DNA of 55,345 nt. Source: Planctomycetota bacterium (GTDB lineage: Bacteria; Planctomycetota; UBA1135; GCA-002686595). A program made the translations under genes and the position numbers. Positions 1 to 55,345 of the stretch are shown here, in pieces. Numbering within the stretch: the stretch's first letter is position 1; each line of letters starts with the position of its first letter. The notes under the pieces were generated by a model. The model was not told where the DNA came from. It ran no database searches and saw nothing but the letters and a program-made list of their open reading frames with translations. Location: assembly GCA_039200205.1 (NCBI GenBank), contig JBCCSK010000001.1:1-55345 (forward strand), read 5' to 3'.

Positions 1-143
1 CCCAGGTCGATCAGCGTGCAGTCGCGGACCCTGATGAACGTCTTCCTGTGCTCGTCGAGGAGCTTGGAGAGCCGCGTGTACTTGTGCTCGACGTTCCCCT
101 TGATCAGGAACGCGTCGGTGAGGAAGAGGTCCGAGCAGAACAT
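1..143 (-). CDS. Hypothetical protein, N-terminal part (runs off the left edge)
   Basis: Manual translation from ATG at 143: MFCSDLFLTDAFLIKGNVEHKYTRLSKLLDEHRKTFIRVRDCTLIDLG...; G/C at almost every third codon position; co-oriented downstream of folC. Not in the ORF track. Confidence 0.7.
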   Translation of the reverse strand, partial: MFCSDLFLTDAFLIKGNVEHKYTRLSKLLDEHRKTFIRVRDCTLIDL

Positions 144-212
144 GGCGGATACCCGGGTGCGTATCGACGTGGGAACCGCCGCCGCTTGAGACCGGCGCCG
201 GAGACCGCTCCG

Positions 213-1490
213 TCAACCCGCTGAGGCGTCCCGAAGCAGGGGCCGAACGGCGCCCGCCAGGTAGAGCGAGCCGGTGAGAAGCAGCCAGCGGGCGGGCGGC
301 CCCGATTCGGCGCGGGCCCAGGCGAGGGCCGAGCGGAGTGCCTCCGCAGGGTTCTCCGAGACCTCGACGGGGATCCCGAGCCGGGACGCGGCGGCCGCGA
401 CCTCCGTCTCCGACCAGTGGACTCCGCTCTCGGGAATCGTCGTCGCGAACAGCCGGGTGACCCCGGCGCGGAGCAGCGGCGCGAGGAGCGCGTCGGGGTC
501 CTTCTCGCGGTGGATCGCGATCACGGCCGCGGACGGGCCCGCGTGGTCGCGGGTCGCCTCGGCAAGGGCCCGCTCGAGCGACTCCGGAACGTGCGCCCCG
601 TCGATCACCGCCGCGACTCCCCCGCAGTCGATCGTCTCCATTCGACCCGGAAGGCGGGCGAGTCGAATCGCCTCGTCATCGAGAAGATGCGCGCCAATGC
701 GCGCGTGCGACCCGGTGATCACGTCGAGGGCGGCGCGTGCCACGCGAGCATTCGCCTGCTCGAAGGTCGCGTCGTCGGGATCGTGCGCGAACCGGATCGG
801 AACGCCGCGCTCCTCAGCGATCTGGACGAGCGTCCGACCGGCCTCGCTCTCGGGATCGCAGCCGGTCACGAGCGTCGTTCCGTGCTTGACGATTCCTGCC
901 TTCTCGGTCGCGATCGCGGCGTGCGTGTCGCCGAGGATCGCCGTGTGCTCCAGCGCGATCGTCGTCACGATCGCAGCCACAGGCGCGTCGATGACGTTCG
1001 TCGAATCGAGGCGACCGCCGAGGCCCACCTCGAGCACCGCCCAGTTCACGCCGGCGTCGCGGAACGCACAGAGAGCGGCGACGGTCACGATGTCGAACCA
1101 CGAGGCGCGTCCTCCCGCCGTCCCCTCACGCTGCGCCTCGTCGACGGCATCGAGGGCCAGCGTGAGCACGCGCGCGAGCTCGTCGTCATCGATCGGGAGA
1201 CCGTCGATGCGGATCCGCTCGTGCATCCTCTCGACGTGCGGCGAGCCGTAGACGCCGACCCGAGCCCCCGACCGGGCGAGCGCAGCCCCGATGAGGCTCG
1301 CAACCGACCCCTTTCCCTTGGATCCTGCGACGTGACAGATCTCGTAGGCCCGCTGCGGCGCTCCCGTGCGGAGGACGAGGTCGTGCACCGGATCGAGATC
1401 GACGCGCCAGCCCTTCGAGCGGTCCCGCTTTTCCCAGTCGATGCGGGCGTCGAGGCGCGTGAGGGCGTCGGCGAGCGTCAGAGCCTTCAT
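213..1490 (-). CDS. folC: Folylpolyglutamate synthase / dihydrofolate synthase
   Basis: HVAGSKGKGS P-loop, SPH..ERI, LEVGLGGRLDSTNV, LEHT..LG, EKAGI, LPGRME, IDGAH and TGSLYLAG motifs. Start moved to ATG 1490 (MKALT). Confidence 0.93.
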   Translation of the reverse strand: MKALTLADALTRLDARIDWEKRDRSKGWRVDLDPVHDLVLRTGAPQRAYEICHVAGSKGKGSVASLIGAALARSGARVGVYGSPHVERMHERIRIDGLPIDDDELARVLTLALDAVDEAQREGTAGGRASWFDIVTVAALCAFRDAGVNWAVLEVGLGGRLDSTNVIDAPVAAIVTTIALEHTAILGDTHAAIATEKAGIVKHGTTLVTGCDPESEAGRTLVQIAEERGVPIRFAHDPDDATFEQANARVARAALDVITGSHARIGAHLLDDEAIRLARLPGRMETIDCGGVAAVIDGAHVPESLERALAEATRDHAGPSAAVIAIHREKDPDALLAPLLRAGVTRLFATTIPESGVHWSETEVAAAASRLGIPVEVSENPAEALRSALAWARAESGPPARWLLLTGSLYLAGAVRPLLRDASAG

Positions 1491-1645
1491 GGGCGAGTGT
1501 GCGGGAGGCGCGTATGGAGACACGTCCGAGGTTCGACGCGACCTGACCCGTAGCGCGTTCACAGCGACCGTCGATAGAACGTTCTTGAGGCGTGCGGATC
1601 AGCGCACCACCCGGCTCCGGCCGGGAGACTTCGGCCAGAACCACG

Positions 1646-2068
1646 ATGAGTGAGCTCCTTCACCGCATCAAGATCTTCGTGTACCGGTTCCGCGAGGAAG
1701 CGCCCCACTACCTGCTCCTGAAACCGGACCAGGGTCTCGAGGCCATGTGGGGTCCGCTCCAGGGCGCGCTCGGATTCGGTGACAAGCTCGAGACGGCGAT
1801 CCGCCGTCGCGTCGAGGAAGACATCGGCGTCATCGTCCCGGGCCGGCCGCTCGATCTCGAGATGCCGGGGCGCTGGACCATCGGCGACGAAGAGGTCGTC
1901 GAGTGGACCTTCGGCATCCTGACCGAAGAGGAGCTCCACCCCGACCGCGTGGCGGACGCGTGGGCAGCCCACCGCTGGGCGCGCTTCGACGACGCGTACC
2001 AGAGCCTCGGGCTCGAGCTCGACCGCGCCGCGGTCATGCGGCTCCACACGAAGGTCCTCGCTGCCTGA
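1646..2068 (+). CDS. NUDIX-fold protein (NudB-like) with degenerate Nudix box
   Basis: YLLLK...W..LQG-ALGFG-D-KLETAIR-RRVEEDIGV follows Gx5Ex7REUxEExGU spacing; C-terminal 'AHRWARFDDA' is typical of the fold; divergent from folC. Confidence 0.75.
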   Translation: MSELLHRIKIFVYRFREEAPHYLLLKPDQGLEAMWGPLQGALGFGDKLETAIRRRVEEDIGVIVPGRPLDLEMPGRWTIGDEEVVEWTFGILTEEELHPDRVADAWAAHRWARFDDAYQSLGLELDRAAVMRLHTKVLAA

Positions 2069-2080
2069 GGTCCTCGCGGC

Positions 2081-3325
2081 CTAGACCAGCTCGAGCGCCG
2101 GCGGAGCCTCGGGGCCGAGGACGAGATCCACGTCCGCGCGGAACCAGCCTCCGACGATCGCGGCGTACACCGAACGGAAGTCGGTCGTGTAGGCGAGGTC
2201 GCCGTCGTCGAGTTCGGTGAGCGAGGGGGGCGCGCCGTGGAGCCCGCCCCGCACGGCCTCCCCGAGGAGCAGCATCGGACCCGCCTTGCCGTGGTCGTGT
2301 CCGCCCGAACCGTTCTCGGCGACGCGACGTCCGAACTCGCTGAAGACCAGGACGACCGTCCTCTTCGACTGCCCCGTCCGACGAAGGTCCGCGAGGAACG
2401 AGCCGAGGGCTCCGTCGAGTTCACGCATCCGCTTGTCGTGCGTCCCACGCTGGCTCGCGTGCGTGTCGTAGCTGCTGTGCGCGACCGAGAAGATGCGCGT
2501 GCGACGGTCCCGCGCGAGGAGCGCGGCCACGTCGCGCAGAGAAGCCGCGATCCGAGTGCGCGGATACTCGACGGGTGTGCGGTACGACGCGGAGGCCCCG
2601 CGCACGCGCTGCGACGACGCGCGGGCGTCGTCGAGGGTCGCGCGGAGGAGGTCGAGCGCGCGATCGCGTCCGGCGTGGCGCGGTTCTCTCGTGGCTCGCG
2701 TCGCGTAATCGGCGATCGCCGCGCCGCCCTTCGCGTAGGACTCCTCGTCGCCGAACCAGCGGTATCCCGTCGGCGACCCCAGCGTGACCGGAGGGAAGGT
2801 CGACGAATGCACGCTGTACGGCGCGTCGCCCCCGATGTGCATCACGACGTCCGGACTGCCGGAGTCGCTCCACGTCGACGCGGCGAGGCGGCCGATCCAG
2901 CCGTCCCCGGACGCGCGGCCTGCGCGGCGCCCCGTGTGCCAGACCTCGTACGAGCGGAAGTGCGATCGCACGGGGTCCGGATACCCGCACCCCTCGACGA
3001 TCGCGACGCGCCCCTCCTCGTACTCCGCGCGGATCCGGTCGAGGTGAGGATTCCACCCGCGATCGTCGTCGAGCGGCAGGAGATCGCCCTCGTCGTGCAG
3101 CGTCCTCGGCCGCACGCGGCGCAGCTCGTCCGAGCCGGGGACGATCGTGGCGAGACCGTCGTTGCCGCCGGAGAGCTGCAAGAGGACGAGGACGCGTCCG
3201 TCCGCGTCGCCGCCGGGCAAGGGCGAGTGCGACGCGCGCGCGGTATGGCCGAGCGCGATCCCGGCGGCGGTCGCGGCCGCCCCGCGGAGGAACGAGCGTC
3301 GATCGTGTTCGACGAGGTGACTCAA
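2081..3325 (-). CDS. DUF1501 family protein with Tat signal
   Basis: DRRSFL Tat motif; LSGGNDGL, SHFRS, YDTHA, FSEFGRR..ENGSGG.DHG and TTDFRSVY motifs; start overlaps the DUF1800 stop. Confidence 0.9.
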   Translation of the reverse strand: MSHLVEHDRRSFLRGAAATAAGIALGHTARASHSPLPGGDADGRVLVLLQLSGGNDGLATIVPGSDELRRVRPRTLHDEGDLLPLDDDRGWNPHLDRIRAEYEEGRVAIVEGCGYPDPVRSHFRSYEVWHTGRRAGRASGDGWIGRLAASTWSDSGSPDVVMHIGGDAPYSVHSSTFPPVTLGSPTGYRWFGDEESYAKGGAAIADYATRATREPRHAGRDRALDLLRATLDDARASSQRVRGASASYRTPVEYPRTRIAASLRDVAALLARDRRTRIFSVAHSSYDTHASQRGTHDKRMRELDGALGSFLADLRRTGQSKRTVVLVFSEFGRRVAENGSGGHDHGKAGPMLLLGEAVRGGLHGAPPSLTELDDGDLAYTTDFRSVYAAIVGGWFRADVDLVLGPEAPPALELV

Positions 3326-4971
3326 TGCAGCTGGGCCTCGGGCAGGGACAGGAGCAGGTGGCCGAGCCGGAGAAGCGCGTTCTCCGTGCGACGGCGATTC
3401 TGGGCGAGCTGCTCCTCCGTCACGCCGAACGCATCGCGGAGCTCCGCGAGCCGAACGATCAGCATCGCGATCGTCTCTTCGGGCGGCTCGATCGCCAGCA
3501 GCGCATCGGCGAGGACGCGAACGGCCTCCTCGTCCGTTCGCGCACCGGCTCCCCGCACGATCGTCCCGAGGTACGCACTCGGCTCGTAGTCGGATTCGCG
3601 CAGGCTCTTCGCGAGCCGGCTGAGGGCGTCGCGACGGAACTGCTCGCGAGACATCTCGCGCATGTCGTCCCTGGAGGCCCCTCCGAGGCCGAGCTCGCTG
3701 CGGACGGCACCGCGCATGTCACCGCGCACCGTCTCGACGTCGATCAGATCCAACATCGCGCCGATCACGTTGCCCCTGAGCATCAGCGTCGACGTCGAGA
3801 TCCACGCGAAGCCCTCGTCCCAGCCCTTGACGCTCGGCGGGCGGAAGAGGTCCTGGCCGAGCGCCGCTGCCGCGTCGGCGGCGAAGTCCGGAGGAACGCC
3901 CAGCCCCAGGCGCCGCTCGGCGCCCGCGACGAAGTCGATCGGGCCAGCGACCCGCGCTCCCACCACTTCGGCGCGGTAGAAGCCCGGGTCGAGGAAGAGT
4001 GTGCGGAGGAAGCGGCCGACGTCGTAGTCCGTCTCGCGGAGCAGCTCCGCGTACTGGTCGACGCGCGCCGGCGAAGCGGGAACGCCCTCGAGGTACTCGA
4101 GCAGGCTCCGGGCGAGGAACGACGCGCACTCCGGCCGATCGAGGAGGATCGTCGCGAGGTCGTTCGGTCCGTGAGTCCCGGTGACGCCGAGGATCGTCTT
4201 GACGCCGTCGTCGTGCTGGCCTTCGTCGAACTGGTACGCGCCGTCGTCCCCCCTGGTCGCGCCAGTCAGCGCGCGCGCGGCCTCGCGGACGTCGGCCTCG
4301 GAGTAGTGGCCCTCTCCGAGTGCAAAGAGCTCCATGACCTCGCGAGCGAGGTTCTCGTTCGGGCTGCCCCTGCGGTTCTCGTCGTTGTCGAGGTACTCGA
4401 GCAGGGCGGTATCGCGCAGCATCGCTCGAAGGAGAACGGCATAGCTGCCGAGCGCGCCGCCGCGGAGGGTCTCGTACTGCCGCGCGAGCGCGTCCGGTCG
4501 CCGCACGCTGGTGAAGGACGTCGTGAACACGCCGTGCCAGAACAGCGTCATACGGTCCCGCAGAGGGTCGTCGCCTTCGAGGATGCTCTCCATCCAGGCG
4601 CTGCGAAGGTCCTGCAGGAGGTCGTTCTCGATGAGCCGGCGCCGCCGGCGCGTCTCGAAGCGCTCCTTGCGGGACGCGGGTGAGCCGACCTCGGCGTCGA
4701 ACTCGTTCAGCGTCGATTCGAATCGGCGCGAGAGCGGCGTTCGGTCACCTCGACGCACCGCGAAGAGGTGATCGACGAGGGCCTCGGGGCCGGCTGCGAC
4801 CCACGCGTCGATCTCGTCCGCCGCCACTCCGAATCCAGCTCGATTCCACAGATGCTCGACGGCGCGCCGATCCCAGTCGAGCTCGACGGTCGCCGCGGGA
4901 ATCCGCTCGACTTGGACCGGAAGGACGGTCGCAGCCGCGAGGAGCGTGGTGAGCAGGACGTTGGTGGTCAT
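3322..4971 (-). CDS. DUF1800 family protein
   Basis: HLWNRAGFG, RMTLFWHG.F, YLDN, PNENLAREVMELFALG, YSEADV.EAARALTG and PPSVKGW motifs; N-terminal signal peptide; canonical partner of DUF1501. Confidence 0.9.
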   Translation of the reverse strand: MTTNVLLTTLLAAATVLPVQVERIPAATVELDWDRRAVEHLWNRAGFGVAADEIDAWVAAGPEALVDHLFAVRRGDRTPLSRRFESTLNEFDAEVGSPASRKERFETRRRRRLIENDLLQDLRSAWMESILEGDDPLRDRMTLFWHGVFTTSFTSVRRPDALARQYETLRGGALGSYAVLLRAMLRDTALLEYLDNDENRRGSPNENLAREVMELFALGEGHYSEADVREAARALTGATRGDDGAYQFDEGQHDDGVKTILGVTGTHGPNDLATILLDRPECASFLARSLLEYLEGVPASPARVDQYAELLRETDYDVGRFLRTLFLDPGFYRAEVVGARVAGPIDFVAGAERRLGLGVPPDFAADAAAALGQDLFRPPSVKGWDEGFAWISTSTLMLRGNVIGAMLDLIDVETVRGDMRGAVRSELGLGGASRDDMREMSREQFRRDALSRLAKSLRESDYEPSAYLGTIVRGAGARTDEEAVRVLADALLAIEPPEETIAMLIVRLAELRDAFGVTEEQLAQNRRRTENALLRLGHLLLSLPEAQLH

Positions 4972-5061
4972 CGCGTCGCATCGGCGTCCGACGAACCGAA
5001 CCTACGCAGATGCGGCGGTTCCGCTACCTTCCGCGCGCGGATCCTCCGCTCCCCTCCCACG

Positions 5062-6870
5062 ATGTCCCGCTCTGCTCCGCTCGACCTCCGCGAATTCCTC
5101 GACCGACTCCGCGCCGCGGGCGAGCTCGTCGAGATCGAGGCCGAGGTCGATCCCCGCCTGGAGATGGCCGAGGTCCACCGACGCGTCATCGCGGCGGGCG
5201 GCCCGGCCCTCCTCTTCCGCCGTCCGAAGGGAGCGTCGTTCCCGGCCGTCACGAACCTCTTCGGGACGGCCAAGCGCGTGCGACTGGCGTTCGGTGAACG
5301 CCCGGAGGACATCGTCGAGCGCGTTGCGGCGCTGCCGGAAGAAGCCCTCCCGCCGACGCCCAAGGCGCTGTGGGGACAGCGATCGCTCTTCGGCGCTCTC
5401 GCGCGCGTCGGGCTCAAGAGGTCGCGCTCGGGGCCGGTCACGGAGGTGATCGAGGAAGCGCCCGACCTCGGACGCCTGCCCGCGCTGACGACCTGGCCGC
5501 GCGACGGTGGTCCATTCGTGACCCTGCCGCTGGTCCTGACCGCGCACCCGCAGAGCGGCGGCCCCAACCTCGGCATGTACCGCGCGCAGCTCTTCGACGA
5601 CGGCGGCGTGGGGGTGCACGCGCAGATCGGCAAGGGCGGCGGCTTCCACCTTGCGGCGGCGGAGCGGCTCGAGAAGCCGCTGCCCGTGCACGTTCACGTC
5701 GGTGGACCGCCGGCACTGATCCTCGCCGCGATCGCGCCGCTGCCCGAGAACGTGCCCGAGCTCCTCCTCGCGAGCCTCATCCTCGGCCGACGGCTCGAGC
5801 TGTGTCGCTCGCGAACGGAATCGCTGCCGCTCGTCTCGCGCTGCGAGTTCGTGCTCGCGGGGTCCATCCAGCCGGGCGCGCGACGACCCGAAGGGCCCTT
5901 CGGCGATCACTACGGCTACTACTCCGAGACCCACGACTATCCGTGGATGCGCTGCGACGCGCTCTATCGCCGCCGCGACGCGATCTGGCCGGCGACGGTC
6001 GTGGGAAAGCCGCGCCAGGAGGACTTCTTCCTGGGCGACTACCTCCAGGACTTGCTGAAGCCGCTGGCGAAGGTCGCGATGCCGGGCGTCCTCGACCTGT
6101 GGAGCTACGGCGAGACCGGTTACCACGCGCTCGCGGGAGCCGTCGTGCGCGAGCGGTATCGACGCGAGGCGATGGTGTCCGCGTTCCGCATCCTCGGCGA
6201 GGGGCAGCTGTCGCTCACCAAGTTCCTGCTGGCCACGGACCGGCCGGTCGATCTCCAGGACTTCAGGGCCACGCTGTGCCACGTGCTGGAGCGCGCTGAC
6301 TTCCGCACCGACCTGTTCATCCTCTCGAACCTCTCGATGGACTCCCTCGACTACGCGGGTCCACGGATCAACGAGGGGAGCAAGGGCGTCCTCCTGGGCC
6401 TCGGCGAGCCCCGCCGAACGCTCCCCGACCGACTCGAGGGAACGCCCGCGAAGCCCATCGAGCGCGCCTACGTATTCGCGCCCGGCGTCCTCTGCATCGA
6501 CGGCCCGTCCTTCGCCGACGATCCGGAGGCCGCTCAGCGCGCTGCGCGTGATCCAGCGCTAGAGGCCTGGCCTCTCGTCGTCCTCGTCGACGACGCGGAG
6601 CGGGCTGCGCGCAACGCGATGAACTTCCTGTGGACGACGTTCACGCGCTTCGACCCGGCGCGCGACCTGTCGGCAGCCGACGTCGAGCTCGTCCATCAGC
6701 ACCCCGCGTTCACGCCGCCGATCGTCATCGACGCGCGCATGAAGCCGAGCTACCCGGAGGAGCTGTTCTGCGATCCGGACACGAAGGAGCTCGTCAACCG
6801 GCGCTGGTCCGAGTACTTCCCCGGTGGAGGCGTGGAGATGGGTGACTCCGACCTCGGCCACCTCTGCTGA
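5062..6870 (+). CDS. ubiD: UbiD-family (prFMN-dependent) decarboxylase, long form; possibly menaquinone (futalosine) pathway
   Basis: DLREFL..L...GEL, TNLFG, NLGMYR, EGPFGDHYGYY and VGKP.QED motifs. Start moved to ATG 5062. Confidence 0.88.
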   Translation: MSRSAPLDLREFLDRLRAAGELVEIEAEVDPRLEMAEVHRRVIAAGGPALLFRRPKGASFPAVTNLFGTAKRVRLAFGERPEDIVERVAALPEEALPPTPKALWGQRSLFGALARVGLKRSRSGPVTEVIEEAPDLGRLPALTTWPRDGGPFVTLPLVLTAHPQSGGPNLGMYRAQLFDDGGVGVHAQIGKGGGFHLAAAERLEKPLPVHVHVGGPPALILAAIAPLPENVPELLLASLILGRRLELCRSRTESLPLVSRCEFVLAGSIQPGARRPEGPFGDHYGYYSETHDYPWMRCDALYRRRDAIWPATVVGKPRQEDFFLGDYLQDLLKPLAKVAMPGVLDLWSYGETGYHALAGAVVRERYRREAMVSAFRILGEGQLSLTKFLLATDRPVDLQDFRATLCHVLERADFRTDLFILSNLSMDSLDYAGPRINEGSKGVLLGLGEPRRTLPDRLEGTPAKPIERAYVFAPGVLCIDGPSFADDPEAAQRAARDPALEAWPLVVLVDDAERAARNAMNFLWTTFTRFDPARDLSAADVELVHQHPAFTPPIVIDARMKPSYPEELFCDPDTKELVNRRWSEYFPGGGVEMGDSDLGHLC

Positions 6871-6900
6871 CGAGGTCGGGCGAGCCCGACCATCGGGCGA

Positions 6901-9339
6901 TCACGGCGCGAAGAGGATTCGAAGGGCGTTCGAAAAGGACGTCTGCCCGCCCTCGCGGATCCACAGCTGGAAGTTCCACGTCGGCGTCGAGCCCGGGTCG
7001 AACGTGAAGGCGGGACCTAGCTCGACGGGCGGGTTCCAGGGGGCTCCGACCTGGAACGGCGGCAGCGCGACCAGCCCCGACGAATCGAGGCAGAGGAAAC
7101 CGGCCGCGAGCGCGGTGCGCGACTGGCTCGGAGAGGCGAAGATCCGCCCGATCGCGCCCTGACCGGCGCCTGACATCCGGACGAACAGTCGACGCGACGC
7201 GGACCGGAAGTCGCCGACGAGGTCGAAGCTCGCCCTGCGTCCTGCGGCGTTCGGCAGCGGCGCGCAGTACGCGTACGCAACGTGTCGAGCGAGGAGAAGC
7301 TCGGCCTCCTTCGCCGCGAGCGTGCGATCGAACATCCGGATGAGCGCGATCTCGCCGACGAAGGAGCTTCCGTCGAACGGTCGCAGACCCGGACCGCCGT
7401 CTCCGCCGAGTCCGCGGTGGCGGCCAGCGAGCGCCCAGACGCCGTCGAGTCCCGCGTCGACGGATCGCGCGATCGCTCGCGCGACGCGGATTCCGTCGAT
7501 CGTCAGGCGTGCGCGCCCGGCGGCATCGATCGTGAAGACGAGGTGCGTGAATCGATCGGCCCAGCCGCCGGCTCCGCTCGGAAGGTCGACCGCCATCGAC
7601 AGCGACTCCGCCGACGTGGCACCGCCAATTCGCATGACGAGGTCGTCTCGCTGCCCCGGGCCCCCGTCGTCCCCGATCAGGCCCGCGTCCCCGACCGTGA
7701 CCGAAACGCCCGCGTCCTCGTCCCCGGCATCGAAGAGCACGCTGTTCTCCTGCGGTGCATCGGACGCGGAACGGAACCACAGCTCGAGCGCGAAGGGACG
7801 CCCCCGCTCCGTCACGCCGAGGTCGCCACCGTCTCGAACGAGCGCGAGTCGGGGTGCGTAGGAAGGAACGCGAAGCGCGGCGCCTGGGAGAAGGTCGACG
7901 ACGGAAGCTCCCGTCGGGACGATCTCCAGGTCTGCCGTCGAGTCGAAGTCGATGACCCGCCACGGCACGGCGTTCGAACCCGACGCGCGCCAGAGGTCGC
8001 CGTTCCCGGGGGCCTGGGACGTGAAACCCTGGTCCGCGCGCCAGCGCGGCGATCGGCGCGTCGAAAGGGCCCTCGGACGTCGCCCGGCAGCGAGGTCGGC
8101 GGCCTTCGCAGCACGGAGTGCCTCGAGCTGTGCGACGAGTCCCGGAAGCTGAGCGGCGATGTCGGTCGACTCGGCCGGGTCGCTCTCGAGGTCGTACAGC
8201 GCACCCTCCCTGAGCTTGTAGCGTCCGATCCGGACGGCCTCGACGAATCGATCGCGCGTGAGGTAGAGCGCTCGCGCAGGGTCGCCCTGCCCACCGACGA
8301 GTACGGCTGAGGCCTCGACGCCGTCGCGGGCGGGAAGCGAGGGCGACAGCGGAGCCGCGGCGAGGGCAGCGAACGACTCGAACAGGTCGATGACGTGGAG
8401 GATCTCGTCACTCGTCGCCCCAGGCGTGATCGCGGCCGGCCAGTGCGCGACCAGCGGGGAGCGCACGCCGCCCTCGAACGTCGTGCCCTTGGCTCCGCGC
8501 AGGCCGCCGCTGGAGCCGGCTTGATACGGGTCCTGCCCGATCGCAGGCCCGTTGTCCGACATGAAGAGAACGAGCGTGTTCGACGTCACGCCGCTCGCCG
8601 CGAGCACATCGAGAACGGCTCCCACGCTCGCGTCGATCTCCTCGACGGAGTCCCCGTACTCGCGCCCGTCCGCGCTCGTGCCAACGAAGCCAGGGCTCGG
8701 CGTCGCGGGCTGGTGCGGAGACGTGTGGGCGAGGACGACGAAGAACGGATCGCCGGCGTGCGCCGCGCGCTCGATGAAGTCGACGGTTCGCGCGACGAAG
8801 CGCGGAGTCCAGCCGACGGGATCACCGTCCGTCTCGACGATCCGTCCTCCGTCGAAGAGGACGTGGGGTCGGCCCGGAAGCCCCCATGGCGAACCGAACG
8901 ACTCGTCGAATCCCTGGCCGACGGGCAGCTGATCGACCGAGTCGCCGAGATGCCACTTCCCGAACAGTCCGGTCCGGTAGCCAACGCCGTCGAGTACTTC
9001 TGCGATCGTGACCTCCGAAGGCGCGAGACCGCGCTCGGACCAGCTCCCTTGCGGGGAGACGACGTCGACCCGCGGCGGGAGACAGCCGGTCAAGAGCGCC
9101 GCGCGCGTCGGCGAGCACGACGGCGCGACGTAGAAGGACGTGAACCGCGCCCCCGCCTGCGCCATCGCATCGATGCGCGGCGTTGCGATCGACTGACCGC
9201 CGTAGCAGCCGAGGTCGCCGATGCCCAGGTCGTCGGCGATGACGACCACGATGTTCGGAGGCTGCGTCTGCGCAGGGGCGGACGCGGCAGTTGCGAGCAG
9301 GACAGCGGCAACCCCGATTCGACTCGGGATTCCCTTCAT
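6901..9339 (-). CDS. Secreted arylsulfatase-family protein with LamG-like domain and shared C-terminal domain
   Basis: Signal peptide; PNIVVVIADDLG, CSPTRAALLTG (CxPxR formylglycine motif), GKWHLG, SDNG and GAKGTTFEGGVR; 'FALELWFR...FTHLVFT...FVGEIALIRMFDRTL' is LamG-like; ends TWNFQLWIR..FSNAL. Confidence 0.9.
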   Translation of the reverse strand: MKGIPSRIGVAAVLLATAASAPAQTQPPNIVVVIADDLGIGDLGCYGGQSIATPRIDAMAQAGARFTSFYVAPSCSPTRAALLTGCLPPRVDVVSPQGSWSERGLAPSEVTIAEVLDGVGYRTGLFGKWHLGDSVDQLPVGQGFDESFGSPWGLPGRPHVLFDGGRIVETDGDPVGWTPRFVARTVDFIERAAHAGDPFFVVLAHTSPHQPATPSPGFVGTSADGREYGDSVEEIDASVGAVLDVLAASGVTSNTLVLFMSDNGPAIGQDPYQAGSSGGLRGAKGTTFEGGVRSPLVAHWPAAITPGATSDEILHVIDLFESFAALAAAPLSPSLPARDGVEASAVLVGGQGDPARALYLTRDRFVEAVRIGRYKLREGALYDLESDPAESTDIAAQLPGLVAQLEALRAAKAADLAAGRRPRALSTRRSPRWRADQGFTSQAPGNGDLWRASGSNAVPWRVIDFDSTADLEIVPTGASVVDLLPGAALRVPSYAPRLALVRDGGDLGVTERGRPFALELWFRSASDAPQENSVLFDAGDEDAGVSVTVGDAGLIGDDGGPGQRDDLVMRIGGATSAESLSMAVDLPSGAGGWADRFTHLVFTIDAAGRARLTIDGIRVARAIARSVDAGLDGVWALAGRHRGLGGDGGPGLRPFDGSSFVGEIALIRMFDRTLAAKEAELLLARHVAYAYCAPLPNAAGRRASFDLVGDFRSASRRLFVRMSGAGQGAIGRIFASPSQSRTALAAGFLCLDSSGLVALPPFQVGAPWNPPVELGPAFTFDPGSTPTWNFQLWIREGGQTSFSNALRILFAP

Positions 9340-9390
9340 GAAAAAATCCTAACGGGCAGCGTCAACTTCCCGCTAGCCGGTCACATAGCG

Positions 9391-11169
9391 TCAGGCCGCG
9401 TCGAGGGTTACGCGGAATGTGCTGCCGACTCCGGGCTCGCTCTGGAGCTCGAGCGTTCCATTCAGCGACTGGACCAGGTGCTTCACGATCGAGAGTCCGA
9501 GGCCCGTCCCGCCGACCGCGCGGGAGCGCGCCTTGTCGACCCGGTAGAAGCGCTCGAAGATCCGCGCCTGGTCTTCTGCCGGGATTCCGATGCCGTTGTC
9601 GGCGACCTCGAGGATCGCGCGGTCGCCGTCGCGCCCGACGCGCACCGTGACCTCGCCCTCGTCCGGCGTGTACTTGAGAGCGTTGTCGACGAGGTTGTCG
9701 ATGATCTGCGTCAGCGCCTCGCGGTCACCGAGCACCTGGAGCGCGCCGTCGCACGCATCGAGGACGAGGCGCTGATCGCGGCCCTGCGCCGTCGATTCGT
9801 GCCGACGCACGGCCTCGCCGACGAGCGCGTGGAGATCGAACGGATGGCGCGGCAGGAGGCCGGCCTGCGACTCGATGCGCGCGAGGCTCAAGAGGTCGGT
9901 CACGAGGTGGTTGAGCCGCAGAACGTTGTTCTCGACCTTCTCCAGGAACCGCACGTTGTTGTCGTCGTCCTCCAGAGCGCCGTCGAGGAGCGCCTCGACG
10001 TAGCCGCGAATCGACGTCAGCGGCGTCTTCAGCTCGTGGCTGACGTTGGCGACGAAGTCGCGCCGGATGCGTTCGAGTCGCCGGATCTCCGAGATGTCGT
10101 TCAGGACGATGACGACACCGACGGAGTCACCGTCGTTGAACCGGTGCGCCTGTGCGCGAACGATCGCGTCCTCGTCCGTCGTGCTCATCTCTAGCTCGCA
10201 CGTCGCCGCGGAGTCCGACCGGCGCGCCTCGACGAGAAGCGCGTCGAGCCCCGCAACCTTCGCGTTCTCCCAGAGCGGCTTGCCCATGTCCTCGCGTTCG
10301 AACTTGAGCAGCCGTCGCGCGGCGTAGTTGGAGAACGTCACGCGGTCGTCCTCGTCGACCGCGACGACGCCCTCGATCATGCCGGCGACCATCGCGCGCA
10401 GGCGCTCCTGGCCCGCGGTCAGATCGGCGACCCGCTGGCTCATGTCGAAGCCGAGTCGGTTGAGAGCGCTCGCGAGCTCGCCCAGCTCGTCACCGCGGTG
10501 GGGCGGCCTTTCGAGCGCGACCCGCGCGCTGTAGTCCCCCCCGCCCAGGCGGCCGGCGACCTCGCGCATCTGCTCCAGGGGACGCGAGATTCGACGCACC
10601 ATGAACGCCCCCAGCAGGAGGGCCAGGAGCGTCGCGAGGCCGACGCCGAAGAGCAGCAGGCGAGCGACGCTCCGCTCCTGTTCGCGCAATGACGCCGTTT
10701 CGACGGCGATCCGCACGATGCCGTTCCGACCGTCCGCGTGGTCCGGGCACACCGAGACGTAGAGCGTCTCGCGTCCGGTCGTTCGACTGGTCCGCAGGTC
10801 GGTGCCGTGGCCGCTCTCCAGAGCGGCGGTCGTGTCGCTGCGGTCGACGAGGTGGTTCTCCATCGACTCGGCCACCGCATCGGTGTCGGCAACGACCGTC
10901 CCGTCGCGGCGAATCAGCGTGATCCGTCGCCCCGTGTCCGCGCCGATCGTCTCGATGCGACGCTGGAGCTCGTCCGGGTCCAGACGTGCGAAGTCGTCCT
11001 GCGTGACCTCCGCCAGAGTCACCGCCTGCGCTCGCAGCGACGCCTCGGTCCTGGTCTGCAGGTCGTTGTTGTACTTGCCGAGGACGAGGACCCCAACGGC
11101 GCCGACCGTCAGCAGGATCAGCAGCGCGTACGAGAGGAACAGCTTCCAGAAGAAGCGGAAGCGGAACAT
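9391..11169 (-). CDS. phoR: Sensor histidine kinase, PhoR type (TM-HAMP-PAS-HisKA-HATPase)
   Basis: RRDFVANVSHELKTPLTSI H-box, NLVDNALKY, DNGIGI and IFERFYRVDKARSR..GGTGLGLSIVKH; overlaps the response regulator by 1 nt. Confidence 0.88.
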   Translation of the reverse strand: MFRFRFFWKLFLSYALLILLTVGAVGVLVLGKYNNDLQTRTEASLRAQAVTLAEVTQDDFARLDPDELQRRIETIGADTGRRITLIRRDGTVVADTDAVAESMENHLVDRSDTTAALESGHGTDLRTSRTTGRETLYVSVCPDHADGRNGIVRIAVETASLREQERSVARLLLFGVGLATLLALLLGAFMVRRISRPLEQMREVAGRLGGGDYSARVALERPPHRGDELGELASALNRLGFDMSQRVADLTAGQERLRAMVAGMIEGVVAVDEDDRVTFSNYAARRLLKFEREDMGKPLWENAKVAGLDALLVEARRSDSAATCELEMSTTDEDAIVRAQAHRFNDGDSVGVVIVLNDISEIRRLERIRRDFVANVSHELKTPLTSIRGYVEALLDGALEDDDNNVRFLEKVENNVLRLNHLVTDLLSLARIESQAGLLPRHPFDLHALVGEAVRRHESTAQGRDQRLVLDACDGALQVLGDREALTQIIDNLVDNALKYTPDEGEVTVRVGRDGDRAILEVADNGIGIPAEDQARIFERFYRVDKARSRAVGGTGLGLSIVKHLVQSLNGTLELQSEPGVGSTFRVTLDAA

Positions 11170-11852
11170 CAGTCGCGCACCTTGTACCCCACGCCGCGCA
11201 CCGTTGCGATGAGACCGCCGTGCTCGCCGAGCTTCTTGCGGATCGAGCTGACGTGGACGTCGATGTTGCGGTCGAGAATGACGGCCTCGCCGTCGGTCAA
11301 CCGCTCGACGAGCTCCTCGCGCGAGTAGACGCGCCCGGGGTGCTTGGCGAGCGTCCAGAGCAGGCGGAATTCGGACCGCGTGAAGGGAACGACCTCTTCG
11401 TCGACCGCCACCTCGTGGCGCTCCTTGTCGAGCACGACGTCGCCGACCTCGATGCGCATCTTCGACTCCGTGACGGGCTGTCCCCGGCGGAGCACCGCTC
11501 GGATCCGCGCCACGAGCTCGCGCGGGCTGAACGGCTTGCGCATGTAGTCGTCGGCCCCGAACTCGAGTCCGAGGACGACGTCGCTCTCCTCACCTTTGGC
11601 GGTGAGCATCACGACCGGGATCGACTTCGTCGCGTCCTCGCCCTTGAGCGCGCGGCAGACCTCCAATCCGTCGAGGCCGGGAAGCATGAGGTCGAGCACG
11701 ATGAGCCCGGGCTTCCGACGCTTCGCCTCCGACAGGCCCTTCTCGCCGTTGCGGGCGACGAGCACCGGGTAACCCTCGCGCTCGAGGGTGTACTGGAGCA
11801 GCTCGACGATGTCGGGATCGTCCTCGACGATCAGTACGGATTCTCTGGTCAT
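11169..11852 (-). CDS. phoB: OmpR/PhoB-family response regulator
   Basis: LIVEDD, LDLMLPGLDG, MLTAKGEESD, GADDY..KPFS; winged helix RNIDVHVSSIRKKL..TVRGVGY. Confidence 0.85.
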   Translation of the reverse strand: MTRESVLIVEDDPDIVELLQYTLEREGYPVLVARNGEKGLSEAKRRKPGLIVLDLMLPGLDGLEVCRALKGEDATKSIPVVMLTAKGEESDVVLGLEFGADDYMRKPFSPRELVARIRAVLRRGQPVTESKMRIEVGDVVLDKERHEVAVDEEVVPFTRSEFRLLWTLAKHPGRVYSREELVERLTDGEAVILDRNIDVHVSSIRKKLGEHGGLIATVRGVGYKVRD

Positions 11853-11932
11853 GATTCGCGCTCCTGTTCGCTCGCGACGCTAAGCGCGAATCTTAAAGAT
11901 CCCATCAAGGGGCCCGAAGGATCCAGATGGTG

Positions 11933-13069
11933 TCAGGTCATCGACCCCGCTCGAAAGCCGTAGAACGCCGGATCTCGCAGCGGCGGCTGGGCTGACTCGG
12001 GCACGAGCATCGTCCGGACCGCCCACAGGTCGGGGAAGATCCGGTATTCGAGCGCCGTGCGGTCGAGGTACTCGACCCCTGCGCTGCCCCCGGTCCCGGT
12101 CCTGCGTCCGATGACGCGCTCGACCATCCGAGCGTGGCGCTGGCGGAACATCACGAACGCCTGCTCGACCTCCAGCACAGCCGCGAGGACCTCGCGCGGC
12201 CAGGCGAGAAGCGGAAGATCGCGGTAGGTCTCGAGGAACACGATCGCGGCGCGCACCCGCGACCGCCGCTCGTCGGGCTCGCCTTCGTTGGCCGGCGAGA
12301 GGAACGCCTCCACGCCGGATCGCTCGCGCTCGTAGACCTGGCCGAGTCGCGCGCGCTCCGCCTCGACGTCCCGGCTCGGGGCCTCGGCCCCCGATCGCGC
12401 GGGGGCGCGGCGCGCGGCGACCACGCGCCGGTGCGCCTCGAGGTAGCGCGCGACGAATCCCTCCGCGTCGCTCTCGATGACGCCATCGTTGCGACGAACG
12501 GCATCGATCGGCGTCCGCGCAAGCCACGTCTCCAGCGCGTCCTTGAACGTCGGCGTGTCCGCGAGCGTGCGCTCGACTCGAGCCAGGGCAGGACTCGAGC
12601 CGCCGCCGGGATCGTGCAGCGCTGCGAGGTGACTGCCCGGCGGACCGAGCGGGATGCGCCGCGCCTCGTCGAGCCCGAAGAGGATCTCGATCTGGCGGAG
12701 CTGCGCGCTCTGGAAGCCGCTTGCCGGCATGAGCTTGTCGCGGAACGCGAGGTACGCGCGCGTCCCGAGGGTCTCGACCAGCGCGAAGTGATCGATCCCG
12801 ATCCGGAAGATGGTCGCGATACGCCGAAGGCGCTCGACGACTCCGGACAGCTCTTGCTCGGCGACGGCCTCGGCCGTGAAGAGGTCGCGGGCGCTGGCGA
12901 GGTCGCGCAGGACGAGCTTGAACCACAGCTCGTAGATCTGGTGGACCGCGATGAACAGGACCTCTTCGTTCGCGAGGTCCTCATCGGTCTTGGCCAGACC
13001 GCGCTGCAGGGCGAGGAGCTCCTCGACCTGGATGTAGTCCCAGTACGTCGTGGGCTGCTGCGGCGGCAT
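11933..13069 (-). CDS. kynA: Tryptophan 2,3-dioxygenase
   Basis: YWDYI..EELL, EVLFIAVHQIYELWFK, PASGFQSAQLR, RHARMVERVIG and GTGGSAGVEYL motifs. True start ATG 13069; the upstream part of the track ORF is a shadow frame. Confidence 0.92.
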   Translation of the reverse strand: MPPQQPTTYWDYIQVEELLALQRGLAKTDEDLANEEVLFIAVHQIYELWFKLVLRDLASARDLFTAEAVAEQELSGVVERLRRIATIFRIGIDHFALVETLGTRAYLAFRDKLMPASGFQSAQLRQIEILFGLDEARRIPLGPPGSHLAALHDPGGGSSPALARVERTLADTPTFKDALETWLARTPIDAVRRNDGVIESDAEGFVARYLEAHRRVVAARRAPARSGAEAPSRDVEAERARLGQVYERERSGVEAFLSPANEGEPDERRSRVRAAIVFLETYRDLPLLAWPREVLAAVLEVEQAFVMFRQRHARMVERVIGRRTGTGGSAGVEYLDRTALEYRIFPDLWAVRTMLVPESAQPPLRDPAFYGFRAGSMT

Positions 13070-13095
13070 CCGGCGGAGGATACCCGACGTCCGGA

Positions 13096-13929
<834 letters not shown>

Positions 13930-14170
13930 GGTGGGCGTCCTCTCCTCGCGTCTCCATTCGCAGTGGTGAAGGACCCGTGACGCGGGTCGCGGCAACCGAC
14001 CGTGGGTTTCGCGGAGCTGGAGTGCATCCCGCTGTTTCCTGAGGAGTGTTTCGAGCTGAGTCGTTTCGCAGCCAGGAACGTCCAGTCGCGAGACAGGCCT
14101 TCGACAGCGCCCCCTGGCGGCCGCATCCCCGGGCAAAGCGTGGTTCTGTCTACTCAGAGGTCATATCCCC

Positions 14171-15784
14171 ATGCACGAGCACCGCTCCTTCATCCCGACA
14201 CGTTCTACCGCCGCAGCCGCGCTCCTGGTCACCCTCCTCACCGCGTGCGAGAGCGGTTCGGTTCCGAATACGGACGAGGAGGTCGACCCGGACGTCTACA
14301 TCGAGGATGGACGCCGCTTCTTCCGCGAGGGCACGTTCGGGACAGAGGACTACTGGACCGAGGCCGTCGAGCTACCCCAGGGCCTCTTCGAGGCGGGCTT
14401 CACCGTCCTCGATGCGCTCAGCATCGGCCTGCAGGTCGACGCCGCCGTCGTCGATCCGCTCCTCGTCGACGAGCTCGTCGCCGAGCTGGGGACCGACCTT
14501 TCCGCTGCGAGCGCACCGCACCTGAACGACCCCGGGCTCTTCCAGGGGCTCCTCAGCGACAACGCTTTCGTCGGCCTCGTCGCCGACGACTGGAACGACG
14601 ACGGAATCGTGACGCCGAGCGCTGGCGAGACGCTCGGACTCTCGTGCGCGCTCTGTCATAGCCTCGTCGACGGCAGCGGCTTCGACGGCACCGCAATAGG
14701 GAGTCCAGTGCTCGGTTCGATCGGGCTCCGAGTCGACGGCCCTGGTGCGGTCGATCTCGACCACGGCGCGCTCCTCGCGGTCGCGCGCAACTCGCGGGCG
14801 CTCTACCCGTACCTGCCCCTGTCGCTCGCGACGGTCGGCGGAACGCCGATCGCGCGCACGGACGCGTTCGCGGCCGCCACGGCGAGCGAGATGGACGTCG
14901 ACGACCTTCTTCTCGACCTCGGCGCATTCCCCATCGGCCACGCGGACGTCTCGCCGGAGGGCGTTGGCGCTCCAGTCACGATCCCGCCGGTCTTCCAGGT
15001 TCGACCGGTGGCCCCGTACGGCGTAGCCGGTGAGTTCACGATGCTCGTCGACTACATCAACTTCCATGTCCTGACGGGCATGGACGGAACCAACGTCATC
15101 GATGAGGCGGGCGCGGAGTTCCTCGACGACATCGCGCCGGGGATCGGCGTGCAGATCACGAACGAGACGACGGAGGTGTTCACCGACACGGCCGTCCTCG
15201 CGCCGCCGAGCGAGTACCCGTACGCCGACGCACCGCTCGTGTCGGAGATGGGAACGGAGGAGTTCCCCTACGGCCGCAGGATCGACGAGTACGCGCTCCG
15301 GACGATGGCCCTGTACCTGCAGCAGCTCCGCGCTCCGGCTCCGCCCGTCGGCGACCCGACGCTGATCGACCGCGGCGCCGACGTGTACTGGGCAGCGTGC
15401 GCCACCTGCCACGGTGATCCGCGCGACTCGTTCCCGCTTCCCACGGTTCCGATCGACTTCCTGTGGCTGAACTACAGCCCGACCACGCTCCTCGTCCGCG
15501 GCTTCCCGTACACGAACCTGCTCGACGACGTCCTGACGACCTACGACGATCGCCTCGTCGTCTACGACCAGATCTTCGATCCCGCCCAGATCCCGTCACT
15601 GCCGCGCGAGCTCGCCACCCCCCGTCTCGTCGGCCTGCACCTTCGTCGCGAACTCCTTCACGACGGGTCCGTGCCGGACCTCGACGCGCTCCTCGACCCG
15701 GCGCGCGGTCCCGCCGCCGCCCACGCGTTCTACGTGGCACCCGGCGACGCAGAAGCGCTCATCGAGTTCCTGACGAGGCGCTGA
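14171..15784 (+). CDS. Di-heme cytochrome c lipoprotein (peroxidase/RoxA-like architecture)
   Basis: Lipobox LLTAC; two CxxCH motifs (CALCH, CATCH); C-terminal LLHDGSVPDL resembles the YLHNGSVP motif of di-heme CcP/RoxA-like proteins; very acidic. Confidence 0.75.
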   Translation: MHEHRSFIPTRSTAAAALLVTLLTACESGSVPNTDEEVDPDVYIEDGRRFFREGTFGTEDYWTEAVELPQGLFEAGFTVLDALSIGLQVDAAVVDPLLVDELVAELGTDLSAASAPHLNDPGLFQGLLSDNAFVGLVADDWNDDGIVTPSAGETLGLSCALCHSLVDGSGFDGTAIGSPVLGSIGLRVDGPGAVDLDHGALLAVARNSRALYPYLPLSLATVGGTPIARTDAFAAATASEMDVDDLLLDLGAFPIGHADVSPEGVGAPVTIPPVFQVRPVAPYGVAGEFTMLVDYINFHVLTGMDGTNVIDEAGAEFLDDIAPGIGVQITNETTEVFTDTAVLAPPSEYPYADAPLVSEMGTEEFPYGRRIDEYALRTMALYLQQLRAPAPPVGDPTLIDRGADVYWAACATCHGDPRDSFPLPTVPIDFLWLNYSPTTLLVRGFPYTNLLDDVLTTYDDRLVVYDQIFDPAQIPSLPRELATPRLVGLHLRRELLHDGSVPDLDALLDPARGPAAAHAFYVAPGDAEALIEFLTRR

Positions 15785-16418
15785 CGCCGACGCGCTCGAT
15801 CTGCCGCTCGACGAACTCGAGGTCGAAGTCCGACAGCCCGGCAGCGCGCGCGATATCGATCGCGGCGCTCCTTGGGATGCCGCGACTCGACGCAAGATGG
15901 ACGATGTAGATCGACGTCGCGAGGGAGCCGTCGTCATCGAGTACGAGCGCCCGCGATCGACCGGGCTCGGCGAGCACGCGGAGTGTCGAATCGACTGCCG
16001 CGTTCGAGATCCGAGACGTCAGCTCCTGGGCCTCCAGACTCACCTCGTTGCGATCGATCTCGACCAGCCCGAGGCCGAGGTCATCTGCGACGTAGCGCAG
16101 ATCCTCGCCGTCGCCGGCGGCGAGGTCCACGACGATCTCGACGCCCCGGCGCCGCGCGAGCTCCAGTGATTCGCGCAGATCCGCGGCGGGCGGCATCCCG
16201 CCCACCCAGTCTCCGTCGTACGTGAGCGCACCGGTCACGCCGCCGAGCCTCTCCGCGGCGAGGCGCGGCTCGACCGGTCGGTCGACCCGCACGTCACGTC
16301 CACCGCAGGCCACGAGGACCGGGAGGAGTGCCAGGAGCAGGCCCCGTAGGGGGAGCCGCGGGACGGACCGAGGAGGGGACGGCAAAGCGATGACGAATGG
16401 GCCAGAAACTGAATTCAC
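15759..16418 (-). CDS. Lipoprotein with tyrosine-phosphatase-like (DUF442-like) fold; catalytic loop absent
   Basis: Lipobox LVAC; 'GGMP...GVEIVVDL...LGLGLVEI...AIDIARAAGL' layout matches DUF442/PTP-like proteins. Start uncertain (GTG 16418 or later). Confidence 0.55.
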   Translation of the reverse strand: MNSVSGPFVIALPSPPRSVPRLPLRGLLLALLPVLVACGGRDVRVDRPVEPRLAAERLGGVTGALTYDGDWVGGMPPAADLRESLELARRRGVEIVVDLAAGDGEDLRYVADDLGLGLVEIDRNEVSLEAQELTSRISNAAVDSTLRVLAEPGRSRALVLDDDGSLATSIYIVHLASSRGIPRSAAIDIARAAGLSDFDLEFVERQIERVGVSASSGTR

Positions 16419-16515
16419 CCCGCGCCGGGCTAGCGGATCATAAAGGCGGTGCGCGGCACGGCAACTCATCCCGCCGCGTGGACGATCGCGCTCAGGTTTC
16501 CTTCCCTTCCCATCA

Positions 16516-17418
16516 ATGTCCCCGCTCAAGACCTCTGAGCAGCGTCTCTACGGCGCCACGCCCACGGGCGCCGAACTCATCGATTTCCATCCGGCGTTCG
16601 GCTCGGCGTCGCGCGCGCTCGACCACATCGCACCCGGCGTCTACGAGGGCCTCCGGACGTTCGGGCGCAGTCGGTTCTTCGGACTCAAGAACCACCTCCG
16701 GCGCCTGCGGGACTCGATCGAGGGGTTCGCGCAGCCGCTCGAGTACGACGAGGACGCATTGATCACGGCGCTCGTCGCCGCCGCCAAGGACGCGACCGCG
16801 GCCTTCGACAGCGAAGCGCGGATCCGCGTCGATGTCGCGGCCGAGCCCGCGCGGGTCTTCGGGAACTCGTCCAACATCCTCATCGCGGCGACGCCTTTCC
16901 GCGGCCTGCCGGAGCCCGTCGTTCGAGACGGCGCGTACATCAACTGCATCCCCGGGCTTCGACGCCCCGATCCGCGGGTGAAGACGTCGAACTTCATTCC
17001 GCTGCGCGAGGCGTGGATCGCGGCCCACGGAGACGTCGACGCCTACGAGCACCTCATGGTCGACGGCGACGGAAACGTGCTGGAGGGAACGCAGAGCAAC
17101 CTCGTCCTGGTCAAGGGCTCCGCGGTCTACTCCCCGCCGGAAGGGATCCTGCCCGGCGTGACGCTCGCCGCGGTCCTGGGTCTGGCGCGCGACGCCGGCT
17201 TCGAGGTCCACGAGGTCTTCACGCCGTTCTCCGAGATCGGCGACTTCGACGAGGCGTTCATGACCACGTCGGTGCGCAGCGTCGTGCCTGTGTCGCGCAT
17301 CGACGACGTGCGCTTCGAGGTCGTCGGCCCGGTGACGAAGAGGCTGCAAGGCCTGTACGACGCACTGGCCGAGGAGCACGCCGTCGAACCGGCGAGGTTC
17401 GCGGAAGCCGCCTACTGA
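16516..17418 (+). CDS. Aminotransferase class IV (IlvE / PabC / D-amino acid aminotransferase family)
   Basis: GVYEGLRT, HLRRL, VKTSN (PLP lysine), EGTQSN, ILPGVT and DEAFMTTS motifs. Confidence 0.9.
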   Translation: MSPLKTSEQRLYGATPTGAELIDFHPAFGSASRALDHIAPGVYEGLRTFGRSRFFGLKNHLRRLRDSIEGFAQPLEYDEDALITALVAAAKDATAAFDSEARIRVDVAAEPARVFGNSSNILIAATPFRGLPEPVVRDGAYINCIPGLRRPDPRVKTSNFIPLREAWIAAHGDVDAYEHLMVDGDGNVLEGTQSNLVLVKGSAVYSPPEGILPGVTLAAVLGLARDAGFEVHEVFTPFSEIGDFDEAFMTTSVRSVVPVSRIDDVRFEVVGPVTKRLQGLYDALAEEHAVEPARFAEAAY

Positions 17419-17945
17419 GGGCCGCGTTCGACGCGCGCGTCGAGTCGGTTCTTCAGCCAGGCGCGCGCTAGCGCCCAGTCGCGTACCACGGTCTTGCGCG
17501 AGACGCCGAGCGCGTCAGCGACCTCCTCACCGGTCAGGCCACCGAAGAAGCGAAGCTCGACGATGCGGGCCCACCGTGAATCGGTCTCGCGCAGTTCGTC
17601 CAGCGCACGGTCGAGGTCGAGCAGGTCGACGTCCGCCGGCGACGCGACGCCCTCGATGCCGGCGAGCGTGACGCGCTCGCCGCCCGACCGCACCGCCTGT
17701 CGACGCGCTTCGTCGACGGCGATCCTCCGCATCACCGTCGCGCAGAGCGCGAGGAAGTCGAGGCGGTGCATCTCGCCGTATCCGTCGTTCAAACGCAGCC
17801 AGGCGGTGTGAACGAGCTCCGTCGGCTCGAGGACGCCGCCGGGCGCACGTCGAAGAGCAGCGCGTGCGAGGTCGCGGAGAGACCCGTAGAGCTCGTCCGC
17901 CAGAGCGTCGAGATCGCGTCGGTCGCGGGAGGTCTCGTTGGCCAT
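17412..17945 (-). CDS. ECF sigma factor of the kinase-associated (TIGR02999-like) type
   Basis: LY..LRDLA, LEPTELVHTAWLRL, MRRIAVD.AR, IVELRFFGGLT.EEVA..LGVS.KTV.RDW..ARAWL. Confidence 0.9.
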   Translation of the reverse strand: MANETSRDRRDLDALADELYGSLRDLARAALRRAPGGVLEPTELVHTAWLRLNDGYGEMHRLDFLALCATVMRRIAVDEARRQAVRSGGERVTLAGIEGVASPADVDLLDLDRALDELRETDSRWARIVELRFFGGLTGEEVADALGVSRKTVVRDWALARAWLKNRLDARVERGPQ

Positions 17946-17992
17946 CGCAGCAGGTCGTCGGGGATCGATCGGGGGACGCGCGGAGCCTCGGT

Positions 17993-20521
17993 TCAGCGCC
18001 GAACGGACCGCGCCGGTCGCAGGCCTGTCAGCGTGTCGCGGTCGTTGGCGAGCCGGTCGGAGCGCGCGTAGACGTGCATCGATGCCGGCGTGTCGAGGCA
18101 GGACCCGCCGCGCCGCGAAACGTCACCGTCCGCCTCGGCGAGGACGAGGCCGTCGCCAGGTCGATGCTCGAGCTCGTGGTAGTCGACCTTGTAGACGTCG
18201 AGGCAGAGCTCCCAGACGTTGCCGAGCACGTCGTGGAGGCCGTAACGGTTCGGAGGGAACGTTCCCACGCGCGAGTGCGGATAGATGCCGTCGTCGGGGA
18301 GACCGTAGCGCTCCTGCTGTTCCTCGCGATGCGACGCCCAGTTCACGAGCCCGATGCAGTCGCGCACCTCGTCCCCGAAGAGCCGCGCACACGCGCTTCC
18401 ACCGAGCGCGGCCACCTCCCACTGCGCCTCGGTCGGGAGGGTCAGCCCGTAGCGAGGAAGCAGACGAACCGTCTCCTCCCAAGTCATGCTCTCGACGGGG
18501 TGAAGCCCGTCGATCGTCGCTCCCTGGATCTCGGAGCCGGCGTCCCAGTCGGCGGGATTCGAGCCGAAGCAGCGCCTCCACTGATCCTGGGTCATCTCGA
18601 ACTTGGAGATCAGGAACGGGTCGAGGTCGAGCCGCACGGGCGGCCCCTCGTGCGGAGAGCAGCCCGGAGGCGCAGCGTAGTGCTCGCCGTCCGGATCGAC
18701 GCTCTGGCCTCCGACGAGACCCGAGCTCGACGGGACGAGGACGAGAGTGAGCGCGTCGCCAGTCCGCGGGACGACGCAGCCGGACGGGTCGTCGCGCGCA
18801 GGGATCGCGCCCGTCGCGTGCACCGCGAACTCCTCCAGTCCGCTCAGGGGATCAGGGCCCAGGGGGACGAGTCCCTCCTGCGGGAGGAGCACGAGATCCG
18901 CGAAGCGCGGATCGGCGGCGACGCGCTCGGCGGCCGCACGCCAGGCGTCGCGATGGTCGTCGACCGTCCGCCTGCGAAGCTGCTCGGCGTCGCGGTGCCG
19001 CCGGAGGACGGCGTCGTACGGGCCGCCCGGCGCGAACATCGTCTGCATCGACGCGACGAACGCCTCACCCTCCTGCACGAGCCAAGCGCTCTCGATCTCT
19101 CCGACGACGTTGGACCCCGGGCTCTCGCCGCGATCGGCCACGCCTTCGAGCCACCGCTCGTGCTTCGGAAAGCGTCCACGAAGGTCGCTGGCCGAACCGA
19201 GCCACGCCTCGATCTCGGGGAGGGTTCGAGAATCGGCCGGCCAGAGCTCGTCCACCGTCCCGCGAAGGCGGCCGAGCAAGGCGCTGTCGGACATGACCAT
19301 CGCGACGGCGTTCGCGCGGCGCCGGTCGATCGAAGAGCGGAGCGCGATCGCCGACACGGCCCCGGTCACGAGGAGCGCAGCGGCGACGGCAGCGAACGCC
19401 AGCGGGTAGCGGCGCACCACTCGGAGCACCCCGTCGAGCTTCGTGGGGCGACGGGCCGCGACCGAACGGCCGTCGAGGAAACGCTCCAGGTCGTCGGCGA
19501 AAGCGCCAACGGTGGCGTAGCGACGGTTCGGCTCGGACGCGAGCGCCGTCGCGAGGATGGCGACGACGTCGCCGCGCAGCCCGGGCTCGTACCGGGTGGG
19601 AGACGTCCAGGCGCCCTCGGCGATCACGCGCAGGGCGTCGTGCGGGAGGCGTCCCCGGATCGGCAGCGGGAGCTCGCCGGTCAGGAGCTCGTAGAGCATC
19701 GCGCCCAGCGCGAACTGGTCGGCGCGCTCATCGACGACGCCGCCGCGCGCCTGCTCCGGCGCCATGTAGGCGAGCGTCCCGACGACCTGTCCCGTCGCGG
19801 TGAGCGTGAGGTGCTCGGCGTCGTCGTCCCGCACCCGCGCGACGCCGAAGTCGACGACGCGGACCGTCCCGTCCTCGCGGACGAGCACGTTCTCGGGCTT
19901 GAGGTCCCGATGGACGACACCCTGGTCGTGGACGTGATGGACGGCGCGCGCGACGCGAAGCAGGAGCGCGATGCGCTCTCGCCGATCGAGTCCGGCTCGA
20001 TCGGCGTACGCGGTCAGCGGCAGCCCGTCCACGAACTCCATCGCGAACCACGACTGCTCGCCGACCCCGAGGTCAGCAACGCCGGCTTCGTAGACGGTGG
20101 CGATCCCCGGATGGTCGAGCTGCGCGAGCGCCCGGATCTCACGGCGGAAGCGGTCGACGGCCGAGGGTCCGGCTCGGTCGATCCGAAGGACCTTCAGCGC
20201 AACGGGCCGTCGCGGCGAGGACTGCTGCGCGAGGTACACGACACCCGCAGATCCCCAGCCGAGGACGCGCTCGACCGCGTACGGCCCGATCCTCTCGGGG
20301 ATCGGCGACGCGCTCGCCGCGGGACTCGCGCCGAGCGGCGCTTCGAGGAAGGCGCCCAGATCGTCGACTCCCGCGACGAGGGCGCGCGCTTCGTCGAGCG
20401 TCTTGCCGGGACGGAGCCGTTCGAGGAGGAAGGCGTCCCGCTCCGCGGCGGGAAGCTCGAGGGCATCGCGGAGGAGCGCGCGGTACTCCTCCCGCTCATC
20501 TGCCCGTGAAAGATGCGCCAT
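17993..20521 (-). CDS. Membrane Ser/Thr protein kinase with C-terminal FGE-sulfatase (SUMF1-like) domain
   Basis: GWGSAGVV, VALK, HRDLKPEN, DFG and YMAPE; one TM helix; C-terminal ISKFEMTQ, HPVE, LPTEAQWE, PNRYGLHDVLGNVWE, RGGS and GLR. Start ATG 20521. Confidence 0.92.
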   Translation of the reverse strand: MAHLSRADEREEYRALLRDALELPAAERDAFLLERLRPGKTLDEARALVAGVDDLGAFLEAPLGASPAASASPIPERIGPYAVERVLGWGSAGVVYLAQQSSPRRPVALKVLRIDRAGPSAVDRFRREIRALAQLDHPGIATVYEAGVADLGVGEQSWFAMEFVDGLPLTAYADRAGLDRRERIALLLRVARAVHHVHDQGVVHRDLKPENVLVREDGTVRVVDFGVARVRDDDAEHLTLTATGQVVGTLAYMAPEQARGGVVDERADQFALGAMLYELLTGELPLPIRGRLPHDALRVIAEGAWTSPTRYEPGLRGDVVAILATALASEPNRRYATVGAFADDLERFLDGRSVAARRPTKLDGVLRVVRRYPLAFAAVAAALLVTGAVSAIALRSSIDRRRANAVAMVMSDSALLGRLRGTVDELWPADSRTLPEIEAWLGSASDLRGRFPKHERWLEGVADRGESPGSNVVGEIESAWLVQEGEAFVASMQTMFAPGGPYDAVLRRHRDAEQLRRRTVDDHRDAWRAAAERVAADPRFADLVLLPQEGLVPLGPDPLSGLEEFAVHATGAIPARDDPSGCVVPRTGDALTLVLVPSSSGLVGGQSVDPDGEHYAAPPGCSPHEGPPVRLDLDPFLISKFEMTQDQWRRCFGSNPADWDAGSEIQGATIDGLHPVESMTWEETVRLLPRYGLTLPTEAQWEVAALGGSACARLFGDEVRDCIGLVNWASHREEQQERYGLPDDGIYPHSRVGTFPPNRYGLHDVLGNVWELCLDVYKVDYHELEHRPGDGLVLAEADGDVSRRGGSCLDTPASMHVYARSDRLANDRDTLTGLRPARSVRR

Positions 20522-20562
20522 CGTGCAAGGTTGCCCCGTGCGCCCGCATTCTAGGGGTTTTC

Positions 20563-20958
20563 CTAGCCCGGCGAGCGGGGACTGCTCCGCAGTGCCTGGA
20601 CCGCGGCTGCCAGCCAGCCCGCCATCAGGAGGATTCCGCCCAGAGGCGTGATCGCGCCCAGCCACCGGGGGCCGCCGAGAGCCATCGCGTAGAGCGTCCC
20701 GGAGAAGACGACCATGCCGAGCGTGAAGCCGACGACGGTCACGCGGCCTGGCGCGCGGTCCTGGAAGGCCGCCGTCACGGCGACGAGAGCGACCGCATGC
20801 ACGAGCTGGTAGCGGGCAGCGGTCTCCCACCACTCGAGTCTCTCGGCCGCGTCCGGGGCGCCATCCAGCACGCCCTCGAGGCCATGCGCGCCGAAAGCCC
20901 CCAGCGCGACTCCCAGGAAGCCAGCGAGCGTGCCGATCGCAATCGCGGTGTGTCTCAT
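20563..20958 (-). CDS. DUF423 (YgdD/TMEM256) membrane protein
   Basis: VALGAFGAHGL, WETAARYQLVHA, FSGTLY and LGAITPLGG..LMAGW. Start ATG 20958. Confidence 0.92.
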   Translation of the reverse strand: MRHTAIAIGTLAGFLGVALGAFGAHGLEGVLDGAPDAAERLEWWETAARYQLVHAVALVAVTAAFQDRAPGRVTVVGFTLGMVVFSGTLYAMALGGPRWLGAITPLGGILLMAGWLAAAVQALRSSPRSPG

Positions 20959-21090
20959 TCCTGCCCTTCGCCGCCCGAAGTGAGAAGCGGAAACGGTCAC
21001 CTGGACCCCGGCAGCAGGGTACGTTTCGAGTGCGATTTCTGGCCGGACTCGGGCCCGATTCCGCGCTTCGCAACGGAAGACCCTCCCACG

Positions 21091-22419
21091 ATGCTCGTCC
21101 CCCTCGTCCTCGGCCTGGCCGCCTTCCAAAGCGCCGACGCACTCCCGACCGGGCCCCTCACGCCCCGTGCGCTCGGCGGCGCCTTCGCGTCCCCCTTCTC
21201 GCCGCCCGTCCAGGGCGCCGCGGTCAGCGGTCGCGTGCTGGAGATCACGCTGGCCTTCTCCGGCCAGACGTACGAGGAGCGCTTCGTCCTCGGGATCCCG
21301 GCGAACCTCCAGGTGCCGGCGCCGGTCCTGACCCTCTTCCACGGGTACGGCGAAGAGCCGCTCGACGTCGTTCAGAACACGCCCCTCGTCCAGGAGGCAA
21401 TGCAGAGGGGCTGGCTGGTCTTCGTGCCCCTGGGCGCGCACAAGTTCAACTACGGGATCGACTACGCGCAGGAGAACATCGAGCTCGCGTTCTCGTTCCT
21501 CTCGGCGCGGCTGAACCTCGACCTCGATCGCATCTACGCGGTCGGCTTCTCGATGGGCGGCGGCGCCGCGGCGAGCTTCGCCTCGCGTCACCTCGATCCG
21601 AACGGCATTCGGATCGCAGCGCTCGTCAACCACACCGGCACGACGTCCCTCCGAGCGACGTTCCAGACGACGACAGCGAACAACCAGAACTTCCTCCGCC
21701 ACCCGCTGATGTTCGGCGGAACGCCCGACCAGGTGCCGTTCCGCTATCGCCGCAGCTCGACCGTCGACTACGACGCACTCGCGGGGACGATCGACGCCAA
21801 TAGCGAGATGGCGTCCAACATCGCGCACATTGCGACGCGGCACTGGAACGCCGAGTTCGACCCGAACCTGGCGCTGATCGATCAGACCGTGCGCCTCCAC
21901 GAGCGGATGCTCGCGCGCGGCGCGGATTCGGCGCGTCGGGTCGTGACCTCGTCGGTCCACACCTGGACGACGCTCGACTCGACCGCCGTCCTCGACTGGC
22001 TCGAACAGCAGACGCTCAGCGCCCCGGCCGCAGGCTCGGTGGCCAAGACGTTCGCCGACCGCGACGGCCGCTGGCACGAGCTGGACATCGTCCAGGACCG
22101 CGCCGGCGAACTGACACCGGTCCTCTGGAGCAGTCAGCCGAGCTTCAACACGCTCTACCTGATCGAGATGGCGAACGCGGCTTCGATCGGGACCGACGTG
22201 GTCAGGCTCGACCTCGACACGACGCAGCCGCTGAAGCTCGTCCTCCAGACGCTCGACGCCTCCGAGCCGGACATCGTGCTGAGCGGCGTTCCGTCCGCTC
22301 CGTCGGACGTGCGGCGGGGCGGCGTGTCCGTGCCGTCGTGGAGCTACGACGCGACGAGCCAGACGCTCACCCTCCACGAGTCGGGCCGCGGCTGGGCGAC
22401 GTGGACGGTCGTTCCCTGA
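21091..22419 (+). CDS. Secreted alpha/beta-hydrolase (esterase/depolymerase-like)
   Basis: Signal peptide; PVLTLFHGYG, DRIYAVGFSMGG nucleophile elbow, candidate Asp (EFDP) and His (VHTW); beta-rich C-terminal extension. Confidence 0.8.
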   Translation: MLVPLVLGLAAFQSADALPTGPLTPRALGGAFASPFSPPVQGAAVSGRVLEITLAFSGQTYEERFVLGIPANLQVPAPVLTLFHGYGEEPLDVVQNTPLVQEAMQRGWLVFVPLGAHKFNYGIDYAQENIELAFSFLSARLNLDLDRIYAVGFSMGGGAAASFASRHLDPNGIRIAALVNHTGTTSLRATFQTTTANNQNFLRHPLMFGGTPDQVPFRYRRSSTVDYDALAGTIDANSEMASNIAHIATRHWNAEFDPNLALIDQTVRLHERMLARGADSARRVVTSSVHTWTTLDSTAVLDWLEQQTLSAPAAGSVAKTFADRDGRWHELDIVQDRAGELTPVLWSSQPSFNTLYLIEMANAASIGTDVVRLDLDTTQPLKLVLQTLDASEPDIVLSGVPSAPSDVRRGGVSVPSWSYDATSQTLTLHESGRGWATWTVVP

Positions 22420-22444
22420 TCACGTCGTTCCCACATCACCGGGG

Positions 22445-22505
22445 CGAGGGCGCGCTCGGCACGCCGGGCGAACGTCTCGCCCGACGTGCCGGCGCGTGCC
22501 CCTCG
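22445..22505 (+). terminator. Long imperfect hairpin after the hydrolase gene
   Basis: cgagggcgcgctcggcacgccgggcga / tcgcccgacgtgccggcgcgtgcccctcg pair over about 25 bp with G-U pairs and bulges; no U-tract. Confidence 0.4.
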
Positions 22506-22766
22506 ACGGTTGCGAGAAGCGGAAGCGAGCCTTCCGCTGTCGAGGGGCGACGCCGCCGTGGCGGCAGGCTTCGCGCATGGCCTCGGGCCGGTCGTGCGGC
22601 AGTTAGCGAATCCCGGACCAGTGGTCACACGGTCGCACCGGCGCATTCATGAGCGGAGGATGAGGATGCGGGCGAGGCGCGGCCTGCGACATCCCGTCGC
22701 TCGTCCTCTCAGGAGCGCACGGGACTGAGCGCTTCCGAACGGCGGTCCGGATGGAGCGTAAGGAGA

Positions 22767-22802
22767 CGAGGCCGCCCCCGGGGACACCCGGGAACGGCCT
22801 CG
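22767..22802 (-). terminator. Terminator-like hairpin downstream of the SPFH pair
   Basis: Minus-strand RNA cgaggccguucccggg-uguc-cccgggggcggccucg forms 16 bp (two G-U pairs exist only on the minus strand), followed by ucuccuu. Confidence 0.5.
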
Positions 22803-22966
22803 CTTTCCGATTTCCTGCTCTCCAGGCCTCGTGCGTCGCGGGCGCGTCGCAGGGGACCCTGCGCGGCCTACGACCACCGGACCCCGCGGTCACGTTCCAG
22901 AATCACAGGCATACGCCCTTTGAACATCGGCGAGTGAGCGGAGCGCGGGCATCTCCGCTCAGCGGG

Positions 22967-24052
22967 TCAGCGATCCGAACCGCCCGGCTCGTCCTCGCCC
23001 ACGAGAAGGCGCACCATCTCGGAGACGTTGATGACGGACGGGACGCGCGGGTCGTTGCTGTTGAGCGTGACGCTCTCGAATTCGAGGTTCTCCGCCGCCT
23101 GTTGCGCCAGGAAGATCCGGCCGCCCGTCGTATCGAGCGCCTGGTTGCGCAGCTCGTTGCGGAGCGCCTCGGCCTTCTCGATCGCCAGGTTGCCGTTCGC
23201 GATCGACGTCTCGTAGCGAGCGTCCGCCTGTGCGCGCGTTCGCTGCTCGTAGATGTTCGCCTCGGCGTTGACCGAAGCGATCGCGACCTGGTTCTCGGAG
23301 CTCGCGGTCTGGAGACGCTTGTCCCAGTCACCGCGCAGCTCCTTCTCCGCGGCGCTGATCTCGGCAGCCTTCGTCTCCGTGATCGCGCGCTGGTCCTCGA
23401 CCGCGCGCTGCGACTCGGCGAGCTCGCGCTTCTGGTAGGTCAGCTGCTTCTCCTGGAGTCGCGCCTCGTAGCCGTCCGGGAAACGGACGGCGCGGATCAG
23501 GACCTGGTCCGGCACGCAGTGGAACTCGTCGAGGTCCTTGTCGAGTCGAGCCAATGCGGTCCGGGCCACCTCGAGTCGCGCCTCGGTGCTGAAGATCTCC
23601 TCGGACGCGAGCTGCGCGAGCTCCTCGCGCATCACCGCCTCGACGGTCGCGAGCACGCGCTCGCGATACACGTCCTTGCGACGGTCGGCGACGATTCGGT
23701 GCGCGCGCCCCTGGATGACCTTGTACGTGACCGAGAGGTCGTAGGTCGCGAGGTTGTTGTCCTTCGTCCGGATCTCGAGAGCGGGCCGCGCCATTCCGAA
23801 GGACGTGTGCACGTCCGACTCCGCGAACGTCACGAAGTGCGTGCGGCGGTCGATCAAGTGCCACTGGTGCACGCCCGGGACCCGCAGGGCGAACCCCGTC
23901 TCGTGGTCCTCCATCACGACGCCGCCGCCGAGCATGTTCTGCTTGACGCCGAAGTGCCACGGGTGGATCCGCACGAAGAACGTCGTCGCGAACAGGAACA
24001 GGACGACCGCAGCCGCGGCGATCCCGATGAAGATCTTTGCCATTCCGCTCAT
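22967..24052 (-). CDS. SPFH / Band-7 domain protein
   Basis: N-terminal TM; 'LEIRTKDNNLATYDLSVTYKV', 'VLIRAVRFPDGYEARLQEKQL'; Ala/Glu-rich coiled coil. Confidence 0.85.
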   Translation of the reverse strand: MSGMAKIFIGIAAAAVVLFLFATTFFVRIHPWHFGVKQNMLGGGVVMEDHETGFALRVPGVHQWHLIDRRTHFVTFAESDVHTSFGMARPALEIRTKDNNLATYDLSVTYKVIQGRAHRIVADRRKDVYRERVLATVEAVMREELAQLASEEIFSTEARLEVARTALARLDKDLDEFHCVPDQVLIRAVRFPDGYEARLQEKQLTYQKRELAESQRAVEDQRAITETKAAEISAAEKELRGDWDKRLQTASSENQVAIASVNAEANIYEQRTRAQADARYETSIANGNLAIEKAEALRNELRNQALDTTGGRIFLAQQAAENLEFESVTLNSNDPRVPSVINVSEMVRLLVGEDEPGGSDR

Positions 24053-25278
24053 TGTCCCTCACCTCCGTAGTCGGCCGGGATCAAGCGCCCCGCCGTGCCG
24101 CTGTGCTCGAGGCGCTCGGGCGCCGGATCCCTGCTGTAGGGCACGAGCGTGAACCGAACGCCCAGGAGCTTTTGGACGAGCGCTTCACGCACGACGACCT
24201 CGCCGCGCTCCTCCAGCGCCTTCGCGCGACTCTCGATGCCTTCGGCCTCCTTCGTGTACTTCGCCACGAGGCCCTCGGACTCCGCCGTCAGTCGCGCTTC
24301 CACCGCCTGGCCCTCCGCCATCCGCTCGGTCGCATATGCGTCCGCGGCCCGGGTGACGCGAATCGCGCCCTGTTCAGCCGCGAGCAGGTCGCGCTTGAGC
24401 GTTCCGCGAAGCTCCTGCATCTCGACCTCCTTCTCCTTCTTCACGGCCGCCAGTCGCTGCTCGCGCTCCTGCTCGAGCTGCTGGACGCGGGCGCGGAGCT
24501 CCTCGACCTCCTGGTCGGCCTCCTTGCGCTGCTCGATCGCCCGCTCGTAGCGTTCGTCGAACTGCGGATTCGGCGTGATGATCCGAACGACGACGATGCC
24601 GTGCGGCTCGAGGATCTCGTTCATCCTCCGCCGCGCCTCCTCGGGCGCGGCCTTGTACGTCGTCGGGTCCGCGGCGTCGACGGCGCTGTAGCGACCGAAT
24701 TCGTCGCGCAGGATCGAGCGCGCGTAGGCCTTGATCCACTCTTCCTTGTACGCGTCGCCGCGACCGGAGTCCTCCAGCAGGACGTCGGCCATGCCCGGGA
24801 TGATCTCGTACTGGATCTTCAGCTCGTCGAACCAGAAGTTCGAGCCGTCGTTCGCGCGAACGGTCAGGTACGGCGCGACGTTCGATCCACGGAACGTGTC
24901 GCCGGCCATGACGTACTCCTGCGTCGTCCCGTCGAACTTGTACACGTCCATCAAGAACGGCAGATAGAACTGGTAGCCGGGGTTCGTTACGACCGTCTCC
25001 GCACCCGTCAGGTAGTTCACGCGCACGGCGACCTCGTTCGCCTCGACGCGCGTCACGCCGAGACGTCCGCTCAGCGCGAGCACCCCGAGGACGAGGACCA
25101 TCACGACGAGCAGCCCCGCCGCGATCTTCACGGGCAGCGGCGGGTCGGGGTAGCTCGGCTTCGCGCCCCCTCCCCCGCGCTTGCGGCTCGTTCGCCACGG
25201 GGGGTCGAACGCGCCCCGCCCCGGTTTCCTCGGCTCGTTCTCGTGGGAGGAGCCCTCAACGTCGATCGTCTTGCTCAT
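24049..25278 (-). CDS. SPFH / Band-7 domain protein
   Basis: TM then 'VEANEVAVRVN', 'LTVRANDG', 'ARSILRDEFG', 'PQFDERYERAIEQRK'; coiled coil; ATGA overlap with the paralog. Start ATG 25278. Confidence 0.85.
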   Translation of the reverse strand: MSKTIDVEGSSHENEPRKPGRGAFDPPWRTSRKRGGGGAKPSYPDPPLPVKIAAGLLVVMVLVLGVLALSGRLGVTRVEANEVAVRVNYLTGAETVVTNPGYQFYLPFLMDVYKFDGTTQEYVMAGDTFRGSNVAPYLTVRANDGSNFWFDELKIQYEIIPGMADVLLEDSGRGDAYKEEWIKAYARSILRDEFGRYSAVDAADPTTYKAAPEEARRRMNEILEPHGIVVVRIITPNPQFDERYERAIEQRKEADQEVEELRARVQQLEQEREQRLAAVKKEKEVEMQELRGTLKRDLLAAEQGAIRVTRAADAYATERMAEGQAVEARLTAESEGLVAKYTKEAEGIESRAKALEERGEVVVREALVQKLLGVRFTLVPYSRDPAPERLEHSGTAGRLIPADYGGEGQ

Positions 25279-25441
25279 GTCGGTTCCAGGGAATGGGGCC
25301 GCATCGGCTCTCGGCCCCCGCTCGGCAGTACGCGGGCCCGGGGAGCCCATTCAGCGCGCCCACCCGATCCTCATCGGGTCTCGCGCTGATCCACTCTTCC
25401 TCGGAGGAGAGTTTCTGGGGCGCTCCCGCCAGAATCCGGCC

Positions 25442-26467
25442 ATGGACTTCGATCCCGACGCCGCCTCCGGGGCCGAGAGCGGTCTCTTCGGGCTCCCCCA
25501 CGGCCCCGATGACGCGTACGTCCACGTCCTCGGTGTTCCCTACGAGGCGACCGTGTCGTACCGCGCGGGCGCGCGCCACGGCCCCGAAGCGGTCCTCGCG
25601 GCGAGCCGCCAGATCGACCTCTTCGACCTTCGGTTCGGAAGGCCGTACGAGCGCGGGATCTGGATGGCGCAGCCGTCTCGTGACATCGCGGCCTGGAACG
25701 AGGAGGCGCGGGCCCTCGCCTCGCCGATCATCGAACGCGGAGGCGCCGAGGAGAGCGACGCGCGCGCGATCGCCCGCGTCGACGAGCTCTCGAGTCTCGT
25801 CAACGACGCAGCGCACGCGTTCTTCGCCGAGCGGCTGGAAAGCGGAAGGCTCCCGGTTCTCGTCGGGGGCGATCACTCGACGCCCTTTGGCGCGATCGCG
25901 GCGTGCGCCGCGCACCACCCGGGCCTCGGCGTCCTGCACTTCGACGCGCACGCCGATCTTCGGCCCGCGTTCGAGGGCTTCCGCTGGTCGCACGCTTCGA
26001 TCCTGCGCAACGTCCTCGACGAGCTCGACGGCGTGCAGAGTCTGATCCAGGTCGGCGTCCGCGACCTGTGCGAACAGGAACACGATGCGATCGCCGCCGA
26101 CGAGCGCGTCGACGCGCTCTTCGACCACGGCCTCGCCGAGGCGCGCTTCGAGGGTCGTGTCCGTACGCTCGCGCGCGAGACGATCGCTCGCCTCCCCAAC
26201 CTCGTCTACGTGACGTTCGACGCGGACGGACTGGACCCGAGCCTCTGCCCGAACACCGGCACGCCCGTCCCGGGCGGTCTCGACTGGCAAGAAGCGATGG
26301 TCTGGCTGGAAGAGCTCGCGCGCTCCGGCAAGCGCATCGTCGGGCTCGACCTCGTCGAGGTCAGCCCCGGCCCCGACGGCGACCCCGAGGGTCGCTCGTG
26401 GGACGCGATCGTCGGAGCGCGACTCCTGTACCGGATGATCGGCGCAGCCCTAGCCTCGGGGCGCTGA
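25442..26467 (+). CDS. speB: Agmatinase / ureohydrolase
   Basis: GVPYE..VSYRAGA..GP, GGDHS, HFDAHAD, SHAS, TFDADGLDP..CPNTGTPVPGG and DLVEV motifs. Confidence 0.88.
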   Translation: MDFDPDAASGAESGLFGLPHGPDDAYVHVLGVPYEATVSYRAGARHGPEAVLAASRQIDLFDLRFGRPYERGIWMAQPSRDIAAWNEEARALASPIIERGGAEESDARAIARVDELSSLVNDAAHAFFAERLESGRLPVLVGGDHSTPFGAIAACAAHHPGLGVLHFDAHADLRPAFEGFRWSHASILRNVLDELDGVQSLIQVGVRDLCEQEHDAIAADERVDALFDHGLAEARFEGRVRTLARETIARLPNLVYVTFDADGLDPSLCPNTGTPVPGGLDWQEAMVWLEELARSGKRIVGLDLVEVSPGPDGDPEGRSWDAIVGARLLYRMIGAALASGR

Positions 26468-26480
26468 CCGGCGTCCCCCT

Positions 26481-27014
26481 CTACTTGCGGTCCCTGACGG
26501 TCACCGTCAGGTCGACGCTCCAGCGGTCCGCGGGGACCTCGTGATCCTTGACCTTGCGATCAGCGATCCGAAGGTCGATCTCGGTGATCTTGAGCTTCCG
26601 GCTCTCCTCCTCGAGGAGGTAGAGGAAGTTCGCGATCTTCGCGCGCTCGAACTGGGCGTTCTTGTCCTTCGGCGTGATCCGGTAGTTCGTGTCCTCGAAG
26701 CCGTCGATCGCCGGCGTGGTCCGCGGCTTCGCGATGTCGAGGTTGCCCCACTGCACGCGCGGGCGCGCGGCCAGCTCGAAGACGTACGTGCTCACGCTGT
26801 CCGCGCGATCACCCTTGACGCCCTCGTTCGCGCTGCGCTCCTTGTACTCGGTGTACTGGTAGGCGCGCTTGAGGATGCCCTCCGCGAGCTTCTCGACCTC
26901 GCCTCCAGGCCGCAGTGCGGCCTCGTACTCGTCGATCACTCGCTGCTGCTTCATCGCTTGCCAGCCGAGGACGAGTGAGCCTGCCAGGAGCAGGCCGATC
27001 ATGATGCGAACCAT
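26481..27014 (-). CDS. GspM/PilO-like bitopic membrane protein
   Basis: N-terminal TM, helical segment, then 'IANFLYLLEEESRKLKITEIDL...WSVDLTV' ferredoxin-like end; follows a GspL/PilM-like gene. Confidence 0.55.
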   Translation of the reverse strand: MVRIMIGLLLAGSLVLGWQAMKQQRVIDEYEAALRPGGEVEKLAEGILKRAYQYTEYKERSANEGVKGDRADSVSTYVFELAARPRVQWGNLDIAKPRTTPAIDGFEDTNYRITPKDKNAQFERAKIANFLYLLEEESRKLKITEIDLRIADRKVKDHEVPADRWSVDLTVTVRDRK

Positions 27015-27024
27015 GGCTTGACCT

Positions 27025-28788
27025 CTAGTTGCTGCGGGCGTCGAAGAACTTGGACGTGTCGACGAGGATCACCTTGTTCTCGAACGACAGTCCCGCGCCG
27101 CCCTCGATCGGTGCACGCGCCGCGGACTCGACCTCCAGGCACCACGGCTGCTGGCGGAGCGCGTCGTCGAACTGGTCGATGTGCGTCGATGCGGTCGTCG
27201 CGTCGTCGGCGAAGAACGTCGCGTCGAGTCGGATCTTGACGTGCTCGGGACGCTTCTCGCGGGCGTTCGGCTTCTCGTAGGTCGCGCGGAGAGCCCGGAG
27301 GGACGGTCGCCAGTCGCCGTTGCCCTTGAGGACGCCGAGAACGCACGTCATCGCGGCGAACGCAGACGGAGGCAGGGGGATCTCCGAGATCTCGCCGACC
27401 TCGACCATGAGGTCCTTCACCTTGGCCTCGAGGTCACTCTCGATGAACCGCAGCTCTTCGAGCGGCTCCTGGAGATCGCCTCCGAGGACGAGGTCGTCGG
27501 CCGCGTACGGCTTCGCCCGGTCGAGGAGGTCCTTGGGCACCGGGTTGAGGATCGGATCCCCGCCAGTCCGACCGACGTCACCGACGATGAAAGTGTTCGT
27601 GTTGCGCAGGTACGGCAGGATGCCGTGGTAGTTCATCGATTCGATCTTGCGGTTCTGCAGGATGTTCACCATCCCGAGGAACGTCGCGAGCATGAGCGCC
27701 GCGAACGCGACGGGGAATTCGAGCCGCTCCCACGTGCCCGTGTAGCGCAGCTCTTCCCGACGGAGCGAGGGCGTGAGCGCGCCGCCGCCGAGCTGGCGAT
27801 AGGCGCCGCCGTAGGCCGCGACCAGCTCGCCGAAGCCGTCGGCGGGCTGCCCGGAATCCTCTTCGAAGCAGTCGAGCACGTAGACCGGCACGTCGAGAAC
27901 CGTCCCGCCGATCAGGCCGGGCATCTCCAGGCCGCAGGCGTAGATCGCCTCGATCGGCTGCGGCGTCCGCGCGGCCGACATCGTGCGACCGATCTCGCGT
28001 CGGATGCGCTTGATCGCCTGCTCGACGCGGCGCTCCGCCTCGACCGGATCGAGCGGGTCGGGGATCGGCGAGAAGTCGTCCGAGGCCTCTTCGGCGTCCT
28101 CCGCCTCGTCATCGATGTCAGCGTCGGCCGGTCGGAGCTCACCGGAGAGGTGTGACATCGCGCCGATGTGGATCACGCGGAACTCGCGGATCTCGGCGCC
28201 GGCAACGACGGCGAGGCACGTGGAGTGCTCGCCGATGTGAACGAGGAGCTGCGCGTCGTCGATGTGGCAGATGTCGGCCGCGAGCGCCGCGTTGACCATC
28301 GCGGTCGCCTCCAGCTCGATCTCCAGCGGCTCGGCGCCGGCCTTCTCGAGCGCCATGGACGCACGCATCACATCGTCCTTCGGGACCGCCGTCACGAGCA
28401 GGTCCGCGCCGGCTTCGTTCGACGACATGATGTGGTAGTCGACGACGACCGAGTCGATGTCGAACTGCGGCAGGTCGCTCTCGATCTCGAACTTGATGAC
28501 CTGGTCGATCTTCGATCGCTCGGAGAACGGGACGGTCGTCCTCCGGAACGCCGCGTGATCGCAAGGGATGATCGCGGTGACGTTCTCCGTCGGGATGCGG
28601 TGGTTCTTCGCCGCCTCCTTGATGGTCGCCGCGACCCCCGACACGTCGCCGTCGGCGTAGGCGGCGGCGTCCTCGGGACTGAACTCGCCGGAGTAGTAGG
28701 CCGCGATCTTGTGCTTCTTCGGGCTGCCGTCGAGGACGATCAGCTCGAAGCGACGCGGGCCGATGCGGATGCCGCAGGAGCGTGCCAT
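27025..28788 (-). CDS. PilM/GspL-like protein (cytoplasmic actin-like fold, TM helix, PilN-like periplasmic part)
   Basis: 'CGIRIG', 'FRRTTVPF...IDQVIKFEIE..LPQFDIDSVVVDYH', 'LLVTAVPK', 'LVHIGEHSTCLAVV'; one TM helix; C-terminal periplasmic domain. Confidence 0.75.
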   Translation of the reverse strand: MARSCGIRIGPRRFELIVLDGSPKKHKIAAYYSGEFSPEDAAAYADGDVSGVAATIKEAAKNHRIPTENVTAIIPCDHAAFRRTTVPFSERSKIDQVIKFEIESDLPQFDIDSVVVDYHIMSSNEAGADLLVTAVPKDDVMRASMALEKAGAEPLEIELEATAMVNAALAADICHIDDAQLLVHIGEHSTCLAVVAGAEIREFRVIHIGAMSHLSGELRPADADIDDEAEDAEEASDDFSPIPDPLDPVEAERRVEQAIKRIRREIGRTMSAARTPQPIEAIYACGLEMPGLIGGTVLDVPVYVLDCFEEDSGQPADGFGELVAAYGGAYRQLGGGALTPSLRREELRYTGTWERLEFPVAFAALMLATFLGMVNILQNRKIESMNYHGILPYLRNTNTFIVGDVGRTGGDPILNPVPKDLLDRAKPYAADDLVLGGDLQEPLEELRFIESDLEAKVKDLMVEVGEISEIPLPPSAFAAMTCVLGVLKGNGDWRPSLRALRATYEKPNAREKRPEHVKIRLDATFFADDATTASTHIDQFDDALRQQPWCLEVESAARAPIEGGAGLSFENKVILVDTSKFFDARSN

Positions 28789-28812
28789 GGTCGGGTCGGG
28801 GTCGTGGGGCTC

Positions 28813-29193
28813 CTACGAGGAGACCTGGGCGAGGGGACGGGCGAACGCGTCGTAGCGCTCGCGCTGTTCGGGCGGGAGGATCGTGTTCCGGATGGTGCTC
28901 TCGAAGCGCGCGTCGAGGGCGCGCAGATCGGGCTCCATCGCGTCGCGCGTCCGCGCGAGGTGCCGGTGCCGGATCTCCTCCCTCTCGGTCTCGTACTGGT
29001 CGAGGAGCTGCAGGAGAACGCGTCGCCGGTTGGGCGCGAGGTCGAAGCGCGCCGACAGCGTATCGGCGTAGTCCTCGAGAGGACTCCGGGTGTCGCTGCG
29101 TTCACTGACGGCCACGCCGACTCCGAGGCCCACGAGGAACCACGCCGCGGCCAGGACGATCGACCAGAACCGCAGGTCCTTGACGAGGCCCAC
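28813..29193 (-). CDS. Small membrane-anchored Spy/CpxP-like helical protein
   Basis: TM 'FLVGLGVG', 'RFDLAPNRR', 'ILPPEQRERYD' (LTPEQ-like). GTG start 1 nt after the anti-sigma stop. Confidence 0.65.
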   Translation of the reverse strand: MGLVKDLRFWSIVLAAAWFLVGLGVGVAVSERSDTRSPLEDYADTLSARFDLAPNRRRVLLQLLDQYETEREEIRHRHLARTRDAMEPDLRALDARFESTIRNTILPPEQRERYDAFARPLAQVSS

Positions 29194-29194
29194 G

Positions 29195-29689
29195 TCAGCG
29201 TTCGGTCGCTGCGCCCGAGTCTTCGAGCTCGGCCTCGCGGGCACGGTTCTCGTCCTCGAGCTCTTCGAGCGCCTGGTCGAGATCCGGTCCGGCGCCGACC
29301 TCGCCGACGCTCGGAAGCTCCTGGCTCGCGAGGAAGAGAGTCACCGCGATCATCGCCGCAGCGGCCGCCGCGACGAGCCCGCGCGAGAACGAGAGGAGCC
29401 TCCCGCCCTCCGAAGCAGCCGGCGTGATCGTGACAGGCGCGAGTCCCTCGTCCCCGGCGAACGCACGCCGAGCGACGCGCGCTGCGAATCCCTCCGGGAC
29501 CTCGACCTCGTCGGTCGGCTCGAACCACTGCCGGAGCGCGAGCTCCTCCTGGACCACGGCTCGGCACACCGGGCAGTCGATCAAGTGCGCGCGGATCGAG
29601 CCCGCAACGCTCTCCGTGACCTCTTCGTCGACGTACGTCGGAACGAGGGCCTGGACCACATCGCACTGGATGGAAGCGTGGGAACTCAT
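29195..29689 (-). CDS. Zinc-finger (zf-HC2) anti-sigma factor
   Basis: C...YVDEE...HLIDCPVC (HxxxCxxC) and one TM helix; ATGA overlap with the sigma gene. Confidence 0.88.
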   Translation of the reverse strand: MSSHASIQCDVVQALVPTYVDEEVTESVAGSIRAHLIDCPVCRAVVQEELALRQWFEPTDEVEVPEGFAARVARRAFAGDEGLAPVTITPAASEGGRLLSFSRGLVAAAAAAMIAVTLFLASQELPSVGEVGAGPDLDQALEELEDENRAREAELEDSGAATER

Positions 29690-30390
29690 GCGTTCGTCTC
29701 CCGGTCTCGCGACCTGTCTTGGGCGGCGCGGCCGCCCCTGGACCGCGTCGCACCTGCCGCCGCCTCACTCGCGGCGAACTCAGGGTGTTCTTGGAGGAGC
29801 TTCTGCTTGAAGCGTGCCCTCGCGCGGAACAGCCGCGACTCGACCGTGCCGATCGAGATCTGCAGCACGTCCGCGATGTCCTGGTAGCTCATCTGCTCGA
29901 GCTCGCGCATCACCAGCACCGTCCGGAAGATCTCCGGCAGCTGGTCCATGACGTCGCGCGTGATCGCGGCGATCTCCTCGCGCTCCAGCCTCGCGTCGGG
30001 CCGCACCGAGAGCCGCTCGGTCGTCGCGTCGGACGCGCCCGTCTCGGTCCGCCCCACGAGCTCGGGGTCCTCGACCGCCTGGACCGGGCTGCGGCCCTGG
30101 CGCTTCATGAAGTCGAGGATCGTGTTCACCGCGATGCGGTAGAGCCACGTGTAGAACGCCGACGAGCTCTGGAAGGTCTCGAGCCGGCTGTACGCCTTCA
30201 GGAAGGTGTCCTGGACGATGTCTTCGACCTCGACCGCGTTGCGCGTGTAGTGCCGTACGAGGCCGAAGAGCCGGCGCTGGTAGCGCTCGACGAGGACCTC
30301 GAACGACCGCGAATCCCCGTCCAGGGTGGCCTGGACGAGGGTCGCATCGTCGCTCTCCGCGCTCGTCATCGTCCGCATGCTGGCTCCCAT
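29686..30390 (-). CDS. ECF RNA polymerase sigma factor (RpoE/SigW-like)
   Basis: FEVLVERYQ, EDIVQDTFLKAY, FYTWLYRIAVN and SYQDIADVLQISIGTVESRLFRAR. Start may be 30378 or 30369. Confidence 0.92.
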   Translation of the reverse strand: MGASMRTMTSAESDDATLVQATLDGDSRSFEVLVERYQRRLFGLVRHYTRNAVEVEDIVQDTFLKAYSRLETFQSSSAFYTWLYRIAVNTILDFMKRQGRSPVQAVEDPELVGRTETGASDATTERLSVRPDARLEREEIAAITRDVMDQLPEIFRTVLVMRELEQMSYQDIADVLQISIGTVESRLFRARARFKQKLLQEHPEFAASEAAAGATRSRGGRAAQDRSRDRETNA

Positions 30391-30420
30391 CGGCAGGCGA
30401 TGGACGCGTCGCCTCCCCCG

Positions 30421-31698
30421 CTATTCCCGTTGACCGGCGGATTCGGCGCTCTCGGCCGGGTCCAACCCGCCCGAGAAGGTGTGCCCCATCCGTTCCATCT
30501 TCGTACGCAAGTACCTGATGTTATTAGGGTTCGGCTCGGTCTCCAGGGAAACCTGATCGACGAGTTCGAGCCCGTATCCCGCGAGCCCGTGGATCTTCTT
30601 GGGATTGTTGGTGAGGAGGCGCATGCGGCGGACGCCCAGGTGGAAGAGGATCTGGGCGCCGATCCCGTACTCCCGCAGGTCGACGGGGAGGCCGAGGGCC
30701 TCATTGGCCTCGACGGTGTCCATCCCGCGGTCCTGGAGGTGGTACGCCTTGAGCTTGTTGGCGAGGCCGATCCCGCGCCCCTCCTGGCGGAGGTAGACGA
30801 GGACCGCCTTCTCCTTCGAGGCCAGGATCGACATCGCCTTGTCCAGCTGAGGTCCGCAGTCGCAGCGCTGCGAGCCGAAGACGTCGCCTGTCAGGCACTC
30901 CGAGTGGACCCGGACGAAGACGTCGTCGTCGACGGCCTCGAGCGGGTCGGTCCCCTCGCCGATCGGCATCCCGTGGGTCAGCGCGACGTGCTCCTTTCCG
31001 TCGATCTTCGAGCGGAAGAGGTACATCTGGAACACGCCGTGGTGGGTCTGGATCGGAACCGGCGCGTCCACCAGGGACTCGACGAGCCGCTCGTTCTTGC
31101 GGCGGTACTCGATGAGGTCCGCGATCGTGCAGATCTTGAGCTCGTGCTTGTCGGCGAACGCCTCGAGCTCGGGCATCCGCGCCATCGTGCCGTCCTCGTT
31201 CATGATCTCGCAGATCACCCCGACGGGCGAAGCGCCGGCCAGACGCGCGAGATCGACGATGCCCTCGGTCTGCCCGCCGCGGACGAGGACGCCGCCGTCC
31301 CGGGCGCGGAGCGGGAAGATGTGTCCAGGACGCGCGAGGTCCTCGGCGCGCGCTTCGGGGTCCGCCGCCACGGCGATCGTGCGCGCTCGATCGGCGGCGC
31401 TGATCCCGGTCGAGACGCCCGTCGCGGCCTCGATCGAGATCGTGAACGCCGTCCCGTGTGCGTTCGTGTTGTGGGCGGCCTGCATGGGCAGGTCGAGGCG
31501 CTCGCAGACCGAGCCCTCCATCGGGACGCAGATCAACCCACGGCCCTCCCGGGCCATGAAGTTGACAGCTTCGGGCGTGATCGCCTCGGCCAGCATCGCG
31601 AGGTCGCCCTCGTTCTCGCGGTCGGGGTCGTCGACGAGGATGACCATCGCCCCGCGGCGAAGCTCCTCGATGATCTCGGGGATCGGTGTGATCGGCAT
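30421..31698 (-). CDS. ribBA: Bifunctional DHBP synthase / GTP cyclohydrolase II
   Basis: [64 protein letters not shown] and LTNNPKK. Confidence 0.97.
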
Positions 31699-32139
31699 GG
31701 GGTGACGCCGGTCGCTCGAGCGCCGGCGCGAGGATCTTAGGCCCCGTTGCGAGACCGCGGCGGGCGGCCCGGATCGCCAGGCGGTCTCATCTTTGCGAAA
31801 GGGGCCGTGGAGACGTGGGAAGAGATGGGGGAGAAATGGCGCCCCGGACCCTCAAGTGCGGTCTGGGCAGGGACTTGAAGCGTCCGAAAACGCCTCGGAC
31901 CGATGTGGAGAACCGCCGCTCCCGACCATCAAGGCGGGCTCAAAGGCGCGCAGATCCGAGGCCTGGATCGAGGCCCCGCGGGCGCGATCCGAGACGGCCT
32001 CGACGCGCAGGCCGGTCCGCGCCGATGAGAGCAGCCTGGGAAGTCGCATTGCGGCCGCCCACCCCACGGGGCGCAGCCCCGACACCCCCACTCCCGTCGC
32101 AGCCGCGCAGCGGCCGACGACCCAATCGCGAGGGATCGC

Positions 32140-33315
32140 ATGCTCCGAATCGTCGCCCTGGGCGCCGCAGGCGTCGCCGTACTGCTCTCGATGGGCGTGA
32201 CCCAGCCCACCGGGCTCGAGGAGCGCCTCGCGCTGCTCGAGGACGCTGCGCGCCGTCGCAAGCCGACGATCGAGCGAGCGGAGATCGACCGGCTCGAAGC
32301 TCACGTGGCGACGCTGGCGGCGGACGAGGAGATCTGCGCGCTCGAGGAGCAGATCGCCGTCCTGCAGACGGAGCTGGCGGCGGCGAAGGAGGTCCTCTCC
32401 AGCCAGCGCGCCGCGCTCGACAGCATCGAGCGCGTCGCCCGCAAGGCGGAGCGCATCGATGACCTCGAGGCGGGGATCGACGTGCGCTGGGACGGGCTCG
32501 TGCGAGCGCTCGACGCCACGACCTCGCTCGTGGACGAGACGCGGGACGAGCTCGGCCGCGTCCAGCGCCGACTCGACCCTGGCGTGGACGAGCTCTGGGA
32601 GCGAACCGTGGGACCCACGGTTCAGCTCAAGGGCCTCGCGACGGTCGGAAGCGGCGTTCTCCTGCCCTCGCAGCCGCTCGAGGAAGACCCGACGCGCTAC
32701 CGGACTCTCCTCCTGACCTCCTGGCACGTCGTGCGCGACATCCGCGCCGACTCGATCGAAGAGGACGACCCGGTCCCCGTGTTCGTACGCGATCGCAGCG
32801 GCCAGCGGCGCCGCTTCACCGCCACGCTCCTCGACCACGACGTCCCGCTCGACACGGCGCTTCTCGTCCTGAACTCCGTCGAGTCGTTCGCCGCCGGAGC
32901 GACGCTGCCTTCGCGGACACGACTCGATGCGACGCGCGTCTTCGATCCGATCGTCGCCGTGGGCTGCCCGCTCGGCAACGACCCGATCCCGACGCGCGGA
33001 CACCTCAGCGATCTTCACCACAGCGTCGGGCGCGAGCGTTTCTGGATGATCTCGGCCCCGACCTACATCGGAAACTCGGGGGGCGGGATCTACTCGGAGG
33101 GCTCCCACGAGCTCCTCGGGATCTTCTCGAAGATCTACACGCACGGATCGATCCGTCCGACGGTCATTCCGCACATGGGGCTCGTGACGCCCCTCGCGGA
33201 GTTCTACGACTGGATCGACCGGAGCGGCATCGCGCGCATCGTGGAAGACGGCGACTCGGCGACGATCGATCTTCTCGAAGACGCGCCGGTACCGCGGACC
33301 GCCCGCGCCCGGTGA
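32140..33315 (+). CDS. Trypsin-like serine protease with N-terminal anchor and coiled coil
   Basis: GSGV, LLTSWHVV (His), LDTALL (Asp), AVGCPLG and YIGNSGGG (Ser); N-terminal hydrophobic segment and heptad-rich stalk; no PDZ domain seen. Confidence 0.85.
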   Translation: MLRIVALGAAGVAVLLSMGVTQPTGLEERLALLEDAARRRKPTIERAEIDRLEAHVATLAADEEICALEEQIAVLQTELAAAKEVLSSQRAALDSIERVARKAERIDDLEAGIDVRWDGLVRALDATTSLVDETRDELGRVQRRLDPGVDELWERTVGPTVQLKGLATVGSGVLLPSQPLEEDPTRYRTLLLTSWHVVRDIRADSIEEDDPVPVFVRDRSGQRRRFTATLLDHDVPLDTALLVLNSVESFAAGATLPSRTRLDATRVFDPIVAVGCPLGNDPIPTRGHLSDLHHSVGRERFWMISAPTYIGNSGGGIYSEGSHELLGIFSKIYTHGSIRPTVIPHMGLVTPLAEFYDWIDRSGIARIVEDGDSATIDLLEDAPVPRTARAR

Positions 33316-33408
33316 AGGACCCCCCGCCCCCCGTGACGGGCCAAGGGGCCCGGCGATTCGGGCGAAAGGTGCTGGCGCGATCCGGCCTCGCGCGGGAACG
33401 TGGGGCCC

Positions 33409-36084
33409 ATGGGCCCGCACACCGCACTTGCGAGCGCGGCGTGGCTGGCGGCGGTCGTCCTCGCCTTCCCGGGGGATGCGGCCGCAGCGCCCCAGCTCGC
33501 CTCGCCAGTCGACCTGACGAACACGGTCGCCTCGCCCCGTCTTCTCGCGCCTTCCGACATCGACGGTGACGGCGATCTCGACGTGATCGTCGCCGAGGCG
33601 GACGGACCGAACCTCTTCGGATTCCGTCGTGCCGGCGGGACGTTCGCCCAGCGCGAGCTCCTCGCCCGCATCCCCGGGGACCGCGCGGAGTGGCGCCTCG
33701 GCGATCTCGACGGGAACGGGACGATCGACGCCGTCGCCGCGTCGGTCGACGCGTGCCGCGTGTACGTCGTCTTCGACATCGGGCGCGACTCCGATCCGCG
33801 TCCGGCGAGGCTCGACGCGATCGGCGGACGCACGGTCGGCCTCGAGATCGGTGACGTCGACGGGAACGGTTCGCTCGACATCGTCGTCGCCGTCGACGGT
33901 GTCACGGCCGAGACCAAGGGCATCTTCGTTCTGCGCGGGAACCAGAGCGCCGGGTTCGATCCGCCGGCTCGCCTCACGCCGTGGAACGTCAACCCGAGTC
34001 TCATCACGACCGGCGCGGTCACGCTGGCCGACCTCGATCAGGACCAGCGCCTCGATCTCGTCGTGACGGACGCGGGGCACGCGCGGTTCGTCGCCTATCG
34101 GAGCACGAGCGCTGGCTACCTCGTCGGTCCGACCGTCATCGCTGACGGGTTCCGAGCGGTGATGTGCGCGGACGTGGGCGACCTCGACGGAGACGGCGAC
34201 CGCGACGTCCTCTGCGTCGCAGCGAGCGACCCCGCGCAGGGGCCGTCGCAGCTGGAGGTGCTCGCGTTCGAAACGCGCAGCAACTCCTTCACGTTCGGCG
34301 CGCTCGGACCCGTCGCGACCTTCGGCGGAGGCGGCTGGGACGTCGGGCGTGCATCGGTCGTCGACGTCGACGGCGACGGAGATCTCGACGCCTTGCTGCC
34401 GCGTGCCGGAGCGGATTCGCTGTGGTTCGAGAACGACGGATCGGGCCTCGTGCCCGTGCAGCGGACGCTGCCGAGCGAGGCCGACTGGCGCACGAGCGAG
34501 CTCGCCCTCGCAGACCTCGACGGAGACGGTCTGCGCGACGTCCTTCAGGCGTGTGCGACGCATCAGGTCGGCTGGTCGCGTGCGATCGGCGGCGGTGCGT
34601 TCGAGCCTCCGGCCGAGATCACCGGACGAGTCGTCGACGCCGGGGCGATGACGCGCATCGACATCGACCGCGACGGCGACTCCGACCTGGCCATCGTCGA
34701 AGGCGCGACCGGCGCCGTCGTCGCGATCGAGAACCGGCGCGTCGACGGGTTCGGACCTCCGACTCCGATCGGCGTGCAGCGTCCGGGGATCGACGACCTC
34801 GCGGCGGGAGACCTCGACGGCGACGGGGACGACGATCTCGTTCTCGCGTCGTACGGGGGCGGCTGGATCGCGATCTCGACGCACGAGGCCAGTGGCCTGG
34901 GCGCACCGCAGACGCTGTGGACGTTCCCGCCGTCGAGCGGCGGAACGCTGACGATCGTCGACGTGGATCAGGACGGCGACGACGACCTGGTGGTCACGCG
35001 ACGAAGCGCCGGCTCGGTCCTCTCGTTCGATCAGACGCCGGCCGGACTCTCGAGCACTCCGCGCGCTCTGGTCAACGGCCTTCCGGGCGTCGTCGACCTC
35101 GCCGTGTGCGACCTCGACGCGGACGGTTCCAACGACCTCGTGATCTCAGGGCCCGGCTTCGGAGGCACTCTCAGCTGGTTCCGCGGCCAGGGCGCGGGGG
35201 CGTACGCGCCGCGTCAGGCGATCTCGCTCATCAACTTCTCGCCTTCCGAGATCGTGGCGTACGACGCGGACGGCGACGGGGACCTCGACCTCGCCGTCGC
35301 GGGCGGCGGTGCGATCTTCCCGCTGATCGAGTGGATTCCGCAGGTGGCTCCCGGGCAGTTCGGACCGGCGGTGTACGCCGGGAGCTCGGTGCTCGGATGG
35401 TCCTCGCTCGACGCGGGCGACGTCGACCTCGACGGCAAGCTCGATCTGATCGGAACGCCGCGAAGCCAGGTCGACGAGACGACGGAGGTCACCGTCTACA
35501 GCTTTCCGTACGGCGGCTTGCCGAGCTCGATCCAGCGGCCGCTCGGCGTCTCGTCCGTCCTCGTGGACGATCTCGACGATGACGGGGACGCGGACGTGGT
35601 CCTGACGTCGACGGACAGCGGCGCCGTCACGCTGCTCGAGGGCGTCGCGCGCACGTTCGTCGGGCAGCCCGGATGCGCGGGGCTCGCGAACTCGACGGGA
35701 CGCCGCGCTCGGCTGGAGCTGCTCGGCTCGAGTCGAATCGCCGACGCGGACCTCATCGCTCGCGCGTACGACCTCCCGCACGACGCGTTCACGGCGTTCA
35801 TCGTGAGCTCCGCGGACAGAACGCCGTTCACGCCGGCCGGGAGCTCGGGCGTCGTCTGCCTCGGCGGATCGGTCGGAGTCTTCGCTGCGCCGGGTCAGGT
35901 GACGCTGACGGGGGATTCGGGCGAAGGCTCGCTCGTGATCGACCTCGGCGCGCTCCCCCGACCGTCCGGCTCGGTCGCAGCCGCGGCGGGCGAGACGTGG
36001 TACTTCCAGGCCTGGTACCGCGACGCGCCCGCCGGCGTTCCGACGTCGAACTTCTCGGACTCCGCTTCGATCGAGCTGCGCTGA
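33409..36084 (+). CDS. Secreted FG-GAP/VCBS repeat protein with shared C-terminal domain
   Basis: Signal peptide; 14 DxDxDGxxD-type repeats counted; ends ETWYFQAWYRD...SNFSDS. Confidence 0.9.
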   Translation: MGPHTALASAAWLAAVVLAFPGDAAAAPQLASPVDLTNTVASPRLLAPSDIDGDGDLDVIVAEADGPNLFGFRRAGGTFAQRELLARIPGDRAEWRLGDLDGNGTIDAVAASVDACRVYVVFDIGRDSDPRPARLDAIGGRTVGLEIGDVDGNGSLDIVVAVDGVTAETKGIFVLRGNQSAGFDPPARLTPWNVNPSLITTGAVTLADLDQDQRLDLVVTDAGHARFVAYRSTSAGYLVGPTVIADGFRAVMCADVGDLDGDGDRDVLCVAASDPAQGPSQLEVLAFETRSNSFTFGALGPVATFGGGGWDVGRASVVDVDGDGDLDALLPRAGADSLWFENDGSGLVPVQRTLPSEADWRTSELALADLDGDGLRDVLQACATHQVGWSRAIGGGAFEPPAEITGRVVDAGAMTRIDIDRDGDSDLAIVEGATGAVVAIENRRVDGFGPPTPIGVQRPGIDDLAAGDLDGDGDDDLVLASYGGGWIAISTHEASGLGAPQTLWTFPPSSGGTLTIVDVDQDGDDDLVVTRRSAGSVLSFDQTPAGLSSTPRALVNGLPGVVDLAVCDLDADGSNDLVISGPGFGGTLSWFRGQGAGAYAPRQAISLINFSPSEIVAYDADGDGDLDLAVAGGGAIFPLIEWIPQVAPGQFGPAVYAGSSVLGWSSLDAGDVDLDGKLDLIGTPRSQVDETTEVTVYSFPYGGLPSSIQRPLGVSSVLVDDLDDDGDADVVLTSTDSGAVTLLEGVARTFVGQPGCAGLANSTGRRARLELLGSSRIADADLIARAYDLPHDAFTAFIVSSADRTPFTPAGSSGVVCLGGSVGVFAAPGQVTLTGDSGEGSLVIDLGALPRPSGSVAAAAGETWYFQAWYRDAPAGVPTSNFSDSASIELR

Positions 36085-36118
36085 AGGACTGGGCAAGAAT
36101 GCCCGTCTCGACGCGCGG

Positions 36119-37072
36119 TCACTGATCGCGCAGCGCGCGACGGATGTCGTCCATTCCGATCGTGAGGTCGACCGTGACCGATCGCTCGCCGGTGACGATC
36201 TTCAGCCCGTCGAGGAGGTCCATCACCTCGTCCGGCGCTTCGTCGAGAACGCCGCTGAGCTCGAGGAGCGACTGTGCGCCGCGAACGACGGAGGCGATGC
36301 TCTCCGACGACGCGTCCGAGTCGGTGGCGATCCGGAGCGCGGCGTTGAGCCCGCCCTTGGATTCGCGCACCTCGAGCGCGAGGCCGCGCGCACGCGACGC
36401 GAACGCCGAGGCCGGCGTCGCCGCGAGATTCTCGAGGAGGGACGGGCCCACCTCGGCGTAGACGAAACTGCCGGCGTTCGGCTTCGCGCGCAGCGCGGGG
36501 CGCCGCGCCGTGACGATCGAGGGTGCGTCGCCGAGCATCACTCTCGCGACGGCCGCAACTTCGGACGCGTCCTCACCGATCACGATCTCGCGCTCGCTGG
36601 ATCCCTCGACCCCGAGCACGAGCGCCCAGACCTGCTCGTCTTCGACGGTCCAGACCTCCAGGCCGAGGCCCTCGTGAGCCGCGACGCGCGCTTCGGGCAT
36701 CGCGCGCAGCCGATCGAGCGCGCCGTCGATCCGGTCCGTGGTCCGTACGATCGCCGCGCCGCCGCCGACGTCCCCCACGACCGTGACCGAAAGGACGTCG
36801 CGGAACGGATCGATGCCCCACGTCGACGCCAGGTCGTCGAGACCGGCCTCGTCTTCGAGCGCTGCGGAGAGTCCCACCGACGCGTCGATCGCGGACCAGA
36901 GGTCGCTCGCAAAGAGGCCCTGGAGGTCGACGTGCAGGACGAAGGCGGCGCCGTCGGGGACGACGTCGCGCGATAGCGATGCACGATCGTCGAGCGAGGC
37001 GGTCGCTTCCGCGGACTGGGGAACGAGGAACGCCGCGAGGGCGATGGCCGGCAATGCGTGGATGGTCTTCAT
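36119..37072 (-). CDS. Secreted hypothetical protein
   Basis: Signal peptide MKTIHALPAIALAAFLVPQSAEA; GGAG RBS-like sequence not required; strong GC3 bias; 'VPDGAAFVLHVDL...GIDPFRDV' alpha/beta pattern. Confidence 0.7.
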   Translation of the reverse strand: MKTIHALPAIALAAFLVPQSAEATASLDDRASLSRDVVPDGAAFVLHVDLQGLFASDLWSAIDASVGLSAALEDEAGLDDLASTWGIDPFRDVLSVTVVGDVGGGAAIVRTTDRIDGALDRLRAMPEARVAAHEGLGLEVWTVEDEQVWALVLGVEGSSEREIVIGEDASEVAAVARVMLGDAPSIVTARRPALRAKPNAGSFVYAEVGPSLLENLAATPASAFASRARGLALEVRESKGGLNAALRIATDSDASSESIASVVRGAQSLLELSGVLDEAPDEVMDLLDGLKIVTGERSVTVDLTIGMDDIRRALRDQ

Positions 37073-37266
37073 GGAGGGGAGATCTGGCCGTGGTCCTCGG
37101 CCCTCTACGCGGAGCCACCCGGTCCGTTTCCTGGGCTTGCCGATTTCGAGACGGCTCCGAGGGACGCACGCGAGCGCGGGCGCGGCGACCTCCCGATCTG
37201 GTCCGTTTCCGAGGCGGGCTCAAGACGGGCGACGGCGCGGACGAGGAGATCTTCGAGGTCACGAAG

Positions 37267-37932
37267 ATGAACATGAACGGACGGATCGCAGCGCTGGCCG
37301 TCGCCGCTACGCTGGGCGGCTGCTCCAGCAGCGTCGAAGCCACGATCGGATTCCAGGTCGTCGGCGCCACGCCGGGCGTCGTTCGCGCCGGTGATGTCGA
37401 CGTCGCCTGGATCGTCGCCGGCACCGGCTTCGCCGCAGGTGCAACCGTGTCGTTCGACGTGGCCGACGTGACGATCGAAGACGTCACGGTGGTCGGCCCG
37501 AACGAGATCACGTTCCTGCTCACCGCTCCGGCGACGCTGAACGCGGGGACGGCCCGGCTGACGGTCACCGGCCCCGAGCAGGAGTTCGACTCGATCACCG
37601 TCTCGACGTCGCCGGAGGACGTGACGCTCAGCGGTGCGGTCCAGCCGCTCTTCGACACCCACTGCGTCGGCTGTCACTCCGGACCGGTGCCGGGCGGAGC
37701 CCTCGACCTGTCCATTGGCCTCACGCACGGCTCGCTCGTCGGGGTCCAGTCGACGGGACTCCCGACCATGACGCTGGTCCAGCCCGGCAACGCCGACGCG
37801 AGCTACCTCATCGACAAGCTCAGCGGAACGCAGACCGTGGGTGCGCCGATGCCGCCGACGGGTCCGCGCCTCGAGCCGCACGAGATCGCGCTCGTCGTCC
37901 TGTGGATCGAAGCGGGAGCGCTCGACGACTGA
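37267..37932 (+). CDS. Lipoprotein with IPT/TIG-like domain and planctomycete-type cytochrome c domain
   Basis: Lipobox LGGC; 'GTGFAAGATVSF' IPT-like; 'VQPLFDTHCVGCH', 'VQPGNADASYL', 'MPP...WIEAGA'. Confidence 0.85.
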   Translation: MNMNGRIAALAVAATLGGCSSSVEATIGFQVVGATPGVVRAGDVDVAWIVAGTGFAAGATVSFDVADVTIEDVTVVGPNEITFLLTAPATLNAGTARLTVTGPEQEFDSITVSTSPEDVTLSGAVQPLFDTHCVGCHSGPVPGGALDLSIGLTHGSLVGVQSTGLPTMTLVQPGNADASYLIDKLSGTQTVGAPMPPTGPRLEPHEIALVVLWIEAGALDD

Positions 37933-38073
37933 TCGAGCTGTCGCGTCGCGGGGCATACCTCGCGACGACCTTGCGTTTCTCATACCGGAATCCAGCTCTC
38001 TCGCAGAGGCGCCCGAAGAGGGGCGTGAGGCTCGCACGACGCGGCCCGTGAGGCGCAGAGAGGGGATCGACAG

Positions 38074-39789
38074 ATGACAGCGAGAGAGACGGCCGAGAGG
38101 CCGAACGGCGCGCGCACGCGCCGTCCCGGACGCGTTGGAAGCGTCTTTCTGGCGGGAGCCGTGGCGTTCGCCGCAGCGTGCAGCAGCGGTGACGAGGACG
38201 CACCCGAGGGCCCCTGGTGGGAGCAGGCGGGACCGGGTCAGGACCTTCCGGTCGACGACCCCGACGCGGCGCGCTTCCTGACCCAGGCGACGTTCGGTCC
38301 GACCATGAGCGAGATGACCGGGCTGAACTTCGCGGGGTTCGACGCCTGGTTCGCGTACCAGCGCTCGCTCCCGCCGACGCAGCAGCGACCGCGTCTCCAG
38401 GCACGGGCCGCCGCCGGCCAGGACCTCTTCAAGAACCAGCGCCAGGAGGAGTGGTGGCGCGCGGTCGTCCGCGGCGAGGATCAGCTGCGCCAGCGCATGG
38501 CGTTCGCGCTGTCCGAGATCTTCGTGATCTCCGACGAGGCGGGCGCCCTGGGCAACCAGATCCTCGGCGTCGCCGAGTACTACGACATGCTCAGCCGGCA
38601 CGCCCTCGGGAACTACCGAGAGCTGCTGGAGGACGTGTCGAAGAGCCCCGCGATGGGCAGATACCTCAGCCACCTGGGGAACCGAAAGCTCGACCCGGAG
38701 ACGGGGATCCGCCCGGACGAGAACTACGCGCGCGAGATCATGCAGCTGTTCACGATCGGGCTGATCGAGCTGAACTCCGACGGCACGCCGCGGCTCGACA
38801 ATTCGATGCTGGAGATCCCGACGTACGATCAGACGGACATCGAGGAGCTCTCGCGCGTCATGACCGGCTGGACGTACGGCGGCGCGACGCGCTTCAACAA
38901 CGCGCAGGCGAACTTCCTTCGGCCGATGGAGCCGTGGGACGAGTTCCACGATGACGGCGCGAAGACGATCGTCGGCGACGCGCTGCTCGTCGCAGGCCTC
39001 ACGGCCGAGGAGGATCTCGACGCCGCGCTCGACGTGCTGTTCGAGCATCCGAACACCGGACCGTTCATCTCGCGGCGGCTGATCCAGCGGCTCGTGACGA
39101 GCAACCCGAGCCCGGAGTACATCCAGCGGGTCGCGACGGTCTTCGCGGACGACGGCGAAGGCGTCCGCGGCAACCTCTATGCCGTTGCGCGCGCCATTCT
39201 GATGGACGACGAAGCGCGGAGTGGGCACCTGACCTCACCGACGACCTTCGGGATGGTTCGCGAGCCGCTGGTCAGGCTCGCCGGGCTGTGGCGCTTCTTC
39301 AACGGCACCGCGCAGACGGGCAGGTTCCGGTACTCGAACCCCGAGAACGACTTCGAGCAGGCCGCGCTGCGGTCGCCGACGGTCTTCAACTTCTTCGAGC
39401 CCGACTACGCGCCGCCCGGCGAGGTCGCGGACGCGGGTCTCGTCGCGCCGGAGATGCAGATCACGACGCACACGTCGGTGACGAAGGTCGCGAACGAGTT
39501 CCGCGATCGGATCCTGAACGCGTACCCCGGACGCTCGAACAACACTGAGCACACGGTCGTGCTGAATCTCGACGACGAGCTCGCCCTCGCGGACGATCCG
39601 GCGGCGCTGATCGACCACCTCGACCTCTACCTGATGTCCGGGCAGATGTCGAACCAGATGCGCACCGCGCTCATCGACCACGTGACGAGCACGGAGCTCG
39701 ACGCTGGGAACAAAGCGGACGGCATGCAGCGCGTCCTCGACGCCATCTATCTCATCGTCACCTCGCCCGAGGGGGCGATTCAGCTCTGA
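38074..39789 (+). CDS. DUF1800 family lipoprotein
   Basis: AAAC lipobox; ARFLTQATFGP, DQLRQRMAFALSEIFVIS, PDENYAREIMQLFTIGL, LVTSNPSP and SPTVFNFF. Confidence 0.9.
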   Translation: MTARETAERPNGARTRRPGRVGSVFLAGAVAFAAACSSGDEDAPEGPWWEQAGPGQDLPVDDPDAARFLTQATFGPTMSEMTGLNFAGFDAWFAYQRSLPPTQQRPRLQARAAAGQDLFKNQRQEEWWRAVVRGEDQLRQRMAFALSEIFVISDEAGALGNQILGVAEYYDMLSRHALGNYRELLEDVSKSPAMGRYLSHLGNRKLDPETGIRPDENYAREIMQLFTIGLIELNSDGTPRLDNSMLEIPTYDQTDIEELSRVMTGWTYGGATRFNNAQANFLRPMEPWDEFHDDGAKTIVGDALLVAGLTAEEDLDAALDVLFEHPNTGPFISRRLIQRLVTSNPSPEYIQRVATVFADDGEGVRGNLYAVARAILMDDEARSGHLTSPTTFGMVREPLVRLAGLWRFFNGTAQTGRFRYSNPENDFEQAALRSPTVFNFFEPDYAPPGEVADAGLVAPEMQITTHTSVTKVANEFRDRILNAYPGRSNNTEHTVVLNLDDELALADDPAALIDHLDLYLMSGQMSNQMRTALIDHVTSTELDAGNKADGMQRVLDAIYLIVTSPEGAIQL

Positions 39790-39803
39790 GCGCAGGACGC
39801 AGC

Positions 39804-41177
39804 ATGAAGAACCGATTCCACAGCGCGCCGTCGCGCCGAGACTTCCTTCGCTGGACCGCCGGCGGTGCGATGACCGCATCGACCTTTGGCGCGCTCTCGA
39901 GCGCGCGCGCGCTCCACGCGGCGGCCCAGGGGACGCCGGACTACCGCGCGCTAGTCATCGTCTACCTGGCGGGCGGGAACGACAGCCACAACCTGATCGT
40001 CCCGACGAGCGCCACGGAGTACGCCGAGTACCTCGACTCGCGCCAGAACCTGGCCGTCGAGCAGAACGAGCTTCTCTCGATCACGCCTGCGACCTCCGAC
40101 GGGAAGACGTACGGTCTCCACCCGTCGGTTCCGGAGCTGCAGTCGCTCTTCGCGAGCGACGACCTCGCCTTCATCGCGAACGTGGGCAACCTGGTCGAAC
40201 CGATCACGAGGGCCCAGTACGACGCGAAGTCGAAGCCCGTCCCGCCGCGGCTGTTCTCGCACAACGACCAGCAGCAGCAGTCGATGCAGGTCGCGGCCGA
40301 TGCCGCCGTCGCCGTCGGCTGGGGAGGGGCGCTCTCGGATCGACTCGCTGCACTGAACGGCGTCACGTCGCTCAGTCCGAGCATCACGCTCTCCGGGGCG
40401 TCACCGCTGCTCGCGGGCGAGACGACCCAGCAGTACCACCTCGGCAAGAACGGCAGCGTTTCGCTCAGCGGCCTGACCGGCAACATCGGCGAAGCCAGGC
40501 GCTCCACGCTCGACCTCCTGCGCGGTCAGTCGCAGTCGCACGTCCTGCATCGCGAGTACGCGCGCATGCGAAACGAGTCGATCGAGCTCGACGAGCTGCT
40601 CTCGGGCGTGCTCGAGGCGGCTCCCGCCATCACCACGCCCTTCCCCGAGGAGGGGCGGATCAACGAGGAGATGGAGATGGTCGCGCGGATGATCCAGTCG
40701 CGCAGCACGCTCGGCATGGAGCGCCAGGTCTTCTTCGTCCGGATGGGCGGCTTCGACACGCACACGTCGCAGCTCGCGGATCAGCCCGTGCTGTTCGCCG
40801 ATCTCAGCGCGACCCTGGGAGCCTTCCAGAGCGCCATGGTCGAGATCGGAGCGGCGAACGAGGTCACGGTGGCCGTCGTCTCCGAGTTCGGCAGGACCCT
40901 CTCCAGCAACGGCCAGGGCAGCGACCACGGCTGGGGCGGGCACTTCATGGTGATGGGCGGCTCCGTCGCGGGTGGCGACATCTACGGGACGATGCCGAGC
41001 CTCGAGATCGGGGGCGCGGACGACGTCAGCAACAAGGGCCGGCTGATCCCGACGCAGTCGATGGAGCAGGTCGCGGCCACGCTCGCGCGATGGATGGGGA
41101 TCCCCGCGGGCCAGCTCTCGCAGATCTTCCCGAACCTCTCGAACTTCGGTTCGAGCGACCTCGGGTTCATGGCGTGA
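39804..41177 (+). CDS. DUF1501 family protein with Tat signal
   Basis: SRRDFL; YRALV..YLAGGNDS, LFSHNDQQ, GGFDTH and SEFGRTL..NG.GSDHGWG. Confidence 0.9.
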   Translation: MKNRFHSAPSRRDFLRWTAGGAMTASTFGALSSARALHAAAQGTPDYRALVIVYLAGGNDSHNLIVPTSATEYAEYLDSRQNLAVEQNELLSITPATSDGKTYGLHPSVPELQSLFASDDLAFIANVGNLVEPITRAQYDAKSKPVPPRLFSHNDQQQQSMQVAADAAVAVGWGGALSDRLAALNGVTSLSPSITLSGASPLLAGETTQQYHLGKNGSVSLSGLTGNIGEARRSTLDLLRGQSQSHVLHREYARMRNESIELDELLSGVLEAAPAITTPFPEEGRINEEMEMVARMIQSRSTLGMERQVFFVRMGGFDTHTSQLADQPVLFADLSATLGAFQSAMVEIGAANEVTVAVVSEFGRTLSSNGQGSDHGWGGHFMVMGGSVAGGDIYGTMPSLEIGGADDVSNKGRLIPTQSMEQVAATLARWMGIPAGQLSQIFPNLSNFGSSDLGFMA

Positions 41178-41257
41178 CGGCGGGGTGAGGCCCGGGCGCC
41201 ACAGCGGCGGCAAGAACGCTACGCTCTGTCGCCGCCCCCCGCGCCCGGCCCACCCCA

Positions 41258-43000
41258 ATGAATCTCGATCCCGTGTCGTCGGCCGAAGCCGACCCGGCAG
41301 GCGCGGACGGCGATAGCGTCCCGTCGCCGTTCGAAAGCGTTCCCGGAGCGCTCCGTGCCGCCCTCGTCCGGCGCGGGTTCAACGAGCTCAGCGAGGTCCA
41401 GGGGGCTGTCCTCGCCGCGGACGCCGGCGGATGCGACCTGCGCATCTCGTCGGAGACGGGGTCGGGCAAGACGGTCGCGCTCGGCTTCGTCGTCGCGCGA
41501 GTCCTGACCGAGGCGCGGACCAACCCCGGCCCCGACGTGCTCGTCGTCGTCCCGACGCGCGAGCTCGCGGCGCAGGTCTCCAGCGAACTCGAGTGGCTCT
41601 TCGCCGATCTGGAGGACGGTCGCGTCGCGTCGGTCACGGGCGGGACGCCGATCTTCCGCGACCTGTCCGTGCTGCGGTCGGACCCGCGCGTGCTGATCGG
41701 GACACCCGGTCGACTCGTCGATCACATCACGAACGAGAACCTCGACCTCGGGAGCGTGCGCGAGGTCGTTCTCGACGAGGCCGACCAGATGCTCGACATG
41801 GGCTTTCGGGAGGACCTCGAGACGATCCTCGACGCGACGCCGCCCGAGCGGCGCACGCACATGGTGTCGGCGACGTTCCCCGACGAGATCCAGCGACTGG
41901 CCGAGCGCTACCAGCGCGATCCCGTCCCGGTCGAGGGGACGGTCCTCGGCGAGGCGAACGAGAACATCGAGCACGTCGGCCACGTCGTGCAGCGACGCGA
42001 TCGCTACACGGCGCTGGTCAACCTCCTCCTCCTCGCGGGCGACGAGAGAACGCTCGTCTTCGTCGAGCGTCGATCCGATGCGCAGCAGGTCGCAACGATG
42101 CTCGCGGAGGACGGCTTCGCGGCCCTCCCGCTGAGCGGTGAGCTCGCGCAGAGCCAGCGCAACCACACGCTCGCCGCGTTTCGCTCGGGCCGTGCCAACG
42201 TCCTCGTCGCGACGGACGTCGCCGCCCGCGGGCTCGACGTCCCCGAGGTGACGACGGTGATCCACACGTCGCCGCCCATCGACCCGGAGGTCTATACGCA
42301 CCGAAGCGGACGGACGGGTCGCGCGGGTCGCCAGGGCCGCAGCCTATTGCTCGTGCCCCCGAACCGCCGGCGCCGGATGGAGCACCTCCTCCGCGACGCG
42401 AACGTCGAGATCCAGTGGCGGCCCTTGCCCGACGCCGCCTCGATCGAACGAGTTCTGGACGAGCGTTCGCGCGCGAAGCTCGACGCGCAGCTCGCCGATG
42501 CACTCGAGGCCGAGCCGCACCCCGCGCGGCTCGAGCACGCGCAGGCCCTGCTCGAGGGCCGCGACGCCGCGCACGTCGTAGCGACTCTCCTGACGCGTAT
42601 TGGCGAGAAGCGCGTCGCGCGTCCGCGTGACGTCGCGTCGTCGTCCGACGACGGAGGACGCGGCGCCCGCCGGGCCAGCCCGCGCGGCCCGGCGCCGGCC
42701 GAGCCCGGCATGGTTCGGTTCTTCATCAACTGGGGCGCGAACCGCGGAGCGAGCGCTGCCAAGGTCCTCGCCCAGGTCTGCCGTCGCGGCGGCATCGAGG
42801 GCACCGACGTCGGCTCGATCGCCGTGCACCCCAACGCGTCGACGTTCGACGTACGCGACGAGGTCGCCGCGGAGTTCGAGCGCAACGCGTCGGAGCCCGA
42901 CGCGCGCAACCCGCACACGTTCATTCGCCGCGATCGCGGCCCTGCAGCCCCCGGGAGGCGCCGGGGACGCCGCGGCGGCCGGCGACGCAGACGACGCTAG
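41258..43000 (+). CDS. DEAD-box RNA helicase with C-terminal DbpA-type RNA-binding domain
   Basis: TGSGKT, PTRELA, TPGR, DEAD, SAT, ARGLD and HRSGRTGRAG; C-terminal 'RFFINWG' domain and Arg-rich tail. Confidence 0.93.
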   Translation: MNLDPVSSAEADPAGADGDSVPSPFESVPGALRAALVRRGFNELSEVQGAVLAADAGGCDLRISSETGSGKTVALGFVVARVLTEARTNPGPDVLVVVPTRELAAQVSSELEWLFADLEDGRVASVTGGTPIFRDLSVLRSDPRVLIGTPGRLVDHITNENLDLGSVREVVLDEADQMLDMGFREDLETILDATPPERRTHMVSATFPDEIQRLAERYQRDPVPVEGTVLGEANENIEHVGHVVQRRDRYTALVNLLLLAGDERTLVFVERRSDAQQVATMLAEDGFAALPLSGELAQSQRNHTLAAFRSGRANVLVATDVAARGLDVPEVTTVIHTSPPIDPEVYTHRSGRTGRAGRQGRSLLLVPPNRRRRMEHLLRDANVEIQWRPLPDAASIERVLDERSRAKLDAQLADALEAEPHPARLEHAQALLEGRDAAHVVATLLTRIGEKRVARPRDVASSSDDGGRGARRASPRGPAPAEPGMVRFFINWGANRGASAAKVLAQVCRRGGIEGTDVGSIAVHPNASTFDVRDEVAAEFERNASEPDARNPHTFIRRDRGPAAPGRRRGRRGGRRRRRR

Positions 43001-43042
43001 CCTCCCCGACGCTAGCCCCCCTTCCCCCCAGCACGCCCCCCC

Positions 43043-44899
<1,857 letters not shown>

Positions 44900-44903
44900 T
44901 CCA

Positions 44904-45743
44904 TTGGCGCGCATCCTCGTCGCCGGCTGCGGAGACGTCGGCTCGGAGTTCGCGCGTCGCGCGATCGCCGAGGGGCACGTCGTGCATGGCCTGAGGCGCA
45001 GTGCGCGCCCCCTTCCCGAGGGCGTTCGCGGCCTGCGGGGCGATGTCGGTGACCCGGCCACCCTGCGCGATCTCCCGGCGGACCTCGACGCGGTCGTCTA
45101 CGCGGTCGCGGCGGACGAGCGATCGGACGCTGCGTACGAGCGGGCGTATCCCGTTGGGCTGCGCAACGTGCTGGAGGCCGTCCGCGCGCGCATCACGGCG
45201 GATCTCCGCGTCGTCTTCCTGTCTTCGACGGGCGTCTACGGGCAGACGGACGGATCGCGTGTCGACGAGTCGTCGCCGACCGAGCCGACGAGCTTCACGG
45301 GAACGCGGCTCGTCGAGGCCGAGCGGCTCCTGGCCGAACGACCCGTGCGCGGAACGAGCCTGCGGCTCGGTGGGATCTACGGACCGGGGCGCACCTACCT
45401 CGTCGACTCGGTGCGCGCGGGTCGCGCGACCTACCCCGAGGAAGGTCCGGGCTGGACGAACCGGATCCACCGCGATGACGCGGCGCGCGCGATCCTCTTC
45501 ACGCTGCGGCTCGACGATCCGCCGGCCGCGCTCAACGTCGTCGATCCGAATCCGACGCGGCGTCGCGAGGTCCTGGAGTGGCTGGCCGAGAGGATCGGCG
45601 CGCCGACGCCTGTGTCGGCGCCGGGCGCTGCGCGGGGGGGCGACAAGCGCGTGGACTCGTCCCGCCTGGAGACGCTGGGCTTCACGTTCGACCACCCGTC
45701 CTTTCGTGAGGGCTACGCGGAGCTGCTGAGCGAGCATGAGTGA
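44904..45743 (+). CDS. Atypical SDR / NAD-dependent epimerase-dehydratase
   Basis: AGCGDVG Rossmann motif, SSTGVYG, RLGGIYGPGR and TNRIHRDD; TTG start. Confidence 0.88.
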   Translation: MARILVAGCGDVGSEFARRAIAEGHVVHGLRRSARPLPEGVRGLRGDVGDPATLRDLPADLDAVVYAVAADERSDAAYERAYPVGLRNVLEAVRARITADLRVVFLSSTGVYGQTDGSRVDESSPTEPTSFTGTRLVEAERLLAERPVRGTSLRLGGIYGPGRTYLVDSVRAGRATYPEEGPGWTNRIHRDDAARAILFTLRLDDPPAALNVVDPNPTRRREVLEWLAERIGAPTPVSAPGAARGGDKRVDSSRLETLGFTFDHPSFREGYAELLSEHE

Positions 45744-45829
45744 CGCGATGTCGCGGCGACGTGGCTCCGACTTGGTGGCGCGTTCACCGCGTCTTCACGC
45801 GCCTCGCGAGAATGAGGGGCTGCCCAGCG

Positions 45830-47401
45830 ATGCTAGCCCTCTGCCTCACCCTCGCGCTGGCTCAGGATTCGATCACGCTCCAGCGGATCGTCGAGCCGAA
45901 CGCCGGAATCGAACAGCCCACGGATCTCGTCTGTCGGCCTGGCGACGATCGGATCTACGTCGTCGAGCGCGCAGGTCACGTCGAGGTCGTCGATCCGACG
46001 GGCGCGGTGACCTCGCGTTTCCTCGACCTGACGACACGCATCGAGTTCGACGGCGCCGTCGGCCTGCGCAGCCTCGCGTTCCATCCGGACTACGAGAGCA
46101 ACGGTCAGGTCTACGTCTGGTACGACGCGCCGAACGGAACGCCGGGAGTCGACGGCGTGCTCGCCCGCATGCTGCGCGATGTCTCGGCGCCCGATCGCGT
46201 CGATCCTGCGAGCCACGTCGAGCTGCTGCGCGTCCCGCAGGACGGGCGTAGCCACGGCGGCGGCGCTCTGCGGTTCGGCCCCGACGGAATGCTCTACCTC
46301 GGGATCGGCGACGGTCAGCCGGGCGGTGACCCCAACTGCCGCGCTCAGGACACGCGGAACCTCCTGGGGACGATGATCCGGATCGACGTGGACGGCGGGA
46401 TGCCGTACGCGATCCCAGTCGACAACCCGTTCCTGATCGTGCCGGGAGCGCGGCCCGAGATCATCCACTACGGCCTGCGCCACCCCTGGAAGTGGTGCTT
46501 CGACTCGAAGACGGGTGACCTCTGGATCGCCGACGTCGGCGAGGTCGAGCGCGAAGAGGTCAACTTCGTACGCGCCGGCGAGTTCGGCAAGAACTTCGGC
46601 TGGAGCGTGCTCGAGGGCACGACGTGCGCGGTGAAGCCGAGCTGCCCGGGAGAGCCGCCTTGCGCAGCAACCGGCTTGACGCCACCGGTCTTCGAGTACG
46701 AACACGCGCTGGGATGCTCGATCACCGGAGGCGTCGTCTACCGCGGCTCGCAGGTTCCCGACCTCTTCGGCGAGTACCTGTTCGTCGACTTCTGCAGCGG
46801 GCAGTTCTGGTCGGCGAAGCCGCCGGTGAACGGTGCGGCAGCCGTGACGCCGCGAGGCACGGCCACGTATCCCACGGGCGCGAACCTGACGCTCGCGGTC
46901 ACGCTCGCCGTCGACGGCAGCGGCGAGATCCTGGTCGCCGACTATCTCGACGGCGAGATCTATCGAGTCCTCCCGCCCTGCCTGATCGAGCCGCTCTGCA
47001 GGGGCGACCGCAACGCCAGCGGTGGCCGCGGTCGACTCGTGGCGTACGGCTCGACGAGCATCGCGAAGCAAGAGCTGACGTTCGAGCTCTCAGGGATCGC
47101 GCCGTCCGCGGCGAGCCTTCTGTTCTACGGGCCGGTCGCGACCTCGACGACGCTCGGCAACGGCACACTGTGCGTCGAGGCGGGGACGACCCCCGTGGTC
47201 CGCGCCGGCTTCGGTATCGCGGACGATGTCGGCCGCGCCGTGTTCGCAACTGACCTCGGTGCCACGCCCTTCGCCGCCGGTCCGTCGCGCGTGGAGCCCG
47301 GTTCGACGTGGTACTTCCAGGCGTGGTACCGCGACGTACGCGGCCCGCTGGGTGCGACATTCAACCTCTCGGGCGCGCTGCGGATCGTCTTCTGCCCGTA
47401 G
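45830..47401 (+). CDS. PQQ-dependent sugar dehydrogenase (GSDH) family secreted protein with shared C-terminal domain
   Basis: Signal peptide; LAFHPDY, HGGGALRFGPDGMLY, GLRHPW, ADVG..EREEV, NFGW and SITGG.VYRG; ends STWYFQAWYRD...FNLSGAL. Confidence 0.88.
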   Translation: MLALCLTLALAQDSITLQRIVEPNAGIEQPTDLVCRPGDDRIYVVERAGHVEVVDPTGAVTSRFLDLTTRIEFDGAVGLRSLAFHPDYESNGQVYVWYDAPNGTPGVDGVLARMLRDVSAPDRVDPASHVELLRVPQDGRSHGGGALRFGPDGMLYLGIGDGQPGGDPNCRAQDTRNLLGTMIRIDVDGGMPYAIPVDNPFLIVPGARPEIIHYGLRHPWKWCFDSKTGDLWIADVGEVEREEVNFVRAGEFGKNFGWSVLEGTTCAVKPSCPGEPPCAATGLTPPVFEYEHALGCSITGGVVYRGSQVPDLFGEYLFVDFCSGQFWSAKPPVNGAAAVTPRGTATYPTGANLTLAVTLAVDGSGEILVADYLDGEIYRVLPPCLIEPLCRGDRNASGGRGRLVAYGSTSIAKQELTFELSGIAPSAASLLFYGPVATSTTLGNGTLCVEAGTTPVVRAGFGIADDVGRAVFATDLGATPFAAGPSRVEPGSTWYFQAWYRDVRGPLGATFNLSGALRIVFCP

Positions 47402-47725
47402 CGCGTCTTCGCGCGGTCGAACCGAACGACTCGCGTCGACCGGGACGGCGATTGACGTTCAGAGTTCCGGGAACGGCGGATCAGTGGAACGTACGCGAGT
47501 CGGGATGCGTCCATAAGGAGCTTGCCGTCACTCTCCACTTCCCAGACGCAGCCATGAAAAACCGCATCGTCCGCTCGCGCATGGACCCCTTCTTCGTCGT
47601 CTCAGTCCTGTCCGACCAGTGCGGGGGCACCGAGACGACACGCGTCACCAGCGGCGCCTGAGACATCGTCCGAGTCGGGGCAGCGCAGACGATCGAAGCC
47701 GCCGAACCCCGGCGACCGTCGTTGA

Positions 47726-49315
47726 TCAGTGCCGGAAGTGCCGGGCTCCCGAGAAGAGCATCGGCACATCCTTCGCGTTCGCGGCGGCGACGACCTCGTC
47801 GTCGCGAACCGACCCCCCCGGCTGGACGATCGCGACGACGCCCGCGTCGATCGCCGCCTCGACTCCGTCGGGGAACGGGAAGAACGCGTCGCTGGCCAGC
47901 ACCGATCCTGACGCTCGATCGCCGGCCTTGTGGGCGGCGATACGCACGGAGTCGACCCGGCTCATCTGACCCGCTCCGACGCCGACGACCGTGCCGTCGC
48001 GGGTCAGGACGATCGCATTCGACTTCACGTACTTCGCGATCTTGTTCGCGAACACGAGCTCGTGGAGCTGGCCTGGAGTGGGTTGCGCGGTGCTGGCGAC
48101 CTCGAGCTCGTACTCGCCTTCGAGGTCGCGGTCCTGGACGAGGAACCCGCCGATCAGCTTCTTGACCTCGAACTGGCTGTCGACCCGCGTCGTGGGACCG
48201 TACGGACCGCAGGCGAGGAGTCGGACGCTCTTCCCCCACCGGGGCTTGCGCGTCAGGAGCTCGAACGCGTCCTCGTCGAAGTCGGGGGCGATGATCGCTT
48301 CGACGAATCGGTTGCCCTCGACGAGGAAGTTCGCGCTCGCGAGATCGACGGGACGCGTGAAGGCGAGGACCGAGCCGAAGGCGCTGATCGAGTCTCCTGA
48401 CCAGGCGCGCTCGAGGGCATCCGCGATCGTCTCGCCCGTCGCCGCGCCGCACGGGTTGGTGTGCTTGATGACGGCGACGAACGGCTCGGCGAACTCGGCC
48501 GCGAGCTGATGGGCCGCATCGAGATCGACGAGGTTGTTGTAGGAAAGGGCCTTCCCGTTGAGCACCTCGGCATGCGCTGCACAGGGCTCGGGCCTGGGCA
48601 TGGCGCGGTAGAAGGCCGCACTCTGGTGGGGATTCTCGCCGTACCGGAGCTCTGCTTGCTTGGTTCCCGAGAGGACGAACTGGGCCGGGAATGCCTCGTC
48701 CGACTCCTCTTCCTCCTCGCGGTCCGTGCGGAACATCCACGAGGCGATCGCTGCGTCGTACGCAGCGGTGCGTGCAAAGGCGCGCTGCGCGAGCTCGCGC
48801 CGGAACGACTCCGACAGGGCGCCGTCGTTGGTCTGAAGCTCGTCGAGGACGCGTCCGTACAGGTCAGGCTCCGTCACGACGCCGACGAAGCGGTGGTTCT
48901 TCGCGGCCGAGCGGACCATCGAGGGCCCGCCGATGTCGATCTGCTCGACGCATTCGTCGCGCGTCGCGCCTTCACCCGCGATCGTGGCCTCGAAGGGGTA
49001 GAGGTTCACGACGACGAGATCGATCGGAGCGATCTCGTGCTCGTCCATCGCGGCGGCGTGGTCGACGTTGTCACGGACGGCGAGCAGGCCGCCGTGGATC
49101 ATTGGGTGGAGCGTCTTCACCCGGCCGTCCATCACCTCGGGGAAGCCGGTGTGGGAACTCACCTCGACGACCGGGATCCCGGCCTTCTCGAGGACGCGGA
49201 ACGTGCCGCCGGTCGAGAGGATCTCGACGCCGTATTCGTGCAGCTGACGTGCGAAGTTCTCGAGACCCGTCTTGTCGGAGACGGAGAGGAGGGCGCGGTG
49301 AATCGGTCGTGCCAT
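47726..49315 (-). CDS. purH: Bifunctional AICAR transformylase / IMP cyclohydrolase
   Basis: RALLSVSDKTGL, STGGT, GRVKTLHP, IDIGGPSMVRSAAKN, LRYGENPHQ, KHTNPCG, KSNAI, SDAFFPF and RHFRH. Confidence 0.98.
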   Translation of the reverse strand: MARPIHRALLSVSDKTGLENFARQLHEYGVEILSTGGTFRVLEKAGIPVVEVSSHTGFPEVMDGRVKTLHPMIHGGLLAVRDNVDHAAAMDEHEIAPIDLVVVNLYPFEATIAGEGATRDECVEQIDIGGPSMVRSAAKNHRFVGVVTEPDLYGRVLDELQTNDGALSESFRRELAQRAFARTAAYDAAIASWMFRTDREEEEESDEAFPAQFVLSGTKQAELRYGENPHQSAAFYRAMPRPEPCAAHAEVLNGKALSYNNLVDLDAAHQLAAEFAEPFVAVIKHTNPCGAATGETIADALERAWSGDSISAFGSVLAFTRPVDLASANFLVEGNRFVEAIIAPDFDEDAFELLTRKPRWGKSVRLLACGPYGPTTRVDSQFEVKKLIGGFLVQDRDLEGEYELEVASTAQPTPGQLHELVFANKIAKYVKSNAIVLTRDGTVVGVGAGQMSRVDSVRIAAHKAGDRASGSVLASDAFFPFPDGVEAAIDAGVVAIVQPGGSVRDDEVVAAANAKDVPMLFSGARHFRH

Positions 49316-49440
49316 GGGACTCCGGCCCACCCGGGCCAGGAGGATGTTCCAGGGAGTGCTCGAGCTGGACTTCGAGCGGGAAGGGGGAAGGGCCCATCGT
49401 AGCCCCGATGTCCCGAATTCGCGCTAGATGCTATGGGCCG

Positions 49441-50115
49441 TCACCGTCGCCGTGCGCGCGCGTGCCCCTCGGGCGTCAGGCCGTAGCGACCGGGAGCGCG
49501 TTCGGCGACGAGCCCCGCTTGCTCGAGCTGAACGATCGCGCGGCGGACGGCTCGCTGGCCCATGCGCGCCGAGTGCGCGATCGCGGCGAGGTCCGGGGGA
49601 GACGCCTCCCTACGGACGCGCGCTGCGATCTCGCGCAGGACGCGCCGCTCCTTGGGATCGAGCGACCGCCGCGGCGCCGCGCGCTCCCAGGCGCGCGCGA
49701 CGGCCCTCGGAGCCCTGCGCGTCGAATCCCCGTCCCGCACGAAGGCAGCGGCCGCCCCGTCCCTTCCGGGCGCGAGGACCGGGCGCGCGTTGGACGCGGC
49801 GACCTCGGCGACGACGAGCTGACCGCGATCGAACGCATGCGCTCGCACATCGACCTGCACGCGCGGCGTGACCATCTCGCGGGCGATCCGACGCAGCTCG
49901 CCGATCGTCTCCGCCGGATCGGCCACGCCTATCGCGACACCGTCGTCGCGCACGCCGACCCAGATCCGTCCGCCGGTTCCGTTCGCGAACGCCGACATCG
50001 TCCGGGCGATGCGTTCCGCCCGCGGCAGGCGCACCTTCCACTCGATCTCCGGTCCCTCGACTCCGAAGGGACGCTCCGCGGCGCCGTCTGGCGCTGGACT
50101 GTCAGGGGAGGTCAC
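49441..50115 (-). CDS. Schlafen/AlbA_2 domain protein with C-terminal winged HTH
   Basis: EGPEIEWK, SAFANGTGGRIWVGVRDDG..IGV and FVRDGDST; C-terminal 'LAAIAHSARMGQRAVRRAIVQLEQAGLV'. Confidence 0.85.
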   Translation of the reverse strand: MTSPDSPAPDGAAERPFGVEGPEIEWKVRLPRAERIARTMSAFANGTGGRIWVGVRDDGVAIGVADPAETIGELRRIAREMVTPRVQVDVRAHAFDRGQLVVAEVAASNARPVLAPGRDGAAAAFVRDGDSTRRAPRAVARAWERAAPRRSLDPKERRVLREIAARVRREASPPDLAAIAHSARMGQRAVRRAIVQLEQAGLVAERAPGRYGLTPEGHARARRR

Positions 50116-50129
50116 GCGAAGACTCTAGC

Positions 50130-50164
50130 CACCAGACTCGATCGCCAGTGCGTCGAGTCTGGTG
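50130..50164. promoter_or_regulatory. Perfect 12-bp inverted repeat between the divergent AlbA_2 and HNH genes
   Basis: caccagactcga-N11-tcgagtctggtg, 15 nt upstream of the AlbA_2 start. Confidence 0.5.
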
Positions 50165-50414
50165 ACGAGGTCCGGCTCGACGCCCCAAAGCGAGTCAGCT
50201 GCCCCGTCTGGAGCATCAGCGTTCTGTGAAGGGAGCCTGGCGCGCATCGAGACCGTCGCGAAAGTGTGGATACGCTCACCTCGTTGCCTATGTTGTTGCG
50301 ACGTATGGCACGCGTTCGACCGACCCCGAGGAGCTCGCCTTCGAGGCCAGCGCCGACTCGCGCGAGCGGGGTGCAGCAGCCATTCGGCGCACGCTGGAGG
50401 GCCCCAAGGACGCG

Positions 50415-51008
50415 ATGACGTCGTCGGTGCTCTCGCGGGACGCGCTCGTCCTCAACCGTTCCTGGCTCGTGATCGCGACGACACCCGTTCGGCACGCCCT
50501 GACGCTCGTCTACACGGGAGCGGCACAGGCGATCCAGCCGGAGACGTTCGAGACCCACGGCTTCGAGTCGTGGGCCGAGCTCGCGGTGCCGAGCGACGAG
50601 GACGTCGTGACGACCGTGAACATGGAGCTCCGCGTGCCGGAGATCATCGTGCTGCGTCGCTTCAGCGGCGTGCCGCGCCAGACGCTCCCCTTCACGCGTC
50701 GCAACCTCGTCCGTCGAGATCAGGCGCAGTGTCAGTACTGCGGGTGCAAGCCGGGATCGTCCGAGCTCTCGATCGACCACGTGATCCCGCGCTCGGCGGG
50801 CGGTGGAACGTCGTGGGAGAACTGCGTCCTCGCGTGCGTGCGATGCAATCGACGCAAGGGCAACAAGCTCGCGCACGAGGTCGGCATGCGGCTGATGCGA
50901 GAGCCGACCGCGCCGCAGTGGTCGCCGATCTTCGAGGTCGCGAGCACGCACAAGCGTGAGGCGTGGAAGCGGTTCGTGGCCGAGCGCCACTGGATGGCTG
51001 CCTCGTGA
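50415..51008 (+). CDS. HNH endonuclease (LVLN-type, McrA/HNH_5-like)
   Basis: ALVLNRSW, RVPEII, FTRRNL..RD..CQYCG, SIDHVIPRS.GG.TSWENCVLAC.RCN..KGN. Confidence 0.92.
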   Translation: MTSSVLSRDALVLNRSWLVIATTPVRHALTLVYTGAAQAIQPETFETHGFESWAELAVPSDEDVVTTVNMELRVPEIIVLRRFSGVPRQTLPFTRRNLVRRDQAQCQYCGCKPGSSELSIDHVIPRSAGGGTSWENCVLACVRCNRRKGNKLAHEVGMRLMREPTAPQWSPIFEVASTHKREAWKRFVAERHWMAAS

Positions 51009-51361
51009 ACCGGCGCGCGCGTCCAGTCCGCTGGACGCTCCTGCCCGCCCTTGGCCTCGCTGCGATCGGGGCGTGGGCGGGGCACCGTTTCCTCGGCGCC
51101 AACGCCGCGCTCGCCTGGTGGCTCGCGGTCAACGCGGTGACGTATCCGGTGTGGGCGCTCGACAAGAGCCGAGCCCGCAAGGGCGGCCGGCGCGTTCCCG
51201 AGTGGACGCTGCACCTGCTGTCGCTCTTCGGAGGTGGTTGCGCGGCCGTCGTCGCGATGCAGAGCCTGCGACACAAGACGCTGAAGCCGGTGTTCCGCAT
51301 CCTGCACCCGCTGCTGGCCGTGCTCGGCGTCGGCGCGCTCGGGTGGGCCCTCTGGGGCTGA
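51005..51361 (+). CDS. DUF1294 family membrane protein
   Basis: NAVT...WALDKSRA..GGRRVPEWTLHLLSLFGG...RHKT.K..F; GTGA overlap with the HNH stop. Confidence 0.9.
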   Translation: MNRRARPVRWTLLPALGLAAIGAWAGHRFLGANAALAWWLAVNAVTYPVWALDKSRARKGGRRVPEWTLHLLSLFGGGCAAVVAMQSLRHKTLKPVFRILHPLLAVLGVGALGWALWG

Positions 51362-51438
51362 TCGTCCGTCGACGGGATTCGGGTGAGACCTCGGCGTGGG
51401 CCGCGCAAGCTGCAGCATCGGCGGCCCACTCTGTGACA

Positions 51439-51473
51439 GCCTTGGCAGCAGTCTCCGATTCTGCTGCCCAGGC
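51439..51473. terminator. Hairpin between convergent DUF1294 and yyaL genes
   Basis: gccttggcagcag-N9-ctgctgcccaggc, with an 8-bp perfect core; no clear U-tract. Confidence 0.4.
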
Positions 51474-51560
51474 CGTGAGCTCACCTTGCTGGCGCACCCG
51501 CAGACGCGGGTGCGCGGGACGCCCGGGGAGAACTCGCCAAGCGACGGTCCCGGCGTTCGA

Positions 51561-53744
51561 TCAGTCCGAGTCCGCGCCCTCCTCGAGGAGACTCTCCAGT
51601 GCCTCGATCGAGGTCACGGGCGCGCGGCACGTGAAGTTCGAGCACACGTACGCGGTCGCGAGATCGTCGACCGCCCTCTGATCGGCCGCGTACGGGATCG
51701 CCGCGACGACGGCGTCGGCGGCTTGCTCGTCGAGTGGACGGAGCACGACGACATCGTTCGGCGCGAAGCGCTCGCCGAGCAGCCGAAGCATCGCCCGCGC
51801 GTCTGGCCCGCCGGGGTCGCCGACGATCACGATCTCGCGCGTCCGTCTCGTCTGGAAGTCGACCGCAGCGAGCAGCTGGGTCGACATGCTCGGCGCGCGC
51901 CCCACCTCTCCCCCGAACGCGCGAATCGTGCGCGCGGCGTGCTCCTCGTAGCGCGTCTCGCCTGTGAACCGCGCGAGGCGCTGCAGGACGCAGGCCATGA
52001 TCGAGTTCCCCGACGGTCGCGCGCCGTCGTAGACCTCCTTGGCGCGCACGATCAGCTGCTCGCCGTCATCCGGGCTGAGGTAGAAACCGCCGCTCTCGTC
52101 GTCGAGGAAGTGCTCCAGCGCGAGGTCGCAGAGCTCGCGCGCGCGAACGAGGTGCCGCACATCGTGGTTCGCTTCGTAGAGCGAGAGGAGGCCGTACGCG
52201 AGGTACGCGTGGTCCTCCAGCATCCCCTGGAGCCCGGCCTCGCCCGCGCGCCAGCGCTTGAGAACGCGCCCGTCGTCCGCGCGCAGGTTCGCCTCCGCGA
52301 AGGCGGCGGCACGCTCCGCGCGCTGGACGAGTTCGTCGTCGCCGAACGCTCGCCCCGCCCGTGCGAACGCGGCGATCATCAGCCCGTTCCAGTCGGTCAG
52401 GACCTTGTCGTCCTTCAGGGGGTGGATTCGCCCCTCGCGGGACTCGAAGAGTCGCACGCGCAGCGGATCCCAGCGCGTGCGCTGCTCGTGGGTGAGCGGT
52501 GCGCTCAGGTGCAGGATGTTGCGGCCCGTCCGCTGACGAGTCGCCTCGTCGCGGTAGTTGCCCTCGGCCGTGACGCCGAACGTCTCGGCGACGAACGCGG
52601 CGTCGTCGTCCCCGAGAACGCCGACGATCTCTTCGAGCGTCCAGAGGTAGAACAAGCCCTCCTCGCCCTCGCTGTCCGCGTCCTCCGCCGAGTAGAACCC
52701 GCCCTCGGGCGAGGTCATGTCGCGCTCGACGTAGGCGAGGATCTCGCGCGCGGCGCGCTCGAAGTCCGGCTCGCGCGTCACGAGCCAGGCGTCGACGTAC
52801 GCCATCGCACACAGCGCCTGGTCGTACAGCATCTTCTCGAAGTGCGGCAGCAGCCACTCGGAGTCGGTCGAGTAGCGGTGCATCCCGAGCCCGACGTGAT
52901 CGAACACGCCGCCGAGCCGCCAGGCGCGCAGCGTCCTGGTCGCCATCCGCAGCGCCTTGTCCGAGCCCGTTCTCGCGTGCTGCCGCAGCAGGAAGCGCAC
53001 CTCGTGCGGCACGGGGAACTTGCGCGAGCTGCCGAACCCGCCGTGAACGGGGTCGAAGCGCGAGGAGAGCTCGGCCTCGGCCCGATCGAGGTGCGTCGCG
53101 CCGAGCGCCGCACCCGGCGCGCCGCTCTCACGCTTCGCAAGCTCGGCCGTGATCGCATCGGCGGATCCGACGACGCGTTCGCGATCGGTCGACCACGCCT
53201 CCGAGAGCGCGGGCACGAGCTCCATCATCCCGAAGCGCTGCCCGACCGATCGCTTCGGGTAGTACGTGCCGGCGAAGAACGGCTTCTTGTCCGGCGTCAT
53301 CACGACCGTCATCGGCCAGCCGCCGCTGCCCGTGAGGGCCTGGGTCACCGACATGTAGAGCTGGTCGATATCCGGGCGCTCCTCGCGATCGACCTTGATG
53401 CAGACGAACGCGCCGTTCATGAGCTTCGCGACCTCGTCGTCCTCGAAGCTCTCGTGCTCCATGACGTGGCACCAGTGGCACGTCGAGTAGCCGATCGAAA
53501 GGAAGACGGGGACGTCGCGCTCCTTCGCCAGCGCGAACGCCTCGGGCCCCCACTCGTGCCAGTCGACGGGATTCCGCGCGTGCTGGAGCAGGTACGGGCT
53601 CTTCGAGAAGACGAGCCGGTTGAACTCGTCCCCGCCGTCCGCGGGGAGCTTCGCGACCTCCGCGGCACTCGGAAGCGGCGCGCGCACGTGCCGTTCGTGT
53701 TCCTGGGACATCGAGAGAACGGCGAGGACGAGCGCTGAGATCAC
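51561..53744 (-). CDS. yyaL: YyaL/SSP411-type thioredoxin-domain plus six-hairpin protein
   Basis: [62 protein letters not shown] and [11 protein letters not shown]; short hydrophobic N-terminus; GTGA overlap with the upstream gene. Confidence 0.92.
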
Positions 53745-54133
53745 GCCTGCGTGAGCTCGCCCAGCTTCTTGATCAGGTACGGCGGCGTGACGACTCCGGA
53801 GTAGCCGTCGAGGAAGTTCCCCTCCGCGTCCGCGAAGAGCACGAAGGGCAGCATCATCGCGTCCTCCAGCTGCATCGCGAGCTGCATGACCTCGTCCTCC
53901 GGCTCATCGCAGTCGGACGCGAGGGCCACGAAGTTCTCCTGAAGCAGGGGCGCGATGTCGGGGCGCGGAACGACAGCCTCCACGAGGCTGCGGCACTGGC
54001 TTCACAACTCGCGACCGAACTCGATGAAGATCTTCTTGCCCTCTGCAGCCGCGGCCGCCTTGGCGTCTGCGATCGAGGTGTGCCATTGGAGAGTGCCGCG
54101 GTCGTCGAAGTGCGGATGGCTGGAGCTGGACAT
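53741..54133 (-). CDS. Thioredoxin-like probable selenoprotein (U44-x-x-C47), 130 aa
   Basis: Manual translation from ATG 54133: [57 protein letters not shown]...NFVAL...[11 protein letters not shown]...; the UGA (54004-54002) sits at the first position of the redox motif and the frame continues into the track's 80-aa ORF. Confidence 0.85.
53973..53991 (-). promoter_or_regulatory. Putative bacterial SECIS element
   Basis: mRNA gcagccuc-GUG-gaggcugu, an 8-bp stem beginning at nt 11 after the UGA, with the apical loop starting with G at nt 19. Confidence 0.75.
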
Positions 54134-54193
54134 GGCCGGAGCGTAGGACGCACGCGCGCGACCGCTACCCCGCGGCACCCAGATCTGGAGGGA

Positions 54194-55345
54194 TCACTCC
54201 CTCTCCAGCCGAACGACCCGCGGCCCCGGTTCGACGGAGAGGCGAACCTGCTTCAGCCCCGGCGCACCGAGGACGAACTCCGACGCGAGCGCCGGCGGCG
54301 CCACGATCGGGAGCGCCCGACCGTCGTACCTGACGCGAGTCGGATTCGTGTACCACGCGTTGGTTCCACCCGGGGCGGCGAACGAAACGTCGAGCGCGGG
54401 AGGGTAGCCGCCCCCCGGCCCTCGACGCGCAGCGCCATGACTTCGTGCCCGTCGAAGGGGTCCCAGGAGAGGAGCCGCGGATCGCGGCAAGCGCGTCCCG
54501 GCTCGACGACCAGTTCCGCGAGCGACGCAAGCTCGAGCCAGCTCGCGGCCCCTCCGAGGGCAGATGCAGTGATCTCGTAGACACCCGGTTCGAGCCCCTC
54601 CCAGACCACTGCGCCGTCGACGGGCGACGTGCCGAACCGCGTGCTGGACCGGCGGTCCTTCTTCAACGAGAGGATCACGTCGAAGCCGTCGACCAGGTCG
54701 CGCGAGGAGGAGGCGCGGGCGCGGAGAGCAGAGCCTGGAACCGCCGGGGCCACCTGGACCGCGATGGACCCGCCCCGCTGCACGACGATGCGACGTCGCT
54801 CGCCCGGCCGGAGCGTGACCTCGTCGAGAACGGCGTAGGAGCTCCCCGGAACGAGTTCGAATCGGAACGAGGCGGTCACCTCGTCGCCCAGCTGGGGATC
54901 GAACGCGACGCTCATCTCGCCGTCCCGCCCGGACATCACGCTGGGGCCGTCGATCCACTCCTTGGACGGGAAAGAGGGGAAGCCGTCGGGGAGGCCCTCG
55001 ATCGGGGGGGGCGGCCTCGCTCGGCCTGGCGAATCGAATCGACGCGGAGATCCCGAAGACGGGTTGCTCGTCGACGTCGACCAGGACGACGGTGAAGTGG
55101 TCGTTGCGATCGTCGTGCGCCGGGGGATCGAGCGCGCTCACGCTCGTCGCAGAACCGGCCTCGCTCGCTGCAGGAACTTCGGTCGTCCGGTCGACCTCAG
55201 GTGTACGACGGACACGGTTCGTCGGCGTGACGAGGTCGGCTTCGGATGCGACGTCGTCCAGTCGATCCATTGACTCGACGGGCGTCACGTCCGTTGCGGC
55301 CGGTCGCTCGGTGCGCCGTACCGCCAGCGCCGCGACGACCACGAC
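54194..55345 (-). pseudogene. Membrane-anchored protein with carboxypeptidase-regulatory-like beta domains, interrupted by two compensating homopolymer frameshifts (5' end off the window)
   Basis: The protein-like frame switches at the G8 run 55004-55011 and returns at the C6 run 54411-54416; 'WEGLEPGVYEITAS' is typical of these domains. May be assembly error rather than a true pseudogene. Confidence 0.6.

Follow-up and report, generated by a model that had tools for sequence, protein, structure and literature searches.

A predicted thioredoxin-fold UxxC selenoprotein, annotated in pieces, in a planctomycete genome

An in-frame TGA in the middle of a small gene for a thioredoxin-fold protein raises the question of whether the gene is broken, consists of two smaller genes, or encodes a protein into which selenocysteine (Sec) is inserted at the UGA. 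Such a gene is located on the minus strand at positions 53741..54133 of a stretch of planctomycete DNA of 55,345 nucleotides, the whole of which is called the window below. The original prediction, made from the nucleotide sequence alone, read this gene as a selenoprotein of 130 amino acids with a UxxC motif, and this reading is now supported by the residue found at the corresponding column in homologs, by a hairpin that tracks the codon and by the presence of the Sec machinery in the genome.

When the frame was read again, its original description proved to be accurate. It begins with an ATG at 54133, continues through 43 sense codons to a TGA at 54004-54002 and then through AGC-CAG-TGC to a normal TGA stop (53743-53741), which makes 130 amino acids with a single in-frame TGA; all features of the gene named below are on this minus strand. 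The in-frame TGA is codon 44, predicted to encode Sec, and opens the putative active-site motif U-S-Q-C (UxxC, U44 to C47; 53993..54004), which adjoins a helix of residues 45-54 (DSSP of the structural model). The orphan ORF of 80 amino acids in this region, with a GTG at 53983, is the in-frame continuation past the TGA of codon 44, and its GTG "start codon" is the loop (53983-53981) of a hairpin at 53973..53991. This hairpin, an 8-bp stem with a GUG loop, was predicted to begin 11 nt after the UGA and was indeed found at +11..+29.

The codon at 54002-54004 was checked in assemblies, and they contain TGA. It is identical in the assemblies of runs X1 and X2, both of which are possibly the source of the window itself, and is also present in a contig of X4, which belongs to a different study (151 nt, depth 2). 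The word share of the gene in RNA runs was only 0.04-0.05, with no run above 0.05. A search for a sigma-70-like promoter and for a relevant terminator detected neither. The gene upstream (54194-55345, minus strand) is broken into frames and has a weak carboxypeptidase-regulatory-like match; contigs of X1 and X2 agree with the window where they cover it, and a contig of a related strain in X3 has single-base indels relative to the window near 54416 and 55010.

A search of databases gave 417 protein matches, and the best 120 were examined at the column of codon 44. All 120 of these full-length homologs (127-157 amino acids) have Cys there, as a part of CxxC, and Trp was never found. Nucleotide loci were taken from a set of 60 relatives (30 loci, window included) and from species genomes that were scanned (the 80 best of 166), and the removal of 22 duplicates from these 110 left 88 distinct loci, window included. 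TGA occupies the column in 52 of them, TGC in 33 and TGT in 3, which is the pattern of Cys or TGA, with a conserved hairpin, that the original prediction had anticipated. The same TGA is shared across 52 loci at 52-99% identity, and no second internal stop was found in any of these genes. It is present in 17/17 same-genus genomes, the 18 same-genus TGA genes being near-copies and not independent observations, and also in the complete genome of the cultured Saltatorellus ferox Poly30 (76% identical). Another cultured strain, Engelhardtia mirabilis, has TGC. The family is narrow, with matches in 27 of the 251 genomes sampled from the phylum, including the exported clade considered below.

It could be supposed that the TGA is a nonsense mutation or an assembly error and that the locus is a pseudogene or a pair of small genes. 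Standard translation does give ORFs of 43 and 80 amino acids, databases hold such pieces, and the upstream gene of the window is itself frameshifted. Among 120 short database matches, 87 end exactly before codon 44 and 33 are C-terminal halves; public records contain "hypothetical" pieces of 43-44 and 60-80 amino acids, including those of S. ferox Poly30, whose fragment of 43 amino acids is recorded as "hypothetical protein Poly30_05560". The same records bear out the expectation that standard pipelines would mis-annotate the gene. However, a TGA that recurs in 52 loci without another internal stop, always replaces the catalytic Cys, precedes a covarying hairpin and stands in the complete genome of a cultured strain is difficult to reconcile with such an accident, and this explanation, to which we attach almost no credence, is already largely refuted.

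The hairpin has the structure GCAGCCUC-GUG-GAGGCUGU and includes one G-U pair. According to the legend of Figure 2 in PMC13188914, the consensus of bacterial SECIS elements (bSECIS) comprises a loop of 3-9 nt, a stem of 4-16 bp, G in the first two loop positions, a spacing of 16-37 nt and a minimum free energy (MFE) of -7.5 kcal/mol or lower. The window hairpin lies within all these limits, with its loop of 3 nt beginning with G, 8 bp, UGA-to-loop spacing of 18 nt and MFE of -12.0 kcal/mol. As evidence of a SECIS element it stands only in part as originally put forward: it fits the consensus and covaries, but the hairpin of a single sequence is weak evidence and becomes strong only through covariation. 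Relative to the baseline of a genome with 70% GC, its folding energy is unremarkable (z of 0.02 for 55 nt, -1.50 for 42 nt and 0.32 for 77 nt), and z fell to -2.54 only when a 28-nt fragment trimmed closely to the hairpin was folded. The exact geometry, i.e., seven pairs between +11..17 and +23..29 and GT or GG at +19, follows 24 of 99,362 TGA triplets of the genome and, at an equal rate, 43 of 172,195 TGC triplets. A search against Rfam gave nothing real at E<=1.

The case for the hairpin is therefore based on its conservation and not on folding energy. Among the 52 TGA genes, 50 retain all seven outer pairs of the stem, compared with 2 of the 36 Cys genes, and a null model of synonymous-codon resampling expects an intact stem in 3.6 of the 52 TGA genes; an MFE of -7.5 kcal/mol is reached by 51/52 and 11/36 genes, respectively. 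Two TGA genes (L040 and L113) have an imperfect stem. The two Cys genes with a perfect hairpin (L081 and L095) are each sister to a TGA gene, which suggests a recent change from Sec to Cys. Covariation was found at the pairs +13/+27 (A-U 27, G-C 14, U-A 10) and +14/+26 (C-G 29, G-C 23). For 15 diverse TGA loci chosen by hand, RNAalifold recovers the same helix; 99% of cells pair in this register versus 31-59% in registers slid by 1-3 columns, and the covariation score of these loci was reached by none of 500 shuffles, a control that takes no account of relatedness. In a tree inferred after masking of the codon and hairpin residues, the stem tracks the codon in about 7 of 9 phylogenetically independent TGA/Cys pairs, opposes it in none and is uninformative in 2 (sign test, p ~0.016).

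The search for selA, selB, selD and tRNA-Sec (UCA anticodon), also suggested by the original prediction, found all of them above family cut-offs in the genome assembly (6.17 Mb, 71% complete), which its homologs identify as planctomycete. The gene selA is directly upstream of selD (G000:C59:8048-10236, minus strand), and selD has an in-frame TGA of its own, which forms part of a UxxK motif. Since prfB, which encodes the release factor RF2, is present (contig C188) and 45 of the 52 TGA-form genes of the family also terminate at TGA, UGA is still a stop in this genome. Codes with UGA as Trp do exist in some bacteria (PMC13462651), but the idea that UGA specifies Trp or Cys here, whether through reassignment across the genome or through near-cognate read-through, is very improbable in view of this continued use of UGA as a stop, the presence of tRNA-Sec and the invariable Cys in the 120 homologs. 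Judging by the comparison of homologs and by the gene content of the genome, codon 44 is very probably read through as Sec.

Within the family, the residue seems to have changed repeatedly between Sec and Cys. The best tree has 19 changes of the Sec/Cys label, with at least 9 on well-supported branches; this tree, built from few columns, does not separate gain, loss or transfer. The gene selA was found in 49 of 51 other TGA genomes, in 34 of 36 Cys genomes and in 30 of 31 further relatives (28 without a strong family match and 3 with distant or broken ones). Its presence is nearly universal and does not discriminate between the forms, and the switches therefore occur in hosts that keep the machinery. 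A role of the protein in selenium metabolism was considered and dropped, since selA is no more common together with the gene than in relatives without a strong match.

An exported sister clade (proteins P0267-P0312) shares the HPxFxD and GRxx(C/U)xxC signature and in addition has a hydrophobic leader and a longer C-terminus. With 21 of its 24 loci parsed, the hairpin was intact in 5 of 6 TGA genes (L164, L166, L167, L173, L175 and L177) versus 0 of 5 TGC genes (L169-L172 and L174).

Concerning the protein itself, it exceeds the cut-off of 27 bits for three Pfam families, namely Thioredoxin_7 (PF13899, 45.9 bits), DUF255 (28.9 bits) and, marginally, Thioredoxin_2 (PF13098, 27.7 bits). Its AlphaFold model (pLDDT 93) shows a thioredoxin fold in which (C/U)xxC precedes a helix. 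In 80 aligned sequences, both Cys columns of CxxC and the column of Pro96 are invariant, and the family signature HPHFDDxGxLxW (residues 6-17, 54083..54118; H6, P7, F9, D11, L15 and W17 invariant) and L95-P96-F97 (53843..53851) are invariant or nearly so. L95-P96-F97 aligns with the YPT/TPT motif of PDB 2kuc and 2lst and presumably occupies the position of the cis-proline loop of thioredoxins. Fold, (C/U)xxC before the helix and this conserved putative cis-Pro position, identified by its alignment column, place the protein among the PF13899 oxidoreductases. No signal peptide was found before HPHFDD, the highest hydrophobicity being 0.81 over 11 residues. The closest folds (Foldseek, TM 0.6-0.7) are DsbD gamma, the Thermus thioredoxin 2lst and the DUF255 domain 3ira; profile matches to known structures have E of 1e-8 to 2e-4, and identity to characterised thioredoxins is only 11-24%.

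It may be concluded, with a probability of about 0.94, that the gene encodes one probably cytoplasmic selenoprotein of 130 amino acids with Sec at UGA-44, a predicted thiol-disulfide oxidoreductase. Action as a disulfide reductase is probable from these comparisons and, in our opinion, the best guess at its role is that of a cytoplasmic housekeeping disulfide reductase. By analogy with the SelB pathway, a complex of SelB, GTP and Sec-tRNA would bind the GUG-loop hairpin 18 nt downstream and insert Sec at codon 44, and ribosomes failing to recode would stop and release the fragment of 43 amino acids; in E. coli, Sec recoding succeeds for 30-40% of ribosomes (PMC4513850). By analogy with thioredoxin chemistry, the selenolate of Sec44 would attack a disulfide of the substrate, Cys47 would resolve the resulting intermediate, and the selenylsulfide would be reduced again, most simply by the thioredoxin reductase encoded in the genome.

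A different explanation accepts the insertion of Sec and supposes that UxxC serves to bind or carry selenium or a metal, or that the protein is a non-catalytic partner of a DUF255 protein, without being a disulfide reductase. The gene of such a protein (Thioredox_DsbH, 727 amino acids; 51561..53744, minus strand) is the downstream neighbour in the window, and its GTG start overlaps the stop of the selenoprotein gene (GTGA), as is the case in this genus. Among the closest folds are thioredoxin domains from DUF255 proteins that are uncharacterised, 3ira for example, and the low identity to characterised thioredoxins also speaks for this possibility. However, the invariant CxxC and Pro96 columns are the layout of active thioredoxin-fold oxidoreductases, a DUF255 gene is directly downstream in only 26 of 88 loci (22 TGA and 4 Cys), and the occurrence of selA in relatives mostly without a strong match argues against a link to selenium metabolism. 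We consider this explanation unlikely and prefer the disulfide reductase, with the overlapping DUF255 protein as a candidate partner in this genus only.

Other neighbours give no firm indication of a substrate, since the neighbourhoods vary between lineages: besides DUF255, the next gene is of the purH type in 29 of 88 loci and a class-V aminotransferase in 14. The latter was tried as a cysteine desulfurase or Sec lyase and rejected; it matches transaminase models. On the upstream side, 30 of the 88 loci have prfB in the same orientation, at a distance of 400 nt or less in 20 of them, within flanks of only 1.5-4 kb. One example (L052:2888-3928) exceeds the cut-off of TIGR00020 and has the SPF motif and the CTT-TGA-C frameshift site. 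An RF3-like gene is upstream in 6 other loci.

These positions could mean that the gene is a part of a UGA-sensing cassette, in which selenium supply and the level of RF2 would together decide both the synthesis of the redox protein and the access of ribosomes to the next gene. The upstream prfB would sense RF2 by its own +1 frameshift at CTT-TGA-C, and the overlap of the selenoprotein stop with the DUF255 start would couple the next gene in this genus. The idea stands on the frequency of prfB upstream and on this overlap, and is weakened because prfB is not specific to the Sec form (19 of 52 TGA and 11 of 36 Cys loci), because prfB of the window genome lies elsewhere and not beside the selenoprotein gene, and because RF2 is reported to compete poorly with Sec (PMC4513850). 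We regard such a cassette as a long shot; if it were true, the recurrent changes between Sec and Cys would serve as natural on/off tests of this control.

A hairpin of identical register accompanies the UGA in five other genes of the genome, one of the VPGU type and four of the FG-GAP type. The 24 TGA triplets with the exact geometry include those of the VPGU-type selenoprotein gene and of two FG-GAP genes, and two further FG-GAP genes pair at 6/7 positions. The FG-GAP genes, which are FG-GAP/ASPIC-UnbV (CRTAC1-like) genes with an in-frame TGA and a GUG-loop hairpin, are located on contigs C260 (G000, minus strand, TGA at 1117; L122), C8, C103 and C385 (L123). Their relatives have TGA at that column in 29 of 30 fetched loci; 112 of 120 database matches are cut at the TGA, and the remaining 8, of full length, carry Cys (2), Glu (2), Asn (2), Leu (1) and Arg (1). 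They are absent from Table 1 of PMC13188914. The gene of the VPGUxxT type is thioredoxin-like (G000:C178, minus strand, TGA at 958; L121:608-1141) and scores 212 bits against NF041383 (cut-off 275), its frame having 178 amino acids versus 287 model positions. In other genomes, a homolog of the family stands beside two TGA-bearing FG-GAP genes (G041:C2:184479-190251), and a family gene lies ~6 kb from selA (G036:C13:15319-23061). A tRNA-Pyl(CUA) given by Aragorn (G000:C131:4093-4169, minus strand) is probably spurious, with mismatched cloverleaf stems.

The results add a family to the catalogue of bacterial selenoproteins and correct the annotation of its split "hypothetical" pieces. The family is a clean system for studying Sec/Cys evolution, in which SECIS is kept or lost together with the codon. 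As both forms are represented in culture (S. ferox with TGA and E. mirabilis with TGC), the choice of Cys in a Sec-capable organism is directly testable. The short hairpin of fixed register, common to several genes of the genome, provides an inexpensive pattern with which to look for more selenoproteins in planctomycetes.

Thioredoxin-fold selenoproteins with UxxC are among the best-known classes of bacterial selenoproteins (PMC13188914; PMC2398784), and the present family is apparently an uncatalogued one of this well-known kind. Table 1 of PMC13188914 (119 families) has no row for PF13899 and does not name the family, which could be filed under its generic PF13098 UxxC entry. Passages of the deep-Sep paper (PMC12013277) and of the GOS paper (PMC2398784) do not name it either, and a search of the literature found no description of it. 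The Poly30 genome was screened for BSepDB (PMC13326102), whose family table may contain the gene.

The fold and UxxC are common to this protein and to the PF13098 class, known as "thiol:disulfide interchange protein" (PMC13188914, Table 1) or "Trx-like 2" (PMC2398784), whose Pfam cut-off the protein exceeds by a narrow margin. It differs in having PF13899 as the best Pfam match, the HPHFDD signature and no signal peptide, a distinction drawn from the description of the class. Sec thioredoxin (PF00085, UxxC), experimentally verified according to PMC13188914, is likewise small and cytoplasmic and presumably has the same chemistry. No PF00085 match at E<=0.1 was obtained for the window protein, which places it outside Sec thioredoxins. 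The active site of thioredoxins is of the WCGPC type, unlike the GRE-x-U-S-Q-C site found here.

Related Thioredoxin_7-like domains occur in the NCBIfam models Trx7/PDZ (NF041199), VPGUxxT types 1 and 2 (NF041382/3) and TsoB (NF045694), but these have other Sec motifs (CxxU, VPGU) and architectures. Weak matches to NCBIfam models were found for up to 78 of 80 family members (best E of 1e-8); in release 20.0 the window protein scores 18-29 bits against cut-offs of 275-805 (29.4 versus 300 at best), with no model near its cut-off, and it is 29% identical to the VPGU protein of its own genome. DsbD gamma, 2lst, the putative disulphide isomerase 2kuc and 3ira are alike in fold, but they are Cys enzymes whose identity in the fold search is 15-21%, and the gamma domain of DsbD lies in the periplasm as a part of a membrane protein. 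Finally, the E. coli fdhF-type SECIS, which acts within the ORF together with SelB, likewise forms a hairpin just 3' of UGA with G-U opening the loop; compared with it, the window hairpin is shorter, with a single stem of 7-8 bp and a fixed start at +11.
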